Of a stretch of DNA of 64,000 nt, positions 1-64,000 are shown piece after piece. Where the stretch lies: contig CAVTTN010000002.1 in assembly GCA_963737655.1 (NCBI GenBank), forward strand, positions 6,016,001 through 6,080,000, given 5' to 3'. The notes below the pieces were generated by a model that was not told the DNA's origin, did no database searches, and saw only the letters and a program-made list of their open reading frames with translations. Numbering within the stretch: the stretch's first letter is position 1; every line of letters begins with the position of its first letter. This DNA is from an uncultured Planctomycetota bacterium (lineage in GTDB: Bacteria > Planctomycetota > Planctomycetia > Isosphaerales > Isosphaeraceae). A program made the translations under genes and the position numbers.

Positions 1-526
1 CGGTCCAGGGCGCGCCCTGCAACTGCTGGGCGAGGCTCCCCCCCTCGACGAATTCCATCGTGAAGTAGGGCAGGCCGGCGCAGTCGCCCACGTCGAAGAC
101 CTGCACGATGTTCGGGTGCCGGAGGCTCGCCACCGCCTCGGCCTCGCGGGCGAACCGCGCACGCTCCGCCGCCCCGGGATGGTCGCCGGAGCGCATCATC
201 TTGATGGCCACCGTGCGATTGAGCGTCTCGTGACGGGCCCGGTACACCACGCCCATCCCGCCGGCGCCGAGGACCGCCTCCACCGCGTAGCCGGCGATCC
301 TCGGGAGGTCGTCGCCCCGCCACGGCCGGTCGGCGCCGAGGTGATCCTGCGTCGAGTCGTGCCGGGGGAAGATGTCGTCCAGCGCGGCCTCGACCTGGTG
401 GAACCGCTCCCAGCGCTCGCGGACGAGGGGCAGGAGCTCCGGGTCATCGATGCATACGGCCTCGGGCGGGAGCCCCGACTCCAGGGCGTCCTCGACCAGC
501 TCCCTGATGCGAACGTCATCGGGCAT
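1..526 (-). CDS. Serine/threonine protein kinase, N-terminal part (runs off the window edge)
   Basis: Manual translation from ATG at 526: MPDDVRIRELVEDALESG...GYAVEAVLGAGGMGVVYRARHETLNRTVAIKMM...RFAREAEAVASLRHPNIVQVFDVG...PYFTMEFVEGGSL (Hanks kinase subdomains I-V). Not in the ORF track. Confidence 0.93.
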   Translation of the reverse strand, partial: MPDDVRIRELVEDALESGLPPEAVCIDDPELLPLVRERWERFHQVEAALDDIFPRHDSTQDHLGADRPWRGDDLPRIAGYAVEAVLGAGGMGVVYRARHETLNRTVAIKMMRSGDHPGAAERARFAREAEAVASLRHPNIVQVFDVGDCAGLPYFTMEFVEGGSLAQQLQGAPWT

Positions 527-552
527 CGCTCCGCCTCCCGCCCCGGGGCCGT

Positions 553-1179
553 TCAATCTCCCCGCGATTCGTCGGCCGGGACGGCCTCGGGCCGGAGGTC
601 GGCCAGGGCCTCCCCCAGCGAGAGCACCCCCGCGTTCAAACGGCGCTGCACCGTCTTCGCGGAGACGCCGAGCAGGCCGGCCACCTCGACCTGCGACAGC
701 CCCTGGACCCGGACCAGGTCGAACACCTCGCGGACCTCCTCGGGGAGCGCCTCGATGGCCGCCAGGATGCGGAGGGCGTCCGGGCCGAGGGCCGAGCCGC
801 TGCTCTGGGCCGCGGTCACCAGCCCCTCGCGCATCTCGACGGCCCCCGGCTCCTCATCTAGGCGTCGGGCCAGGTCATTCAGCTCCCAGCGCATGTGCCG
901 GTTGGCCAGCGCGAAGAACTGCCGGACGGTCGCGGGCCGGACGTCGCGCATGGCCTTCAGCAGCCGTTCCACCACGGCGTCGAGCAGGTCGTCCGCCTCC
1001 AGGTTCATCGGCGGCCGGGCCAGTCGCGGATAGCTGCGGAGCAGGAGGCTGGCGCAAAGGATCCGGAGGCGGCCCACGGCGCGGTCCAGCAGCGCCCGGA
1101 TGACGGGGTCGGCCGGCCCGCCGTCGGCCAGCGCGACCAGGTAGCGGCCGACGGCGGCGGTCGTGTGATCCTCGCTCAT
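553..1179 (-). CDS. ECF sigma-70 factor, kinase-associated planctomycete type
   Basis: Region 2 (LEADDLLDAVVERLLKAM...FFALANRHMRWELNDLARR) and region 4 (LPEEVREVFDLVRVQGLSQVEVAGLLGVSAKTVQRRL); directly upstream of the kinase; start taken at MSEDH. Confidence 0.9.
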   Translation of the reverse strand: MSEDHTTAAVGRYLVALADGGPADPVIRALLDRAVGRLRILCASLLLRSYPRLARPPMNLEADDLLDAVVERLLKAMRDVRPATVRQFFALANRHMRWELNDLARRLDEEPGAVEMREGLVTAAQSSGSALGPDALRILAAIEALPEEVREVFDLVRVQGLSQVEVAGLLGVSAKTVQRRLNAGVLSLGEALADLRPEAVPADESRGD

Positions 1180-1377
1180 GACGGCCTTCCTGCGGGTGCA
1201 TGCGCGATCTCCCGCCCCGATGCTATCCGGTCCCCTGTCCACCCGCCACGCTCAAACAGGGCGGCGAGGCGAGAGGGGCGGCGATCGCGGTGGTCGGCCC
1301 CGCCCGCCGCCTGTGCCCGGGTGGCGCGTGACCGTGAACGCCCGCCGCGCCGGCCCAGACGGAGGGAGGGACGTCCG

Positions 1378-2079
1378 ATGGTCAGGATCGACGGCCTGTT
1401 CGAGACGGCGGCGCGGCTGGACCGCGCGGGAATCCTCGCGACGCGCGCCGGGCTCGTCGTCGTGCTGGTCTGGATCGGCGGCCTGAAGGCCTACCGCTAC
1501 GAGGACGAGGGGATCGTCCCCTACGTCGCCAACAGCCCCTGGATGAGCTTCTTCTACCGGCGGCCCGCCCCGGAGTATCGCCGGCACATGAACCGGGAGG
1601 GGGAACTGGTCCCCGCCAACCGCGAGTGGCACGAGCGGAACGGGACGTATCCGTTCGCCCGAGGGCTCGGCGCGGTGATCGTGGCCCTCGGGCTGATGAT
1701 CGCGGTGCATCCCCGGCTGCCGAGGGTCGCGGCCGTCGGCAGCTTCCTGGTCGCCGGGATGCCGCTCGTGACCCTGTCGTTCCTCGTCACCACGCCCGAG
1801 TGCTGGGTGCCGCCGCCGGGCAGCCCGGGGCACGGCTTCCCGAGGCTCTCCGGGTCCGGCCGACTGATCATCAAGGACGCCATCATGATGGGCGCGGCGA
1901 TCGTGACGATGGCCGACTCGGCGAGGGCCGCCCTGCGCGAGGCGGCCAGGGGTTCGCGAGCCACCGCCCGCGGGAGCGAGTCGCGGAAAATCCCCGTCGA
2001 TGAGAACGTCGTCCCGTCCGCATCCGCCGCTCTCACCGCACACCCCTCCGAACCGAACCGGAGGGGCGCATCCCGATGA
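1378..2079 (+). CDS. DUF417 / YkgB (RclC-like) inner membrane protein
   Basis: GLVVVLVWIGGLKAYRYEDEGIVPYVANSPWMSFFY...TLSFLVTTPECW...GFPRLSGSGRLIIKD; GGAGGGAGG RBS before ATG 1378. Confidence 0.88.
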   Translation: MVRIDGLFETAARLDRAGILATRAGLVVVLVWIGGLKAYRYEDEGIVPYVANSPWMSFFYRRPAPEYRRHMNREGELVPANREWHERNGTYPFARGLGAVIVALGLMIAVHPRLPRVAAVGSFLVAGMPLVTLSFLVTTPECWVPPPGSPGHGFPRLSGSGRLIIKDAIMMGAAIVTMADSARAALREAARGSRATARGSESRKIPVDENVVPSASAALTAHPSEPNRRGASR

Positions 2080-2238
2080 CAACGACCCCGGGACCGGCCC
2101 TCCGCCCGTCGGCGTCGTGCCCGACTCGCCGTTCGGGATCGGTGCCGGCCGCCTGGCCGCGACCCGCTCCGCGCATCGGGCGTCGTGGTCAACTTCCATG
2201 AGTCGCGAAGTCAATGCTAAATTAGAGGAGTATTCAAA

Positions 2239-2886
2239 ATGAATTTATCCAAACATGACACTGCCCTGGTCGTCATCGACCCGCAGAACGACGTCCTGAG
2301 CGAACGCGGCGTCTCCTGGGGCGCCGTCGGCGCCAGCGTGGAGGAGAATGACACCGTCGCCAACATCGAGCGGCTCTTCCGGGCCGCGAAGGGCCGGGGC
2401 TTCGGGGTCTTCATCTCGCCGCACTACCTCTATCCCCCGGATCACGCCTGGCGGTTCGGCGGGGCGGCCGAGACGATGATGCTCCGCAGCCAGGAGTTCC
2501 ACCGCCCCGGCCCGCTCCTCGTCGACAATCTCCTCGGCTCCGGGGCCGACTGGCTCGAGCGATACAAGCCCTTCATCGAGGACGGCGAGACCGTCGTCGT
2601 GAGCCCACATAAGGTGTGGGGCCCTCAGACCAACGACCTCGCCCTGCAACTCCGCAAGCGTCGCGTCGACAAGGTCATCCTGGCCGGGATGCTGGCGAAC
2701 CTCTGCGTCGAGAGCCACCTGCGCGAATTGCTGGAACGGGGCTTCGAGGTCGCCGTGGTGAAGGACGCCACCGCCGGCCCGCGTCATCCCCAACTCGGCG
2801 ACGGCTACAAGGCGGCGATCGTCAATTTCGGCTACCTGGCGAACGCCGTCCTGACGACGGGCGAGGCCGAGAGCGCCATGGGCTAG
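2239..2886 (+). CDS. Isochorismatase-family cysteine hydrolase
   Basis: TALVVIDPQND...PHK...GMLANLCVESH (Asp-Lys-Cys triad); GAGGAG RBS. Confidence 0.92.
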   Translation: MNLSKHDTALVVIDPQNDVLSERGVSWGAVGASVEENDTVANIERLFRAAKGRGFGVFISPHYLYPPDHAWRFGGAAETMMLRSQEFHRPGPLLVDNLLGSGADWLERYKPFIEDGETVVVSPHKVWGPQTNDLALQLRKRRVDKVILAGMLANLCVESHLRELLERGFEVAVVKDATAGPRHPQLGDGYKAAIVNFGYLANAVLTTGEAESAMG

Positions 2887-2964
2887 ACGAGACGGGGAGG
2901 ATCCCGTCGCGGGTCGGCGTCTGTCGAATTGTCACGAACTCAAGATCATGACTGGAGAACGTCC

Positions 2965-3960
2965 ATGACCGGGGCATTCCGCAGGAGGGACATGCTGAAG
3001 GCGATCGCGACGGCCACGATGCTCGGCCGCGCCGCGAGGGCCGACGAGCCCCACGACCTGCCCGAGCAGATCGTGGACGCGATGAACGCGATCTCCGGCA
3101 AGCATCCGGGCTTCCGATCGGCCCATGCCAAGGGCGTCGTCTGCGAGGGGAGGTTCGTGCCCTCGGCGTCGGCGCGAGGCCTGTCGAAGGCCCCCCACTT
3201 CCAGGACGAAGCGGTGGAGGTCACGGTCCGCTTCTCGGACAGCACCGGCCTCCCCGACGTGCCGGACGGTGCCGCCGGGGCCAGCCCTCACGGGATGGCC
3301 GCCCGCTTCCACCTGCCGGGCGGCGGCAGCACCGACATCGTCTCCAACGCCTTCAACGGCTTCGCGGTCGGCAGCGGGGACGACTTCCTGGCCCTCCTCC
3401 GGGCCGTCGCCGAGAGCGGCAAGGACGCGCCGAAGCCGACCGCGCTCGACCGATTCCTGACCGCCCATCCCGGGGCCAAGCGGGTCATCACGGCCCCGAA
3501 GCCGACGCCGGCCAGCTTCGCGACCGAGCCGTATTTCGGCGTGAACGCCTTCCTGTTCACCAACGCCGAGGGGAAGGCGCGGTATGGCCGCTACCAGTTC
3601 CGCCCGGACGCGGGCTCGAAGTTCCTGACCGCCGCCGAGGCCGCCGCGAAGCCGGCGAACTTCCTGATCGACGAGCTGGCCGACCGTCTCGCCAGGGGGC
3701 CGGTGAGGTTTCGCCTGGTCGTCCAGATGGCGGCCGAGGGCGATCCCGTCGACGACGCGACCGCCGTCTGGCCCGACGATCGGCCCGTCGTGGAGCTGGG
3801 CGACCTGTCCGTCACCGGCAAGGTGGCCGACAGCGACGCGGCCCAGCGTGCCCTGGGCTTCGACCCGCTCCGGCTCGCCGACGGCATCGAGGCCTCCGAC
3901 GACCCGCTCCTCGAACTCAGGCGCTCGGTCTATGCTGTGTCCCGGAGGCGCCGGAAATGA
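2965..3960 (+). CDS. Catalase-related heme peroxidase (SrpA-like) with twin-arginine-like leader
   Basis: [44 protein letters not shown]-terminal FRRRDMLK followed by a hydrophobic stretch and ARA. Confidence 0.88.
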
Positions 3961-4028
3961 CGATCGCCCCGCCGCCTTTCGCGAGACGCCGCCCCGATCC
4001 TCGACCCATCACCCACGGAGAAACGATC

Positions 4029-4997
4029 ATGATCCGCACGACACCGTCCCCGTCGCTCCTGACCCTGATCGCGGCCGGCACGTTGGCCCTCGGTCCGGCC
4101 GGCGGGGCCTCGGCCCAGCACCCGGCGGACGTGCATCACAAGACCGTCAAGGTCGGCGACCTCGACATCTTCTATCGCGAGGCCGGCCCGAAGGACGCCC
4201 CGACGATCCTCCTGCTGCACGGCTTCCCGACCAGCTCGCAGATGTTCCGCAAGCTCATCCCGGCGCTCGCGGACAGGTATCACGTGGTCGCCCCGGATTA
4301 TCCCGGCTACGGCCACAGCTCGATGCCGTCGCGGGAGGAGTTCGCCTACACGTTCGACAACCTCGCGAAGGTCGTCGATGAGTTCACCGAGAAGCTCGGG
4401 CTGACGAAGTTCGCGATTTACGTGCAAGACTACGGCGCGCCGGTCGGATACCGCCTCGCCTCGGCGCACCCGGAGCGGATCTCGGCGATCATCGTGCAGA
4501 ACGGCAACGCCTACGACGAGGGGCTGGACAACGACTTCTGGAAGCCCTTCAAGGCCTACTGGAAGGACCCCAGCAGCAAGGAGAAGCGCAACGCCTTGCG
4601 CCCGCTCCTCACCTACGACGCGACTCGATGGCAATACACGCACGGTGTCAAGGACGTCGAGCTCGTCAGCCCGGACGGCGCCGCCCACGATCAGTTCCTG
4701 ATGGACCGCAAGGGGAACGACGAGATCCAGCTCGACCTCTTTCTCAGCTACGGCAGCAACCCGCCGCTCTACCCGAAATGGCAGGCCTACTTCCGCGAGC
4801 ACCAGCCGCCGATGCTGATCGTCTGGGGGAAGAACGACAAGATCTTCCCGGCCGACGGGGCCGAGCCGTACCGGCGCGACCTGAAGACTCTGGAGTTCCA
4901 CCTGATCGACGCCGGCCACTTCGCCCTGGAGACGAACGGCGACGAGATCGCCGGATTCATCCGGGCCTTCCTCGGCGAGCATGTCGCCCGGCCATAG
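4029..4997 (+). CDS. Alpha/beta hydrolase (epoxide hydrolase / haloalkane dehalogenase-like) with signal peptide
   Basis: [20 protein letters not shown], nucleophile [21 protein letters not shown]. Confidence 0.92.
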
Positions 4998-5224
4998 CCT
5001 GGGAGTGGCGATCTCGCGAGCGACCCTTCGCCGTCGTCCCCCTGCCCTTCTTCGATGGGTCCGACGAGGGTTGCCCCGCCGTGCCGTCCTCGTTCACGCC
5101 TCGCTCCCTTGAGCCGGAGTCGATCGTGGCGACGAGCCCGGACCGGCCGCGCCGTCGCCCCCTCGGGGCCCCGGCTGACCCCCGGGCCGCCCCCGCCACC
5201 TTGGCCGGGTCGTGGGCTACCCTC

Positions 5225-5900
5225 CTACCCTACCCGACCCACCGCCCGAACCCACGCTCGCCCCGGTACCGACATTGCTTCAGCCCGTAGTCCCTCTTCA
5301 GCGCGTGGATCCGACCCTCGATCCCCGCCGTTGCGGATCGTGACGGAGTCGAACGTCATCGAATCGCAGCGGCTGAGGTGCACGTCGCCCCGCACGTGGG
5401 CCCGGAAGGCCATGTGGTCGCCGATGGCGGCGGGGATCACGTCGGGCCCGTAGGCGTGATCCCAGAAAAATCCGAACACGCCGGGCCGCAGCCGCTCGGC
5501 CCGGCGATGGTCGTCCCCGTAGAGCGAGACCGCGCCGGCCTTCACCCGCCGCGCATGCGGCTCGAAGAGATATCCGAACACCTTGGTGGGGAAGGCCTCG
5601 GGGTCGTCGAGGTTCGCCGGGTATCCGCGGTCGATCTCGACGTCATCGCTCGTGAGATCCGCCGCCAAGGCGACGATCCGCCCCTGGGTGAAGGCCGGCA
5701 CGGGCCTCGTGATCGTCAGGTTCTTGACGGTCACGTTGCGGCACTCGGTGAACTCGATCCCCTGGCGACGGCCATCCTCGAGGACGTGCGTCGCACCCGA
5801 GCCGTCGATCGTGAAATCGTGCATCGCGGCGAAGCGGAGGTGATACTCGCCCGCGGCGACGGGCACCCGATGGATGCCGGGAGGGATCGTGACGGATCGC
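5225..5900 (-). pseudogene. Fragment of a right-handed beta-helix protein (GH110 alpha-galactosidase-like N-terminal region)
   Basis: FTIDGSGAT...GIEFTECRNVTVKNLTI...FTQGRIVAL...DVEIDRGYP; no signal peptide or C-terminal part; lies next to the IS end at 5928. Confidence 0.55.
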
Positions 5901-5957
5901 CTGCCCGATTCGTAGGCGCGCCGGAGCTAAATAACTCCCCGCAAAGGGGAAAGTGAG

Positions 5958-6156
5958 TTACGCGGCGATCCGGTAGACCGAGGCACCCTCAACCCTGAAC
6001 GGGATGCGGCCCTTCAGCCGGGCGAACGTCAGGTCGAGCAACTCCTGCATCGACTGACAGCGATGGTTGCGTGTCACTCGGTCGTGCAGGTGCCACCGCA
6101 CCCGCTCGATCGGGTTGCAGTCCGGGCTGTACGCGGGCAGGAAGTGCAGGTCGATC
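5958..6156 (-). pseudogene. IS630 transposase C-terminal fragment (DDE_3)
   Basis: Manual translation: IDLHFLPAYSPDCNPIERVRWHLHDRVTRNHRCQSMQELLDLTFARLKGRIPFRVEGASVYRIAA*; LPxYSPxxNPIE is the IS630 signature. Confidence 0.88.
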
Positions 6157-6215
6157 CTCTGTGTCCTTCCGGAGGGCGTGCAAAAATGGGCCGCTCGATG
6201 TGTCGGTCCGCCGCG

Positions 6216-6751
6216 TCACTTGATCCGGCACCACCAGAGCGACCGGCGGAGCGTCTTCCGGCCGGCGGGCGAGATCCGGGTGTCCTGGACGTCCAACTCA
6301 CGCAGGCCCCTCATCTGGACGAGGTGCGCGACGCCGGCGTCGGTGATGGGCGTGCCGCTGAGGTCGAGCGAGCGCAGCCGTCTCATCGCCTTGAGGTGGG
6401 CGAGCCCGGCGTCGGTGATCCGCGTCTTCGCGAGGCTCAGCACCTTCACGCCGTCCAGGCCCTCCAGGTGGGCGAGCCCGGCGTCGGAGAGCGTCGCGAC
6501 TTCGAGGGTCAGGACGGTGAGCGCCGGCAGGTGGTGAAGCTCCTTCAGATCGTCGTCGGTCGTCTTGTCCCCCGCTGTGACGACCATGCCCGCGGGGATG
6601 AGCCCCACGCCCGGCGTGGCGTAGCCGCCTCGGTTCATGATCACCGCGATGGCCCGTGTCTCGTCCGGGCTCGGCTCGCCGCCGCGCGCGCGGGCGCCAG
6701 GAGTGCGCCGAGGGCCACCAACGCCGACACGCCGATCGTGACACGCTTCAT
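6216..6751 (-). CDS. Small secreted leucine-rich-repeat protein (frameshift near 6690)
   Basis: LRR units LSLAKTRITDAGLAHL / LDLSGTPITDAGVAHL / LDVQDTRISPAG; signal peptide MKRVTIGVSALVALGALLAPA lies in an adjacent frame. Confidence 0.8.
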
Positions 6752-6861
6752 CGCATGGGCCTCCTTGCCGGTGACGGTACGCGACGAGAACCTATCCCAC
6801 CGCGAACGAGGTGTCTATCCCAAGGTCGTGCCGGGCGGCGCGCCCCGCAGGACCAGCGGCT

Positions 6862-6951
6862 GCGGAAGCGGACCTCCGGCTCGGGGTCCTTCCGATAGCG
6901 GTCGAGCAGGGCCGCCCGCTGCTCGCGGCTCAGGCTGATGCTGCGTGCCAT
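6862..6951 (-). pseudogene. IS630 transposase N-terminal fragment
   Basis: MARSISLSREQRAALLDRYRKDPEPEVRFR, starting about 80 nt inside the right inverted repeat; resembles IS630 N-termini. Confidence 0.65.
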
Positions 6952-7139
6952 GAAAGTACCGGGGGTGGCGTTCAGGTGGATCATCCACCCCGTTCTACGT
7001 AGACGGCGCTTTCCGGTTTGCTGGGAGCTATTTAGCCGCCAAGATCGGCGTCGTTCGGGGGGACGGCGACGACGAGAGACAGCATGAGGAGCGAGGTCAT
7101 CGGTGAAAGTCCTGTCAGCGAAATCGACCACCACGGGCT

Positions 7140-8595
7140 TCACGCGAGGATCGGGTGCAGCACGTCGCCCTCGACGTCGGTCAGGCGGAATCGGCGGCCG
7201 TTGTGCAGGTAGGTGAGGCGCTTGTGGTCGAGGCCGAGGAGGTGGAGGATCGTCGCGTGGAGGTCGTGGACGGAGACGGGGGAGTCGGCGGCCTTCCAGC
7301 CGATCTCGTCGGTGGATCCATGACTCACGCCGCCCTTGATCCCGCCGCCGGCCATCCAGGTGAGGAACCCGTGAGGGTTGTGGTCGCGGCCGTTCCCCTT
7401 CTCGGAGATCGGCATCCGGCCGAACTCGCCGCCCCAGACCACGAGCGTCGAGTCGAGCAGGCCGCGCCGCTTCAGGTCGGTCAGGAGTCCGGCGGCGGGC
7501 CCGTCCGTCTCTCGGCAGCGGCGACGATGGTTCTCGGCGAGGTCGTTGTGCGCGTCCCACTCGTCGTTGCAATAGACCTGAACGAACCGAACGCCTCGCT
7601 CGACGAGCCGGCGGGCGAGCAGGCACTTCTCGCCGTAAGGGCGCGTGACGTCGTCATCGAGGCCGTAGAGGGCCCGCGTGGCGGCCGATTCGGACCTGAT
7701 GTCGACCGCCTCGGTCGCTTCCGACTGCATCCGGTAGGCGAGATCGTAGTTGTGGATGCGGGCGAGGAGGTCCGCCTCGCCGGGATGGAGCTCGGCGTGG
7801 GCTCGGTTCGAGCCCCGCGTTCAGGTCGAGCATCCTCCGCTGCCGACGGGGCGTGACGTCGCCGGGCGGGGCCAGGTCCAGGATGGGCGAGCCCTGCGAG
7901 CGGAAGCCGGTCGCCTGATACGCGGTGGGGAGGAAGCCCGCGCCCGAGTTCCCCGCGCCTCCCTTGCTCCCGCGGCTGTTCTGGAGGACGACGAAGCCCG
8001 GCAGGTCGTGATTCTCGCTCCCCAGGCCGTACGTCACCCAGGACCCGACGCTCGGGAACCCCGCGCGCGTCATCCCCGTGTTCATCTGGTACATCGCCGG
8101 CCCGTGGGCGGGCGATTCTGCGTAACATGACTTGATGAAGGCGATGTCGTCGACGTGCCGGGCGAGCCCCGGAAGCTGGTCGCAGACCCACGCGCCGCTC
8201 TCGCCGTGCCGGGAGAACCCGAACGGCGACTTCATCAGCGGGCCGGGACTCCCGAAGAAGACATCAATCGGCAGATTCGGCCGCCGCCCGTCGCTGCGGG
8301 TCAGCTCGGGCTTCGGGTCGAACGTGTCCATGGCGCTCGGCCCGCCCTCCATGAACAGCCAGATGACCGAGAGGGCCTTCGCCGGGTGATGGGTCGCCCC
8401 GGCCGCATGGGGTCGCGGCGACTCGTCGCTGGCGAGCAGGCGGTCGCGGCCGAGCAGGTCGGCCAGCGCGAGCATCCCGAACCCGGCGCCGACGCCGCGG
8501 AGGAACTCCCGACGATTGGTGATCCCCGTCCTCACCCGGCCGCAACGGCAGCCCGTCCCCGGGGCGTCCGACGCCGATTTGCGATCAATCCACAT
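7140..8595 (-). CDS. DUF1501 domain protein (frameshift near 7810)
   Basis: Tat-like NRREFL; VIWLFMEGGPSAMDTFDPKP; CLLARRLVERGVRFVQ; WDAH; WGGEFGRMP; GRDHNP; HDLHATILHLLGLDH. Confidence 0.93.
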
Positions 8596-11226
8596 AGATG
8601 AACTCGTTCAGGGTGAGGAGGACGTGGCAGAAGTCCGTCAGCAATTCGGACGCGTCGGCGTCTGTGTCGGCGAGGAACGCCATCGCGGCGTCGCGCTCCG
8701 CGACGTGCGGCGGACGCCCCAGCGTGAGGGCGTAGGCGCGAGCGATCCGGTCTCCGCGCTCGGGCCCGGCCTCTCGGATGACGCGTTTGGCGAGGTCCCG
8801 GGCGCAGCCGCGCACGAAGTCGCCGTTGAGCAGGGCCAGGCTCTGAGTCGGCACGGCCGTCGCGTTCCGCCGGCCGCAGGTCGATGTGGAGTCGGGCGCG
8901 TCGAAGACCTCGGCGAGAGGATTCGGGACGGACCGCTTGATGAACGCATAGACGGATCGCCGCCAGGCCGGGGGTCCTTCCTTCACGTCGGCCGGGTACG
9001 CATCCTTGCTCCGGGTGGCGATCGCCTCGGCGGGGATCCGGGGCCGGAAGGGCGGGCCGTACATCGCGAGGTCCAGTCGGCCGCTGACCGCCAGCATCGC
9101 GTCGCGCAGAGGCTCGGCCTCCAGTCGTTGCGGCCGGCGATGCCAGAGCAGGCGATTCTCCGGGTCGACGGCCGCGCCGGCGGGCGCGCCCGTCGTACCC
9201 TGCCGGTACGCGGCGCTCGTGACGATCCGCCGATGGATCGGCTTGAGCCGCCAGCCCCCGCGGACCAGCTCGTTCGCCAGCCAGTCGAGCAGCTCCGGAT
9301 GATCGGGCGGTTCCCCCTTCGTCCCGAAATCGTCCGGCGTGCGAACGATCCCCTCGCCGAAATGATGCTGCCAGAGCCGGTTCACCGCCACCCTCGCCAG
9401 CAGGCCGCCGGCGCCGTTTTCCGGGTCGGTCAGCCATTCCGCCAGCGCCCGTCGCTGATACGTCGTGGCCAGCGGAGAATCGTCCTCGACTGCGTCCTTC
9501 GGTCTCCCAACATCCGATCTCGTTCTCGCGAGGTAATCTTCGGGTGCGAAGGCGCGAGTCAGGACCTGCAAACCGCCGAAGGTCACGCGATCCTTGCGGC
9601 TCGTGACGCTGCCGCGAGCGAGGATGTACGCCGGTTCGGGCCGCCCGCCGCGATCGAGGAGGGCGAGCGCGGTCGCCTTCGGATCGACGCCGGCCGCCTC
9701 CGCGGCGCGGGCCGCATCATCGAGCCGATCGAGCGTGGAACGCCCCTCGTCGCCCAGCCAGGCGCGGAGCTGGTCGGGGCTGGGATCGAGCGCCTTGCCG
9801 TGCTTCTTGTAGAGCTCGATCTGAACCGGGACGAAGAAATGCTCCGGCTGCCGCAGCCAGAACTTCTCCTCGTCGGAGAGCCCGAGCGCCTTCATCCTGT
9901 CCTCGCGATAGAGCCGGCGCCGCTCCGCAAGCCAGCGATCGCGGTCGCGGTGCGAGCGGGAAAGCCGCACCTCCTGCCGATCGGACGTCTGGAAGGCCGC
10001 GACCATCCGGTAGTAGTCGCGCGTGGGGATCGGGTCGAACTTGTGGTCGTGGCATCGGGCGCAGCCGATCGTCAGCCCGAGCAGGCCCGATCCGACCGTC
10101 GAGACCATGTTGTCGAGCTCGTCGTAGCGGATCTTGAGCTTGTTCTCCTCGGTGTCGGCGGGCGTCGTCTCCTGGCTCGGCGCGGCGGTGCAGAAGCCGG
10201 TCGCCGCGACGGCCGAGGGATTCTCGGGCTCGTACTCGTCGCCGGCGATCTGCCAGCGCACGAATTGGTCGAACGGCAGGTCGTCGTTCAGCGCGCGGAT
10301 CACGAAGTCGCGATAGCGATAGGCCGTCTTCCGATCGAGGTCGCCCTCATAGCCGTCGCTGTCCGCATAGCGCGCCAGGTCGAGCCAGTGCCTCCCCCAG
10401 CGCTCGCCGTAACGCGGCGACGCCAGGAGCCGATCCACGAGGCGTTCGTAGGCGTCGGCCGACCCGTCCTTCACGAATGCCTCGATCTCGTCGACCGTGG
10501 GCGGCAGGCCCGTGAGGTCGAAGGTCAGCCGGCGGATCAGCACGCGACGATCGGCCTCTTCTGCAAAGGTCAGCCCCTTCGGCTCCAGCTTCGCGAGTAG
10601 GGATCGGTCCAGGGTCGTGCGGGCCTTCTCGTTGCGCAGCGCGGGGGCTCGACCGCCCGAAGGGGGCGGAAGGCCCAGTGCTCCCGGTCCGCGTCGGTGA
10701 CCCGCATCTCGGGCCGGGCGCCGGCGGTCGGGCCCTTCGCGTCGGTCTCGGGCCAGGGCGCGCCCGCGGCGATCCAGCGCCTGAGCAGCGCGATTTCGCC
10801 CGTCGAGAGCGGCTTTCCGGCGGGAGGCATGCGCAATGCCATATCCGCGGTCGTCACCCGCTCCAGCAGGGGGCTGGCGTCGATTTTTCCCGGCGTGACG
10901 GCCGGCTCGCCGGAATCTCCCCCCGCGATCACCGACGCGCGTTCGTCGAGCCTCAGCCCGCCGCGCTGCTTTTCCGGCCCGTGGCACTTCAGGCAGGCGC
11001 GGGCGAGGATCGGTCGAACATCGCGCGCGTAATCGACCGCCGCGCCGCCGTCCCCGGGGTCGTCGGCGGCCGTCGCAGGAGAGGCCATCGCGAGCGCCGC
11101 GACCCACACGAGGAGAAACGCCGCTGCATACGGCCCGCGCGAGTTTGCATCAAATAGTGTATTTGTATTCAAATCTCTCGGCGCCGCGGATCGGCATCGG
11201 GAACGATTGCCAAAGGCCCGGATCAC
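8585..11226 (-). CDS. Planctomycete cytochrome c + DUF1549 (PSCyt2) + DUF1553 (PSD1) protein (frameshift near 10650)
   Basis: VDYARDVRPIL-CLKCHG; HWAFRP; LIRRLTFDLTGLPPT; YGERWGRHWLDLARYADSDG; CARCHDHKFDPI; ARVAVNRLWQHHFG; LNEFIYVD. GTG start after GAGGAG is assumed. Confidence 0.92.
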
Positions 11227-11400
11227 GGATGCTTCTCCTCGGTGATCGCCCGGACGGGCCGCGTCGGAGGCCCTGCAAGCGGTCCGACTCGGCCTCGGGA
11301 CGACCTTGCGACGCCGACTCCACTTCACGTAAGGTTAGCCCGGTAGCCGCCCGGCGGATATGCGGTTTTGCGGAAATCCCTTCCCCGTTCGCGACAGCCG

Positions 11401-11676
11401 ATGGAATACACGCGGGTCGGCCCGGTCATCGGGAGGGACGGCGAATCTGCCCGCCGCGTCCTGCGTGGGATCGGCCGCTACGCGCGCGAGGCCGGCCGGC
11501 ACTGGCTGTTCTATGTGACCTCGCATGAGAGGCACGACCTCGATCCCCTGATCGGCAAGGACCTCGCGGGGATCATCGCTTACGTGTTGACGAGCCACCA
11601 GGCCCTGGGCCTGATCTCCCTGGGGAAGTCCATGTTGGACCGCCTCCGCGTGGAGTTCGGCGACCTGGTCCAGTGA
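11401..11676 (+). pseudogene. Truncated XylR-like (substrate-binding/AraC) regulator N-terminus
   Basis: RVGPVI...ARRVLRGIGRYAREAGRHWLF...LAGIIA resembles the start of XylR-type regulators but stops after ~90 aa. Confidence 0.45.
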
Positions 11677-11752
11677 CCGGATCCCGGCCGGGACGAGCGG
11701 CGACCGGCCCCCGGCCGAGATTCCGACGGGCCGGCCGGATTCTCATCCCGGC

Positions 11753-14700
11753 TCAGGTCCCGGGCAGGATCAGGACCTGGTCGAGGGGTTTGCGCGTCAG
11801 GATGACGTCGGTGGCGCTGGCGAAGATCCAGGACTGGCTGAGGCCGGGGACGGAGTTGGAGGTGATCGTGTCGGCCTTGCCGTTGTTGCTGACGGTCGAG
11901 AGCGTCAGGACGTTCGAGCCGTTCAGCCCTCCGCCCGAGGTCAGGTGGGCCGCCCTCGCGGCGAAGCCCAGGTCGGTCCGGTCCCACTCGGTGAGGATCG
12001 CCTCGAGCGCGGCATCCTGGAGGCCGTAGAGGGTCGATCCGGCGATCATGAGGCTGTCGCCGGCCCCGCCGACGAGCTGCGACGCGCCCGCGCCGCCGAT
12101 CAGGAGGCTCCGGCCCGACCCGGTCAGCGCGTTGTTGCCCGAGCCGCCGACGACCCCCTGGATGCCCGAGATCGAGCCGCCGACGCCGCTGGCCTTGCCG
12201 GTGGCGAGGTTCACCGCGACGGGGGTCGAGACGCGCACGTAGTTCAGGAGGTCGTTGCCGCCCTGCCCGTTGAGGTTCCCGGAGATCGAGCCGGAGGGGC
12301 CGAAGTCGAAGCTGTCGGACAGCCCGCCGCCGGACAGGTTGGCGAATCCGGCGAAGGTGACCCAGCCGTCGAGCGAGCCGGCATTCGCGGCGGTCAGGCT
12401 CCAGGAGTTGGCGGCGCCGGGGCCGGTCAGGCCGTTGACCCCGGCCCCGCCGTCGATCGTCACCGGGCCCGCGCCGCTCGCGCCGGAGATGCCTACGGGC
12501 GTGCCGTTGTTGTCGGTGTCGAACGTCACGCCGCCCCGGATGTTCGCATAATTGACCGTGCGGGTCGACCACCCGTGGATCAGGCCGTAGAAGTTCGTCG
12601 TCCGGGAGATGGCCTGGTTTGTCACCGTATAATTGTAGATATAAGAGGAATACCGGCCGGTCGTCGTCACGTTGGGGTTGAGCGCGTCGTCGACGAGCAG
12701 GCTGTCGGCCCCCGCGCCGCCGACGACCGTGAGGTCGGCCCCGAGGAGGTTGAGGTCCTGGCCCGACGTCGTGACCGAGATGGCGGTCGCCCCCGAGCCG
12801 ACGACCACGGTCGTCGGCGCGGAGGTGCCCTCGACGTCGAGCGGGGTGCCGTTGTTGTCGGTGTCGACCGTGACGCCGCCGAGGATGTTCGCGTAGTTGA
12901 TCGATCGCGCGAGCCTGCTGACGAAGAGGCCGTGATAGAGCCTGGTCCGCGAGATGGCCTGGCCGGTCACGGCGTAGCTGTAGCTCGTCGTCGTGGTGCC
13001 GGACCTCGTGTAGGCCAGCGGGTTCAGCGAGTCGTTGACGGCCAGGCTGTCGGTCCCCGATCCGCCGGTGACGGTCAGGTCGTTCGCCAGCAGGCCGAGG
13101 TCCTTGCCCGAGGACTCGACCGAGACCGCCGTGTTCCCCGAGCCGAGGTTCACGGCCGTCGGCGCCGAGGTGCCCTCGACGTCGACCGAGCTGCCGTTGT
13201 TGTCGGCGTTCAGGGTCACGCCCGCGGAGATGCCGGAATAATTGATGGTCGCGGTCAGGAAATTGGGGTCGGAGCCGCCGAGGTTCACGCGGGTGACGGC
13301 CGAGGCGGTGACGGTGTACGCCCCGCCGGGCGTCCAGGGATCCTGCTGGTCGTCCACGGCGAGGGAGTCGGAGCCCGGGCCGCCGTTGATCGTCAGCGGC
13401 ATCGGGGAGGACGGGACGCGAGCGAACGGGGAGAGCGACTGCCCGAGGCCGGCGACGGTCACCGCCGTGTTGCCGGAACCGAGGTCCACCGTCGTCGGCG
13501 AGTTGATCCCCTCGACATCGACGGCGGAGCCGTTGTTGTCGGTATTCAGGGTCACGGCCCCGAAGCCCTTGAAGGAGACGGTGGTCGAGTAAGGGGGGCC
13601 GGTGTAGGTCCGATAGATCGACGAGTACGTGCCGGAGAAGACGAGGTAGCCCGCGGTCCAGGGGTCCTTCTGGTCGTTGACGATCAGCGAATCGGCGCCG
13701 GGGCCGCCGTTGAGCGTGACCGGGCCGAGGAACCCGGCCAGCGATTGGTACTGCGGGGCGAGCGTCACGGGGGTGCTGCCCGTGCCGACGTTCACCGTCA
13801 CCGGGCCGACCCCGGAATTCTCGACGTCGACGGGCGTGCCGACGTTGTCCGAGTCCAGCGTCACGCCGCCCGTCAGGCTCGTGAACGTGATCAGGCGGGA
13901 CTGGTTGACCAGCCCCACGCCCACGACGTTCGTCGCGAAATACCTCCCGACCGAGGCGCTATTGAGGATGTACCCGGAGTTGTATTCGCCGAGCCCCAGG
14001 TGGGCCGAGTCGTTGACGGTCAGCGAGTCCTTCCCGGGACCGCCGAAGATGCGGATGCTCGGGACCAGGGCGTCCAGGTTCTTCGAGCTGCCCGCGGCGG
14101 TGATGGCGACGTTCTCGCTGCCGGCGTAGTAGTTGATCGCGGGCGAGCCCGAGAACGAGACGTACGACGCGTTGGACTGGCTGAAGAATCCGGCGTCGAG
14201 GCTCACGGTCGCGGCCGTGGTGTCGGCGTCGGTGTAGTCGAGGAAGTTCAGCGTGCTGACGATGCCGACGATGCTGACCGGCTGCTGGATGGCCCGGAGG
14301 CTCTGGCCCTGCGAGGCGAACGAGACGTTCGAGCCCGGGCCGCCCAGGGTGAGGATGATCGGGCTGGGGGCGGCCTCGACGTCCACGGGGCCGGAGGCCG
14401 GGCCCGTGCTCAGGGTGACCTGCCCGGGCCTACCCGACGGGTATTCCACGATGGGCACGCCGCCCAGGCTGAACGTCGTGCCGTCGAGCATCCAGTTCTG
14501 GGCAGAGGGGTCGTGCTGGTCGTCCAGGTTCAATCGGGTGACGCGATGGGGGTCGTTGATGAGCAGCGACGATTTCAGGAAATTGTCCTCGTTCCCGGCG
14601 TCCGAGCTGACGTTGATCGTGACCGGCGAGGTGGTCGCGGCGTTGATCGTCACGCCCGTGCCGTAGCCCCAGACGCCGGTCAGGTTGACCGTCGTCGCGG

Positions 14701-15856
14701 ACGCGACCGCGTTGACGACGACGTTGCTGACCGCGTTGGCGTCGAAGTGGACGAGCTGGCCGTCGAGGATCGCCGTGACCTCGCCGTCGGCGAGGCGATT
14801 GACGGTGATGGTGTCGCTCGTCGCGCCGTTCTGCCCCCCGGTGACGTTGAGCGTCTGATACGAGCCTTCGGTGAACTGGCCCTGGCTGGTGGACGGATTC
14901 GTGGTCACGAGGAATTTGGCCGAATAGCCGTCGGGGATGATGTAGCCGGTGTCGGCTCGCGACCAGTAGGACTGGACCATCACCCCGTTGACCCGGTAGT
15001 TGAACGACCTGGCGTTGCCATCCCCGAGCTGTTGAGCCTGGCCCCCGGGCTGTGACGGCCCGATCGAGATGCCCGGGCCGCCGAACGGGTCGGTCATGGT
15101 CTCGAGGGTCTCGTGCCCCAGGGTCACGGAGAACGGATCGCCCACGGCCAGGCGCGGGTCGTTCGTGGCGACCCCCTGGGCCCAGATCACGTGGGCGTCG
15201 CCGAACCCCAGGGTCCCGGGGTAGACCACCGCGGGATCGTCCTTGTTGAAACCGGAGGCGGTGCCCGCCGGCTGGCCGTTCGCGGCCGGAAACGAGTCGT
15301 AGACCCCCGGCGGGGTGACCACGACGTAGATCGGGGTCGAGCCGCCGAACGACGTCGGCGAGGGGAGCGAACTGGCCGTGATGGCGGAGCCGACGATCCC
15401 GAAGACGTTGCTGGTGAGGGTCGATTCCGCGATCGCCCCGGACCCGATTGCGGGGGCGGGGAGCGAGCAGATGTAGGACGTGGGATTGACGCTGACGTGC
15501 GGCGTGCCCCCCACGTACTGCTGGAGGCCGCCGAAGTAGGGGCTGCTCGCCAGGGCCCGGGCGTCGCCGATCTCGCCGTTGGCGTCGGCGTTGAAGACGC
15601 CCGGGGACGAGGTCCACGCCGAGGTCCCCCAGAAGACCAGCACGAGCGTCACGTTCGGGAGCTTCGCGCTCCCGCCGTCGGTCACCGTCTCCGACCCGTA
15701 CGACGTCGCCGGGAAGACGATGGTGGGGACGGCCCGGTCCTCGAGCCATTCCAGGCCGAGGCCGAGCCCGCGGCCGAACTCGACGCGGGCCCGTCGCGAG
15801 GGCCTCCGGTTCGTCCTCGGGCCGGGTCGGGTCGGGGAGGGGTTCGGGTGCGACAT
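11753..15856 (-). CDS. Large secreted protein (1367 aa): planctomycete leader, HExxE-TDP N-terminal domain, ~115-aa beta-rich repeats, RTX-like C-terminus
   Basis: LEWLEDRAVP leader motif; VTLVLVFWG...HETLETMTDP...VQSYWS; repeated GGxGxDSLxVND...DNNGxxVDVEG; C-terminal LIGGAGASQLVGGAGDSLMIAG...ALEAILTEW. Confidence 0.85.
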   Translation of the reverse strand: MSHPNPSPTRPGPRTNRRPSRRARVEFGRGLGLGLEWLEDRAVPTIVFPATSYGSETVTDGGSAKLPNVTLVLVFWGTSAWTSSPGVFNADANGEIGDARALASSPYFGGLQQYVGGTPHVSVNPTSYICSLPAPAIGSGAIAESTLTSNVFGIVGSAITASSLPSPTSFGGSTPIYVVVTPPGVYDSFPAANGQPAGTASGFNKDDPAVVYPGTLGFGDAHVIWAQGVATNDPRLAVGDPFSVTLGHETLETMTDPFGGPGISIGPSQPGGQAQQLGDGNARSFNYRVNGVMVQSYWSRADTGYIIPDGYSAKFLVTTNPSTSQGQFTEGSYQTLNVTGGQNGATSDTITVNRLADGEVTAILDGQLVHFDANAVSNVVVNAVASATTVNLTGVWGYGTGVTINAATTSPVTINVSSDAGNEDNFLKSSLLINDPHRVTRLNLDDQHDPSAQNWMLDGTTFSLGGVPIVEYPSGRPGQVTLSTGPASGPVDVEAAPSPIILTLGGPGSNVSFASQGQSLRAIQQPVSIVGIVSTLNFLDYTDADTTAATVSLDAGFFSQSNASYVSFSGSPAINYYAGSENVAITAAGSSKNLDALVPSIRIFGGPGKDSLTVNDSAHLGLGEYNSGYILNSASVGRYFATNVVGVGLVNQSRLITFTSLTGGVTLDSDNVGTPVDVENSGVGPVTVNVGTGSTPVTLAPQYQSLAGFLGPVTLNGGPGADSLIVNDQKDPWTAGYLVFSGTYSSIYRTYTGPPYSTTVSFKGFGAVTLNTDNNGSAVDVEGINSPTTVDLGSGNTAVTVAGLGQSLSPFARVPSSPMPLTINGGPGSDSLAVDDQQDPWTPGGAYTVTASAVTRVNLGGSDPNFLTATINYSGISAGVTLNADNNGSSVDVEGTSAPTAVNLGSGNTAVSVESSGKDLGLLANDLTVTGGSGTDSLAVNDSLNPLAYTRSGTTTTSYSYAVTGQAISRTRLYHGLFVSRLARSINYANILGGVTVDTDNNGTPLDVEGTSAPTTVVVGSGATAISVTTSGQDLNLLGADLTVVGGAGADSLLVDDALNPNVTTTGRYSSYIYNYTVTNQAISRTTNFYGLIHGWSTRTVNYANIRGGVTFDTDNNGTPVGISGASGAGPVTIDGGAGVNGLTGPGAANSWSLTAANAGSLDGWVTFAGFANLSGGGLSDSFDFGPSGSISGNLNGQGGNDLLNYVRVSTPVAVNLATGKASGVGGSISGIQGVVGGSGNNALTGSGRSLLIGGAGASQLVGGAGDSLMIAGSTLYGLQDAALEAILTEWDRTDLGFAARAAHLTSGGGLNGSNVLTLSTVSNNGKADTITSNSVPGLSQSWIFASATDVILTRKPLDQVLILPGT

Positions 15857-15951
15857 CGCGCTGGGTCCTTTCGAGGCGGCTTCGTCGGGGGTCCTCTGAG
15901 TGAAGGACTGCGCGAGGAGCCTCGTCCGGGACCGCGATTCCCGAGGCCGCG

Positions 15952-18900
15952 TCATCGGGCGCGAGCGGGCCCGGCGAGGACGGCCTGGGCCTCGGCGATC
16001 AGGGCGTCCACGTCGCGGGCCTGGCGGGGCGTCAGCCGGGCGCCCGAGGCCCGCCACGCCCGGGCCTCGTCCAGCGATCGCCGGGCGAGCTCGGCCCGGC
16101 CGGTCCGGTGGTAGGACGGCGACAGCACGAGCCGCCCGACCGGCGAGAGGGTCGCCCCCGGGGCGGTCGTCGCCTCGGCTTCGGCATCGCGGCCGAGCCG
16201 GGCGAGGGCCAGGGCCCGGGTCATGCGGTAACTCGCGTTCGCCGGGTCGGCCCGGAGCAGCCGGTCGGCCCTCTCGAGCGCCTCCGAGGGGTCGCGGTGG
16301 GCCTCGTCGGTGAGCAGCAGAGCCCAGGCGAGCGCGGCGTCGGTCTGGGCGTCCGCCGGCTTCAGCTCCAGGGCCCTCCTCATCGCGGCCAGGGCCTTGG
16401 CGTCCTCGCCGACCTGGTAGGCATCCCGGGCCACCGTCGCGACCCAGTGCGCGTCGTCCTTGCGGCCCTCGCAGGCCCGCTCGGCGTCGGCGAGGGCCGC
16501 GCGCCACTGGCCGAGGGATTCCCACCGGTGGCTCCGCTCGTGGTAATCCTCGGCACGGTCCAGGCGTCGGGAGAAGAGCCGCCTGAGCGGCTGGAACTGG
16601 AGCCAGGCCGCGTGCCTCGCCTGCATCCGGGCCAGGTCGTCCGAGCCGCCGCCCCGCACCTCGACGCGGAGCGGCGGCGGAGGCCCCGCGGGGGGGATCT
16701 CGGCGAGATCGGCCGTCTCGCCGCCCGGGCCGCCCCAATCCAGGCCCATCGTCGCCAGCTCGGAGCGGATCAGGGCCAGGTCCCAGATCAGGATGGCATG
16801 GCTGAGGTCAGCGGTCATGGCCAGTTGGCGACCGTCGGGGGAGAACGCGGGATGATTCTCCGTGCCCTGCCCGGGCGTCTCGAACGTCGCGAGCCGCCGG
16901 CCCGTGGCGGGGTCGTAGAGGCGGACCCGGTCCTTGGCGCAGCTCGCCAGGAGCGTCCCGTCCGGGCTGAACGAAATCAGGCGGCTCTCGGGGTCGAACT
17001 CGCGGAGCAGCGTCCAGGTCCCGACCTCCCAGAGCCGGCAGCCTTGCATGCTCGTCGCCAACCACCGGCCGTCGGGGCTGAACCGCAGGTGCGAGCGGAG
17101 CGGGGCATCCAGGACCGCCTCGCGCCGGCCGGTCGCGACGTCCCAGATGAAGACGCCCGCATCGGTCCCTTCGTGGCTGACGGTCGCCGCCCAGCGGCCG
17201 TCGGGGCTGACGGCGGCCGAACGGACGTCCGCTTGGGGCCTCAGGGGGCGGGGTCGCGCCGTCGGGCCTCCCGAGATCGCGAGCGGGGCCTGCCCGGGGC
17301 TGGCAACGACCAGGACCTGGCCGTCCAGGCTCGTGGCGACATTCCCGCCGTTGTCGCTGCGGTCGGCGCGGACGACCCGGGGCGGCCCCACGATCCGCCC
17401 GGAGGGCCCGCGACGCACCGGCCAGCGCAGCAGCCCGTTCGGGCCGAAGGTCAGGAGCGTGCCGTCGGCCTCGAACTGGACGTTGGACCAGGCCAGCGCG
17501 TCGATGTCGGCGAGCCACTCGGCGCCGGCCGAATCCCAGAACTGGACCCCGCGACGCGTGCGAGTGACGAGGAGGCGCCCGTCGATGTCGAACGACAGGC
17601 CCTGCGGGAGGCGGTCCAGCGCCTCGTCCCCCGGCAGGGCCCGGAGCTCGCGCCCGGCCTCCACCTCGAAGGCGTGGAGCGCCCGGCCGGTCTGGCCGAT
17701 CCCGACGAAGCGATCGTCGGCGCTGAACCGGGGGAAGGCATCGGTCTGCACGCTCAGCAATGGCTGCCCGGTGCGCGGGTCCCAGAGTCGCAGGACGCCC
17801 TCCCAGCCCTGGCTGGCCAGCAGGTCGCCGCGATGGTTGAAGGCGAGGAACACGCCCGCGTTCGTCAGGCCGGCGAGGACCAGCGGCGTCGCCCCGGGGC
17901 GCCCGGGCTCCCAGACGGTGATCCGGGAGTCGTCGCGCGCCACCGCCACGCGGCGGCCGTCGGGCGACCAGGCGACGTAGCTGATCGAGGCCGGCAGGTC
18001 GAGCGACGCGGTGGGGGTCGGGTCGTCCAGCCCCCGGACCCTGGCGGACCATCGGCCGGCGTCCTCGACGATCTCCACCAGGCTCCGGCCGTCGGGGTGG
18101 AAGGCCGCGAGGTGGAGCGTCCCCTCGCCCCGGGGCAGGGACCGCTTCCGCCCCGATCGCAGGTCCTGGACCCGGACCTCGCCGCCGAACGTCGCGTACT
18201 GGATCTCGGTCCCGTCGCCCCGGAAGCACAGGGACCGGGACGACGCCGAGCCCCGGGCTCGTCGGCCACGAGCTCGGGCCGGTCGCCATCGACCCGCCAG
18301 AGACGGAGCCGGCCGTCGCGGTAGCCGATCGCGAGCGTCCGGCCGTCGGGCCCGAACAAGGGCCAGCATGGGCCGGGCTCGCCGAGGTTCGGGAAGCGGG
18401 CGAGCTCGACGCGATCCGCCGAGCGATACAGGGTGCAGTTGCCGCCGTGCTCGAGGGCGAGGTGGCGCGAGTACGACGGGTCGGCCACGAAGACCCCGGT
18501 GCTGCCCGGGGGGGCCGGCCCCATCGAGCCGCCGGCGCGGATGTCGGGCAGGGCCAGCGCGGCGATGGCCAGGTCCCTCAGCACGTCGCGACGCGTCGCC
18601 ACGTCGTGGCGGGCCTCCTCGGTGCCTTCCGACGCCCAGGAGGCGAGCAGGCGGCCGGCGTCGCCGATGGCCTTCAGGCTGGAGAACCGCTGGCCCGGCC
18701 GTCGGCTGTACCTCCCGGCGTCCGCCTGGGCGATGTAGGCGTCGACGGCCCTTCGCCTCGCGTCGCGCGACGCCTCCACGGTGCGATTCCTCTCCCGCTT
18801 GAGCGCCGAGACCTGGTCGCGGAAGACGTAGGCCGCGGTGGTCATCCCCACCACGAGGACCACCGTCAGGGCCGCCGCGGCCACGCTCGCCCCGGCGAGC

Positions 18901-20274
18901 CACGGGTCGCGCTTGCACCACCGCCAGAACCGCTCGGGGACCGACACGGGGCGGGACCGGATCGGGTGCCCGGCCAGGAACCGCCGCAGCTCCTCGGCCA
19001 TCTCCCGGGCCGACCCGAACCGATCCTTGGGGTCCTTGGCGAGCGCCCTCAGGACGATGGTCTCCAGGTCGCGCGGCACCCGGCCGTCGACCTGGCGAGG
19101 CGGCGTGGGCCGCTCGTGGACGATGCGATCGATCAGGCGGAGCTGGTCGGCCCCGTCGAACGCGGGCTGGAGGGTCAGCAGCTCGTAGAGGGTCGCCCCC
19201 AGGGCGTACGTGTCGCCCCGGCGGTCCGACGCCCCCCGGAATCGTTCGGGCGGCATGTAGCGCAGGGTGCCGACCAGCTCCTGGGACTGGGAGACCTCCT
19301 CGACCGCCTCCAGCTTGGCCAGCCCGAAGTCGGTGACCCAGACGTTGCCCAGGGCGTCCAGGAGCAAGTTGGGCGGCTTGATGTCGCGATGGAGGACCCC
19401 CCGGCGGTGGGCGTAGTCCAGGGCGTCGGCGACCTGGGCGCCGATCCTCGCGACCTCGCGGTAATAGCGCCCCTCGGCCCCCCCGAGCGATCCCGAGCTG
19501 AGCCCGAACGAGCGCCGAGGGCCCTCCGCGGGGCCGTCCTCCCCGGGCGGATCGCCGTCCGGGCCCGGGTCGAACGGCTCGGTGGGATCGGTCGCGAGGC
19601 CCGGGGAGGCCGAGGGGACGAACTGGCCCGTGACGAGGCCCTCGGCGACGGGGCGCGCGCCCGTCGCCGCGTCCGCCCCGGGCGGGCGCCGGACGCCCGA
19701 TCCGGCGGTCGCCGACCCCTCCGAGCGGAGCCGGCGGAGGTCGGCGAGGACGTCGTCGAGCGGCTGGCCCGGGATGAACTGCATGGCGTAATAGCACACG
19801 CCGTCCTGCTCGCCGTAATCGAACACGCTGACGATGTTCGTGTGGTGCAGCCCCGCGGCCGAACGGGCCTCGACGTGGAACCGCTTCAGGTACTTGCCGT
19901 CGGCGCGGAACCGCGGGTGCATGACCTTCAGCGCGACCCGGCTCTTGAGCGACTCATGCTCGGCCTCGTAGACAACGCCCATCCCGCCCCGGCCGATCCT
20001 CCGGAGGATTCGATAGTCGCCCAGCCTCTCGGGCCGGGCCCGTCGGGCTCCGATCGGTCGGAGGCCGCGTCCCGGCCGGGGAAGGAGCCCGTGCCGGCGC
20101 CGAGCGCTCCAGCTCCACCAGCGCCGGGATCAGCTCGCGAAGCTCGTCGGCCAGGGCCGGATGCCGGCCCGCCAGCTCCGAGAGCGCGGGCCGCTCGCCC
20201 CGGCGGAATCGATCGAGGAACGACTCGACGATCGGGCCCAGGGCGTCGTCCGGCGGCGCCTGCGGATCGCTCAT
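15952..20274 (-). CDS. Ser/Thr kinase with transmembrane helix, WD40 repeats and C-terminal TPRs (frameshifts near 20080, 20030, 18240)
   Basis: IGRGGMGVVYEA, VALKVM, HRDIKPPNLLLD, VTDFGLAK, GTLRYMPPE; TM WLAGASVAAAALTVVLVVG; repeated FSPDGR..LA..LWD; helical TPR tail; ATGA overlap with the ECF gene. Confidence 0.9.
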
Positions 20275-20930
20275 GGCCACATCCCCTGCCCGCCCCCCGG
20301 GAGCGCCGAAAGGATCTGCTTCAGGCGTTGCAACGCCCGGATGTAACGCTTCGTCGCCGCCGATTCCCCCAGCCCGAGCACCCGGGCGCACTCGCGGTTG
20401 GAGAGCTGCTCGAGGTGCCTCAGGGCGAGGACCTCGCGGTCGATCGGCTCCATGCGGTCGAGCGCCTCCAAGAGCCGGGTCCTCCGCTCCGCGCGGATCG
20501 CGACCTCGCTGGCCCTCGTGTCTCGGCCGAGGAGCTGCTCGGCGATCGCGGCCGAGGAGGCGGCCGGCGACGCCGGGGCGTGGATCGAGATGTCTCGACC
20601 CGCGTCGCGGGCCCAGGCCCCCAGGTGGCGGCGGTGGGCGATCTGCAGGCACTGGAGCGTCAGGAATCGCAGCCACAGGAACGGCGGCATCGGGTCCGGC
20701 CCGCGCGCGTACTCCGGCCGCCGCTCGGTCGCCTCCAGGTAGGCCTCCTGGATCACGTCCGACGGGTCGAGGCGGCCTCGCACGCGATCATCCATCCGCA
20801 GGGCGACCATCCGCCTCAGACGGCCGCGATGGGCGGCGAGGAACTCGCCCCAGGCCGAGGGATCGGCCCCCAGCTCCGGGGCGGGGCCCGGCCCGTCTTC
20901 TCTCTTCATCGGCCCTTGCTCGTGGTCCAT
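20271..20930 (-). CDS. ECF sigma-70 factor, kinase-associated planctomycete type
   Basis: HRGRLRRMVALRMDDRVRGRLDPSDVIQEAYLEA...FLWLR; DREVLALRHLEQLSNRECARVLGL...KRYIRAL. Confidence 0.93.
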   Translation of the reverse strand: MDHEQGPMKREDGPGPAPELGADPSAWGEFLAAHRGRLRRMVALRMDDRVRGRLDPSDVIQEAYLEATERRPEYARGPDPMPPFLWLRFLTLQCLQIAHRRHLGAWARDAGRDISIHAPASPAASSAAIAEQLLGRDTRASEVAIRAERRTRLLEALDRMEPIDREVLALRHLEQLSNRECARVLGLGESAATKRYIRALQRLKQILSALPGGGQGMWP

Positions 20931-21260
20931 ATAGGGATGAGACTGCGCGCGAGGCCCGCCCCGGGACAAGGATAATCCCGGAAAAAAGGCACGCGATTCC
21001 CGGCCGGTCCCGCGGCGCCGGCATCTCGCCAGGGCCGCCGGCGTCGCCTCGGTCCTCAGGTCCGGCGATTCACTCGGATCTGACGGCCGCGTCGGTCCCC
21101 GAGGTCCGGCCCAAAATGGGGAGCGAGTCCCTCGCCTCGGCCCCATCCGGCGGCCCGACGTCGGGGTCGACGCCCAGGGTCGGGCGGATGTCGCGATGCC
21201 TCAGGATCGCTGGGCAACCCGGGGCGCCCCCGTCCGGCGAGGTCTCGCCCGGGTCGGGCC

Positions 21261-24200
21261 TTACTTCCCCGTTTCCTTCCCTCGGTCCCGGGCGGCATCG
21301 AGGTGTCCCGGGGCGGGCCCGGGGCGTCCGTGGATCGTCGGGCGGAGCCTCACCAGCGTCTTTTTCGTGATCGTCGTCGAGAAATCGGTCCCGGGCGCCC
21401 CGGAGCCGGCCAGGGGCAGGCCCGAGGGGCCGGCGATCCCCCCGGGCGGCGTGCCGACGACCGTCAGCCGGTAGGTTTTGTAGACGTTCAGGGGCCGCCT
21501 GGTCGTCAGGAGCACGGTCTTGCCGTCCGAGGCGAGCTTGACCGACGCGAGGCCGACGGGCCGGCCTCCCGGCCCGATGATCCGGTAGTTCGCCGGGTCG
21601 GTGGCCCGGCCCGGATCGACCGCCGTGCCGAAGGTGACGACCAGAGTCGTCGGCTCGGCGTGGAAGCCGTAGCGCGCCACGCCCGCCACCGTCGGCGCCT
21701 CGGGGGCCGGTGGCGGCGAGGGGGCCACGACGACCAGCGTGACCGGGGCCGATGCAGAGGCCCTCAGCGAGGCATCCCCTCCGTAGATCGCGCTCAGGGC
21801 GTGCGAACCCGGGGCCAGGGACGAGACGACGACCTCGGCCCGGCCGCCGGGGGTCAGCGGGGCCGTCGCGATCGGCGCGAGGCCGTCGTAGAACGTGACC
21901 GTCCCCGAGGGCGACACGACCCCGGAGACCGTGGCCGACAGAGTGACCAACCCCCCGGCCATCGCCGGGTTCGGCGAGGCCGAGAACGCCGTCGAGGCCG
22001 CCGACCGGCCCACGTCGAACGTGACCGAGGAGGAGCTCGGCGCCGAGGTCGGATCTCCCCCGTAGGTGGCCGTGATCGTGTGAGCACCCGCCGGGAGGGC
22101 CGAGGTGAACGAGGCGGTCGCCGACGATCCGCCCGGCGTCTCGACGACCGGCACCGTCGCCACGGCCGCCCCGTCGACGGAGAAAGTCACCCCCCCGACC
22201 GGGGAGGACGAACCGGCGACCGTGGCCGTGAAGGTGATGGCCTGGCCGACGGCCGGCGAGGCGGGCGAGACGACTAGAGACGTCACCGTCGGGGCCGGGG
22301 CCACGTCCTGAGTGATCGCCGTCGAGGTGCTGGGGGCGAAATGGGCATCGCCGCCGTAGGAGGCGGTGACCTGATGGCTGCCGGCGCCGAGCCCGAGATC
22401 GCGAACGAAGCCGAGGCCGAGAGCCCGTCGGCCGAGGCCACGACCGGCACGGTCGCCACCTCCCGGCCATCGACCGAGAAGACCACGGAGCCGCCGGGGA
22501 CGCCCGTCGGGGAGGTCCCGGAAACCGTCGCGGTGAACGTGACGGCCTGCCCCAGGGCCGAGGGATTCGGGCGGGCCGAGAGGGTGGTGGTCGTCGAGGC
22601 CCGGCCGACAGTCGTGATGATCGTGGCCGCATCGTTCACCGAGTTGGGGTCGGCGATCGCCGAGGTCGCCGAGACCGTCACGGCGAACGACCCGGCCGCC
22701 GCCGCGGTGCCCGAGACCGTCACGGCGAACGACCCGCCGGGCGGCAAGAACGGGACCGACACGGTGAACCCGCCGGCCGAAGTCGTCACGTCCCCCTCCG
22801 AGGCCGTGACGGTCGCCCCGCTCAGGGACCCGGGCAGGGTGCCGGTGGCCACCAGGTCGAATGCGGGATCGGGACCGTCGTCCGTGATCGTGAACACGTC
22901 GTTCACGCCCTGGCCGATCGTGACCATCGAGGTCGCGCCGGAAGTGGGCGAGACGGCGAGGTCCGCGTCCCCGGCCGAGCCCGCCGCGAGATCACGGGCG
23001 AACTCGGAGGTATCCCCGGGCGAATCGGTGGCCGTGGCGGTCAGGGCATCCCCGGTGAGCGGCCCGGGCGCGACGAAGGTGAACGAGGCGTCGCCGTCGG
23101 AGTCGGTGGCGACGTCGGTGAGCTGGCCCAGGTACGTCTCCCCTTCACCGTAGCCCAAGGGGTCGGCCGCCCCGTTGGCGAAGAACTGGACCGTGAACGT
23201 CCCGTTCGGTGTGCTATTGAGCGTGCCGTAGATCGTCGTGGACGACCCGGAGGCGACGGCCGCGACCAGGACGGGATAATTCTGGAGCCGGTTGGAACCC
23301 TCGGGGAACGCTCCCGGGGTGTTCGGCGTGACGCCGTCCCCGCCCAGATCGATCCCGAGCCCGGCGTTGTCGTGGATCGAGTTGGAGAGGATCGGGTCGG
23401 CGAAGGCCGTGGGGCCCAGGAGCACCACCCCGTCCCCGCCGTTGTAAGCGACCACGTTGGCCGACGCGACGTCTCCGCCGATCGTGCTGCCGGCGTTGGA
23501 GACCGTGACCCCGCCCGAGGAATTGCCGAGGTGGAGGGTGCCGGTGGGATCGGTCCCGAGGAAATTGCCCGCGATGAGGTCGCCGCCGCCCCCGTAGGCA
23601 TACGCCAGGTCGATCCCGACCCCCGCGTTGCCGGAGATCACGTTGCCGGCCCCGTCGGCCGGGCCCCCGATGGTCTCCTGGCCGACGGTCCCGACGTCCA
23701 CCCCGTCCCGGCCATTGCCCAGCGGTGCGGTCTCCTCGGCGTTGGTCCCGATGACGTCCCCCTCCACCAGGTCCCCCAGGCTGCCCAGCGAGACCCCGGC
23801 CCGAGGTTGCCCGAGAGCAGGTTGCGGGCGCCCGCGGAGGTCCCTCCGATCGTGTCGCCCGGGGCGCCCTCGACCTCGATCCCGTCGCCTCCGTTGGCCA
23901 GGGCCGTCCTCCCGGTCCGGTCGGTGCCGATCGCGTTGCCCAGGATGGCGTTCAGGCCGGCACTAGTGAAGGAGACGTAGATCCCCTGCCGCGTGTTGCC
24001 CGAGATCACGTTCCCCTGCCCGGTCGCGTCCCCCCCGATCGTGTCGGAGCCGGCGGACAGGAGGACGCCCGCCACGCCGTTCGGGAGGGCCTTCGTGCCG
24101 GTGATGTCCGTGCCGATCTCGCTGCCCTGGACCAGGACATCGGCGCCCTCCACCACCAGGCCATTGCCCCGGTTGCCCGAGATCACGTCGTCGAGCACTT

Positions 24201-27200
24201 GCGACCCGCTCGCGACTATCGCCCCGGCGCCGTTGCCGAGGGCGACCGTGCCGGTGACGTCCACCCCGATGGAGTCGCCTTCGACGAGCGCCCCCGCGTC
24301 GGTGGAGAGTCCCGCCCCAGTATCGCCGCTGGCCCCGACCATATTGCCACTGGCCACGATCACGTCCCGATCGCCGGCCGCCGGGCCCCCGACCGTGGCC
24401 CCCGGAGAGCCGGTGAGCCGGATGCCGAACTGGGATTCGCCCCGGGTCGCCGCCCCCGATCGGTCGGTCCGGAAGTAGCTGCCCCGGAACAGATCGCCGG
24501 CCGAGCCGCTCACGCTGGCGCCGGCCCCGCTCGGAGAATATTCGCCCTGGCCGTTGGCCGAGATCAGGTCCCGAGCCGACGCGGCCGACCCGCCGATCGT
24601 CTCGCCCGGGGCGCCGACGATCACCAGGCCGGCCAGGGCGTTGCCGTCGACCGTCTCGCCGTCGGGGTCCAGGCCGAGGAAATCGCCTTCGATCGAGTCG
24701 CCGCCCGGACCTGAGAAGTGGATGCCCTCGTTGAAGCCGGTGATCGCCAGCCCGAGGACCGAGCTCGACCCGCCCGAGAGCGCCAGGCCGATCGTGCCGT
24801 CCGGGCGAGGGGGCGTCGTGGTTCGTGCGCCGTCGAGGCGGATCTGGATCGTCGCGTCGTCCCCCACGGCCAAGGTGTTGGGGGACGCCCCGGGCTGCGA
24901 GTACCCGTCGAGGATGACCGGCCGGGTGAGGTCCGGCAGCGGGGTGGCCGGCGCGATCGTGAACGGGCCGGCGCCGGGGATGTCGAACAGGATCGTGTCG
25001 GGCGACCCGCTGCTCGCCGCATCGACGTCGAGGATCGCCTGCCGGAGCGAGCCGGCGCCCGAGTCGTTCGTGTTCGTGACGACGAAGGTCCTCGGGAAGA
25101 CGGTGATCGTGACCGTAGCCACGTTCGAGGTCGCCGGCCCCTGGGTGTCCCGATAGGTGAATGAATCGGCGCCCGTGAATCCCGGACCGGGCGTGTAGGA
25201 GAACGAGCCGTCGCCCTCCAGCGAGACGCCCCCGTGGGCGGGCCCGGCGACCAGCTCGGGCACGAGGGGGGCCGCGCCGCCGGTCAGGTCGAAGTCGTTC
25301 GCCAGGACGCCCGGGGCGGAGACGTCCCGGGCCTCGTCGATCGAGGCCCCGTACGAGTCGTCGCCCGCATAGAGGGTGGTCGACGTGGACCCGATCGCCA
25401 CGTCGTTGGAGAATTCCGAGGTGTTGCCCGAGGCGTCGGCGGCCGTGGCGCTGGCGACGACGCCGCCCGGGTCGGGCTCGGTGGCGAGGAAGCTCGCGTC
25501 CCCCCGGGAATCGGTCGTCACCGCGACCTGGCCGAGGTAGGTCGCCCCCTGGCCGTAGCCCGAGGGGTCGAATCCGGGGTTGGAGAAGAACTGGATCGTG
25601 AAGGTGGCGTCCGGCGTGCTGTTGAAGGTCCCCTTGATGACGACCTGGCCATCGAGGGCCGCGGCGGCGATGAGGACCGGGGCATTCTGCGAGTCGTTCG
25701 GCCCGGAGTGCGGCCCTCCGGGGGCGTTGGGCGTCACGCCGTCGTCGCCCAGGTCGATGCCGAGGCCGGCGTTGTCGTGGATCGAGTCGAACAGGACGAG
25801 GTCGCCGGTGCCGAGGATCGCCACGCCCGGCCCGCCATTGTCGGCGATCACGACGGCCCCGGCGGCGGTGCCGCCGAGGGTCGTGCCCTGGGCACTCGCG
25901 GTCACGCCGCCGCCTGAGTTGCCGAGCCCCGGGTCCCCCTGGGGATCGGTGCCGATGAAGTCGCCCTGGAGCAGGTCGTCGTTGTCACTCGCGACGAGCC
26001 CGAAGCCCCGATTGCCCGAGATCACGTTGCCGGCCCCGGCGGTCGTCCCGCCCACCGTGTTGAAGCCGTCGATCAGGTCGACCCCGTCGCGGCCGTTGCC
26101 CAGGACGAGCCGGCCGCTTGGGTCCGTCCCGATGAAGTTGCCCTGGACGAGGTTATAGCTGGCGTAGGCAGAAGTCAGGACGATCCCGGCGCCCAGGTTG
26201 CCCGAGATCACGTTGCCGGCGCCCAGGGCCGTCCCGCCGATGGTGTTGGATCGCTCGTCGATGTCGTCGATCCCGTCGCCGCTGTTGGGCAGGGCCCGGG
26301 TCCCGGTGAGGTCGGTGCCGATCCGGTTGCCCTGGATCAGGTTCGACCCCTCCTGCTGAGAGGTCAGCGTGATGCCGTCCCAGCCGCTGGCCGAGATCAC
26401 GTTGCCCTGCCCGGCGCGGCGCCCCCGATCGTGTTCCGGCCCGCCGAGGAGTAGATCCCCGACGAGCCGTTTCCCAGCGCCTTCGTGCCCGTGACATCGG
26501 TGCCGATCAGGTTCCCCTGCACGAGGATGCCGTCGGCCGCCAGGTCAATCCCCGTGCCCGATCCCCCCGAGATCAAATTGTCGAGCACCTGGCTGTTCGG
26601 GCCCACGACCACGCCCGAGCCGTTGCCCAGCGCCTTCGTGCCGGTCACGTCGGTGCCGATCCGGTTCCCCTGGATCAGGGCATCCCCATCGGCGGAGACC
26701 CCGTGGCCATCGAGGTTCGTCCCCGTCAGGACGTTCGCGTCGGCCGGGGCCGGCCCCCCGACCGTGGCGCCCGGGGACGACCGGAGCCGGACCGCGCCGT
26801 TGGAGGCGCCCACGACCACCGTCCCCGTGCGGTCGGTCCCGAAGTAGCTGCCGAGGATTACGTCCCCGGCCGAGTCGCTCGCCAGGACGCCCTCGCCGAA
26901 GTCGTCGAAGGTCAATCCCTCCCGGCTGCTGGCCGCGATCAGGTCCCGGTCTCCGGGCGCCGTCCCGCCGATCGTCACCGCCGGGGTCCCGTCGAGGAAC
27001 ACGCCGAAGTCCGCGTTCTCGTCCAGGGTGGTCCCGTCCGCGTCGAGGCCCACGAAGTCGCCCGCGATCAGGTCGACCCCCGGGCCTTCCAGGTGGATCC
27101 CGTTGTTGAAGTCCGTGATCGACAGCCCCCGGACCAGGCTGCTCCCGCCCGAGATCGCCAGGCCATCGACCGAGGCCCCGGCCTTCGCGCCGTCGAGGCG

Positions 27201-27572
27201 GATCGCGATCGCGGCATTATCGCCCTGCGCCAGCGTATTTTGGCTCGAACCGGGCTGCGAATCTCCGTCGATGACGACGGCCCCGGTGATCGTGGGCAGG
27301 GCCGAGGCCGGCGAGATGCTCCACGTCCCGGTGGCGGCGTTGAAACCGGGGTCGGTGGCCGGGATCGCGAAGGCGATGACGTCGGGATCGGTTGGGGCGT
27401 CGGTCGCGTCGGCGTTGACCTGGCCGATCGCCCAGCGGAGCGAGCCGGGGGCGGCGTCGTCGAGGGTGTCCAGGACCGTGAAGGTCGTGCTCAGGAGCCT
27501 CCGGAGCTCGAGCACCTCGACCGGCGCGCAGCCCCCCGGCCGTCGGCCGACGTTGCTTCCTGCGCTCGCCAC
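21261..27572 (-). CDS. Giant secreted protein (~2100 aa): parallel beta-helix repeats, cadherin-like, DUF11-like and Big_3 Ig-like domains (frameshifts near 26410, 23790, 22350)
   Basis: VEVLELRRLLS leader; GSLRWAI and GSLRQAI; repeated NVISGN...IQGNxIGTDxTGT.ALGN; GIDLGxDGVTPN; SATAxDxxGNTSEFS; GVLAND...FTGADSFTY; NPSALGQAVTFTATV. Confidence 0.85.
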
Positions 27573-27694
27573 CCCGCCTCGCCCGCGAGGCCCCGAAGAT
27601 CGGCAGGTCCATCGGCCCCGTCCCCCTCCCGTCGTCCCGACGTCGGCGATCCTTGCAGGGAGTGCCCCGGCCGGCTCCGATAGAGATTCCTATT

Positions 27695-28855
27695 CTAACA
27701 TGTAAACTGGGTTCGTGCAAGCAATCCGATACGCGCGTACAGATTTCGCGGACGGAGCCGCCGACCGGGGCCGATGCCGGGCCGGGGGTGACTCGGGCCT
27801 CCCGGCCCGGGCTCAGCGCGGAGGAAGGAGGTCGAACCTCGGCCCTGGGCCGGTCCTTTCGGCCGGGCGTCGCGCTCCCAGGCCCGGGCCAGGCGGTCGA
27901 GGCCGACCCGGGCGCAGAGGTCGGCCAGGTCGAGCCGGGCGGCCGGCTCGTCGAGCCGGGCGAGGGCCTCGTCGAGCCGCCGGCCCAGGGGGATCGGGTC
28001 GAGGGCCTCGCGGAGCCTCTCGGCCGAGTCGGCGGCCTGGCGGGCCTCGGCGTCCCGTCCGGCGGCCTTCAGGGCCCGGGCCAGGCGAGACCGGGTCCGC
28101 CAGTCCTGCGGGAGCGATTGCAGGGCCCGGCCGAGCTCCTCGGCGGCGAGCTCGGGTTTGTGGTCGAATTCGAGGTCCCAGCGGCCCCGGAGGCGATCAA
28201 AACGGGCGTCGCGGACCGCGTCCGGCCAGGTTTCGAGGACGGTCCGGCCCCGGTCGGGCTGGCCGGCGTCGATCAGGGCCAGGGCGAGGGCCTCTCGGGC
28301 GGGCGCATCGGTGGGCCGAGCGTGGACGATCGCATCGAGCTCGGCGATCCGAGCCGGCCGGTCGGGGTCTCCGGGGTGAGGGGCGGCGGCGATCCGTCGG
28401 AGCAAGGCGACCCGGGCGTCGAGATCGTTCGGGTCGCTCCGCGACCACCGGGCCAGGGCCGAGCGGGCGATCGAGTCGGGAGGCTCGGCCAGGAGGGCGA
28501 GGGTCATCGCCTTGAGGATGTTCCGCCGGGCCCGCTCCGGGACCGCCTCATACGCTTTCCAGCCCTCAGCTTGCGCCTCCAATGGCCGATCCTCCACCCG
28601 GAGCACTTCCAGCCGGAGGAGCCACGGGTCGGGATCGCTCGGCTCGGCGGCGATGGCCCGAGCCAGGGCCTTCTCCGCCTCGGCCGCCTTGCCCTCGGCA
28701 AGCAGGGCGCGGGCCTCCGCCAGAGGGGCAGGCCGGGAAGGCCCGGATTGCGAGCGAACGGCCCAGACCGCCGCGACGCCGAGGGCCAGGATCACTACCC
28801 CCGCCACGGCTGGGATCACTTTCGCACGCTTTTGTGTGGAAGAAGGCTTGCTCAT
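27695..28855 (-). CDS. Membrane-anchored tetratricopeptide-repeat protein (3' end uncertain)
   Basis: N-terminal TM VIPAVAGVVILALGVAAVWAV followed by Ala/Leu/Arg-rich TPR-like helices. Confidence 0.75.
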   Translation of the reverse strand: MSKPSSTQKRAKVIPAVAGVVILALGVAAVWAVRSQSGPSRPAPLAEARALLAEGKAAEAEKALARAIAAEPSDPDPWLLRLEVLRVEDRPLEAQAEGWKAYEAVPERARRNILKAMTLALLAEPPDSIARSALARWSRSDPNDLDARVALLRRIAAAPHPGDPDRPARIAELDAIVHARPTDAPAREALALALIDAGQPDRGRTVLETWPDAVRDARFDRLRGRWDLEFDHKPELAAEELGRALQSLPQDWRTRSRLARALKAAGRDAEARQAADSAERLREALDPIPLGRRLDEALARLDEPAARLDLADLCARVGLDRLARAWERDARPKGPAQGRGSTSFLRAEPGPGGPSHPRPGIGPGRRLRPRNLYARIGLLARTQFTC

Positions 28856-28919
28856 CGGTTAGGGTGCATGAAATGCACCAATCCTGCGCGGGCCAAGCCC
28901 GCCCTTCCCCGTCCTCAGG

Positions 28920-30209
28920 TTATGTGTCCAGGCCGAATAGGTGCTTTACGGCGTTGAGGATGGGGTGGGGCTTTCCCTCGTCCGGAGGGTTTGCGGCGGC
29001 CGTTCTCAGGGCCGATCTCGGATGGTGGAGGAACTGGTTCTGGAGCCGGTGGACCAGGTGAGCGACCTTCTCCTTCTGCCCTTCGGTCAGCTCGGGGCAC
29101 GCGCCGAAGAAGCGGTCGAGCTCGCGGAGGCTCACCGCGTCGGCGTAGTCGCCGAGCTGCCGGAGCAGGGCCCCAGCGTGCTTTTTATGTCTTAAATTGG
29201 CCAAGCAAAGCGCGGTTTCCCGTTCGAGGATCGCGCGGGCCGGCTCGATCCCTTTCTTGCGGCCCTGGAGGTTCCTCTCGACCTGGGCGCGGAGGTCGTC
29301 CACGTTGTAAAGCATGACCTGGTCGGAGATTTCGCCGATCTCAGGCTCGAAGTCCCGGGGCACGGCGATGTCCAGGATCAGGGCCAGGCGATTGCGGCGT
29401 GCCCTCTGGACCCGGCCATACATGGCCTTGGTGACGATCGGCTGCTCGGCCGCCGTGGTGCTCACGACGACGTCGGCCTCGATCAGGGCTTGGCCGAGCC
29501 TGTCAAATTCGGCGACTTCGCCGTTCCACTTCGCGGCCAGGATCTGGGCCCGTTCGGGGTTGCGGTTGACGACGACGATCCGGCCGGGCTTCAGGGTCGC
29601 CAGGTGCTGGAGGGTCAGCTCGGCCATCTTGCCGGCGCCGATCACCAGGACGGTCTTGTCCCGGAAGCTGTCGAACACCTCCCGGGCCACGTCCACGGCC
29701 ACGCTCGCCACCGAGAGCTTGCCTTGATCTAAACCCGTGTCGGATCGCACTTTCTTGCCGACGCGAAGCGCGTCCTGGAACACCGAGTGGAGGATCGGCC
29801 CGACCGATTTCGCCGCCACGGCGGCCTGGTAGGCGTCACGGACCTGCCCGAGGATCTGCCCCTCGCCGAGGACGAGGCTTTCGAGGCTCGACGCCACCCG
29901 GAACAGGTGGGCGACGACCGCGTCATCATGATGGGCCACCAGATGAGGGGCGAACCCGGACGGCTCCAACGTGTGAAACTGGGCCATCCAGGCGGTCAGG
30001 GTGTCCACGGCGGGGATGGCAAGCTCGTCGTCGCTGGCGGAGTAGACCTCGACGCGGTTGCAGGTGGAAAGGAGGACGAACTCGTTGTTGGGAAAGGTGT
30101 TGTGGAGATCCTGAAGGGCACGATCATGGCCCGAGGCGTCGAAGGCGAGGGCCTCCCGGACCGCCGTGGGGGCCGATCGGTGGTCCACCCCGAGGGCCAG
30201 GAGCTTCAC
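28920..30209 (-). CDS. hemA: Glutamyl-tRNA reductase
   Basis: GVDHRSAPTAVREAL, LSTCNRVEVY, HLFRVASSLESLVLGEGQILGQV, VIGAGKMA, DIAVPRD; GTG start overlaps the upstream stop. Confidence 0.97.
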   Translation of the reverse strand: MKLLALGVDHRSAPTAVREALAFDASGHDRALQDLHNTFPNNEFVLLSTCNRVEVYSASDDELAIPAVDTLTAWMAQFHTLEPSGFAPHLVAHHDDAVVAHLFRVASSLESLVLGEGQILGQVRDAYQAAVAAKSVGPILHSVFQDALRVGKKVRSDTGLDQGKLSVASVAVDVAREVFDSFRDKTVLVIGAGKMAELTLQHLATLKPGRIVVVNRNPERAQILAAKWNGEVAEFDRLGQALIEADVVVSTTAAEQPIVTKAMYGRVQRARRNRLALILDIAVPRDFEPEIGEISDQVMLYNVDDLRAQVERNLQGRKKGIEPARAILERETALCLANLRHKKHAGALLRQLGDYADAVSLRELDRFFGACPELTEGQKEKVAHLVHRLQNQFLHHPRSALRTAAANPPDEGKPHPILNAVKHLFGLDT

Positions 30210-31069
30210 GGCCGGACCTCCGGGGCCGTCGCGACCCTCCTGCCGCCGTGGGCCGTGGGCAGGAGCAACCCCACGCCGACCATCGCGAAGGCCAGGAATG
30301 CGAACGCGACCACGGTCAGGACCATCACCCGCTTCCCCCGCCACTCCGACCGATACCTCGCGTTCAGGAGGCCCGTGAAGACGATCCATAAAGCCAGGGT
30401 GCTCAGGACTTTCGGATCGGTCCACCCCAGCACTTCCCCGCCCGCCCTCTTGGTCGCGACGATCAGGCCCAGGCCGATCAGGAGGCCCGCCGTCAGCAGG
30501 GGGAACGCCCCGGTGATCGCCCCCCGGTTCCATCGCTCGGATTGCTCCAGGCTGGGGAGGATGAACCCGATCCGGGGCGGCCGTTTGTGCTTAAGCCGAC
30601 TGGCCTGAACCAGATACATCAATCCCGCCGCGAACGCCACGCACGTGCAGACCGCCCCGGCCAGGAGCAAGAGCCCGTGGACGGCCCCCCAGAACGTCAT
30701 CCACCCGCCGCCCCAGCCGGTCCACTCGGCCCGAGGGGCCCGGCCGGCGACGACCAAAATGGCCAGGACCACCGGCAAGAGGAAGACCCCCACCGCCACC
30801 GGCCGAGGGGACCGGATCTCCAGGTACAGGTCGATCGCAACCAGAATCCACGCCAGGGCTAACAGCGATTCGAACACCGTGGTGACCGGCAGCTCGCCGA
30901 CGGTCCACGCCCGGTTGGCAAGATACGCGGTATGGACAATCCAGCCAAGCCCGGTGAGCGCCAACGTGGCATACCAGCGCCCTCGCCCCCGGACGACGAA
31001 CCGGACGAGGTCGCCGGCCAGGGCCAGGGCATAGGTGCCCCCGAAGCAAAGGACGCTCAAGCGATCCAT
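30206..31069 (-). CDS. Cytochrome c assembly protein (CcsA/HemX-like)
   Basis: About eight TM segments; LPSLEQSER, WTDPKV, WRGKR; coupled to hemA as commonly seen. Confidence 0.88.
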   Translation of the reverse strand: MDRLSVLCFGGTYALALAGDLVRFVVRGRGRWYATLALTGLGWIVHTAYLANRAWTVGELPVTTVFESLLALAWILVAIDLYLEIRSPRPVAVGVFLLPVVLAILVVAGRAPRAEWTGWGGGWMTFWGAVHGLLLLAGAVCTCVAFAAGLMYLVQASRLKHKRPPRIGFILPSLEQSERWNRGAITGAFPLLTAGLLIGLGLIVATKRAGGEVLGWTDPKVLSTLALWIVFTGLLNARYRSEWRGKRVMVLTVVAFAFLAFAMVGVGLLLPTAHGGRRVATAPEVRP

Positions 31070-31272
31070 TCCGAACAACGCCCTCCGAACCCTCGCCCGA
31101 TCGACCCCGAGGACGCATCCCGGCCATTGTAGCGAGCGGAGGGGCCAGCTCCCAGGGGCGGGCGTGGCCAATCGAGGGTCAGCCGTCATCGCTCTCGATC
31201 CGGGAGTTCCCGGGTGGCCGGACCGGGCCGATCCGAGATGGACCCGGAATCGAGAGCAACACCCGAAGGCCC

Positions 31273-31684
31273 TCAGGGCGGGAAGAGGTCGAACATCCCT
31301 TCGGCTTCACGAATCTTCAGGCGCCTGGGATGGTTGAGCTCCAGGGTCTCGACCGTGGCCCTCCCGCAAGGCGTCCGTCCATAGAGGAACGGTCCATCCC
31401 ATCGGAAATGCTCTGCCCAGAGCCTCGTTTCGGGGATGGAAAAGAGGTACGAAGGCGGCGTTTTCCGGGTCGGGGGCGTCGATGCGATCCGATTTTCGGA
31501 GATTGCACCCCGGGCAGGACCAGGCCAGGTTGTGGAGGTCTGAAGTCCCTCCCCGCGAGCGGGGACGGATGTGCTCGACGTGAAACGTTGCCCCCTGGAG
31601 GGCCTGATGCATCCGGCAATACTCGCAACGATCCCCGGCCCGATCGCGGACGAACCGGATCGTCTCGGCCGAGGGGCCGCTCAT
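31273..31684 (-). CDS. HNH endonuclease (frameshift near 31420)
   Basis: VRDRAGDRCEYC...FHVEHIRPRSRGG...NLAWSCPGCNLRK...LFHPR, continuing in another frame as WAEHFRWDG...TPCGRATVETLELN. Confidence 0.9.
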
Positions 31685-31911
31685 CCGGGAGACTGCCCCA
31701 GGAGCCGAATCGCCTGGGCCCGGACCAGCGCCAGCGATTCGCTCCACTCGACGAGGGTTCGCAGCTCCTCGACTTCTTCGGAAGTCAAATCCCCTTCGGT
31801 ATTTCGGTCCATGAGGTCTTGCAGCCGACGATCGGCCCGAGGAGGCAGCCGGAGGGCCGCGACGTCCTGGATCATCTCCCGAGGGGCAGGGAGCGTGGGG
31901 GAAGTATTCAT
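31681..31911 (-). CDS. Small acidic helical protein coupled to HNH gene (putative antitoxin)
   Basis: 76 aa, RLQDLMDRNTEGDLTSEEVEELRTLV; ATGA overlap with the HNH start. Confidence 0.75.
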   Translation of the reverse strand: MNTSPTLPAPREMIQDVAALRLPPRADRRLQDLMDRNTEGDLTSEEVEELRTLVEWSESLALVRAQAIRLLGQSPG

Positions 31912-31962
31912 GGTCTCCAGAGTACCACAAGGACTCTGCTCAAACCAGTTCTCCGAACGTTC

Positions 31963-32460
31963 TCAGGTGGGGCGGGATTTCGAGTCATCCACCCATTCCT
32001 GGAACCAGGTCTCGCCCTGTTTGAGCAATTCGATGCGCGATTCGTCGGTCTCCGAATTCAGCCGGGCCTGGACGAAACCGAGGAGGCGGGCGGCGAGCGG
32101 GGGATCGACCTCGAATGCGCTGCCCATGTAGGCGTCGAAGCTGCGGGATCGGCCCTCGATGTAGTCCATCACGAACTCGTCGCCGCCCCTTCGCAGGAGC
32201 TGCTCGGCCAGCTCGCTGACCCGGCCGTCGATGCACCAGGCTTCGGTCGAGAATTCGGTCTCGGCCCGGTAGAGGTCGCGGATCAGGAGGATGGGGGCGG
32301 ATGCGGCATCGGCCTCAACGGCGTCGAGGACCGCCTCGCGGAAGACCTGGTTGCGGTCGGCGAAATCGTCGTCGTCGAGCCCGTTCCAGTCGAACCGGAT
32401 TCGAGGCTCGTCGTCGGAAGTGTAGGCAGAGATGAAGGATCGGATCTCGGTTTCGTCCAC
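31963..32460 (-). CDS. Hypothetical acidic protein
   Basis: 165-aa ORF with protein-like composition (RIRFDWNG...FADRN...LIRDLY...EAW); in series with its neighbours. Confidence 0.75.
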   Translation of the reverse strand: MDETEIRSFISAYTSDDEPRIRFDWNGLDDDDFADRNQVFREAVLDAVEADAASAPILLIRDLYRAETEFSTEAWCIDGRVSELAEQLLRRGGDEFVMDYIEGRSRSFDAYMGSAFEVDPPLAARLLGFVQARLNSETDESRIELLKQGETWFQEWVDDSKSRPT

Positions 32461-32475
32461 GGGAACTCCGCTTTT

Positions 32476-33667
32476 TCAGGGTGTCTTGACGCACCGGAAC
32501 CCGACGTGGTTGCTGGAGGTTCGGGCCTCGCCCTTGCCTCGGGTCCCGACCATGTAGCGGGTGCAGTATTGATCGGTGCAGAGGAACGAGCCGCCCCGGT
32601 GGACTTTTTTCTTCTCGGTCGGCTCGGCCGGGTCGAAGGGGGAGTCGGGGCCCTGGGGGTTCTTCGCCACTCCGCCGCGATCGGCGAGCGATTGGTAATA
32701 ATCTGGCCGATACCAGTCGCTCGTCCATTCCCAGGCGTTGCCGGCGACGTCGAAGAGGCCATAGCCGTTCGGGGGAAACTGGGCAACCGGGGCAAGGCCG
32801 GAGAAACCATCCTCGGCGGTGTCGGTGACCGGGAACGGGCCCTGATAGGTGTTGGCCATGAACTTCCCACCCGGGTTCAGGTCGTCTCCCCAGGCATAAA
32901 GTTTCCCGGCAAGGCCACCTCGGGCGGCAAACTCGAACTCCGCTTCCGTCGGCAAGCGTTTGCCCGCCCATTTCGCGAAGGCCGCGGCGTCCTCGAACGT
33001 GATGTGGACGACCGGGAAATTGGCGCGGCCTTTCAGGGTTGAATCCGGGCCGTCGGGATGCCTCCAGTCGGCGCCTTTTTCGTACCGCCACCAGCGGAAA
33101 TGATTATCCAGGGGCACGGGAGCGGCCGAGGGGGTGAAGACCGTGGAGCCGGCCACGAGGTTCTCGGGCGGGGCGTCGGGGAACTCCTCCTTCGTGGGGG
33201 CTTTCTCGGCGACCGTCACGTAACCGGTGGATTCGACAAACTTTGCGAACTGGGCATTGGTGACCTCGGTCCGGTCCATCCAGAAGCCATCGACGGAAAC
33301 CCGGTGGATCGGCCGGGCGTCGGGCATGGCGTCGGGGCCTCCGCAGAGGCTGGCGCGGGGGTCGTCGCTGCCCATCGAGAACTCGCCCCCGGGAATCCAG
33401 GCCATGCCCTCGGGCGCGGGCGTCGGGGCGGGCGGGATTCGGGACGGTCGGGCCGAACGGGGAGCGATCGGCGGCCGGCGCGGTCGCGGGAAGTGGTTTT
33501 TCCGAAGGGGTTTCCGTCCGAGGGACGAATACGAAGGCCGCGAGCAATCCAGCCGACACCCCGACCAGGCCGGCGGCGATCAGCCGCCAGAGGCGGGCCC
33601 GGGTCGGGGGTTCGGCCGGCGGGAAGGGAGACAGCCGTTTCTTAGATTTCGAAGCCACTCGGGTCAT
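32476..33667 (-). CDS. Formylglycine-generating enzyme (SUMF1/FGE-sulfatase) family protein with N-terminal TM (frameshift near 33420)
   Basis: WIPGGEFSMGS, EVTNAQF, RLPTEAEFEFAARGG, PNGYGLFDVAGNAWEW, RGGSFLCTDQYCTRY, HVGFRC. Confidence 0.93.
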
Positions 33668-33999
33668 CCCAGCTTGGAAGGGGGCGAGGCCGACCCTCAT
33701 CTTGGCCGAGAAGGCCGGGCCTTGGCTATGGTCCAGGCCCAGACCGGGGTCGAGACCCGCCTCCGATCCCCGATCGGCCCGCTTCCTGGATTGCTCCAAA
33801 CCGCCTTTTCCGGCCGGGAATCTTGTGGGCGTGTGAAGAATCGGGGTGTAGAACGCTCGCCAGGGCCGTGAACTCGTCAGCGGTCCGCTCCTTCACAAAT
33901 CGGCCCGCAATGATGGTTTGCGTCGCGTTCTTTCGACGTCTCCTTGCCTGCGGGTCGGGTGGAAGGCTATGTTGAAGATATGGTAAAGGGCCCGTATCG

Positions 34000-34392
34000 A
34001 TGTTCGGAGCGTCGAAAAGTCCCCTCGATCGCACCCCGTATTCTCGCTCCCCGGAGAGTCGGCCGCTGAGCCTCCAGGAGTCCACTGGGGAGTATGTTTT
34101 CGTGGTGGATCTGGCGGAGACGATCCACGTCGCCCCCAACGTCCCCCACATGCATCCCCGGGTCCTGGGCCTGGCCCAGGACGCTCTGTACGCGGGCGAG
34201 CTTGCCATCGATGGCCCGGGTCATGTCCGGGAAGTCACGAATCTCAGCGGAACGTTTCCATTCGACAGCCAACAAGCGCTCTGCTGCGTGGCGAAGAATT
34301 TGCAAAACCTCGGATTTGTGTTGCCCGGCGGCGTGGTCCGGTGGTTTCCGCCGGATGGCTTGACCCGTCCCCTACCGCTTCGGTGTCTCTAG
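34000..34392 (+). CDS. Hypothetical protein with a putative toxin/nuclease-like motif set (start uncertain)
   Basis: YVFVVD...HMHPRVLG...YAGEL...VTNLSGTF; somewhat lower GC than the flanks. Confidence 0.6.
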   Translation: MFGASKSPLDRTPYSRSPESRPLSLQESTGEYVFVVDLAETIHVAPNVPHMHPRVLGLAQDALYAGELAIDGPGHVREVTNLSGTFPFDSQQALCCVAKNLQNLGFVLPGGVVRWFPPDGLTRPLPLRCL

Positions 34393-34405
34393 AGGGGCCA
34401 TCCGC

Positions 34406-34861
34406 GTGCGTAAGCTCATCGCGGTCCTGGAACGAGACGCGGAGAGGGCCGGGCGGATGGCCTCGTGGCTCGACGATCGCCTTGCTATGTATGACAGATT
34501 CCTGGAACCGGACCCCGAAGCGGTGGTCGGGGCGATCGGTCCGAGGTTGGGGGACGTGCTGGTCCTCTGCCTGGGTCGCGAATCGCTGGGAGGGCCGAAC
34601 GGCGAGGCCCTTTTGACCGATTTCCTCCTGGCCCAGCCGGTGCGGTTCCCGATCCTGGTCCACTCCGAAGAGGGCCCCGGGCCGGGCGAGCGGATCGATC
34701 GATTGGGCCGGAAAGGCTGGACCCTGAAGACGATCGGGCCGATCCGGGGCGACGATTGGTTCGGGACGAGGTGGTATCCGGCGTTGAAGACGGCCCTGTA
34801 CGACCTGGCCGGGGCCGGACCCGCCCCGATCCTTCCCGGGACGGGCGGGGTGGTCGGGTGA
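34406..34861 (+). CDS. Degenerate receiver-like paralogue of the downstream gene
   Basis: IAVLERDAERAGRM...VLCLGRE...PILVHS...GW...IGP..GDDW aligns by eye with the downstream protein. Confidence 0.65.
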   Translation: MRKLIAVLERDAERAGRMASWLDDRLAMYDRFLEPDPEAVVGAIGPRLGDVLVLCLGRESLGGPNGEALLTDFLLAQPVRFPILVHSEEGPGPGERIDRLGRKGWTLKTIGPIRGDDWFGTRWYPALKTALYDLAGAGPAPILPGTGGVVG

Positions 34862-35286
34862 TCGGCGGGGAGATCTTGATCCTTGAGGACGATGGCGACC
34901 GGGTCCGTCGCTTCGAGAAGGCCTTGCGCGCGATCGCCCCGGCTCTGCCGATTCGGTTCTGGCGAGACGCCCACGCGATGAGCCGCGAGCTGGGGGACCA
35001 CCTGGCCGAGGCTCGCCTGATCTCCCTGGACCACGACCTGGAGCCTTCTCCGGGCGACCCGCCGGACCTTGGCGATGGCCTCGGGGTCGCCCGATCCCTG
35101 GTCGCTCATCCCCAGCCCTGTCCCGTGATCATCCATAGCAGCAACACCTTGCGCTCCGGGTGGATGGCCGGCGAATTCGAGCTTGGGGGCTGGTCGTGCC
35201 GCCGAGTCCCGCCGATCGGCGAGCGATGGATCGAGGAACACTGGCGGGTCGTGGCCCGCGAACTGCTTCGGGGCGGCCTCGCCTGA
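34858..35286 (+). CDS. Cyclic-phosphate processing receiver (cREC) domain protein
   Basis: ILILEDD.DR, ISLDHDL, GDGLGVA, VIIHSSN motifs; GTGA overlap with the previous gene. Confidence 0.8.
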   Translation: MIGGEILILEDDGDRVRRFEKALRAIAPALPIRFWRDAHAMSRELGDHLAEARLISLDHDLEPSPGDPPDLGDGLGVARSLVAHPQPCPVIIHSSNTLRSGWMAGEFELGGWSCRRVPPIGERWIEEHWRVVARELLRGGLA

Positions 35287-35575
35287 TCCCCTTCCCCGTG
35301 GCCCGAGGTTGCCTCGGCGGAAATCCATGGATGGGCTAGGCTTCGGCTCCTATCGAACGGCTCCGGAGCGGCGAGGGCGTGGCGTTTCGGCCCCAATGCT
35401 TGCATCTGATCCGGGCGATCCGGAGCGAGCGGTTCCAGATCGGCAACAATCGCGGGAAGATCAACGGTTGGGTCTCGGGCGGGGCGATTTTCGGGCGGTG
35501 CGTCCGGGTCGAGGACTGGCGAGGCGGTCGCGGTTCGGTCAGAATACCGGCCTCGATCCCGAGGGAGGCCCGACC

Positions 35576-36091
35576 ATGACCGACGACATCCCGAGCCTGT
35601 ATGCCTATCATCGATGGGCCGATGAGCGGATGATCGCCGCGTGCCGAGGATTGGCGCCGGAGGTCTATGCCGAGGCCGAGCCGTTCGAGGTCGGCTGGCC
35701 GTCGATCCGCTCGGTGGTGGTCCATCTGGCGTGGGCCGGCGACCTCTGGTCGCGGCGGTTCCGGGGAGAATCCTCGACCGCCCGGGTGGCCGAGACCGAC
35801 TGGCCGACCCTGGACGAGGCGGCGCAACGTCTTTTCGACAGCCATGATCGGTTCGCTCGCGAGATCCTTCCGACGATGACTCCGGAGCGGCTCGCCTCGG
35901 ACCTGGTGTATCGGAACATCCAGGACATCGAGTACCGCGTCCCCCGGTGGGCGGCGCTCCGGCATGTGGTCAATCATGGGACGTATCATCGAGGCCAGGT
36001 CGCCTCGAAGCTCAAGAGGCGGGGGATCACCCCGCCGGCCACCGACCTGGTCCTCTGGGCGTTCGAATGGACCCCTCAGCCGGGGGCGTGA
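35576..36091 (+). CDS. DinB family protein
   Basis: LYAYHRWADERM, SIRSVVVHL...W, LRHVVNHGTYHRGQ...PPATD; GGGAGG RBS. Confidence 0.93.
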   Translation: MTDDIPSLYAYHRWADERMIAACRGLAPEVYAEAEPFEVGWPSIRSVVVHLAWAGDLWSRRFRGESSTARVAETDWPTLDEAAQRLFDSHDRFAREILPTMTPERLASDLVYRNIQDIEYRVPRWAALRHVVNHGTYHRGQVASKLKRRGITPPATDLVLWAFEWTPQPGA

Positions 36092-36285
36092 CGCCTCGCG
36101 GGGCCTTCGGAAGCTTCGCGGAAGACACACGTTGCACCCGAGACGCCGCGAGCGGGTCGATTTCGGCTTTCTTTCGCCGACGGGGCGTTGAATCGCCCCT
36201 CGGGACGGACTAGCCTGGAGGGGGCCGCGTGGTCGCGGGCCCTCGATGGCTGCCCGCGCCTCTTCCCCGTTCCGGAGCCTCTCCC

Positions 36286-36948
36286 ATGCCCGGGCCAAGC
36301 GTCCCGTACCGCGAGATCGTCCGCGCCCAGGGCGTGGCGAGCGAGGCCGCGTTCGAGGACGGCGACGACCTCCGCCGCCTCCGCCAGATGGTCGATGCCG
36401 TGGACGGCGTGACCTGGAACCGGGCGGCGAAGCGGTATGAGATCGACCCCCGGCTGTTCGAGGCGGTCCACCCGTCGTATCGCCCCCTGATCGAGTCGGC
36501 CGTGGCGAGGGCGGGCTGCGACCCCCTGGTGATCGACGCCCATACCGAGGTCGTGCGGGCGCAGTCGGGCGAGGACCTGGGCAAGAAGGTGGAGGAGGCG
36601 CTCAAGGCCCTGAACGAGACGGCCGAGGTGGTCCAGAGGGTCCGCACCCTGATCGACGGGACGATCGCCACGAAGGCGACGTGGTGGGGCGTCCAGGTCG
36701 ACCTGAAGCAGGACGCGGCCTCGGCCCTGGCCGAGCTGGTCAGCAAGGACCTGAACATGATGTTGGCGGCGGTCTCGGCCTATTCGCCCCACGTGGCGCC
36801 GATCCTGGCCGTGACGCTGCCGGCCGGGTTCCTCCTGAAGGGCTGGATCGAGAAGGCCAATGGTCCGGCCGGGGTCCGCCTGGAGCTGATGTTCTGGATC
36901 CTGCCCTACGTCTCGGCCCTGCCGCCGGGTTCGCCGGCCTCCGTGTGA
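36286..36948 (+). CDS. Hypothetical protein with hydrophobic C-terminal domain (candidate protease-activated precursor)
   Basis: 220 aa with strong GC3 bias; two E[IV]VRAQ motifs; C-terminal KATWWGVQVDL...hydrophobic stretch...GVRL. Confidence 0.8.
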   Translation: MPGPSVPYREIVRAQGVASEAAFEDGDDLRRLRQMVDAVDGVTWNRAAKRYEIDPRLFEAVHPSYRPLIESAVARAGCDPLVIDAHTEVVRAQSGEDLGKKVEEALKALNETAEVVQRVRTLIDGTIATKATWWGVQVDLKQDAASALAELVSKDLNMMLAAVSAYSPHVAPILAVTLPAGFLLKGWIEKANGPAGVRLELMFWILPYVSALPPGSPASV

Positions 36949-37091
36949 GTCGGTCCGCGTCGGACCGCGTGGTGGTGCCCGCCATTCTGGCGGATCGGCT
37001 GCCGTTTTGGCGGATCGGCGGGCCGAGGCCGGCCGTTTAAACGACCCCGGCCCCGGGCCGATGGCCCCGAATCTCGTCGGAAGTCGATGCG

Positions 37092-38624
37092 ATGCCCGAA
37101 TCGTCCCGAATCCCGAATCTCGAGCCCGGCATGCTGATCCGGGTGATCGTCCGCGAGCTTCCCCGGCATGGCCAGGGGCTGGCCAGCCTGTGGCGGATCT
37201 TCACGGCCGATCCGGCGGTGGCGTCGGAGTCCTCCGGGCCGTCGGAGGTCTTCCGCTCCCGGGCCTCCGTGCGGTGCGAGGTGTCCCTGAACGACGAGCT
37301 GATCCACCTGCTGGGCAGGACCCATCGGTTCGTGGCCGTCCGCAAGGCGCCCCGGAGATATCTCGTGCCTTTGAGGCGTCCCGAGCTGGTTTCCCCGCAA
37401 TCGGCGACGGTTTCGGCCGGGCTCGATCGCCGGAAGCGGCTGGACGAGCAGTTCGAGGGCCGGGTGGACCGGCTGGTCCACGAGCTGGAGGCGCTCGGCC
37501 CGGTCGTCCGCAAGGAGACAGCCGGCCTGGAGTTAGCGATGGCCGCCGGGGGCGTCGAGGCCGAGCCGATCGTGGTCCGGGCCCTGCCGGCCTTGAACCT
37601 GATGCTGGTCTCCGGCCCCCCCCAGGCCGCCGAGATCCTGACCCGGCCGGGGGCGCCGTCGCCGGTGGACATCACCGAGATCAAGATCACCCTGCCCGAC
37701 GCCGGGAGCCCCCGGGGGCCGTCGCCCTCGACCGAGGCGGCCCTCGAACCCTGGCATCTTCGCAACCTCCCGGCGTTCGTGCCGATGGGCACCGGCCCCC
37801 GGCCCTCGGTCGGGATCGGGTTCGCCGACACGGGGATCTCCGGCGACGTGGTCGCGGCCGAATTCGCCGGCCGGGCCCCCCGGTTCGCCGAGTTCTCGTC
37901 CCGGGGGTCGAAGGTCGGGACCCTGCCCAAGGACGTCAGCGACGACGGCCACGGCTCCGGCGTCGTGACCCTGGCCGCCGGATCGCGCCGGGGGATCGCC
38001 CCCGACGCCTCGGTCGCCGTCGCCCAGTGCTTCCGCAAGGACCGGACGGCCGACCCCGAGCAGATCATCGAGGGCCTGAGCTGGCTGGTCGAGACCCTGG
38101 AGGCCCAGAACCCCCTGGGCCTGAACCTGATCAACTGCTCCTTCGGGATCGTCGGCGCGGCCGGAGTCGAGCCGACCGAGACGTTCCGGTCGATCGTCGA
38201 GACCCTCCTGGAGAGGCGGATCGGCCTGGTGGCCGCCGTGGGGAATTACGGGCCCGGCCAGATGGTCTGCCCCGGCAGCTACCCGGAGGTCATCGCCGTC
38301 GGCGCCCTTGACCGGGACGCGAAACTCTACGCAAACTGTTGTTATGGATACGGGCCGTCGGGACGCTACTTCAAGCCGGACTTCGTCGCCCCGGGCCAGG
38401 ACGTGGTCACGCTGGACGCCCGGGCCCGGCCCGTCCTTCGCGAGGGCACGTCCTTTGCATCTCCCCTGGTGGTGGGCCTCGCGGCCCGGGCCTTCCAGGC
38501 TCGTCCGGGTTTCGCGATCACTTCGGCCATCCAGGCCGATATTCGAGGGTGGCTCACGTCGCTCGGGACGCCCCTGCCGATCGGCCAGGCCCCCCACGGC
38601 GGGACCACCCGTCGGCTCCTGTGA
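37092..38624 (+). CDS. S8 subtilase-family serine protease, no signal peptide
   Basis: Asp (FADTG), His (DGHGSGV), oxyanion Asn (AAVGNYG), Ser (GTSFASP), KPDFVAPG. Confidence 0.92.
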   Translation: MPESSRIPNLEPGMLIRVIVRELPRHGQGLASLWRIFTADPAVASESSGPSEVFRSRASVRCEVSLNDELIHLLGRTHRFVAVRKAPRRYLVPLRRPELVSPQSATVSAGLDRRKRLDEQFEGRVDRLVHELEALGPVVRKETAGLELAMAAGGVEAEPIVVRALPALNLMLVSGPPQAAEILTRPGAPSPVDITEIKITLPDAGSPRGPSPSTEAALEPWHLRNLPAFVPMGTGPRPSVGIGFADTGISGDVVAAEFAGRAPRFAEFSSRGSKVGTLPKDVSDDGHGSGVVTLAAGSRRGIAPDASVAVAQCFRKDRTADPEQIIEGLSWLVETLEAQNPLGLNLINCSFGIVGAAGVEPTETFRSIVETLLERRIGLVAAVGNYGPGQMVCPGSYPEVIAVGALDRDAKLYANCCYGYGPSGRYFKPDFVAPGQDVVTLDARARPVLREGTSFASPLVVGLAARAFQARPGFAITSAIQADIRGWLTSLGTPLPIGQAPHGGTTRRLL

Positions 38625-38809
38625 ACCCGGGTCGTCCGTCTCCGGTCGAATTTCGGTGTCTTTCGGGCGAACATGAGTTAGGATCGGCGTGAGGGAGGAA
38701 GGTCCCGTTGGTGGTTCCGGCCGGGGATGATAGGCTCGCGAGCGTCGCCACCCGATCCGGACCCGAGAGGGAGGGAGCGGCCTTTCGAAGGCCGCCCGAG
38801 GTCATCACG

Positions 38810-39094
38810 ATGGAAAACCAGAAGCTCATCCTCGAAGTCCTCGCCAGTTCCCCCGGCGCCGACGCCTCGCTCAAGGCCCGCGATTCCGCGGTCCGGCAGG
38901 CCAAGAGGGACGTCTGGGCCGAGGTCCACGCGATGTATCCCGGGCTGGAGGTCAGCGGCCTCAACTCGCTCTTCCCCGTGATGGTGATCTCCGGGCCCAG
39001 CGACCTCCTCCAGTCGATCCGCCACGGGATCATGGCCTGGCTGCCCAACCGCGTCCGCCGGGTCGAGTCCGCCTGGACGGCCAACCTCCTCTGA
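38810..39094 (+). CDS. Small protein resembling a stand-alone subtilase propeptide (I9-like)
   Basis: 94 aa; LFPVMVISGPSDLLQSI resembles ALNLMLVSGPPQAAEIL in the pro-region of the upstream protease. Confidence 0.65.
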   Translation: MENQKLILEVLASSPGADASLKARDSAVRQAKRDVWAEVHAMYPGLEVSGLNSLFPVMVISGPSDLLQSIRHGIMAWLPNRVRRVESAWTANLL

Positions 39095-39249
39095 TCCCGC
39101 GACCGAGGAGCCTCCGGGCGAGGCGAAAACCGCCCCGTCTGGATCTCTGGGCGGTGAACGCACGATCAGGAAGCGCCCGCGTCCCGGGCGGACCGCGTCG
39201 CCCCTTGCCGCCAGGGCGGTTCACTCTCGGATCGCGCACGCCGGTTCTT

Positions 39250-39308
39250 CGTAGGGCAGGCCTCGGCCTGCCGTCCCCACGGATCGGCAGGCCGAGGCCT
39301 GCCTTACG
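39250..39308. repeat. Inverted pair of GTAG-type REP-like palindromes
   Basis: CGTAGGGCAGGCCTCGGCCTGCCG, 11-nt spacer, CGGCAGGCCGAGGCCTGCCTTACG; each unit is internally palindromic. Confidence 0.7.
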
Positions 39309-39577
39309 TGTGTGCGACCCGAGAGTGATCCGCTGGAGGGCGGGCCTGGCTCGGAATCCCGGGGATGGGGTTTCACGATCGCTTCGATTCCCCAGGTTCG
39401 AGGACCGGGGAATCGAGGCGACGAGCCGATCTCCGGAATCCGGAGTCACACCCCCAGCCCTCCAATTCTCCCGATTCTCGCCTCCCCTTCGTGCCGATAT
39501 GGTATTAAAATGGGTAGGCTGAACAGGAAGGGCGGGATGATACCACGCCCGGAGATATGTGGGGGGCGAGCGATCCG

Positions 39578-40618
39578 ATGGCCGAGACTGCCGACCTCTC
39601 GTGGGACGAGGCCCATCATGCCCTGGTCCCCCTGATGCGCGCCGACAACCGGACGAACCTCAAGTTCATCGCCGGCGAGTACCTGGGGCTGGTCGTCTCC
39701 CTGGGCCTGTCTTCCTGGGCCTATCTGGCCTGGTCCGGCGGGCGGCTCCCCCTGCTCGGGTTCCTGCCCGTGGCGGCGGTGGGGATCGTGGCCATCGCCG
39801 CGTTCCAGCATCGGCTCTCGGGCCTGGCCCACGACGCCAGCCACTACACGCTGTTCCGCAACAAGCTGGCGAACGAATTGGCCAGTGATCTCCTGTTGAT
39901 GTTCCCGCTGATGGCGATGACCCAGAAGTTCCGCAACACCCACAGCGGCCATCATCGGTTCGTGAACGACCCCCAACGTGACCCGGACCTCCGCCGGCTC
40001 CAGGGGGACGAGGACCACCCGTTCCCGATGCCCAAGCCCCGCTTCTGGTTCCGTTACGTGGTCAAGGGCCTCTGGCTACCCTCCCTCTGGGCCTATCTCT
40101 ACGGCCAGGCCCACAACGCCAACGCCGGATCGGGCGACGACACCCCCGAGATCCGCGCGGTCTATCGCTTCCGGATCGGCCGGATGATGCGAGGGTGCTA
40201 CTGGCTGAGCGTCCTGACGATCGTTCATGCGTTGCATGCCTGGCCGATCTTCTTGCTGTTCTGGGTGGTCCCGTTGCTCACGGCGTATCCCATCTTCATG
40301 CAGTTGCGGGAGATCGCCCATCACTCCAACGCCCCGGACGACGGCGACCTGACGAACTCTCGGGTGTTTCGCGTGAATCCGCTCCTGAACGCCTGCGTGT
40401 TCCCCTACGGGCAGGACTTCCACGTCACCCACCACCTCTTCGCCATGCTCCCGCACTACCGGATGGCCGAGGCCCACGAGATCCTCCGGCGCTATCCCCC
40501 GTACCGGGAACAGGTCGTGGTCTGCCGGGGCTACTTCTTCCGGACGATCGGCACCGCCGGCCCGTCGGTCCTGGACGTGCTCTCGAAGGCCCCGGGCCCG
40601 GTGTCGGCGGAAGTTTGA
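39578..40618 (+). CDS. Membrane fatty acid desaturase family protein
   Basis: His boxes HDASH, HSGHH, HVTHH plus EIAHH; TM segments. Confidence 0.9.
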   Translation: MAETADLSWDEAHHALVPLMRADNRTNLKFIAGEYLGLVVSLGLSSWAYLAWSGGRLPLLGFLPVAAVGIVAIAAFQHRLSGLAHDASHYTLFRNKLANELASDLLLMFPLMAMTQKFRNTHSGHHRFVNDPQRDPDLRRLQGDEDHPFPMPKPRFWFRYVVKGLWLPSLWAYLYGQAHNANAGSGDDTPEIRAVYRFRIGRMMRGCYWLSVLTIVHALHAWPIFLLFWVVPLLTAYPIFMQLREIAHHSNAPDDGDLTNSRVFRVNPLLNACVFPYGQDFHVTHHLFAMLPHYRMAEAHEILRRYPPYREQVVVCRGYFFRTIGTAGPSVLDVLSKAPGPVSAEV

Positions 40619-41043
40619 ACGTGTCTTGAAGCGACGACATGGAGACGCCCCCGCCCGATCGGGCCGAAGTTCGACGACGAGGGCCGACGCCGCCCCTCTC
40701 TCCCCCTCATCCCAGACCATCGGGACCGACCCCCCGGGCCGATCGCTCGATCGGCGGGAGGGGCTGCGCGTGACATCTTAATGTCACGAAGAATTCACGA
40801 CAGGCCCATGACACTCCGGCCGCTCGCCGGAGGACGGACCCCAGGGCCAAATCCGGGCGTTCGGCGGGTGGATGGGCGTGCGTGGGCCGCGACGCAAGTC
40901 TTTTGGTGTTGACCGGTTTCGCCAAACCGAGCAAAGTATTGACGTGTGCGGTGTCTTGTGCGCGCATCGGTCGTTGCCATCACGAAACGCCTTGTTTTCC
41001 GGGCGATTTCGCACTTTTTACGCGAAAAGTGTTGTCCACTTCG

Positions 41044-41123
41044 GGGAAAATGGTGTCGGATCACATTTCGGGCAGGAAATGTGATCCGACACCATTTTCC
41101 CGCCGTGATCTGACACCATTTTC
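41044..41123. repeat. Perfect 26-bp inverted repeat plus a third partial copy
   Basis: GGGAAAATGGTGTCGGATCACATTTC (41044-41069), 6-nt loop, GAAATGTGATCCGACACCATTTTCCC (41076-41101); GTGATCTGACACCATTTTC at 41105-41123. Confidence 0.85.
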
Positions 41124-41228
41124 GGCATTTCGAGGAATGGCCGGGGTCGTCGAGCGTAAGAGAGGGGAGCACAGGACGCCGCGCCGGGCCCTCCGCGATG
41201 GGCCGATCGGACAGAAAGGCCGCCGCCG

Positions 41229-42149
41229 ATGAGTCTGCTCTCTCAGGGATCGACGGGTCAAGAGGTGAAGAACCTCCAGGTTGCCCTGAATTACCACCTG
41301 CCCAGGGCCCCGACCCTCGTCGTCGACGGGGCGTTCGGGCCGCGGACGGCCGCCCTCGTCGTGCAGTTCCAGAGGCTTCACGGGCTGGGGGTGGATGGGT
41401 TGGTCGGGCCCGAGACGTCGGCGGCGCTGTATAGCTTCGTCACGCTGTCCCATCATCTCCTGCCGGTGGGTTATGGCCTGGCGGCCCGGTCGGCGGCGCT
41501 GCTGGCGTTCTCGATCGGGGGGGATGACCCGCCGTCGCCGGACCCCTCGCCGTTCCCGTTCCCGCCGCTGCCTCCGCTCCAACTGCCGTTCCCGAACAGC
41601 GTCCCGCCGTTGCCGTCGTTCCTCCAGCCGCCGCGATTGCAGCTGGACCCCTCGCTGTTCCCGTTCTCCCAGAACGTGGAATTCGAGCTGGAGGCCGGGC
41701 AGGAGACCAGCTTCAAGAGGAACCTGAGCACCGGCCAGACCGACCGCGAGGTCGCCCTGGCCACCGACCTGAAGGCGACGGTCTGGAGCGCGCCGATCGG
41801 CAAGCACCTGGAGGTCTCCGGCGGGGGCGGGTTCCTGATCGAGAAGCGGGTCCGGCCGTCGCCGCAGACCGAAGTGAGCGTTTATATCTTCGCCAAGGCC
41901 GAGACCAAGGACATCCTCAAGCTCGGCCCCCTGGAGATCGCCAAGATCGAGGCCGAGGCGCAGGTCGACCCCAAGGCGTTCGCCCAGGGCCCGCCGGACA
42001 TGTCCGCCACGCTGACCGTCGGACCCGAGGTCGAGACCCTCGGCGGCAAGCTGACCTTCGGGCCCGGCGCCTATCTCGAATACAAGACCAACGGGACGGT
42101 GCATACCTTGACCCCCGGGGTGAAGATCTCGGGGACGTGGCATTTCTAG
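41229..42149 (+). CDS. Peptidoglycan-binding domain protein with Pro-rich linker and beta-strand-rich C-terminal domain
   Basis: LSQGSTGQEVKNLQVALN...VDGAFGPRTAALVVQFQRLHGLGVDGLVGPET (PG_binding_1); ends in GVKISGTWHF. Confidence 0.85.
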   Translation: MSLLSQGSTGQEVKNLQVALNYHLPRAPTLVVDGAFGPRTAALVVQFQRLHGLGVDGLVGPETSAALYSFVTLSHHLLPVGYGLAARSAALLAFSIGGDDPPSPDPSPFPFPPLPPLQLPFPNSVPPLPSFLQPPRLQLDPSLFPFSQNVEFELEAGQETSFKRNLSTGQTDREVALATDLKATVWSAPIGKHLEVSGGGGFLIEKRVRPSPQTEVSVYIFAKAETKDILKLGPLEIAKIEAEAQVDPKAFAQGPPDMSATLTVGPEVETLGGKLTFGPGAYLEYKTNGTVHTLTPGVKISGTWHF

Positions 42150-42318
42150 GGCCGCGACGGGCACGAGGGAAGACACAGGAACGACGGGGACCCGCCGTCG
42201 TCTCCATGTCTTCGTCGGGTCCCGCCTGGGCCGACAAGAGGCCCTCTCAGGTTCGGGATCTTGGTCATGATCCCGGTCATGACCAATCGCCTGACCGTCC
42301 GCCTGGTCCGATGGAGGA

Positions 42319-43866
42319 TCACGGGCGCAGTTCCCAGGCGTCGAGCGACCGGAGCCGGGCCGGGCCTCCGGTCGCGAAGAGCTCGACCCCGAGGCTGGCG
42401 GGCGCGGGGAAGACCTGATCGGTCAGGACGGCCCGGCCGCCGTCGGCGAACACCTCGACCGAGGTGGCGTCGAGGACGACGTGGAGCTGCACCGGACCCT
42501 GGAATGTGCCCGGGGCGAGGCTCGCGGAGTGGCGGCCGGCGAAGTGCGGGCTGAAGCCGACGGCCCCGGAGCGCGTCCGGTCCACGAACACCGTGCCCGA
42601 GCGGCGATCGAACCCGATCGCGGTCTCCTCGCCGTTTCCGCAGCGGACCTTGATCCCGAATTCCCCGGCATCGCCGCCGTCGAACTCGGCGAGGATCTCC
42701 ATCGAGGCCCCCGCGATGCCGTCCCCTCGAAGGGACGTCGATCCGGCGGGCATCGGGCGGGCGGCGAGGGCGTGGTGGTCGCGCCGGAGCGTCTTCAAGG
42801 TCTCCACCGGGGCCTGGACGATGCGGAAACCGTCGTCCGTCTTGCGGAGCGAGACGGTCCGGGGGATCGTCATGGCCCCTCGCCAGGGCGCGGTCGGGAT
42901 CTCGTTGGCGTATTGCCAGTTGTTCATCCAGGCGATCCAGACCGGGCGAGCCCCGGGGGCGTCGTTCCAGGTCTGCGAGGCGTAAAAATCCTTGCCGAAG
43001 TCGATCCAGAGGGGATCGTCGGTCTTCCCCTCGGCGCGGAATGACGTGCCGTCGAACCGGCCGACGAAGTACTGGCCGCCCGAGCCGCCGAACGGCGCGC
43101 CGTCATTGACATCGACCTTGAGGACCCATCGGGTCTCGCCGTCGTCGCCGTTTTCCACGGGGGCCTCGAACAGCTCGGGACATTCCCAGACGCCCTTGGC
43201 GGAGCCGGCGGGGCCGAAGTCGCCGAGCGGCTCCCAGGCCTTGAGGTCCTTCGAGCCCCAGAGGCGGACCTTGCGATCGTCGGCCAGGACGGTGGCCATG
43301 ATCCAGCGATCGGTCGGCCCGTGGCGGAAGACCTTGGGGTCGCGGAACGAGTTGGAGTGGAGGTCGAGCACGGGGTTGCCGGGGAACTTCGCCCAGGTCC
43401 GGCCGCGATCGGTGCTGGAGGCGAGGTTCTGCGTCTGCGTCTTGTGGCCGTCTCCGGTGTAGACGGCGACCATCGGCGGAGAGTCCGGGCGGCCGAGGCC
43501 CGAGGTGTTCTTCGCGTCGAAGACCGCGCTGCCGGAGAAGATCATGATGCCGTCCTGCTCCCGGAGGGCGATGGGAAGATGTTCCCATCGCAGGAGGTCG
43601 CGGCTGACGGCGTGGCCCCAGCTCATGTGGCCCCAGCGGTCTCCCTCGGGGTTGTGCTGGTAGAACAGGTGGTACTCGCCATCGAGGAAGACCAGCCCGT
43701 TGGGGTCGTTGATGAAGTTTCGGGGGGGCGTGAAGTGGAACCGAGGGCGAGGGCCTTCGGGGCCGTCGGCCCGGGCGAGGGGGCCGGCCCCGAGGCCGAT
43801 CGCGGCGAAACAGGCGGCGAGGATCGCGGTGCGCATGAGGTGTTTCCCCGGGGTTCGAAGGCTCAT
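42319..43866 (-). CDS. Glycoside hydrolase family 32 (levanase / beta-fructosidase), secreted
   Basis: FINDPNG, WGHAVS.DL, FSGSAV, FRDPKV, WECPEL, DFYASQTW, SVEVF. Confidence 0.95.
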   Translation of the reverse strand: MSLRTPGKHLMRTAILAACFAAIGLGAGPLARADGPEGPRPRFHFTPPRNFINDPNGLVFLDGEYHLFYQHNPEGDRWGHMSWGHAVSRDLLRWEHLPIALREQDGIMIFSGSAVFDAKNTSGLGRPDSPPMVAVYTGDGHKTQTQNLASSTDRGRTWAKFPGNPVLDLHSNSFRDPKVFRHGPTDRWIMATVLADDRKVRLWGSKDLKAWEPLGDFGPAGSAKGVWECPELFEAPVENGDDGETRWVLKVDVNDGAPFGGSGGQYFVGRFDGTSFRAEGKTDDPLWIDFGKDFYASQTWNDAPGARPVWIAWMNNWQYANEIPTAPWRGAMTIPRTVSLRKTDDGFRIVQAPVETLKTLRRDHHALAARPMPAGSTSLRGDGIAGASMEILAEFDGGDAGEFGIKVRCGNGEETAIGFDRRSGTVFVDRTRSGAVGFSPHFAGRHSASLAPGTFQGPVQLHVVLDATSVEVFADGGRAVLTDQVFPAPASLGVELFATGGPARLRSLDAWELRP

Positions 43867-45270
43867 TCGATGCCCAGCGTCTTCTGGATCTCTTCGAGGG
43901 GGACGCCCTTGGTCTCGGGCATCAGGAACAGGGCCCACAGCAGTTGCAGGGCCATCATCGCCGCGTAGAAGGCGAAGGCATGGCCGCCGGAGCTCCGGGC
44001 GATCAGGGGGAACGTCCAGGTGATCAGGGCGGCCATGACCCAGTGAGTCGTGCTCCCCAGGGCCTGCCCCTTGGCGCGGACGCGGTTGGGGAAGATCTCG
44101 CTGATGAACACCCAGATCACCGCCCCCTGGCCGAACGCATGGGCCGCGATGAACAGGAGCAGGCCCCCGAGGACGACCGCCGAACCCGTCGCGGTGAACT
44201 CGGTCCCATACGTGTAGAAGGCCCACGCCGTCGCCCCCAGGCTGACGAGGTAGCCGGCCGAGCCGATCAGGATCAGCTTGCGACGGCCGATCCGGTCGAT
44301 CACCGTCATGGCCAGCATCGTGAACAGGAGGTTCGTCCCGCCCACGGCCACGGATTGCAGCAACGCCGAGTCCTTGCCCGCGCCGGCCATCTCGAAAATC
44401 TTCGGCGGCGTAATACATGAGCGCGTTGATCCCCGAGAGTTGATTGAACATCGCGATGGCCACGGCCAGGAAGATCGGCCGGCGATACTCCCATCGGAAC
44501 AGGGAGTCCGACCCGTGATGGTGCGAGAGGTCGAGCGATCGCCGGATGTCCTCGACCTCCTCGTCGATCCCCGGGCCATCGACGCCCAGCCTCGCCAGGA
44601 CGGCCCTGGCCTCCTCGACCCGGCCTCGGGCCATCAGCCATCGGGGGCTTTCCGGGGTGGGGAACAGCAGGAGGAAGAACGCGGCCGACGGGATGACCTG
44701 GACGCCCAGCATCCATCGCCATTCCGACGCGCCCAGATTCAGTCGCGCGATCAAGTAATTCGACAGGAACGCGACCAGGATGCCCAGGACGACGTTGAAT
44801 TGCTGGGCCGCCACCAGCCGGCCGCGCACCCTCGCCGGGGAGATCTCCGCGATGTACAGCGGCGAGACGACCGAGGCCCCGCCGACGGCGAGCCCTCCCA
44901 GGGCGCGGAAGGCCAGGAACGAATACCAGTCCCACGCCAGGGCGCTGCCCAGGGCCGAGACGAAATAGAGGACCGCCAGGACCATCAGGGCCTTCTTCCG
45001 GCCCCACGAATCGGCGGGCTTTCCCGCGAAGATCGAGCCGACGATGGTGCCGACCAGGGCGATGGCGACGGTGATCCCCAGGAGGTTTTCGCTCAGATGA
45101 TACGTCGTCTTGATCGCCTCGGTGGTGCCCGAGATCACGGCCGTGTCGAAGCCGAACAGGAGGCCGCCGAGGGCCGCCACGATCGCGCTGCCGATCAGGA
45201 CCGGGGTGACCGAGACCCGGGCCGGGGGCCGGGTCGCGTCCCCGGCCGGTCGAACGTCGGTGGGAATCAC
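43863..45270 (-). CDS. MFS sugar porter (frameshift near 44405)
   Basis: LGGLLFGFDTAVISG, YIAEISPARVRGRL, PESPRWL, QLSGINALMYY, SEIFPNRVR, PETKG. Confidence 0.93.
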
Positions 45271-46172
45271 GGGAGGGCCTCCGTCTCGGGGTCCGGGGGG
45301 AACTTCAACGCATCGGGCAGGGTGGGCGTGCCCCCGGGCTGGGAGCAGACGAACGCGGCGACCTCGTTGGCATGGCGGTTGATCTCGTGGAGAGGGCGAC
45401 CGAGCAGGAGGCCGACGACCAGGGCCGCCGTGAAGGCGTCGCCGGCGCCGATCGTGTCGCGGACCGAGACGGCCGAGCCCGGATGCTCGGACCATTCGCC
45501 GCCGGACCGCAGCAGGCTGCCGTGGGGGCCTCTCGTCAGCGCCACGAGCGACAGGCCGAAGCGGTCGGCCAGCTCGGTCATCGCGGTTTTCGGGTCCGCC
45601 GAGAGGCCGAACATCGCCGCGAGCTCGGGCAATTCCTGGTCGTTGAGCTTCAGGGCGCTGGCCAGCTCCAGGGACTCGGCGATCACGTCGCGATCGACGA
45701 ACGGGGGGCGGAGGTTCACGTCGAGGAGGCGCAGGGCCCCGGGTCGGCTGGCCGAGACGATCGCCCGGATCGCCGATCGCGACGGCCCTTCGCGTTGCGA
45801 GAGGCTGCCGAAGCAGACCGCCCCGGCCCGGGCCGCGCGATCGAGGGCCGCCGGGCCCGCCTCGATCCGGTCCCAGGCGACGTGCTCCCGGATCGTGAAT
45901 CGCGGCTGGCCGTCGGCGGCGAGCTCGACGTCGACGGTCCCGGTGGGGAGCTCGGGATCGACCTGGACCGTCTCGGTCGGGAGGCCGAGCCCTCGGAATC
46001 GTTCCAGGACCTCGCGCCCCAGGGGATCGGCGCCGACCCGGGTGATCAGCGCCGCGTCGGCGCCCAGCGATCGGCATTGATACGTGAAATTGGCCGGTGC
46101 GCCGCCGAGCTGCTTGCCCGTCGGCAGCAGATCCCAGAGCACTTCGCCCACGGCGAGGATCGGAGGACTCAT
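45267..46172 (-). CDS. PfkB-family carbohydrate kinase (fructokinase-like)
   Basis: GEVLWD...GGAPANF, DVNLR, DTIGAGDAF. Confidence 0.93.
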   Translation of the reverse strand: MSPPILAVGEVLWDLLPTGKQLGGAPANFTYQCRSLGADAALITRVGADPLGREVLERFRGLGLPTETVQVDPELPTGTVDVELAADGQPRFTIREHVAWDRIEAGPAALDRAARAGAVCFGSLSQREGPSRSAIRAIVSASRPGALRLLDVNLRPPFVDRDVIAESLELASALKLNDQELPELAAMFGLSADPKTAMTELADRFGLSLVALTRGPHGSLLRSGGEWSEHPGSAVSVRDTIGAGDAFTAALVVGLLLGRPLHEINRHANEVAAFVCSQPGGTPTLPDALKFPPDPETEALP

Positions 46173-46321
46173 GATCGGAACGACCGTGCGTTGACCCCTC
46201 CCGATCGGGGACCGGGGACCTCCTCGCCGGCCCGGGAGAGGGACCGTGCCTGGCTCGAATCGGCGTCGCTTCGATGGACGTCTGGGGAGGGCCTCGCTCG
46301 CCATAGGCTATGCGAGGTTCC

Positions 46322-46363
46322 TTGACGTTTCAAGGGCAATTTGTCATGATCTTGTCATGACAA
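46322..46363 (+). promoter_or_regulatory. Putative sigma70 promoter overlapped by operator palindromes
   Basis: TTGACG (46322), 17 nt, CATGAT (46345); perfect palindrome TTGTCATGACAA at 46352-46363 and a partial copy TTGTCATGAT at 46341-46350, between divergent genes. Confidence 0.6.
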
Positions 46364-46377
46364 TTCCGCCTCCTGTC

Positions 46378-47496
46378 ATGAGCGATCCCATGTCCACCGT
46401 GCCCAAGCATCACCGGGTCTCTCAGGAGCTGCTCGCCGAGATCGCGGCGGGGAAATATGCCCCGTCGGGCCGGTTGCCGAGCGAGGCGCAGCTGGTGGAG
46501 CGGTTCGGGGTCTCCCGGCCGACGATCGCCCGGGCCTTGCGGGACCTCCAGGAGCGCGGGCTGGTGGAGCGTCGCGTCGGCTCGGGGAGCTTCGTGAGGG
46601 CCTCGTCGGGGACGGACGAGGCCCACCGGCGGTTCGGCCTGCTGGTGCCCGGGTTGGGGACCACGGAGATCTTCGAGGTGATCTGCGGGGAGATCGCCGG
46701 TCTCGCCCGGGTCCACGGCTACTCGGTCCTCTGGGGGAGCACCCGGCATCGCCCCCAGGACGCGGTCAGCGCCGAGGGGGCGGAAGACCTCTGCGAGCAG
46801 TTCATCCGGGGGCAGGTCGCGGGCGTCTTCTTCGCCCCGTTCGAGCACACCGCCGACCGCGAGGCCCTGAATCGCGGCCTGGCCGAGAAGCTGAGGAGGG
46901 CGGGGATCGCCGTCGTCCTGCTCGATCGCGACCTCGGCGCGTTCCCCGATCGCAGCGAGTTCGACCTCGTGGGCGTGGATAACTTCGCCGGGGGCTACCG
47001 GCTGGCCGACCACCTGATGAAGCTGGGCTGCCGGTCGATGGCCTTCGCGGTCCGGCCGATGTCGGCGCCGACGGTCAACGCGAGGATCGCCGGGGCCCGG
47101 GAGGCGATCCTCGATCGAGGGCGGCCCGTGCCCTCCGGATTCGTCCGCCAGGGCGACCCGGACGACCCCGAGTTCGCCCGGGGGTTCACCGGCAAGGGCC
47201 GGGTGGACGCCGTCCTCGGCGCGAACGACGACGTCGCGGCCCTCCTCCTGCGGTCGCTCGCGAGGGCCGGCCTCCGCACTCCGGACGACGTCCGGGTCGT
47301 CGGCTTCGACGACGTCCGGCACGCCACGATGCTGTCGGTCCCCTTGACGACGATGCACCAGCCCTGCCGGGAGATCGCGATCGTGGCCGTCCGGGCCATG
47401 CTCGACCGGATCGCCGACCCGACGCTCCCGGCTCGCGGCCTGGCGCTCTCGCCCTCGCTGGTCGTCCGCGAATCGTGCGGGGCGTACCTCGGCTGA
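46378..47496 (+). CDS. GntR-HTH / LacI-type sensor transcriptional regulator (AraR-like)
   Basis: RLPSEAQLVERFGVSRPTIARAL...GSGSFV; VGVDNFAGG; PDDVRVVGFDD; PLTTMHQP; LVVRES. Confidence 0.93.
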   Translation: MSDPMSTVPKHHRVSQELLAEIAAGKYAPSGRLPSEAQLVERFGVSRPTIARALRDLQERGLVERRVGSGSFVRASSGTDEAHRRFGLLVPGLGTTEIFEVICGEIAGLARVHGYSVLWGSTRHRPQDAVSAEGAEDLCEQFIRGQVAGVFFAPFEHTADREALNRGLAEKLRRAGIAVVLLDRDLGAFPDRSEFDLVGVDNFAGGYRLADHLMKLGCRSMAFAVRPMSAPTVNARIAGAREAILDRGRPVPSGFVRQGDPDDPEFARGFTGKGRVDAVLGANDDVAALLLRSLARAGLRTPDDVRVVGFDDVRHATMLSVPLTTMHQPCREIAIVAVRAMLDRIADPTLPARGLALSPSLVVRESCGAYLG

Positions 47497-47563
47497 GTCG
47501 GGGCGGGCCTGGTAGACTGGGCCGCGTTGATCCCCGCCCGCCGATGCCCCGAAAGAGATGCCC

Positions 47564-49330
47564 ATGAGCCTCGGACCGCTGTTCCGTCGCGAGTTCCGGG
47601 CCGCGACGAGCGGACGTCGGACCTATCTCTATCGCGTCTTCGTGGCGGGGCTGCTCCTGCTGGCGGCGGGCGTGGTCGGCGCCGTGATCTTCTCGATGGA
47701 CCCGACGCGGGAGGAGGACTGGGACCGCACCACGGTCTTCGGCCAGGCGGCGTTCGTCGCGGTCTTCGGCGGGGAGTTGCTGGTCCTGGCCTTCCTCGTG
47801 CCGGCCCTGGTGGGGGCCGCCGTGGCCGAGGAGCGCCAGAAGGACACGCTGCCCTCGCTCCTGCTGAGCAAGCTCCGGCCGATCGAGATCGTGACGACCA
47901 AGCTCATCGCCCGCGGCCTCCCCGCCCTGAGCCTGGCGCTCACCGGCCTCCCCCTGCTGGTGGCGACGGCCTATCTCGGCGGCCTGGAGGTCCAGTTCCT
48001 GCTGGCGATGGCGGTGCTCGGGTCGAGCTGGCTGCTGATGGCGGCGCTGTCGATCCTGGCCTCGGCGGCCCGCGACCAGGCGGCGACGGCCCGCGCCCAG
48101 GCGACGGCCTGGGTCCTGGCCTGGTTCGTCCTCCTGCCGTTCCTGACCGTCCTGCCGGTCCGCTCCAACACGCTCTGGGGCGGGCTCCTGGGCGAGATCG
48201 GCGCGCTTTGCTCCTACATCGCCCCGGGCAGCCCGCTGTGGCTGGTGATCGATCGGAGCTGGTATTTCCGGCCGGAGGTGATGGACCTGGCCGGCAAGGT
48301 TGGCGTCATGATCGGCATCCAGGCGATCGTGGCGGTCCTGGCGACGGTCCACGCGGCGAGCTACCTGAAGGCCCGCGATCGCCATCCCAACTGGCTCGAT
48401 CCCACGAGGGGCTACCGCCCTCCGTGCGGCGACGACCCGATCTTCTGGAGGGAGTACGAGCTGCCGATGCGTCGAGGGGGCGGCTCGGTCCTCGCCCTGA
48501 GGCTCCGCACGGTCCGGGTCTTGATCCTGGCCATCCTCATCAATGCCCTGGCGCTGGTGGCCATCGCCCTGGTCCTGGCCATGCCGATCGGCCTGCTGTT
48601 CGCGACGATCTATTACGGCGTCCCGGCGTTCCAGGAATACTGGCGGCTGGGGGCGGCCGGGCCGTTCACCGAGAGGACTCGCTTCAACCTGGTCGTCCGG
48701 GTCGCGACCGGGATCTTCGCCCTGGTGCCGGCGATGAGCCTGGGGACGGTCATCTCGGGGAAGATCACGGCCGAGCGCGACAAGAAGACGTGGGATGCCC
48801 TCCTGACGACCCCGTTGAGCGGCGAGGAGATCCTCCGGTCCAAGGCGAAGGCCGCGCTCCACGGCTTCTGGCAGTCGGCGTGGCCGGTGCCGATCGTCTG
48901 GGTCCTCGGCCTGGCCTGCGGGGTGGTGATGCCCCTGCCCCTGCTCCTGGTCGCGATCGACGTGCCCCTGTTCGCCTGGCTGAGCCTGGCGCTCGGGTTC
49001 TTCGGGAGCCTGAAGCCCCAGCCCGCGGGCCCCGCGTCGAGCCGGCTTTCCATGCTGACGATGCTGATGTTCCTGATCCAGATCGCGGTGATGGGCGCCT
49101 CGCTGGTCGCGCCCTGGGAATATGCCGTGTTCTCCGGGTGGGACTGGCGGATCCGCTGGGGCGTGGTGCTCGGCGTCCTGGCGGTCGTCGCGGCGACCGG
49201 CCTGATCGCCTGGCGCCTGACCCGCCGGGTCCTCTCGGATTTCGAGGAGTGGGTCGGCCGCCCCCGCGTCGATCCGGCGGCCGGGCCCGGCGGGACGGTG
49301 GCTTCCACGAGCGATCACGTCTCCGCCTAA
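47564..49330 (+). CDS. ABC-2 type transporter permease (duplicated domain)
   Basis: Multiple TMs; AEERQKDTLPSLLLSKL and TAERDKKTWDALLTTPL motifs; DPIFWRE linker. Confidence 0.85.
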   Translation: MSLGPLFRREFRAATSGRRTYLYRVFVAGLLLLAAGVVGAVIFSMDPTREEDWDRTTVFGQAAFVAVFGGELLVLAFLVPALVGAAVAEERQKDTLPSLLLSKLRPIEIVTTKLIARGLPALSLALTGLPLLVATAYLGGLEVQFLLAMAVLGSSWLLMAALSILASAARDQAATARAQATAWVLAWFVLLPFLTVLPVRSNTLWGGLLGEIGALCSYIAPGSPLWLVIDRSWYFRPEVMDLAGKVGVMIGIQAIVAVLATVHAASYLKARDRHPNWLDPTRGYRPPCGDDPIFWREYELPMRRGGGSVLALRLRTVRVLILAILINALALVAIALVLAMPIGLLFATIYYGVPAFQEYWRLGAAGPFTERTRFNLVVRVATGIFALVPAMSLGTVISGKITAERDKKTWDALLTTPLSGEEILRSKAKAALHGFWQSAWPVPIVWVLGLACGVVMPLPLLLVAIDVPLFAWLSLALGFFGSLKPQPAGPASSRLSMLTMLMFLIQIAVMGASLVAPWEYAVFSGWDWRIRWGVVLGVLAVVAATGLIAWRLTRRVLSDFEEWVGRPRVDPAAGPGGTVASTSDHVSA

Positions 49331-49875
49331 ACAAGCAAATTGCGTGGGATGCTCTGATATGTTTTGTGATGATTCCTCAGGGAATGCACTCGTGTTCCGC
49401 GGACGTTGAGCGGGCGCGACGCCGCGATTATTTTTGCGAAAATTGCCATTATTCGCTTGCATGGCCGCGTTGCCCGACGCAAGAATCCCGCTCGTCCGCC
49501 CGATCTCGATCGTTCGCCGACTTTCCGGGGGCCGGCCATTTCGCCGAGAGCGCCCGCTCGCCGCCCCGAGTGCCCCTTGCGTGGTCCGAGGTCCGTTTGG
49601 AATTGTAAGGCGAAGATCGTTCGTCCGTTCCGCCCCTCCGTGGTCTGATTCGGGAGCCCCGCGAATTCGAGTCTCCGGCATCCGCCGCCCTTCCGGCGGC
49701 CGATGTTCGGCGGGTCGCGGTGTCTCCCCTCGCCTCGTCCGTCCTTTGAGTTGACGAAACCGACGCGCCGGCCTCCCGGAGGCCGGTCGCCCGGGTCGGC
49801 CGCGACCCGAGGCCGGCGCGCGGCCCGTTCTCGCCCTCGGTGCTCGATGACGCATCCTCGACGGAGACGCCGACC

Positions 49876-52800
49876 ATGAGCAAGTCGTCGCGGAAGAGGA
49901 ACCACGGCCGGATGGCCTGGCGGAGGCGGCCCGCCGCCCTCCCCGACCGGGCCTTCCGGCCCTCGCCGGTCGATCGGCTGGAGGACCGAACCGTCCCGTC
50001 GCCGGTGGTCGGCGGCCTCCACCTGCTCCACGACACGGGCGTGTCCGGCTCCGACGGGATCACGACGGACCCCACGATCGCGGGGACCGTGACGAACGGG
50101 GGCGCCCGCGTCGATGGGCTGACGGTCCAGGTCGATGTCAACGGCGACGGCCAGGCCGACGGCACGACGGCGACGGACAGCGCCGGGGCGTTCGTCTTCG
50201 ACCCGTCGAGCCTGGACCTCGCGCCCGGCACCGTCCACGTCTCGGCCCGCGCCGGGGCGTTCGACGCGACCCAGGACGCGACGGTGTACGGGGCCTGGAC
50301 GAACCTGAGCTTCACCCTGGAGGCGCCCGACCCCCCGCCGGTGGTCGCCTCGCTCGGCCTCCTGAACGACTCGGGGCCCCGGACGGCGTGACCTTCGACC
50401 CGACGCTCACCGGGGTCGTCACCGACGGGGCGACGGCCTCGGGCCTGCCGGTCCAGGTCGACACCAACGGCGACGGCTACGCCGACGGCAACGCGACGAC
50501 CGACGCCAACGGCGGCTTCACCTGGACGCCGACTCGCCTGACCCCGGGCCGGTGACCGTCGAGGCGAGGGCGGGGGCCTACGATCCGGTCCAGTCGGCCT
50601 GGGTCTACGGGGACTGGAGGACGTTCAGCTTCACCCTGGCCGCGCCGACGCGCCCCCGGTGATCCCCTCGCTCTCCCTGCTCCACGACACGGGCTCGTCG
50701 CCGTACGACCGGATCACGTCCGACCCGAGGGTCACCGGCTCGGTGACCAACGACGGGCCGACCTCGGGCCTGACCGTGGAGTTCGACCAGAACGGCGACG
50801 GCCAGGCCGACGGCACCGCGACGACCGACGCCCAGGGGAACTTTATCGACCTGCCCTCGGGCCTGTCCCCCGGCCCGGTGACGATCCGGGCCCGGCCCAC
50901 CGAGTACGATTCGGTGCTCGGGGCGGTCCAGGACGGGGCCTGGGTCTCCCTGAGCTTCACCCTGGTCGCCAACACGGGCCCGGTGGTCACGTCGCTGGTC
51001 CTGGCCGATGACAACGGGGCGTCGTCCACCGACGGCATCACGTCCGACCCGACGGTCAAGGGGAGCGTCACGGACCCCGACGGCGCCTCGGGCCTGACCG
51101 TCGAGGTCGACGAGAACGGGGACGGCCAGCCGGACGGGACGGCGACGACCGACTCTCAGGGGAATTTCACGTTCGTCCCGCGAGGGCTCGCCCCGGGGCC
51201 GCAGACGGTCCGGGCCCGGGCCATCGCCCACGACTCGGCGGACGGTCGCGACCTGACGTCCGACTGGGTCGCCGTCAGCTTCACCCTCCTGGACCACGTC
51301 AAGGCCGCGCCGACGCTCGCCTCGATCGCCCTGCTCGACGACACCGGCACCTCGGCCTCGGACCTGGTGACGACCGACCCGAGGATCGCCGCCTCGGTCA
51401 CGAGCCAGGAGGCGGGCATCTCCGGCCTGGCCGTCGAGTTCGACACCAATCATGACGGCGTCCCGGACGCCTCCGTCCTGGCCGACGCGACCGGGGCCCT
51501 GACGTACAATCCGCTCTGGGCCCGGCCCGGGACCGTCACGTTGCAGGCCCGAGCCAAGGGCTACGACAGCGACCAGTCGGCCGAGCTGTACGGCGCGTGG
51601 ACGAGCTTCAGCTTCACCCTCCAGTCCAATCCGCAGGCGGCGCCGGTGGTCGCGGGCCTGGCCTTGCTCGATGACACCGGGGCGTCCTCGACCGACAACG
51701 TGACGGCCGACCCGGCGTTCGGCGGGGCGGTCACGCAGAACGGGACGGCCTCGGCCGGGCTGACGGTGGAGATCGACACCAACGGCGACGGGACGCCCGA
51801 CGCCACGGCCACGACCGACTCCGGCGGCCACTTCGCCCTCTCGCCGGCCGGGCTGGCGGCCGGCCCGGTGACGGTCCGGGCCCGGGGCAAGGCGTACGAC
51901 TACGGCCTGGGGGCCTACGTCACGGGCTCCTGGGCGTCGCTGTCCTTCACCTTGACGACGGCCTCGCCCCCGGCGATCACGACGCTCGGCCTGGCCAACG
52001 ACAACGGCGTGTCGGCGACCGACAAGATCACCAGCGACCCGTCGATCGCCGGGGTGGCCTCCTCGGGCACGAACGGCGGCTCGGGCCTGACGATCGAATA
52101 CGACACCAACGGCGACGGCCAGGCGGACGGCTCGGCCCCGGCCGACTCCCAGGGCCGGTTCAGCTTCACGCCGGCCCAACGCCCGGCCGACGGCCCGGTC
52201 ACGATCCAGGCCCGGGCCAAGTCCTGGGACGACACGCAGCAGGCCTGGATCGTCGGCTCCTGGACGCCCTTCTCGTTCACGCTGGTCGCCCCGGCCGCGC
52301 CGACGATCCAGGCGCTCGGCCTGGTCAACGACGACGGGACGTCGTCCACGGACAAGGTGACGAGCGACCCGCGAATCCAGGGGACGGTCCGGGCCGACGG
52401 CTCCCCGGCGGGGCTGCTCATCCAGGTGGACACGACGGGCTCGGGGGTCGCCACGGGCACGGCCCGGACCGACGGCCAGGGCGGGTTCGTGTACGACCCG
52501 AGGGACCTCAAGCCGGGCGCCCACACCGTCCAGGTCCGCGCCGGGGCCTACGATCCCGACACCAAGGCGTACCTGTACGGGGCCTGGGCCCCGTTCAGCT
52601 TCACCCTGACCACCGGCTCGTCCTCCGCGCCGTCGGTGACCGGCCTGGCGCTGCTCAGCACCGGCGGATCGGGCGGGACCGGCGGCTCGGGCGGCAAGGG
52701 CGGGCTGGGCGCGCCGGGGTCGGGCCCGATGTACGGCCCCCCCGGCTCGACCTCCACCAGCGACCCGACCGTGACCGGGACCGTCACCAACGGCGGGGGG

Positions 52801-55800
52801 AGCGTCGATCACCTGACCGTCGAGTTCGACACCAACAACGACGGCTCGCCCGACGGCTCGACGACGACCGACGCCCGGGGCAACTTCACCTACCGCCCGC
52901 CGCTGACCACGGCCGGCCAGGTGACGATCCAGGCCCGGGCGAAGGTCTGGAGCTACTCGCAGTCGGCCTACGTGACGGGCGCGTGGGCCTCGATCTCGTT
53001 CTCCTATTCGCCGAGCGGCTCGGCGAGCAACCCGGGCGTCAACGGGGCCCTGCCCGGGTCGGGGAGCGAGGTCGCCGCGTCCGACGCGGCGTATCGCTCG
53101 TCGGTGGCCCAGGGCGGCTCGACCTACGACGCGAACGTCGGCGCCTCGGGATCGACGGCCAACGGCGCCGCGGCCCTGGGCGTGGGGAGCTACACCCCCC
53201 TGAACAGCCAGGGCAACGCCTCGACGACCTCGGGCACGCCGGACCTCAGCCCGACCTTCAGCGTGAGCTCGCCCTCGTCCTCGCCGGCCCCGAAGACCTA
53301 CAACAACACGCTGACCACGAACGACTCGCCGACGACCCCCACCGGCTCCGCGACCCGCTCGGAGACCGAGACGATCACCTACAACCTGACCGCCTCGGGC
53401 GGCTCCTTCACCCTCGACGTGACGATCGACCTGAGCTTCTCCTACACCGAGAAGGGGGATTACGCGGTCTCGGCCAACGGCGAGACGGATAATCACTCCT
53501 ACATCATCAACGTCAGCGGCAAGTACAAGCTGGTGCTCCACGAGTCCGGGACCTACTCGACGACGGGCCCGGGGGTGACCGAGTCCGGCTCGCTCTCCGC
53601 GACCGAGACCGGCTCGTACAGCTCGGACTACATCGACACGGACAACTACTCGCTGAGTTCGACCGGGAGCTCGGGCGGGGGGACGTCCACGACCGACCTC
53701 AAGGGGGGCTACAGCTTCTCCTACGGGGAGTCGGGGAGCTTCAGCGCCGGGGGCGGCCATTCCGGCGTGACGGACGGCTACACGCTCTCCGGCTCGGACG
53801 ACTTCTCCTATTCCGGGACCGATTCGGGCCATTTCTCGTTCTCGTCGTCCGGCGGCGGGGGCTCCTCCTCGTCCAGCGGGACGTATAGCGACGGCGCCTC
53901 GGGCTCCTACGGGGACAGCTACGGCGATTCGGGCCAGTACTCGGCCAGCGATTCGGCCTACACGTTCACCGGCTCCTACACCTACGGCGAGGGGGGCGGC
54001 GACTCCACGACCGAGAGCGACTCCGGAGGCTCGACCTGGAGCGCCTCGGGCGACAGCGGGTCGGACAGCTCGACGTACACCGACGCCTACAACCAGAACT
54101 ACACCTACGGCGAGGGCGGCTCCTACACCGTCACCGACAAGACCCAGGTCGTCTCGGCCAGCGCCCGGCTGACCGCCCACGCCGACGAGACGATGGGCCT
54201 CCAGGGGGGCGATTCCTACTCGGTCGTGGAGGGCCAGGACAAGTACACCGGCTCGGTCGGCTACTCGTCGTCCGGGACGTACTCCGAGGACGCCACCGCC
54301 TCGGCGTCGGAAACGATCAACGGCGCGAGCACGACCGTCTCGGGCCGCACCTCGGTCGAGGCGACGGGGGGCTCGACCGACTCCTCGCAGGACTCGGGGA
54401 CCTACCTCGTCGTCGGGGCCTCCAGCGGCAACAGCGGGACGTATCACGACTCCGACAGCCAGTCCGGGAGCTACGACGGCAAGATCTCCGAGAGCTTCAC
54501 CGACGCCAATGGCGCCGTGAACGCCAGCGGGACGTACAGCCTGGACGACGGCGGCACCGACACGTTCTCCAGCGGAGAGACCGGCCAGTACGCGGACTCG
54601 TCCTCGACCAGCAGCGACAGCGGCACCTTCACCACGGCGATCTCGGGGACGGACGCCTCGTCGGTCCATTACTCGTCCAGCTTCACGCAGACGCCCTCGG
54701 ACTTCTCGGTGACGGGGAGCTTCGCCACCAGCGATTCCGGGTCCGGCAGCGAGTCCTACTCCGAGAACGGCAACTATTCGAGCTCCTACTCCACCAGCAG
54801 CTACGACTACGGATACAGCTCGTCCTCGGGCTCGGACGTGGGCCACTTCACCGAGGCCCAGTCGGAGACCGAGAGCACCTCGGACTCCGATTCGGGCTCC
54901 TACGCCTTCGACGACGCGAATTTCAGCCTGACCCACAGCGTGAGCAATTCGGACTCCCTGGGCTCCTCGTTCTCGTACTCCGGCGGGGGCGACTTCACCG
55001 ACTCGACGACCGACGGCTCCGGCACCACGACGACCCGGGGCAGCTACACCAGCACCGAGCAAGGGACGGACGCCCTCTCGACGGGCCTCGCCGGGTCGGC
55101 CACCACGAACAACAACGCGTTCTCCTCCAGCTCCACGGCGACCCGCCACGACGCGACGACCGGCTCGGGCAGCGAGAGCGAGGCGGGGTCGTACTCGTCC
55201 AGCGTCACGACCAACGGGACGACCACGACGACCCAGGGCCAGTACGCGTCGTCCGACGGCGGATCGTCCTCGACGAGCGACCAGGACACGGCCCACTACG
55301 CCCTGAGCAACTCCTCATTCGGCGTGACCGGCTCGTACAACCATGCCGAGTCGGCCGGCGGGAGCTCGTCCTACCAGGATGCCGGGACCGTGACCGACTC
55401 GTCATCGAACGAGACGGACACCGACAACTACACGTATTCCGACGCCCAGACCGACGCGGAGACCTATTTCGACTCCGGCACCTACAGCCAGGGGTCGGCG
55501 TTCGTGAACGACGGCAACTCGGGCGCGACGACGATCCACGGCTCGATCGACTCGGAGACGCACTCCGGGACCTACTCCGGCACCGGGGGCTTCGACAGCT
55601 TCGGCTTCGGGACGACCAGCTACGGGGGGGATTACCAGACCAGCGACAACTCGTCCTCGACCTTCTCCTCGGGCGCCTCGGGGGCCTATCACAAGGACAA
55701 CGTGAACTCGACGACCTCCGGCTCGTTCGGGAGCTCCGAGGGGGCTCGTCGTCCTATTCCGACACGTTCCACGACCACTCCTCGACCTCGGGCGGCGGCA

Positions 55801-58363
55801 CCTCGACGAGCGGATCGACGACCACCACGACCCTGGACAGCGAGTCGGAGAACTCGAGCATCAGCGAGTCGGGGAACTACGGGTTCTCCTCCGGCGATTC
55901 GGGGACGTACTCGACCTCCAACGGCTATTCGCAGACCAACGGCAACTATGCGGACAGCTCGGCCGAGTCCGACACCTGGTCGACCGGCGGGTCGGGCAGC
56001 TCGTCCTCCTCGGCCGTGACCTCGACGTCGTACAACTACCCGGGTTCGTACGGGTACAGCGGCGGAGGAGGCGGGGGCAGCAGCACCATCAGCGACTCGA
56101 CCTCGAGCTCGGGGTCCGGCAGCGAGAGCGGCGATTCGAGCCTGACGACGACCGACCAGGGCTCGTACACGGCCTCGGCCTCGCCCACGTCGTCCAGCCG
56201 GGTCAGCGACGGCCATAATTCGGCGTCCGAGACGCGGTCGGCCCAGGCCAGCTCCTCGGGCGGGGGGACGACCTCGCATTCGTCCTCGGCCACCAACGGA
56301 GGGGGGAGCAGCTCGTCGGGCTGGACCAGCACCGGGCAGACCACCGCCTCGGCGAACACCAGCTTCGCCTACCAGGAGGCCAGCACCTACCACTCCGGCG
56401 ACGCCAACGCCTCGACCAACGGCACCTTCTCCTCGAGCTCGGGGACGAACCAGGCGAGCACGTTCTCCGGGACGTATCAGAGCGGTTCGTCTTCCAACTA
56501 CAGCAGCTCCTACAGCGGGGGGAGCAGCTCCAGCAACAGCCAGAACTCGTTCAACGCCTCGATCGCGCAGACCGGGACGGTGAGCTCGACCTACAGCGAC
56601 TCCGGCACGTTCGGCTCGAGCTCGTCGGGGAGCTGGACGAACGGCTCGTTCAGCAAGACGAACCGCCAGGTCAGCTCGGCGGCGTACGGCGATACGTCCA
56701 CCTATCAGAGCTCGTCGCATTCGAGCGACTCCTCGTCGTCCGAGGACGACTCGGGGGGCGGCGACGCGAGCACCTCGCTGACCCAGCAGCTCACGACGAG
56801 CTCGCGGAACTCCGCCACCTACTCCCAGGGGCCGGGCGGCAGCACCAACAGCGGGAGCGACAGCCTCAGCCACACCGGCAGCAACACCTACGGGGCCACC
56901 GCCCACAGCCACGACTCCCAGGGCTGGAGCAGCGACGGCGCCACCGGGACGAGCACCAATTCCTACAGCCATTCCGAGGGCTCCAGCGCCGGGCATTCGG
57001 ACTCCGCGTCCGACTCGTTCACCAACGGCGCGAGCACCGGCGACAACGCCTCGACCGACGTCTCCTCGAAGAGCTACGTCACCGACGGCAGCGGGAGCTG
57101 GTCCTACTCCTCCAGCAACGACAGCGGCAGCGGGAGCTCCTCGAACCATTCCGAGGGCAACTACACCGGCACCGGCGGGAGCTCGGCCCACTACACCCCG
57201 ACCGGCTCCAGCGGCGACTTCAGCGAGGACGAGGACAGCACGCAGAGCTCCAACAGCTCGGACAACGGCACCTCCACCTCGATCAACCCGCCGTCGTTCG
57301 ACAGCTACATCTTCCAATCGACCTACAACGACCACTCGACGTACCAGGCCTCGGGCACCCTGAACAACAACACGCCCGACGGCACGTTCTCGCAGACCAC
57401 CAGCGGCCTGGCGACCTACTCCGGCGCCGGGGTCAGCGTGAGCCCGGCCGGGACGTTCCCCTGGTCGTTCTCCTTCGCGATCCCGCACTACAACGAGATC
57501 GACGGCAAGATCACGGCCGAGGGGCGGGAGGCCGGCGCGTCCTGGCTCGACGACCTCCAGACGATCCTGGACGTCGCCGGGATGATCCTCCCGTTCACCC
57601 CGGCGGCGGAGTTCGCCCCGGTCGTCGACGAGCTGAACGCCGGGATCTCGTTCCTCCGGGGCAACTACCAGGACGCGGCCCTGCGCGCGACCTTCGGCGC
57701 GATCCCGCTCCTGGGCAAGGCGGGCGGGGCGGCCCAACTGGCCGAGGACGGGAGCAAGATCACCTCGGGCCTGGCGAACCTCGGCGAGAAGCTCGCGCCG
57801 ATCGGCCAGGCGGGCCGCGTGATCCTCGGCGGGGTCGGCATCTACTCCGGCCTCGGCGACATCCGCGAGGGCCTGACCCGCGTGGGCGAAGGCGACTGGA
57901 TGGGCCTCTGGCAGGTCGCCCGCGGCACTCTGGCGCCTACCACGGCATCAGCTCGATCGCCCACGTGACCAACGAGATCGGCCTGTTCAACCTCTGCGGG
58001 ACCCCCCTGGGCGACGCCTTCGGCATCGGCAACTGCTTCGTGGCCGGCACCCGAGTCGTCCTGGCCGACGACTCCGAGACGGTCCTGCTCGCCGCCCTCC
58101 CCGGCCTGGACGCCGACGCCGACGCCGACCTCCAGGCCGACCTCCTCGAAACCGTCCGGGTGCCGCTGGGGATCACCTGCGTCGTCCTCGGCGCGGGCCT
58201 CGGCGGCCTCTGGCTCTACCGGGACCTCCAGGAGAGGCGACGACGCCGGAGGGCCCTGTTCCTCGACCTCGCCATCGACGACCACTTCGGCCCGGACGAC
58301 CCGGACGACCCGACCCTCGACGACCTCGCCGCCGAGCCTCGCGGCCTCCTCGGCATCGCCTGA
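49876..58363 (+). CDS. Giant polymorphic-toxin carrier (~2800 aa): leader, nine Ig-like repeats, Ser/Thr/Gly-rich region, pre-toxin helices, Hint N-fragment, TM anchor (frameshifts near 50380, 50545, 50650, 55740, 57930)
   Basis: VDRLEDRTVP leader; ~105-aa repeats DTGxSxxDxITxDP...DxNGDG...W.SFTL; S/T/G/D/Y-rich tract ~53050-57450; LDVAGMILP...DELNAGISFLRGNY...AIPLLG; GN/CFVAGTRV at 58034; TM followed by RRRRRR. Confidence 0.82.
49995..53010 (+). repeat. Nine tandem ~315-bp coding repeats (Ig-like, DxNGDG loop)
   Basis: Recurring aacggcgacggc and ttcaccctg landmarks; the ninth copy has a Gly-rich insertion. Confidence 0.8.
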
Positions 58364-58423
58364 CGTCGTCCCGCCCGATCTCACGGACCCTCCGACATCG
58401 CACACCCCACCGAGGTGAGGACC

Positions 58424-59646
58424 ATGAAGACGCACACGACCCCCCGACGGCCCGGCGGCCTCTGGCTGGCGATCGGCTCCTTCGTCCTGACGGCGGCGGG
58501 CCTGGGGCTGCTCGCCCGGCCGGCGGCGCGGCCCGCCCCGGATCGCCCGAAGCTCGTCGGGCTGGCCCACCGGCCCGGTGCGGCCGAGGCGACCCCGCGG
58601 ACGCTGGACATCCAGTCGATCGCGCTGGGCCAGAGGGTCGTCGGCTCGAACCCCGAGCGCGACGCCTCCGCCCTGGAGGAGGCCGAGCCCGAGCCGTCCT
58701 CGTGGCGGGCCGTCCGGCTGAGGATGACCAAGGCGACCGGCAAGAGGCTCGACATCGCCCTGCTCCGGCCCCTCGAATGGCTCCGCTCGCGAGAGGCCCG
58801 GGTCGGCCGGACCGTCGAGCTGAACCTCCGGGAGCTCGGCGCGGCGGGCAAGGCGGAAGTCCTGGCGATCGAGCCGTGCCCGGAGATCCGGCCGGGGACC
58901 GGCCACGTCGTCACCGGCACCTTCGCCCACGAGCCCGACAACCGGCTCCTCAACGTCCGGGTCGAGGGCCAGGACGAGCCGATCGGCTGCACCGACAACC
59001 ACCCGTTCTGGTCCGAGGATCGAGGCCGGTTCCTCAAGGCGGGCGAGCTCCGGGCCGGGGACCGCGTCCGGACGCTCGCCGGGACCCGGAAAGTCGAGGC
59101 GGTCTCGCCCCGCCCGGCCGAGGCCCTGGTCTACAACATCGAGGTCCAGGCCGAGCACGTCTACCTCGTCTCCAACGCCGGGGTCCTCGTCCACAATGCC
59201 TACAACGAGGAGACCATCGAGGAGACCGAGGAGAACCGGGGCCTGACGTGGACCACGGAGAACACCGGCAAGGAGAGCCAGGCGAAGGCTTGGGAGGACG
59301 GGGCCACCGGGGCGAGGTATCGCATCTCCGACCACATGCGAGAAGTCCCGGCCTTGCGCTACGACAACGCCAACCCGCGCGGCAATAATTACGCCCGCTT
59401 CGATGGGTGGGGCCGGAGGAGCCCAACACGCTCATCGATCGGAAGTGGAACGTGACGACCAAGTCGGGGCAGGTCGCCAAATTCAGGAGCGGGCCCCTTG
59501 AAGCCCTCAGCCAGAACCCGGAATATCGTCTGAGGCTCGAGGTCCCGACGAACCGGGCGGCGACCGACGCCCGCCGGCTCCTCCGCTACGCGACCGGCAT
59601 GGATTCGCACCCTCAGATCGACATCGTGGTCGTCCCCCAAGAATGA
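58424..59646 (+). CDS. Membrane-anchored Hint C-fragment fused to a PD-(D/E)xK (restriction-endonuclease fold) toxin domain (frameshift near 59410)
   Basis: GAGGTG RBS; N-terminal TM LWLAIGSFVLTAAGLGLLA; IQSIALGQRV, CTDNHPFWS, VYNIEVQAEHVYLVSNAGVLVHN/A; then RFDG...LIDRK...LEVP. Confidence 0.85.
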
Positions 59647-60329
59647 GCAAGGACAATCGAAGGATCTGGCTGGTCCTGCACTCGCGAGCCGAGGAGTCCG
59701 ACCCGGTCGAGCGGAAGCACGCCCGCTTCTTCGAGGGCTGCGAGTCCCTGCCCGCCCCCTGGGGCCCGGGGGGCCGCCCCTACCCCCCGGTCCCGCCCTT
59801 CTTGGGCGGGTCGACGGCGATCCTCTCCTGGACCAAATACCTCGGGGGGATCGCTCGACGGGCCCTGATCAGCTATCGATACCGGAGGCTTCTCCGGGAC
59901 GACGGACTCTCCGACGACTTAGTGACCATCGTCTTGGCGGCCTCCAGGATCGACTGGGATCTCCTCGCCAAGGCCGTGATCCCGACTTATCTGAGGGCCT
60001 TCGACGCCTATCTCGTGGAGGTGTTCGACGAATCCTCCTTCACCGAATCCGGAGGGAACTCCCGGGAGGCCTTCAATCCTCGCTCCGAGGTCCGAAAGCT
60101 TCGCATCATCAACTATTTCGATGCAGAACTCTGCCGGCGCACCTTCAAGGCCTCGCCCGGATCGCTCCTCCTCCTGGTCACGGACAAGGCGGCTCACGCC
60201 GAAATCATCAACGATGGCCTCTACCTGATCCCGGCCGATCCCGGCTCGCCCCCGGACCTGATCGACGGCGCGTGCCAGGCCTGTTACGAGGCCCTGATCG
60301 GGACGAATCCTCGAACGCGACTCGGATGA
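59643..60329 (+). CDS. Putative cognate immunity protein
   Basis: ATGA overlap with the toxin stop; 228 aa, no signal peptide, no recognisable enzyme motif. Confidence 0.75.
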   Translation: MSKDNRRIWLVLHSRAEESDPVERKHARFFEGCESLPAPWGPGGRPYPPVPPFLGGSTAILSWTKYLGGIARRALISYRYRRLLRDDGLSDDLVTIVLAASRIDWDLLAKAVIPTYLRAFDAYLVEVFDESSFTESGGNSREAFNPRSEVRKLRIINYFDAELCRRTFKASPGSLLLLVTDKAAHAEIINDGLYLIPADPGSPPDLIDGACQACYEALIGTNPRTRLG

Positions 60330-60470
60330 TCTCCCGACTCGGCGGCGTCTCTCGATCGAGAAGTGCCTCATGGATCTGCCCGAGGGATCGTCGCGCGATC
60401 GATGAGCGGCGGCAATCGCATCGAGGCCCGCCGATCCTCGCCCCCATCCCCTTGAGGACTGGAACTCCGG

Positions 60471-62610
60471 ATGGACCGCCACCACCCGATTCCGACCGGA
60501 CCTCCGGGCCACGCGCCCGCCGGTTCCGCTCCCGACCCCCCCGCCCTGAACGACCTGGGGCTTCGCCTCGGCGAGGCCGGACGGCTTGACGAGGCGGAGG
60601 CGGCGCTTCGGGGGGCGATCTCGGCCGACCCGACGTACCCCGAGGCGTGGAACAACCTGGGGATCATCCTGGCCCGGACTCGCCGGCCGGATGAGGCGGT
60701 CCGGGCCTTCCGCGAGGCGCTCTGCCTTCGCCCGAACTATGCCGAGGCCCTGAGCAACCTGGGCCTGACCCGGGCCCGGCTCGGCCAGCCGGAAGAGGCC
60801 GTCGGCTGCTATCGCGAGGCCATCCGGCTGAAGCCCGACTACCCGCAGGCGCTGACGAACCTGGGGATCGCCCTCGTCGGCCTGGGCCGCGCGGAGGAGG
60901 CCGTCGAGGCCCATCGCCGGGCGATCCGGCTCGCGCCCGGAATCCCGAGGCCCACAGCTCCCTGGGCCTGGCCCTGGGGCGGCTCGGGCGGAAAGACGAG
61001 GCCGAGGCGAGCTTTCGCGAGGCGATCCGCCTCCGTCCCGAGTCCACCGAGCCCCGGAACAACCTGGCGAACCTGCTCGCCTCCCGGGGCCGCCGAGACG
61101 AGGCGATCGCGCTCTATCGCGAGGCGATCCGCCTCCGCCCGTCGTATGCCGAGGCGCACAACAACCTCGGCAACGCCCTGGTCGAGGCCGGCTTGCCCGG
61201 CGAGGCGATCGGTCATTACGAGGCCGCCCTGGAGATCCAGCCGGAGTATCCCGAGGCGCACAACAACCTCGGCAACGCCCTGGCCGAGCGAGGGCTCCAC
61301 CACGACGCCATCGCCCGATACCGCCGGGCCCTGGAGATCCGCCCGAGGTACGCCGAGGCCAGGAACAACCTGGGCAACGCCCTGAGGGACCTGGGCCGGC
61401 TGGAGGAGGCGATCCCCGAGTTCCGCCGGGCCCTGGAGCTCCGCCCGAACTATCCCGAGGCGCACAACAACCTGGGCAACACGCTCCGCGGCCTCGGGCG
61501 GCTGGACGAGGCGATGGCGTCGTTCGCGGAGGCCCTCCGGCTCCGCCCGGACTATGCCGACGCGATCAGCAATCGCGGGATCGCGCACGTCGAGAGGGGC
61601 GACCTCGATCGGGCGTCCGAGGACTTCGAGCAGGCCATCCGGCTCCGCCCCGACTTCGCCGATGCTCACATGAATCGGGCCCTGACCTGGTTGACCCGGG
61701 GCGACCATGCCCGGGGCTGGGCCGAGTACGAATGGCGGTGGAAGGTCCGGGCGCCGCCCCCCGCCGCGACCCGGCCACGGAGTGGGACGGCTCCCCCCTG
61801 GAGGGGCGGACGATCCTCCTCCACACCGAGCAGGGCCTCGGCGACGCGATCCAGTTCATCCGGTTCGCGGCGAGCGTCCGCGACCGGGGCGGGCGGGTCC
61901 TCGTCGAATGCCCGAAGGGGCTGGTCCCCCTGCTCGGGAGCTGCCCGGGGATCGCGGGGCTGGTCGCCCGGGGCGAGGAGGCGCCGCCGTTCGACGTCCA
62001 CGCCCCGTTGCTCGGCCTGCCCCGCCTGCTGGGGACGACGCTCGCCAACCTCCCGAGGGCCGTCCCCTACCTCTCGGCCGATCCGGCGGCCGTCGCCCGA
62101 TGGGGCGAGGAGCTGGCGCTCGATCGCTCGTGGAAGGTCGGGATCGCCTGGCAGGGGAACCCGCGATTCAAGGCGGACCGGCACCGCTCGATCCCCCTGG
62201 CCCGCTTCGCGCCCCTGGCCGCGGTGCCCGGGGTCCGGCTCTACGGGCTCCAGAAGGGGCCGGGGACCGAGCAGATCGCCCCGGCCTCGGCGACGGTCCC
62301 CCTGGTGGACCTCGGCGCCCGGCTGGACGAGGCCGGGGCGACCTTCGCCGACACCTCGGCCGTGATGAGGCATCTGGATCTGATCGTGACCTCCGACACC
62401 TCGATCGCCCACCTCGCCGGCGCCCTGGGCGTGCCGGTCTGGGTGGCCCTCGGGGCGTCCGCGGACTGGCGATGGCTCCTCGGCCGGGAGGATTGCCCGT
62501 GGTACCCGACCATGCGCCTCTTCCGCCAATCCCGCCCCGGCGACTGGGCCGAGGTCCTGGCCCGGATCGCCGACGAGGTGCGCCGGATGGCCCCGCGCCG
62601 GGCTCCGTGA
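60471..62610 (+). CDS. TPR-repeat protein with C-terminal GT-B (GT9-like) glycosyltransferase domain (frameshifts near 60955, 61760)
   Basis: About 11 PxYxEAxNNLG TPR units; GWAEYEWRW; EQGLGDAIQFIRF; VGIAWQGN; LDLIVTSDTSIAHLAGALG; DWRW...PWYPTMRLFRQ. Confidence 0.9.
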
Positions 62611-62980
62611 CGGTGGAGGTCGGCTTCGGCGAGCTCCTGGACAAGATCAGCATCCTCGCCATCAAGTCCGAGAGGATCGCCGACCCGGAGAAGCGTCGGC
62701 ACGTCCTCGCCGAACTCGCGACCCTGGAAGAGGCCCGCGACCGCTCGATCGCCCGGACCGAGCAGGGCGCGCGCTCGAAGGCGAGCTGAAGCGGGTCAAC
62801 GAAGGGCTCTGGGAGATCGAGGAGGCCATCCGCGGGGCCGAGGCCGAGGGGGATTTCGGGGCCCGCTTCATCGACCTGGCCCGCTCGGTCTATCGCCGCA
62901 ACGACGAGCGCGCCGGCCTGAAACGCCTCCTCAACGAGCACTACCGCTCCGGCCTGGTCGAGGAGAAATCGTATTGCTGA
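62607..62980 (+). CDS. DUF6165-like protein (frameshift near 62770; may be fused to the TPR-glycosyltransferase)
   Basis: VEVGFGELLDKISILAIKSERI...LKRVNEGLWEIEEAIR...DFGARFIDLARSVYRRNDERAGLKR...LVEEKSY. Confidence 0.8.
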
Positions 62981-63309
62981 GCCGGCCGGCCGGCCCGGAC
63001 CTCCCGACCCGGCCTCGCCCCCGAGGCCGCTCGCGCGACCTCCGCGGAAGAGGGGAGCCGGGCGGCGATGACCTGAATAGAGTTGAAAATTTGATTTGTT
63101 GATGTGAGGCGGCTCCCAAAGAATTGCGCGAGTCGGGGTCCGCTCCTCCGACGGGAACGACGGACCGGCCCTGCCCCGCCGGGAGGCCCGCCTCGCTTTT
63201 CCCCGTCCTCGGCGATAAGTTGATGGGATTCTCGCCGCGCGTTCGTTGAGGGCGCGAGGCCGCCGAGGGCGGCGTTGAGGCATCCTGGGGCACGGGTGGA
63301 CCTGTCGAT

Positions 63310-64000
63310 ATGAATGGCACTCGCAGCCGGAGGCGGATGACGGGCCTCGTCCTTCTCGCCCCGATCGTCGCGATCGTCCCCGCCGCTCGTGCGGACGACC
63401 CGCCGGCCCTCCTGGCGAAGGCCGCGACCGAATTCGCCGGCGAGGCCCGGCCTCTCCTGGCGAAATACTGCCTGAAGTGCCACTCAACCAAGGCGATGGA
63501 AGGCGAGCTCGACCTGGAGCGGTTCGGCTCGCTCGGCGACGTCCGCAAGGCCACGGCCGTCTGGCTGAAGGTCGGCGAGATGCTCGACAACGGCGAGATG
63601 CCGCCGAAGGAGGCGAAGCGGATGCCCGCCGCCGACCGCCAGGCGCTGCGAGACTGGCTGACCCGCTACCTCCGGGCCGAGGCCCTGGCCGGCGCGGGCG
63701 ACCCCGGGCCCGTCGTCCTTCGTCGATTGAGCAATGCTCAATACACATATACCTTGCGAGACCTCACCGGCGTCCCGCTCGACCCGGCCCGCGAGTTCCC
63801 CGTCGATGGCGCGGCCGGCGAGGGGTTCACCAACACGGGCAATGCCCTGGTGATGTCGCCGGCGCTGCTGGCGAAGTATTTCGACGCCGCCAAGGGCGTG
63901 GCCGATCACGCCGTCCCCCTGCCCGACGGCCTGCGGTTCTCCGCCGGTCCCACCCGCCGGGACTGGACCGATGAGACCGTCGGCCGCATCCGCTCGGCCT
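63310..64000 (+). CDS. Planctomycete cytochrome c / DUF1587-DUF1592 family protein, N-terminal part
   Basis: Manual translation: signal peptide, RPLLAKYCLKCHS, GEMPP, GDPGPVVLRRLSNAQYTYTLRDLTG, FPVDGAAGEGFTN; runs off the window. Confidence 0.9.
   Translation, partial: MNGTRSRRRMTGLVLLAPIVAIVPAARADDPPALLAKAATEFAGEARPLLAKYCLKCHSTKAMEGELDLERFGSLGDVRKATAVWLKVGEMLDNGEMPPKEAKRMPAADRQALRDWLTRYLRAEALAGAGDPGPVVLRRLSNAQYTYTLRDLTGVPLDPAREFPVDGAAGEGFTNTGNALVMSPALLAKYFDAAKGVADHAVPLPDGLRFSAGPTRRDWTDETVGRIRSA

Follow-up and report, generated by a model that had tools for sequence, protein, structure and literature searches.

Many planctomycetes encode a predicted intein-like (Hint) domain in two genes, the first for a giant surface carrier and the second for a small toxin. 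In our best reading, to which we assign a probability of about one half, the two parts assemble in trans at the membrane, on its periplasmic side, after which carrier and toxin are ligated. This reading builds on the sequences, their recurrence, the start signals and the selection on stand-alone genes, together with a modelled fold and docking; the topology, the expression, the chemistry and ligation (not cleavage) as the useful product are what we infer. The wider proposal, that planctomycete contact toxins are diversified by trans-splicing at the inner membrane, with one carrier gene serving a whole panel of warheads, is more tentative still.

The window locus

The window is the whole stretch of 64,000 nucleotides analysed. 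Its Hint locus contains the following features.

49876..58033, + strand: giant carrier, an estimated ~2,700 amino acids before Cys1 when read across four frame switches; RLEDRTVP motif at its N-terminus (sequence), Ig-like repeats (Pfam matches Big_13 and CarboxypepD_reg), a Ser/Gly-rich beta region, then a Gly/Ala-rich helical pre-toxin segment
58034..58072, + strand: Hint N-fragment (block A), residues 1-13 beginning with Cys1; TGC at 58034, modelled interface
58073..58159, + strand: acidic flexible linker from N-fragment to anchor; sequence, and low pLDDT in the model of a contiguous homologue
58160..58219, + strand: helix TM1, C-terminal anchor of the carrier; hydropathy scan, N-out and C-in by charge
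58220..58363, + strand: predicted cytoplasmic tail and stop; six Arg at 58235-58252, an acidic stretch, TGA at 58361-58363
58364..58423, + strand: intergenic spacer of 60 nt, with the Shine-Dalgarno (SD) sequence GAGGTG at 58412-58417
58424..58516, + strand: start of the second gene; Met, basic n-region and helix TM2 (58460-58516), a predicted N-in, C-out signal anchor
58601..59197, + strand: Hint C-fragment; PT-HINT match, block B TDNH at 58991-59002, block F, terminal His-Asn
59198..59646, + strand: C-terminal toxin domain, with Ala at +1; frame switch near 59410 as assembled
59643..60329, + strand: probable immunity gene, called by position; overlaps the toxin stop

Re-reading of the sequence bore out the earlier proposal of a Hint domain split over two genes (the Cys codon at 58034, the TGA at 58361-58363, GAGGTG and the ATG at 58424 are all present), each half with its own anchor (hydrophobic stretches at 58160-58219 and 58460-58516). 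Behind the Cys1 codon (TGC, 58034) the window reads CFVAGTRVVLAD, followed by the acidic linker. When block A is aligned, Cys1 and Phe2 are invariant in 60/60 rows, which were selected on that motif. The ATG lies 60 nt past the TGA, in the same frame as the carrier, and the SD sequence has a duplex energy of −10.2 kcal/mol with the anti-SD octamer. The spacer is unlike coding DNA, since third positions are G/C in only 14 of its 20 codons, against a fraction of ~0.955 in both flanking halves (p 2e-4).

The assembled carrier is in five pieces, with frame switches near 50385, 50540, 55800 and 57945. Because the last of these lies ~30 codons 5' of Cys1, we infer in the window that block A is joined to the carrier; the join is directly visible in the second split locus of the same genome, where 1511 codons are open, and in relatives. 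The sequence-only reading, in which the carrier ends in block A, passed over this point. The RLEDRTVP motif resembles the planctomycete extracellular or LEPR-XLL motif, and its residues had no match in Pfam or NCBIfam; relatives gave sub-threshold matches (PF07595, E 1.8e-4, in locus L169; NF012209, E 0.005, in L281). PT-TG had no match on the window's carrier and a sub-threshold one (E 4.8e-4) on the genome's second carrier.

The second protein contains the motifs IQSIALGQRV, TDNH, VYNIEV and VHN, the Asn codon being 59195-59197, and matches PT-HINT of Pfam with 40.4 bits (cut-off 27.7). The next residue is Ala, in agreement with the first description. In length, the C-fragment exceeds the solved BIL domain by ~65 residues. 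The toxin contains no Cys and had no match in Pfam, the Atlas or the homologue protein search. Its FDG and D..K motifs hint, as a lead only, at a nuclease of the restriction-endonuclease fold: the motif list of Tox-REase-5 reads Y, FDG, EAK, Q and W (PMC3482391), and the toxin, which lacks a Pfam match to it, has FDG, with IDRK where EAK stands. The Atlas neighbours of the immunity gene are uncharacterised clusters, in one of which Imm52 is found on 18% of members; this lead is weak, with a score of 0.91 and a recognition value under the tool's mark.

Recurrence of the break and its start signals

Homologues are not uniformly contiguous: among 58 hairpin-bearing carriers classified, 34 consist of a single ORF, and the other 24, the window's included, are broken between the helices. 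Three rows first taken as split were dropped before counting for masked runs (L170, L171) or a 2 kb gap (L239), as was L150, a contiguous carrier of the other subfamily; L076 and L153, whose carriers stop after TM2 and have no Hint-C of their own, were tallied apart. The sequence-only reading had singled out stop, RBS and spacer frame for comparison; the split recurs with the three frames used 8, 8 and 8 times, a change of frame in 16/24 and stop-to-ATG gaps of 13-118 nt. A second Hint subfamily has the same pattern, in this genome too, with four split and six contiguous hairpin forms, classed by motif, among 30 loci.

It is hardly credible that sequencing error or read-through explains the window stop and that the protein is really the contiguous hairpin form. 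The assembly does have many indels, the spacer leaves the frame unchanged and 34 homologues are contiguous, but the spacer combines its deviant codon composition with a strong SD sequence, two thirds of the split loci change frame, and the second split locus of the same genome is broken in a different frame. An error here would in any case leave the family-wide pattern standing. The read-through or recent nonsense change that had been allowed for is likewise disfavoured by recurrence in three frames with new start codons, and the split in the window is confirmed from the sequence as genuine, not an accident of assembly.

The split loci could instead be decaying, with stand-alone halves as silent recombination cassettes and only the contiguous form active. 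This is very unlikely: an ATG precedes the second helix in 23/23 scored split loci, with a strong SD sequence in 14/23 compared with 16% of 406 internal ATGs, and the carrier is open for at least 500 codons in 15/24. Short or broken carriers, which would fit decay, occur in a few split loci (L040, L069 and L101, the last also with a stop in its Hint-C). Contiguous forms have an ATG at most 35 codons before TM2 in 19/34 and a strong SD sequence in 7/34 (background 16%), at an ATG density of 0.020 versus 0.013 per codon, which is suggestive of an internal start in single cases only (L031, L242). Breaks number 24 in ~6,500 loop codons, against one stop in ~14,700 codons from TM2 to the terminal Asn; this density is biased, the loci having been found through intact Hint motifs, and was set aside as proof.

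A single origin of the split was considered and rejected, an AU test excluding one clade (p 0.0003, quick LG+G4). The tree of 75 Hint-C cores, which omits L101 for its internal stop, requires 10-12 changes of the split label, two to four of them forced by starred branches; it is an unclean history, because Hint-C modules shuffle between anchors. Judged from these sequences, the split form may stem from the contiguous two-helix hairpin, the tree fixing neither fission nor fusion.

Stand-alone toxin genes

Stand-alone genes, predicted to encode an anchor, Hint-C and a toxin, are common. The helix is found in 100/113 of these C-halves, with an ATG at most 45 codons before it in 78/100 and a strong SD sequence in only 27/100. 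The TxxH of block B acts at the N-terminal junction; stand-alone halves lack that junction, yet 172/180 keep the motif. The complete genome G232 contains 14 intact stand-alone genes. Its candidate frames for full-length Hint-toxin proteins number 15, and a single carrier was detected there. The stand-alone genes are under purifying selection, with dN/dS of 0.16 (Hint) and 0.28 (anchor), and they are poor recombination donors, because their DNA is only 51-54% identical to the only N-half found, with at most 14 consecutive shared nt. The earlier idea of separately encoded warheads is thus strengthened. Both the dN/dS values and the divergence also argue against silent cassettes, which are the classical model (PMC3482391) and would better suit loci such as L031 and L033, where downstream cassettes keep parts of the loop 5' of TM2. 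Judging by sequence, toxin exchange by DNA recombination is possible at such loci, through the shared loop, and unlikely in G232.

The 243 toxin tails fall into 173 clusters, those of homologues carrying AHH, REase and other toxin Pfams, and the flanks of Hint are variable on both sides. In genome G368, three genes stand behind a single N-half; they share one anchor but represent two Hint subfamilies. At the protein level, the two-gene design probably allows different toxins to be attached to a single carrier.

The halves might also work apart, the C-half cutting itself at its terminal Asn, with TM1 a mere anchor and the Cys1 strand a relic. An engineered S1 split intein with a large C-fragment does show spontaneous C-cleavage (PMC3620165), many C-half genes sit far from any carrier, and in genome G116, with three full C-half genes, the N-half profile found no N-half (60 contigs, weak profile). 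We consider this unlikely: split carriers keep block A, with Thr6 at 90% or more (row selection favours such conservation), stand-alone halves retain TxxH, and in the modelled fold the N-strand belongs to the core. A CFW motif ending TM2 of some C-halves was tried as a hidden Cys1 and discarded; it lies within the helix, fails to fit block A and does not occur in the window.

Membrane hairpin, fold and proposed reaction

In the PT-HINT type-A domain of these loci, a predicted membrane hairpin of two helices directly follows the first ~13 residues, and the N-fragment proper consists of only those residues, followed by linker and anchor. Among hairpin carriers, Lys and Arg are more numerous after TM1 than before it in 57/57, a count that is partly circular as some loci were found with a profile including the basic tail, and more numerous before TM2 than after it in 45/57, with 7 ties. 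This charge bias agrees with the earlier placement of both halves outside the cytoplasm, which is where they would lie. The carrier N-termini inspected lack a classical hydrophobic signal peptide, leaving unexplained how thousands of residues pass outward before TM1.

In its model, the contiguous homologue forms a single Hint domain from which the hairpin is extruded, and it superimposes on 2LWY with a Z of 16.5 (rmsd 2.2 Å, 131 aligned residues); Tetrahymena BIL2 entries are tied within 1 of that Z. The model of the window C-fragment (pLDDT 94.6) also has 2LWY as its top Foldseek match (E 2.3e-7). In the model of the complex, residues 1-13 dock into the C-half with a score of 0.79, compared with 0.00 for the best control, which supports the assembly in trans suggested at the outset. 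The docking mark is reached by 116/157 solved pairs and 2/215 mismatched pairs; runs share at least 79% of contacts, with a partner pLDDT of at least 52. The pass may come from likeness to solved Hint folds.

In the mechanism we propose, a two-helix hairpin would have been inserted after the first ~13 residues of a polymorphic-toxin Hint domain. The loop between the helices would be cytoplasmic and dispensable, which is why the gene could so often be split there, the carrier ending as Cys1 strand, linker and TM1, and the separate gene encoding TM2, the rest of Hint and the toxin. With both parts at the inner membrane and facing the periplasm, tethering would offset the weak binding of the short N-fragment. 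The N-strand would slot into the C-fragment, Cys1 would undergo an N-S shift and the terminal Asn would cyclise; the thioester would then be attacked by the new N-terminus of the toxin, through a Ser or Thr side chain, or through its free amine where +1 is Ala. The ligated carrier-toxin would exit the membrane, leaving the Hint parts on their anchors. Several separately encoded toxin genes could arm one carrier in this way, and even contiguous carriers might be re-armed, provided that a C-half already in the membrane takes up the strand before their own C-part has been made.

Double cleavage after the same assembly is somewhat unlikely but a serious alternative: carrier and toxin would both be freed, to travel separately or bind non-covalently, and the N-fragment would act as a trigger timing toxin release to the presence of the carrier. 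BIL domains yield mainly cleavage products (PMC7664689), type A is described as unable to ligate (PMC7765530), and for polymorphic toxins the HINT domain has been described as a release peptidase (PMC3482391). The Ala at +1 in the window fits cleavage as well, and for ligation Cys1 would need to act in an oxidising compartment. A freed toxin would, however, lose the pre-toxin segment at the carrier end, and 173 clusters of tails fit poorly with one non-covalent site. A disulfide tether was also sought, and the presence of Cys among the final 25 residues of the carrier proved unassociated with its presence among the first 8 of the toxin (14/9/19/24, p 0.30). In favour of ligation, there is no paired Cys that would keep cleaved parts joined. 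It also has precedents in engineered N-fragments of 11-12 residues that trans-splice (PMC3620165), and a title among the references of PMC7664689 names BIL trans-splicing in which no nucleophilic side chain takes part. Residue +1 is Ala, Ser, Thr or Gly in 186/254 (Ser or Thr in 94/254), which also speaks for ligation, and Cys in 0/254, which speaks against it; this spectrum may not set the loci apart from ordinary PT-HINT toxins and so may not discriminate.

Trans-splicing by assembly of the halves would, if true, gain a physiological job, combinatorial toxin assembly, where split inteins otherwise restore one fixed protein, and some "orphan" toxin cassettes would be expressed and used without DNA recombination. 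The role of BIL domains, to cleave or to ligate, long open, would become directly testable, because only through Hint chemistry could carrier and toxin leave the membrane as a pair. For protein ligation tools, the loci would also be a rich natural source of split Hint pairs that have N-fragments of ~13 residues, tolerate Ala, Gly, Ser or Thr at +1 and appear to act outside the cytoplasm.

With type-A BIL and PT-HINT domains (2LWY, from Clostridium thermocellum; CdiA, MafB) the planctomycete domain shares the Hint fold, Cys1, TxxH, a terminal His-Asn, the absence of a +1 Cys and a position between conserved carrier and variable toxin, with an immunity gene behind. Described members are one contiguous soluble domain per polypeptide; the planctomycete domain differs in its internal membrane hairpin, its frequent two-gene split, as in the window, its stand-alone toxin genes, which open with an anchor of their own and have no block A, and, in the long subfamily, an extra insert of ~65 residues. 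No earlier description of a split, membrane-tethered Hint domain arming carriers was found in the literature searched; supplements of papers may list such architectures.

Split inteins have a +1 nucleophile and a conserved host protein, and splicing restores one fixed protein. VidaL (16 aa), PolB16 (15 aa) and AceL TerL (25 aa) resemble our loci in that a very short N-fragment is paired with a large C-fragment, the separate N and C genes here being read from the sequence and their reassembly modelled. Atypically split inteins break after the first two strands, at the S1 position (PMC13014065), as our loci do, and engineered S1 fragments have 11-12 aa (PMC3620165). In planctomycetes, by contrast, the structured N-fragment has ~13 residues, +1 in the window is Ala and not Cys, Ser or Thr, both halves are membrane-anchored with a predicted extracytoplasmic reaction, and the exteins are a carrier and interchangeable toxins, with variable flanks and no conserved host.

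Like the orphan toxin-immunity cassettes of CDI, Rhs and Maf systems, which are swapped in by DNA recombination (PMC3482391), the planctomycete cassettes form arrays of toxin-immunity pairs behind or away from the full-length gene and have a common pre-toxin part. Unlike them, many start with a Met just ahead of an anchor helix and evolve under purifying selection, and their divergence from the carrier can be too great for recombination. The loci nevertheless present the parts of a polymorphic toxin system: a carrier part, a variable C-terminal toxin, an adjacent immunity gene and further cassettes.

The split locus in the window and elsewhere

The layout read from the sequence alone, a Hint domain divided between the end of a giant carrier and a second gene, is present in full in the window:

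58034, + strand: Cys1, then block A
carrier end before the TGA, + strand: acidic linker, hydrophobic helix, Arg run and acidic tail
58361-58363, + strand: carrier stop TGA
between TGA and ATG, + strand: 60-nt spacer containing GAGGTG
58424, + strand: ATG of the second gene, then a basic N-terminus, second helix and the rest of the Hint domain, ending VHN before A

The second protein gives a Pfam PT-HINT match above cut-off. Indels are abundant in the assembly, with four frame changes in the carrier and one in the toxin; as the last carrier change lies about 30 codons upstream of Cys1, in the window itself we can only infer that block A belongs to the carrier. The stop with its ribosome-binding site had been read as unlike these errors, and the TGA indeed does not look like one, because third-position G/C is 14/20 in the spacer but about 0.955 in each half (p 2e-4), and the Shine-Dalgarno (SD) match in the spacer is strong (−10.2 kcal/mol). 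Elsewhere in the window, an MFS sugar transporter and a GH32 glycoside hydrolase are fused in one 1252-aa ORF (42319-46077, − strand), and a TPR-repeat gene with a glycosyltransferase-like tail (60471-62789, + strand) is broken, as is the carrier, by frame switches consistent with assembly indels.

The window's Hint domain is of a long subfamily. A second split locus, of a short subfamily, lies in the same genome at G000:C2:1854889-1861877 (L281:8890-15878). Its carrier frame is open over 1511 codons, then come Cys1, a helix, a basic run and a TGA; 107 nt later an ATG precedes a second helix and the Hint C-part, and two anchored Hint-toxin genes lie downstream of the carrier. A search for this subfamily gave, by motif, four split and six contiguous hairpin forms among 30 loci. 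Four HEAT-like proteins of this genome (G000:C2:103410, 2439875, 2807939 and 4779752) also have a terminal Hint domain, contiguous and followed by a short tail; it ends His-Asp (VHD), not His-Asn, and this family, common in planctomycetes, is separate from the one analysed here.

We searched 41, then 401 genomes, together with a single scan each of metagenomes and of genome contigs, excising regions around most hits that were multi-copy or in complete genomes. Matches (E 1e-25) occurred in 68 of the 401 genomes of the class, and almost all titled records among the matches were Planctomycetota. From 371 aligned pieces in 280 loci came 257 distinct near-complete Hint C-parts, sorted by a profile of block A plus first helix: 34 were contiguous and had two helices separating block A from the remainder of Hint, 10 were contiguous and helix-less (6 more by motif only), 30 had block A in a different frame or ORF, and 183 had no block A detected upstream, a count that takes in the 6 motif-only forms and short contigs. 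Four of the 30 were excluded (two masked, one 2 kb distant, one part of an adjacent contiguous carrier), and two carriers with both helices but a stop before any Hint C-part were counted apart.

This leaves 24 loci split between the helices, the window among them (L098 and L103 are near copies, L051 and L125 close). The stop, ribosome-binding site and variable frame, whose conservation had been proposed as a check, recur in planctomycetes: relative frames are distributed 8, 8 and 8, all 23 scored loci have an ATG at most 45 codons upstream of helix 2 and 13-118 nt past the stop, and a strong SD accompanies 14/23, compared with 16% of the 406 ATGs internal to carriers. L051 was left out of this scoring because an assembly duplication moves its frame. 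Split copies are present in the single-contig genomes G174 and G188, and one (L221) comes from a record whose title names a cultured strain. In the Hint-C tree, with L101 left out, the split state is not one clade; Hint-C modules shuffle between anchors, so the tree does not record a clean history. At L076 and L153 (G128:C1 near 5529200), carriers have block A, both helices and a short tail, with no Hint C-part, and an anchored Hint-toxin gene follows each; at L153 the frame that holds the carrier is open for 13,571 codons.

Sequence and fold features are those of type-A bacterial intein-like (BIL) or PT-HINT domains, and the gene layout conforms to polymorphic toxin systems; the split anchored domain departs from the contiguous soluble layout of the former. 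The break point is like that of atypically split inteins, VidaL and PolB16 being broken at the same S1 position (PMC13014065), but their +1 (first residue after the terminal Asn) and host-gene features are not found here. Full-text searches, confined to main texts and mostly to papers outside subscription, found no description of Hint interrupted by a membrane hairpin, nor of a toxin Hint that is split in nature; neither is in the accessible text of a giant-gene preprint (10.1101/2023.11.21.568195). We consider the architecture real and recurrent, and apparently undescribed.

Topology, fold and export

Basic flanks of membrane helices stay cytoplasmic (the positive-inside rule). Over 57 loci, the mean count of Lys plus Arg rises from 0.4 to 5.7 across helix 1 (C-terminal side higher in 57/57) and falls from 3.1 to 1.1 across helix 2 (N-terminal side higher in 45/57, with 7 ties). 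Given this bias and the rule, the loop would be cytoplasmic and both Hint parts would face out, which agrees with their earlier placement on the outer face.

The model of the contiguous homologue L031 is a single Hint domain with the hairpin extruded and residues 1-10 at pLDDT 98; its match to 2LWY, a BIL domain of C. thermocellum, has Z 16.5 and rmsd 2.2 Å over 131 aligned residues. The window C-half model (pLDDT 94.6) also has 2LWY as best structural match. The proposed complex of the two halves was likewise predicted: the window N-half docks via residues 1-13, adjoining blocks B and F, with a score of 0.79 against 0.00 for the best of three controls, at least 79% of contacts agreeing between runs and partner pLDDT at least 52. 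The docking mark is reached by 116/157 solved complexes and 2/215 mismatched pairs; since split-domain halves often pass via likeness to solved structures, docking denotes compatibility, not binding. In the long subfamily the Hint C-part has a conserved insert, about 65 residues long (window 58700-58880; W..L..LRP..W...G..V.L...E.G..G.A.V..I.PCP), modelled as a confident beta element absent from 2LWY.

Inspected carrier N-termini have a basic LExLExR-type motif and no obvious hydrophobic signal peptide. Sub-threshold Planc_extracel or LEPR-XLL matches occur in L169 and L281, and none in the window carrier; carrier export is a weak point of every reading.

Stand-alone C-halves

In a set of 113 C-halves with closed frame and without block A upstream, 100 have the helix; 78 of these have an ATG no more than 45 codons upstream of it and 27 a strong SD. 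Block B TxxH, which in intein chemistry acts on the N-terminal junction, is retained in 172/180 stand-alone C-halves.

The complete genome G232 has 14 full-length stand-alone genes in three clusters, mostly alternating with small immunity-like ORFs. Pattern and profile searches found one N-half there, on a contiguous 5,610-codon carrier, and a weak additional match (E 0.06) next to Hint fragments; the pattern matches 47/60 known N-halves. In these 14 genes the start Met lies about 7 codons upstream of the helix, and dN/dS is 0.16 (Hint part) and 0.28 (anchor part). Classically, polymorphic toxins are exchanged by recombination and HINT is a release peptidase (PMC3482391; also PMC4725963, PMC7738311 and PMC13483458). 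With 51-54% DNA identity to the carrier and at most 14 consecutive bases in common, the G232 genes would be poor recombination donors, and could plausibly pair with it in trans. Downstream of one split N-half in G368 lie three genes sharing one anchor, with Hint C-parts of two subfamilies. Pairing in trans is weakened by the draft genome G116, where no N-half was found despite three full C-half genes, and by some cassettes behind contiguous carriers, in which a portion of the loop survives, as expected of recombination remnants.

At L357 (G312:C1:522000-540000) a contiguous carrier lies in an array with three stand-alone halves, drawn from both subfamilies, an isolated fragment of block A plus helix, and a small hairpin cassette that is itself contiguous and has a Cys1 of its own.

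Ligation or cleavage

The halves are likely to assemble in trans at the periplasmic face, with a probability of about 0.8 when the two outcomes, ligation and cleavage, are added together. Splicing that ligates carrier to toxin stands at roughly even odds. As the Hint parts pin both exteins to the membrane, only splicing would release a toxin still joined to the carrier's pre-toxin end; the exteins are not linked by a Cys pair, and toxin tails are too diverse for a single binding site (243 tails, 173 clusters). At +1, 186/254 have Ala, Ser, Thr or Gly, and the titles of Dassa 2004 and Aranko 2013 name BIL splicing without a +1 nucleophile. Engineered N-fragments of 11-12 residues trans-splice (PMC3620165). 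If ligation is confirmed, it would be a new mode of toxin diversification.

Cleavage alone after assembly is appreciably less probable. BIL domains yield mainly cleaved products (PMC7664689 and PMC7765530), Cys is never at +1 (Ala in the window), and Cys1 would be in an oxidising compartment.

A Cys within 25 residues before Cys1 (window 57959-58033) is present in 23/66 loci against 21/371 background windows, and might act as a redox brake by pairing with Cys1. Within 8 residues past His-Asn, a Cys occurs in 9/10 helix-less forms against 24/56 hairpin or split forms.
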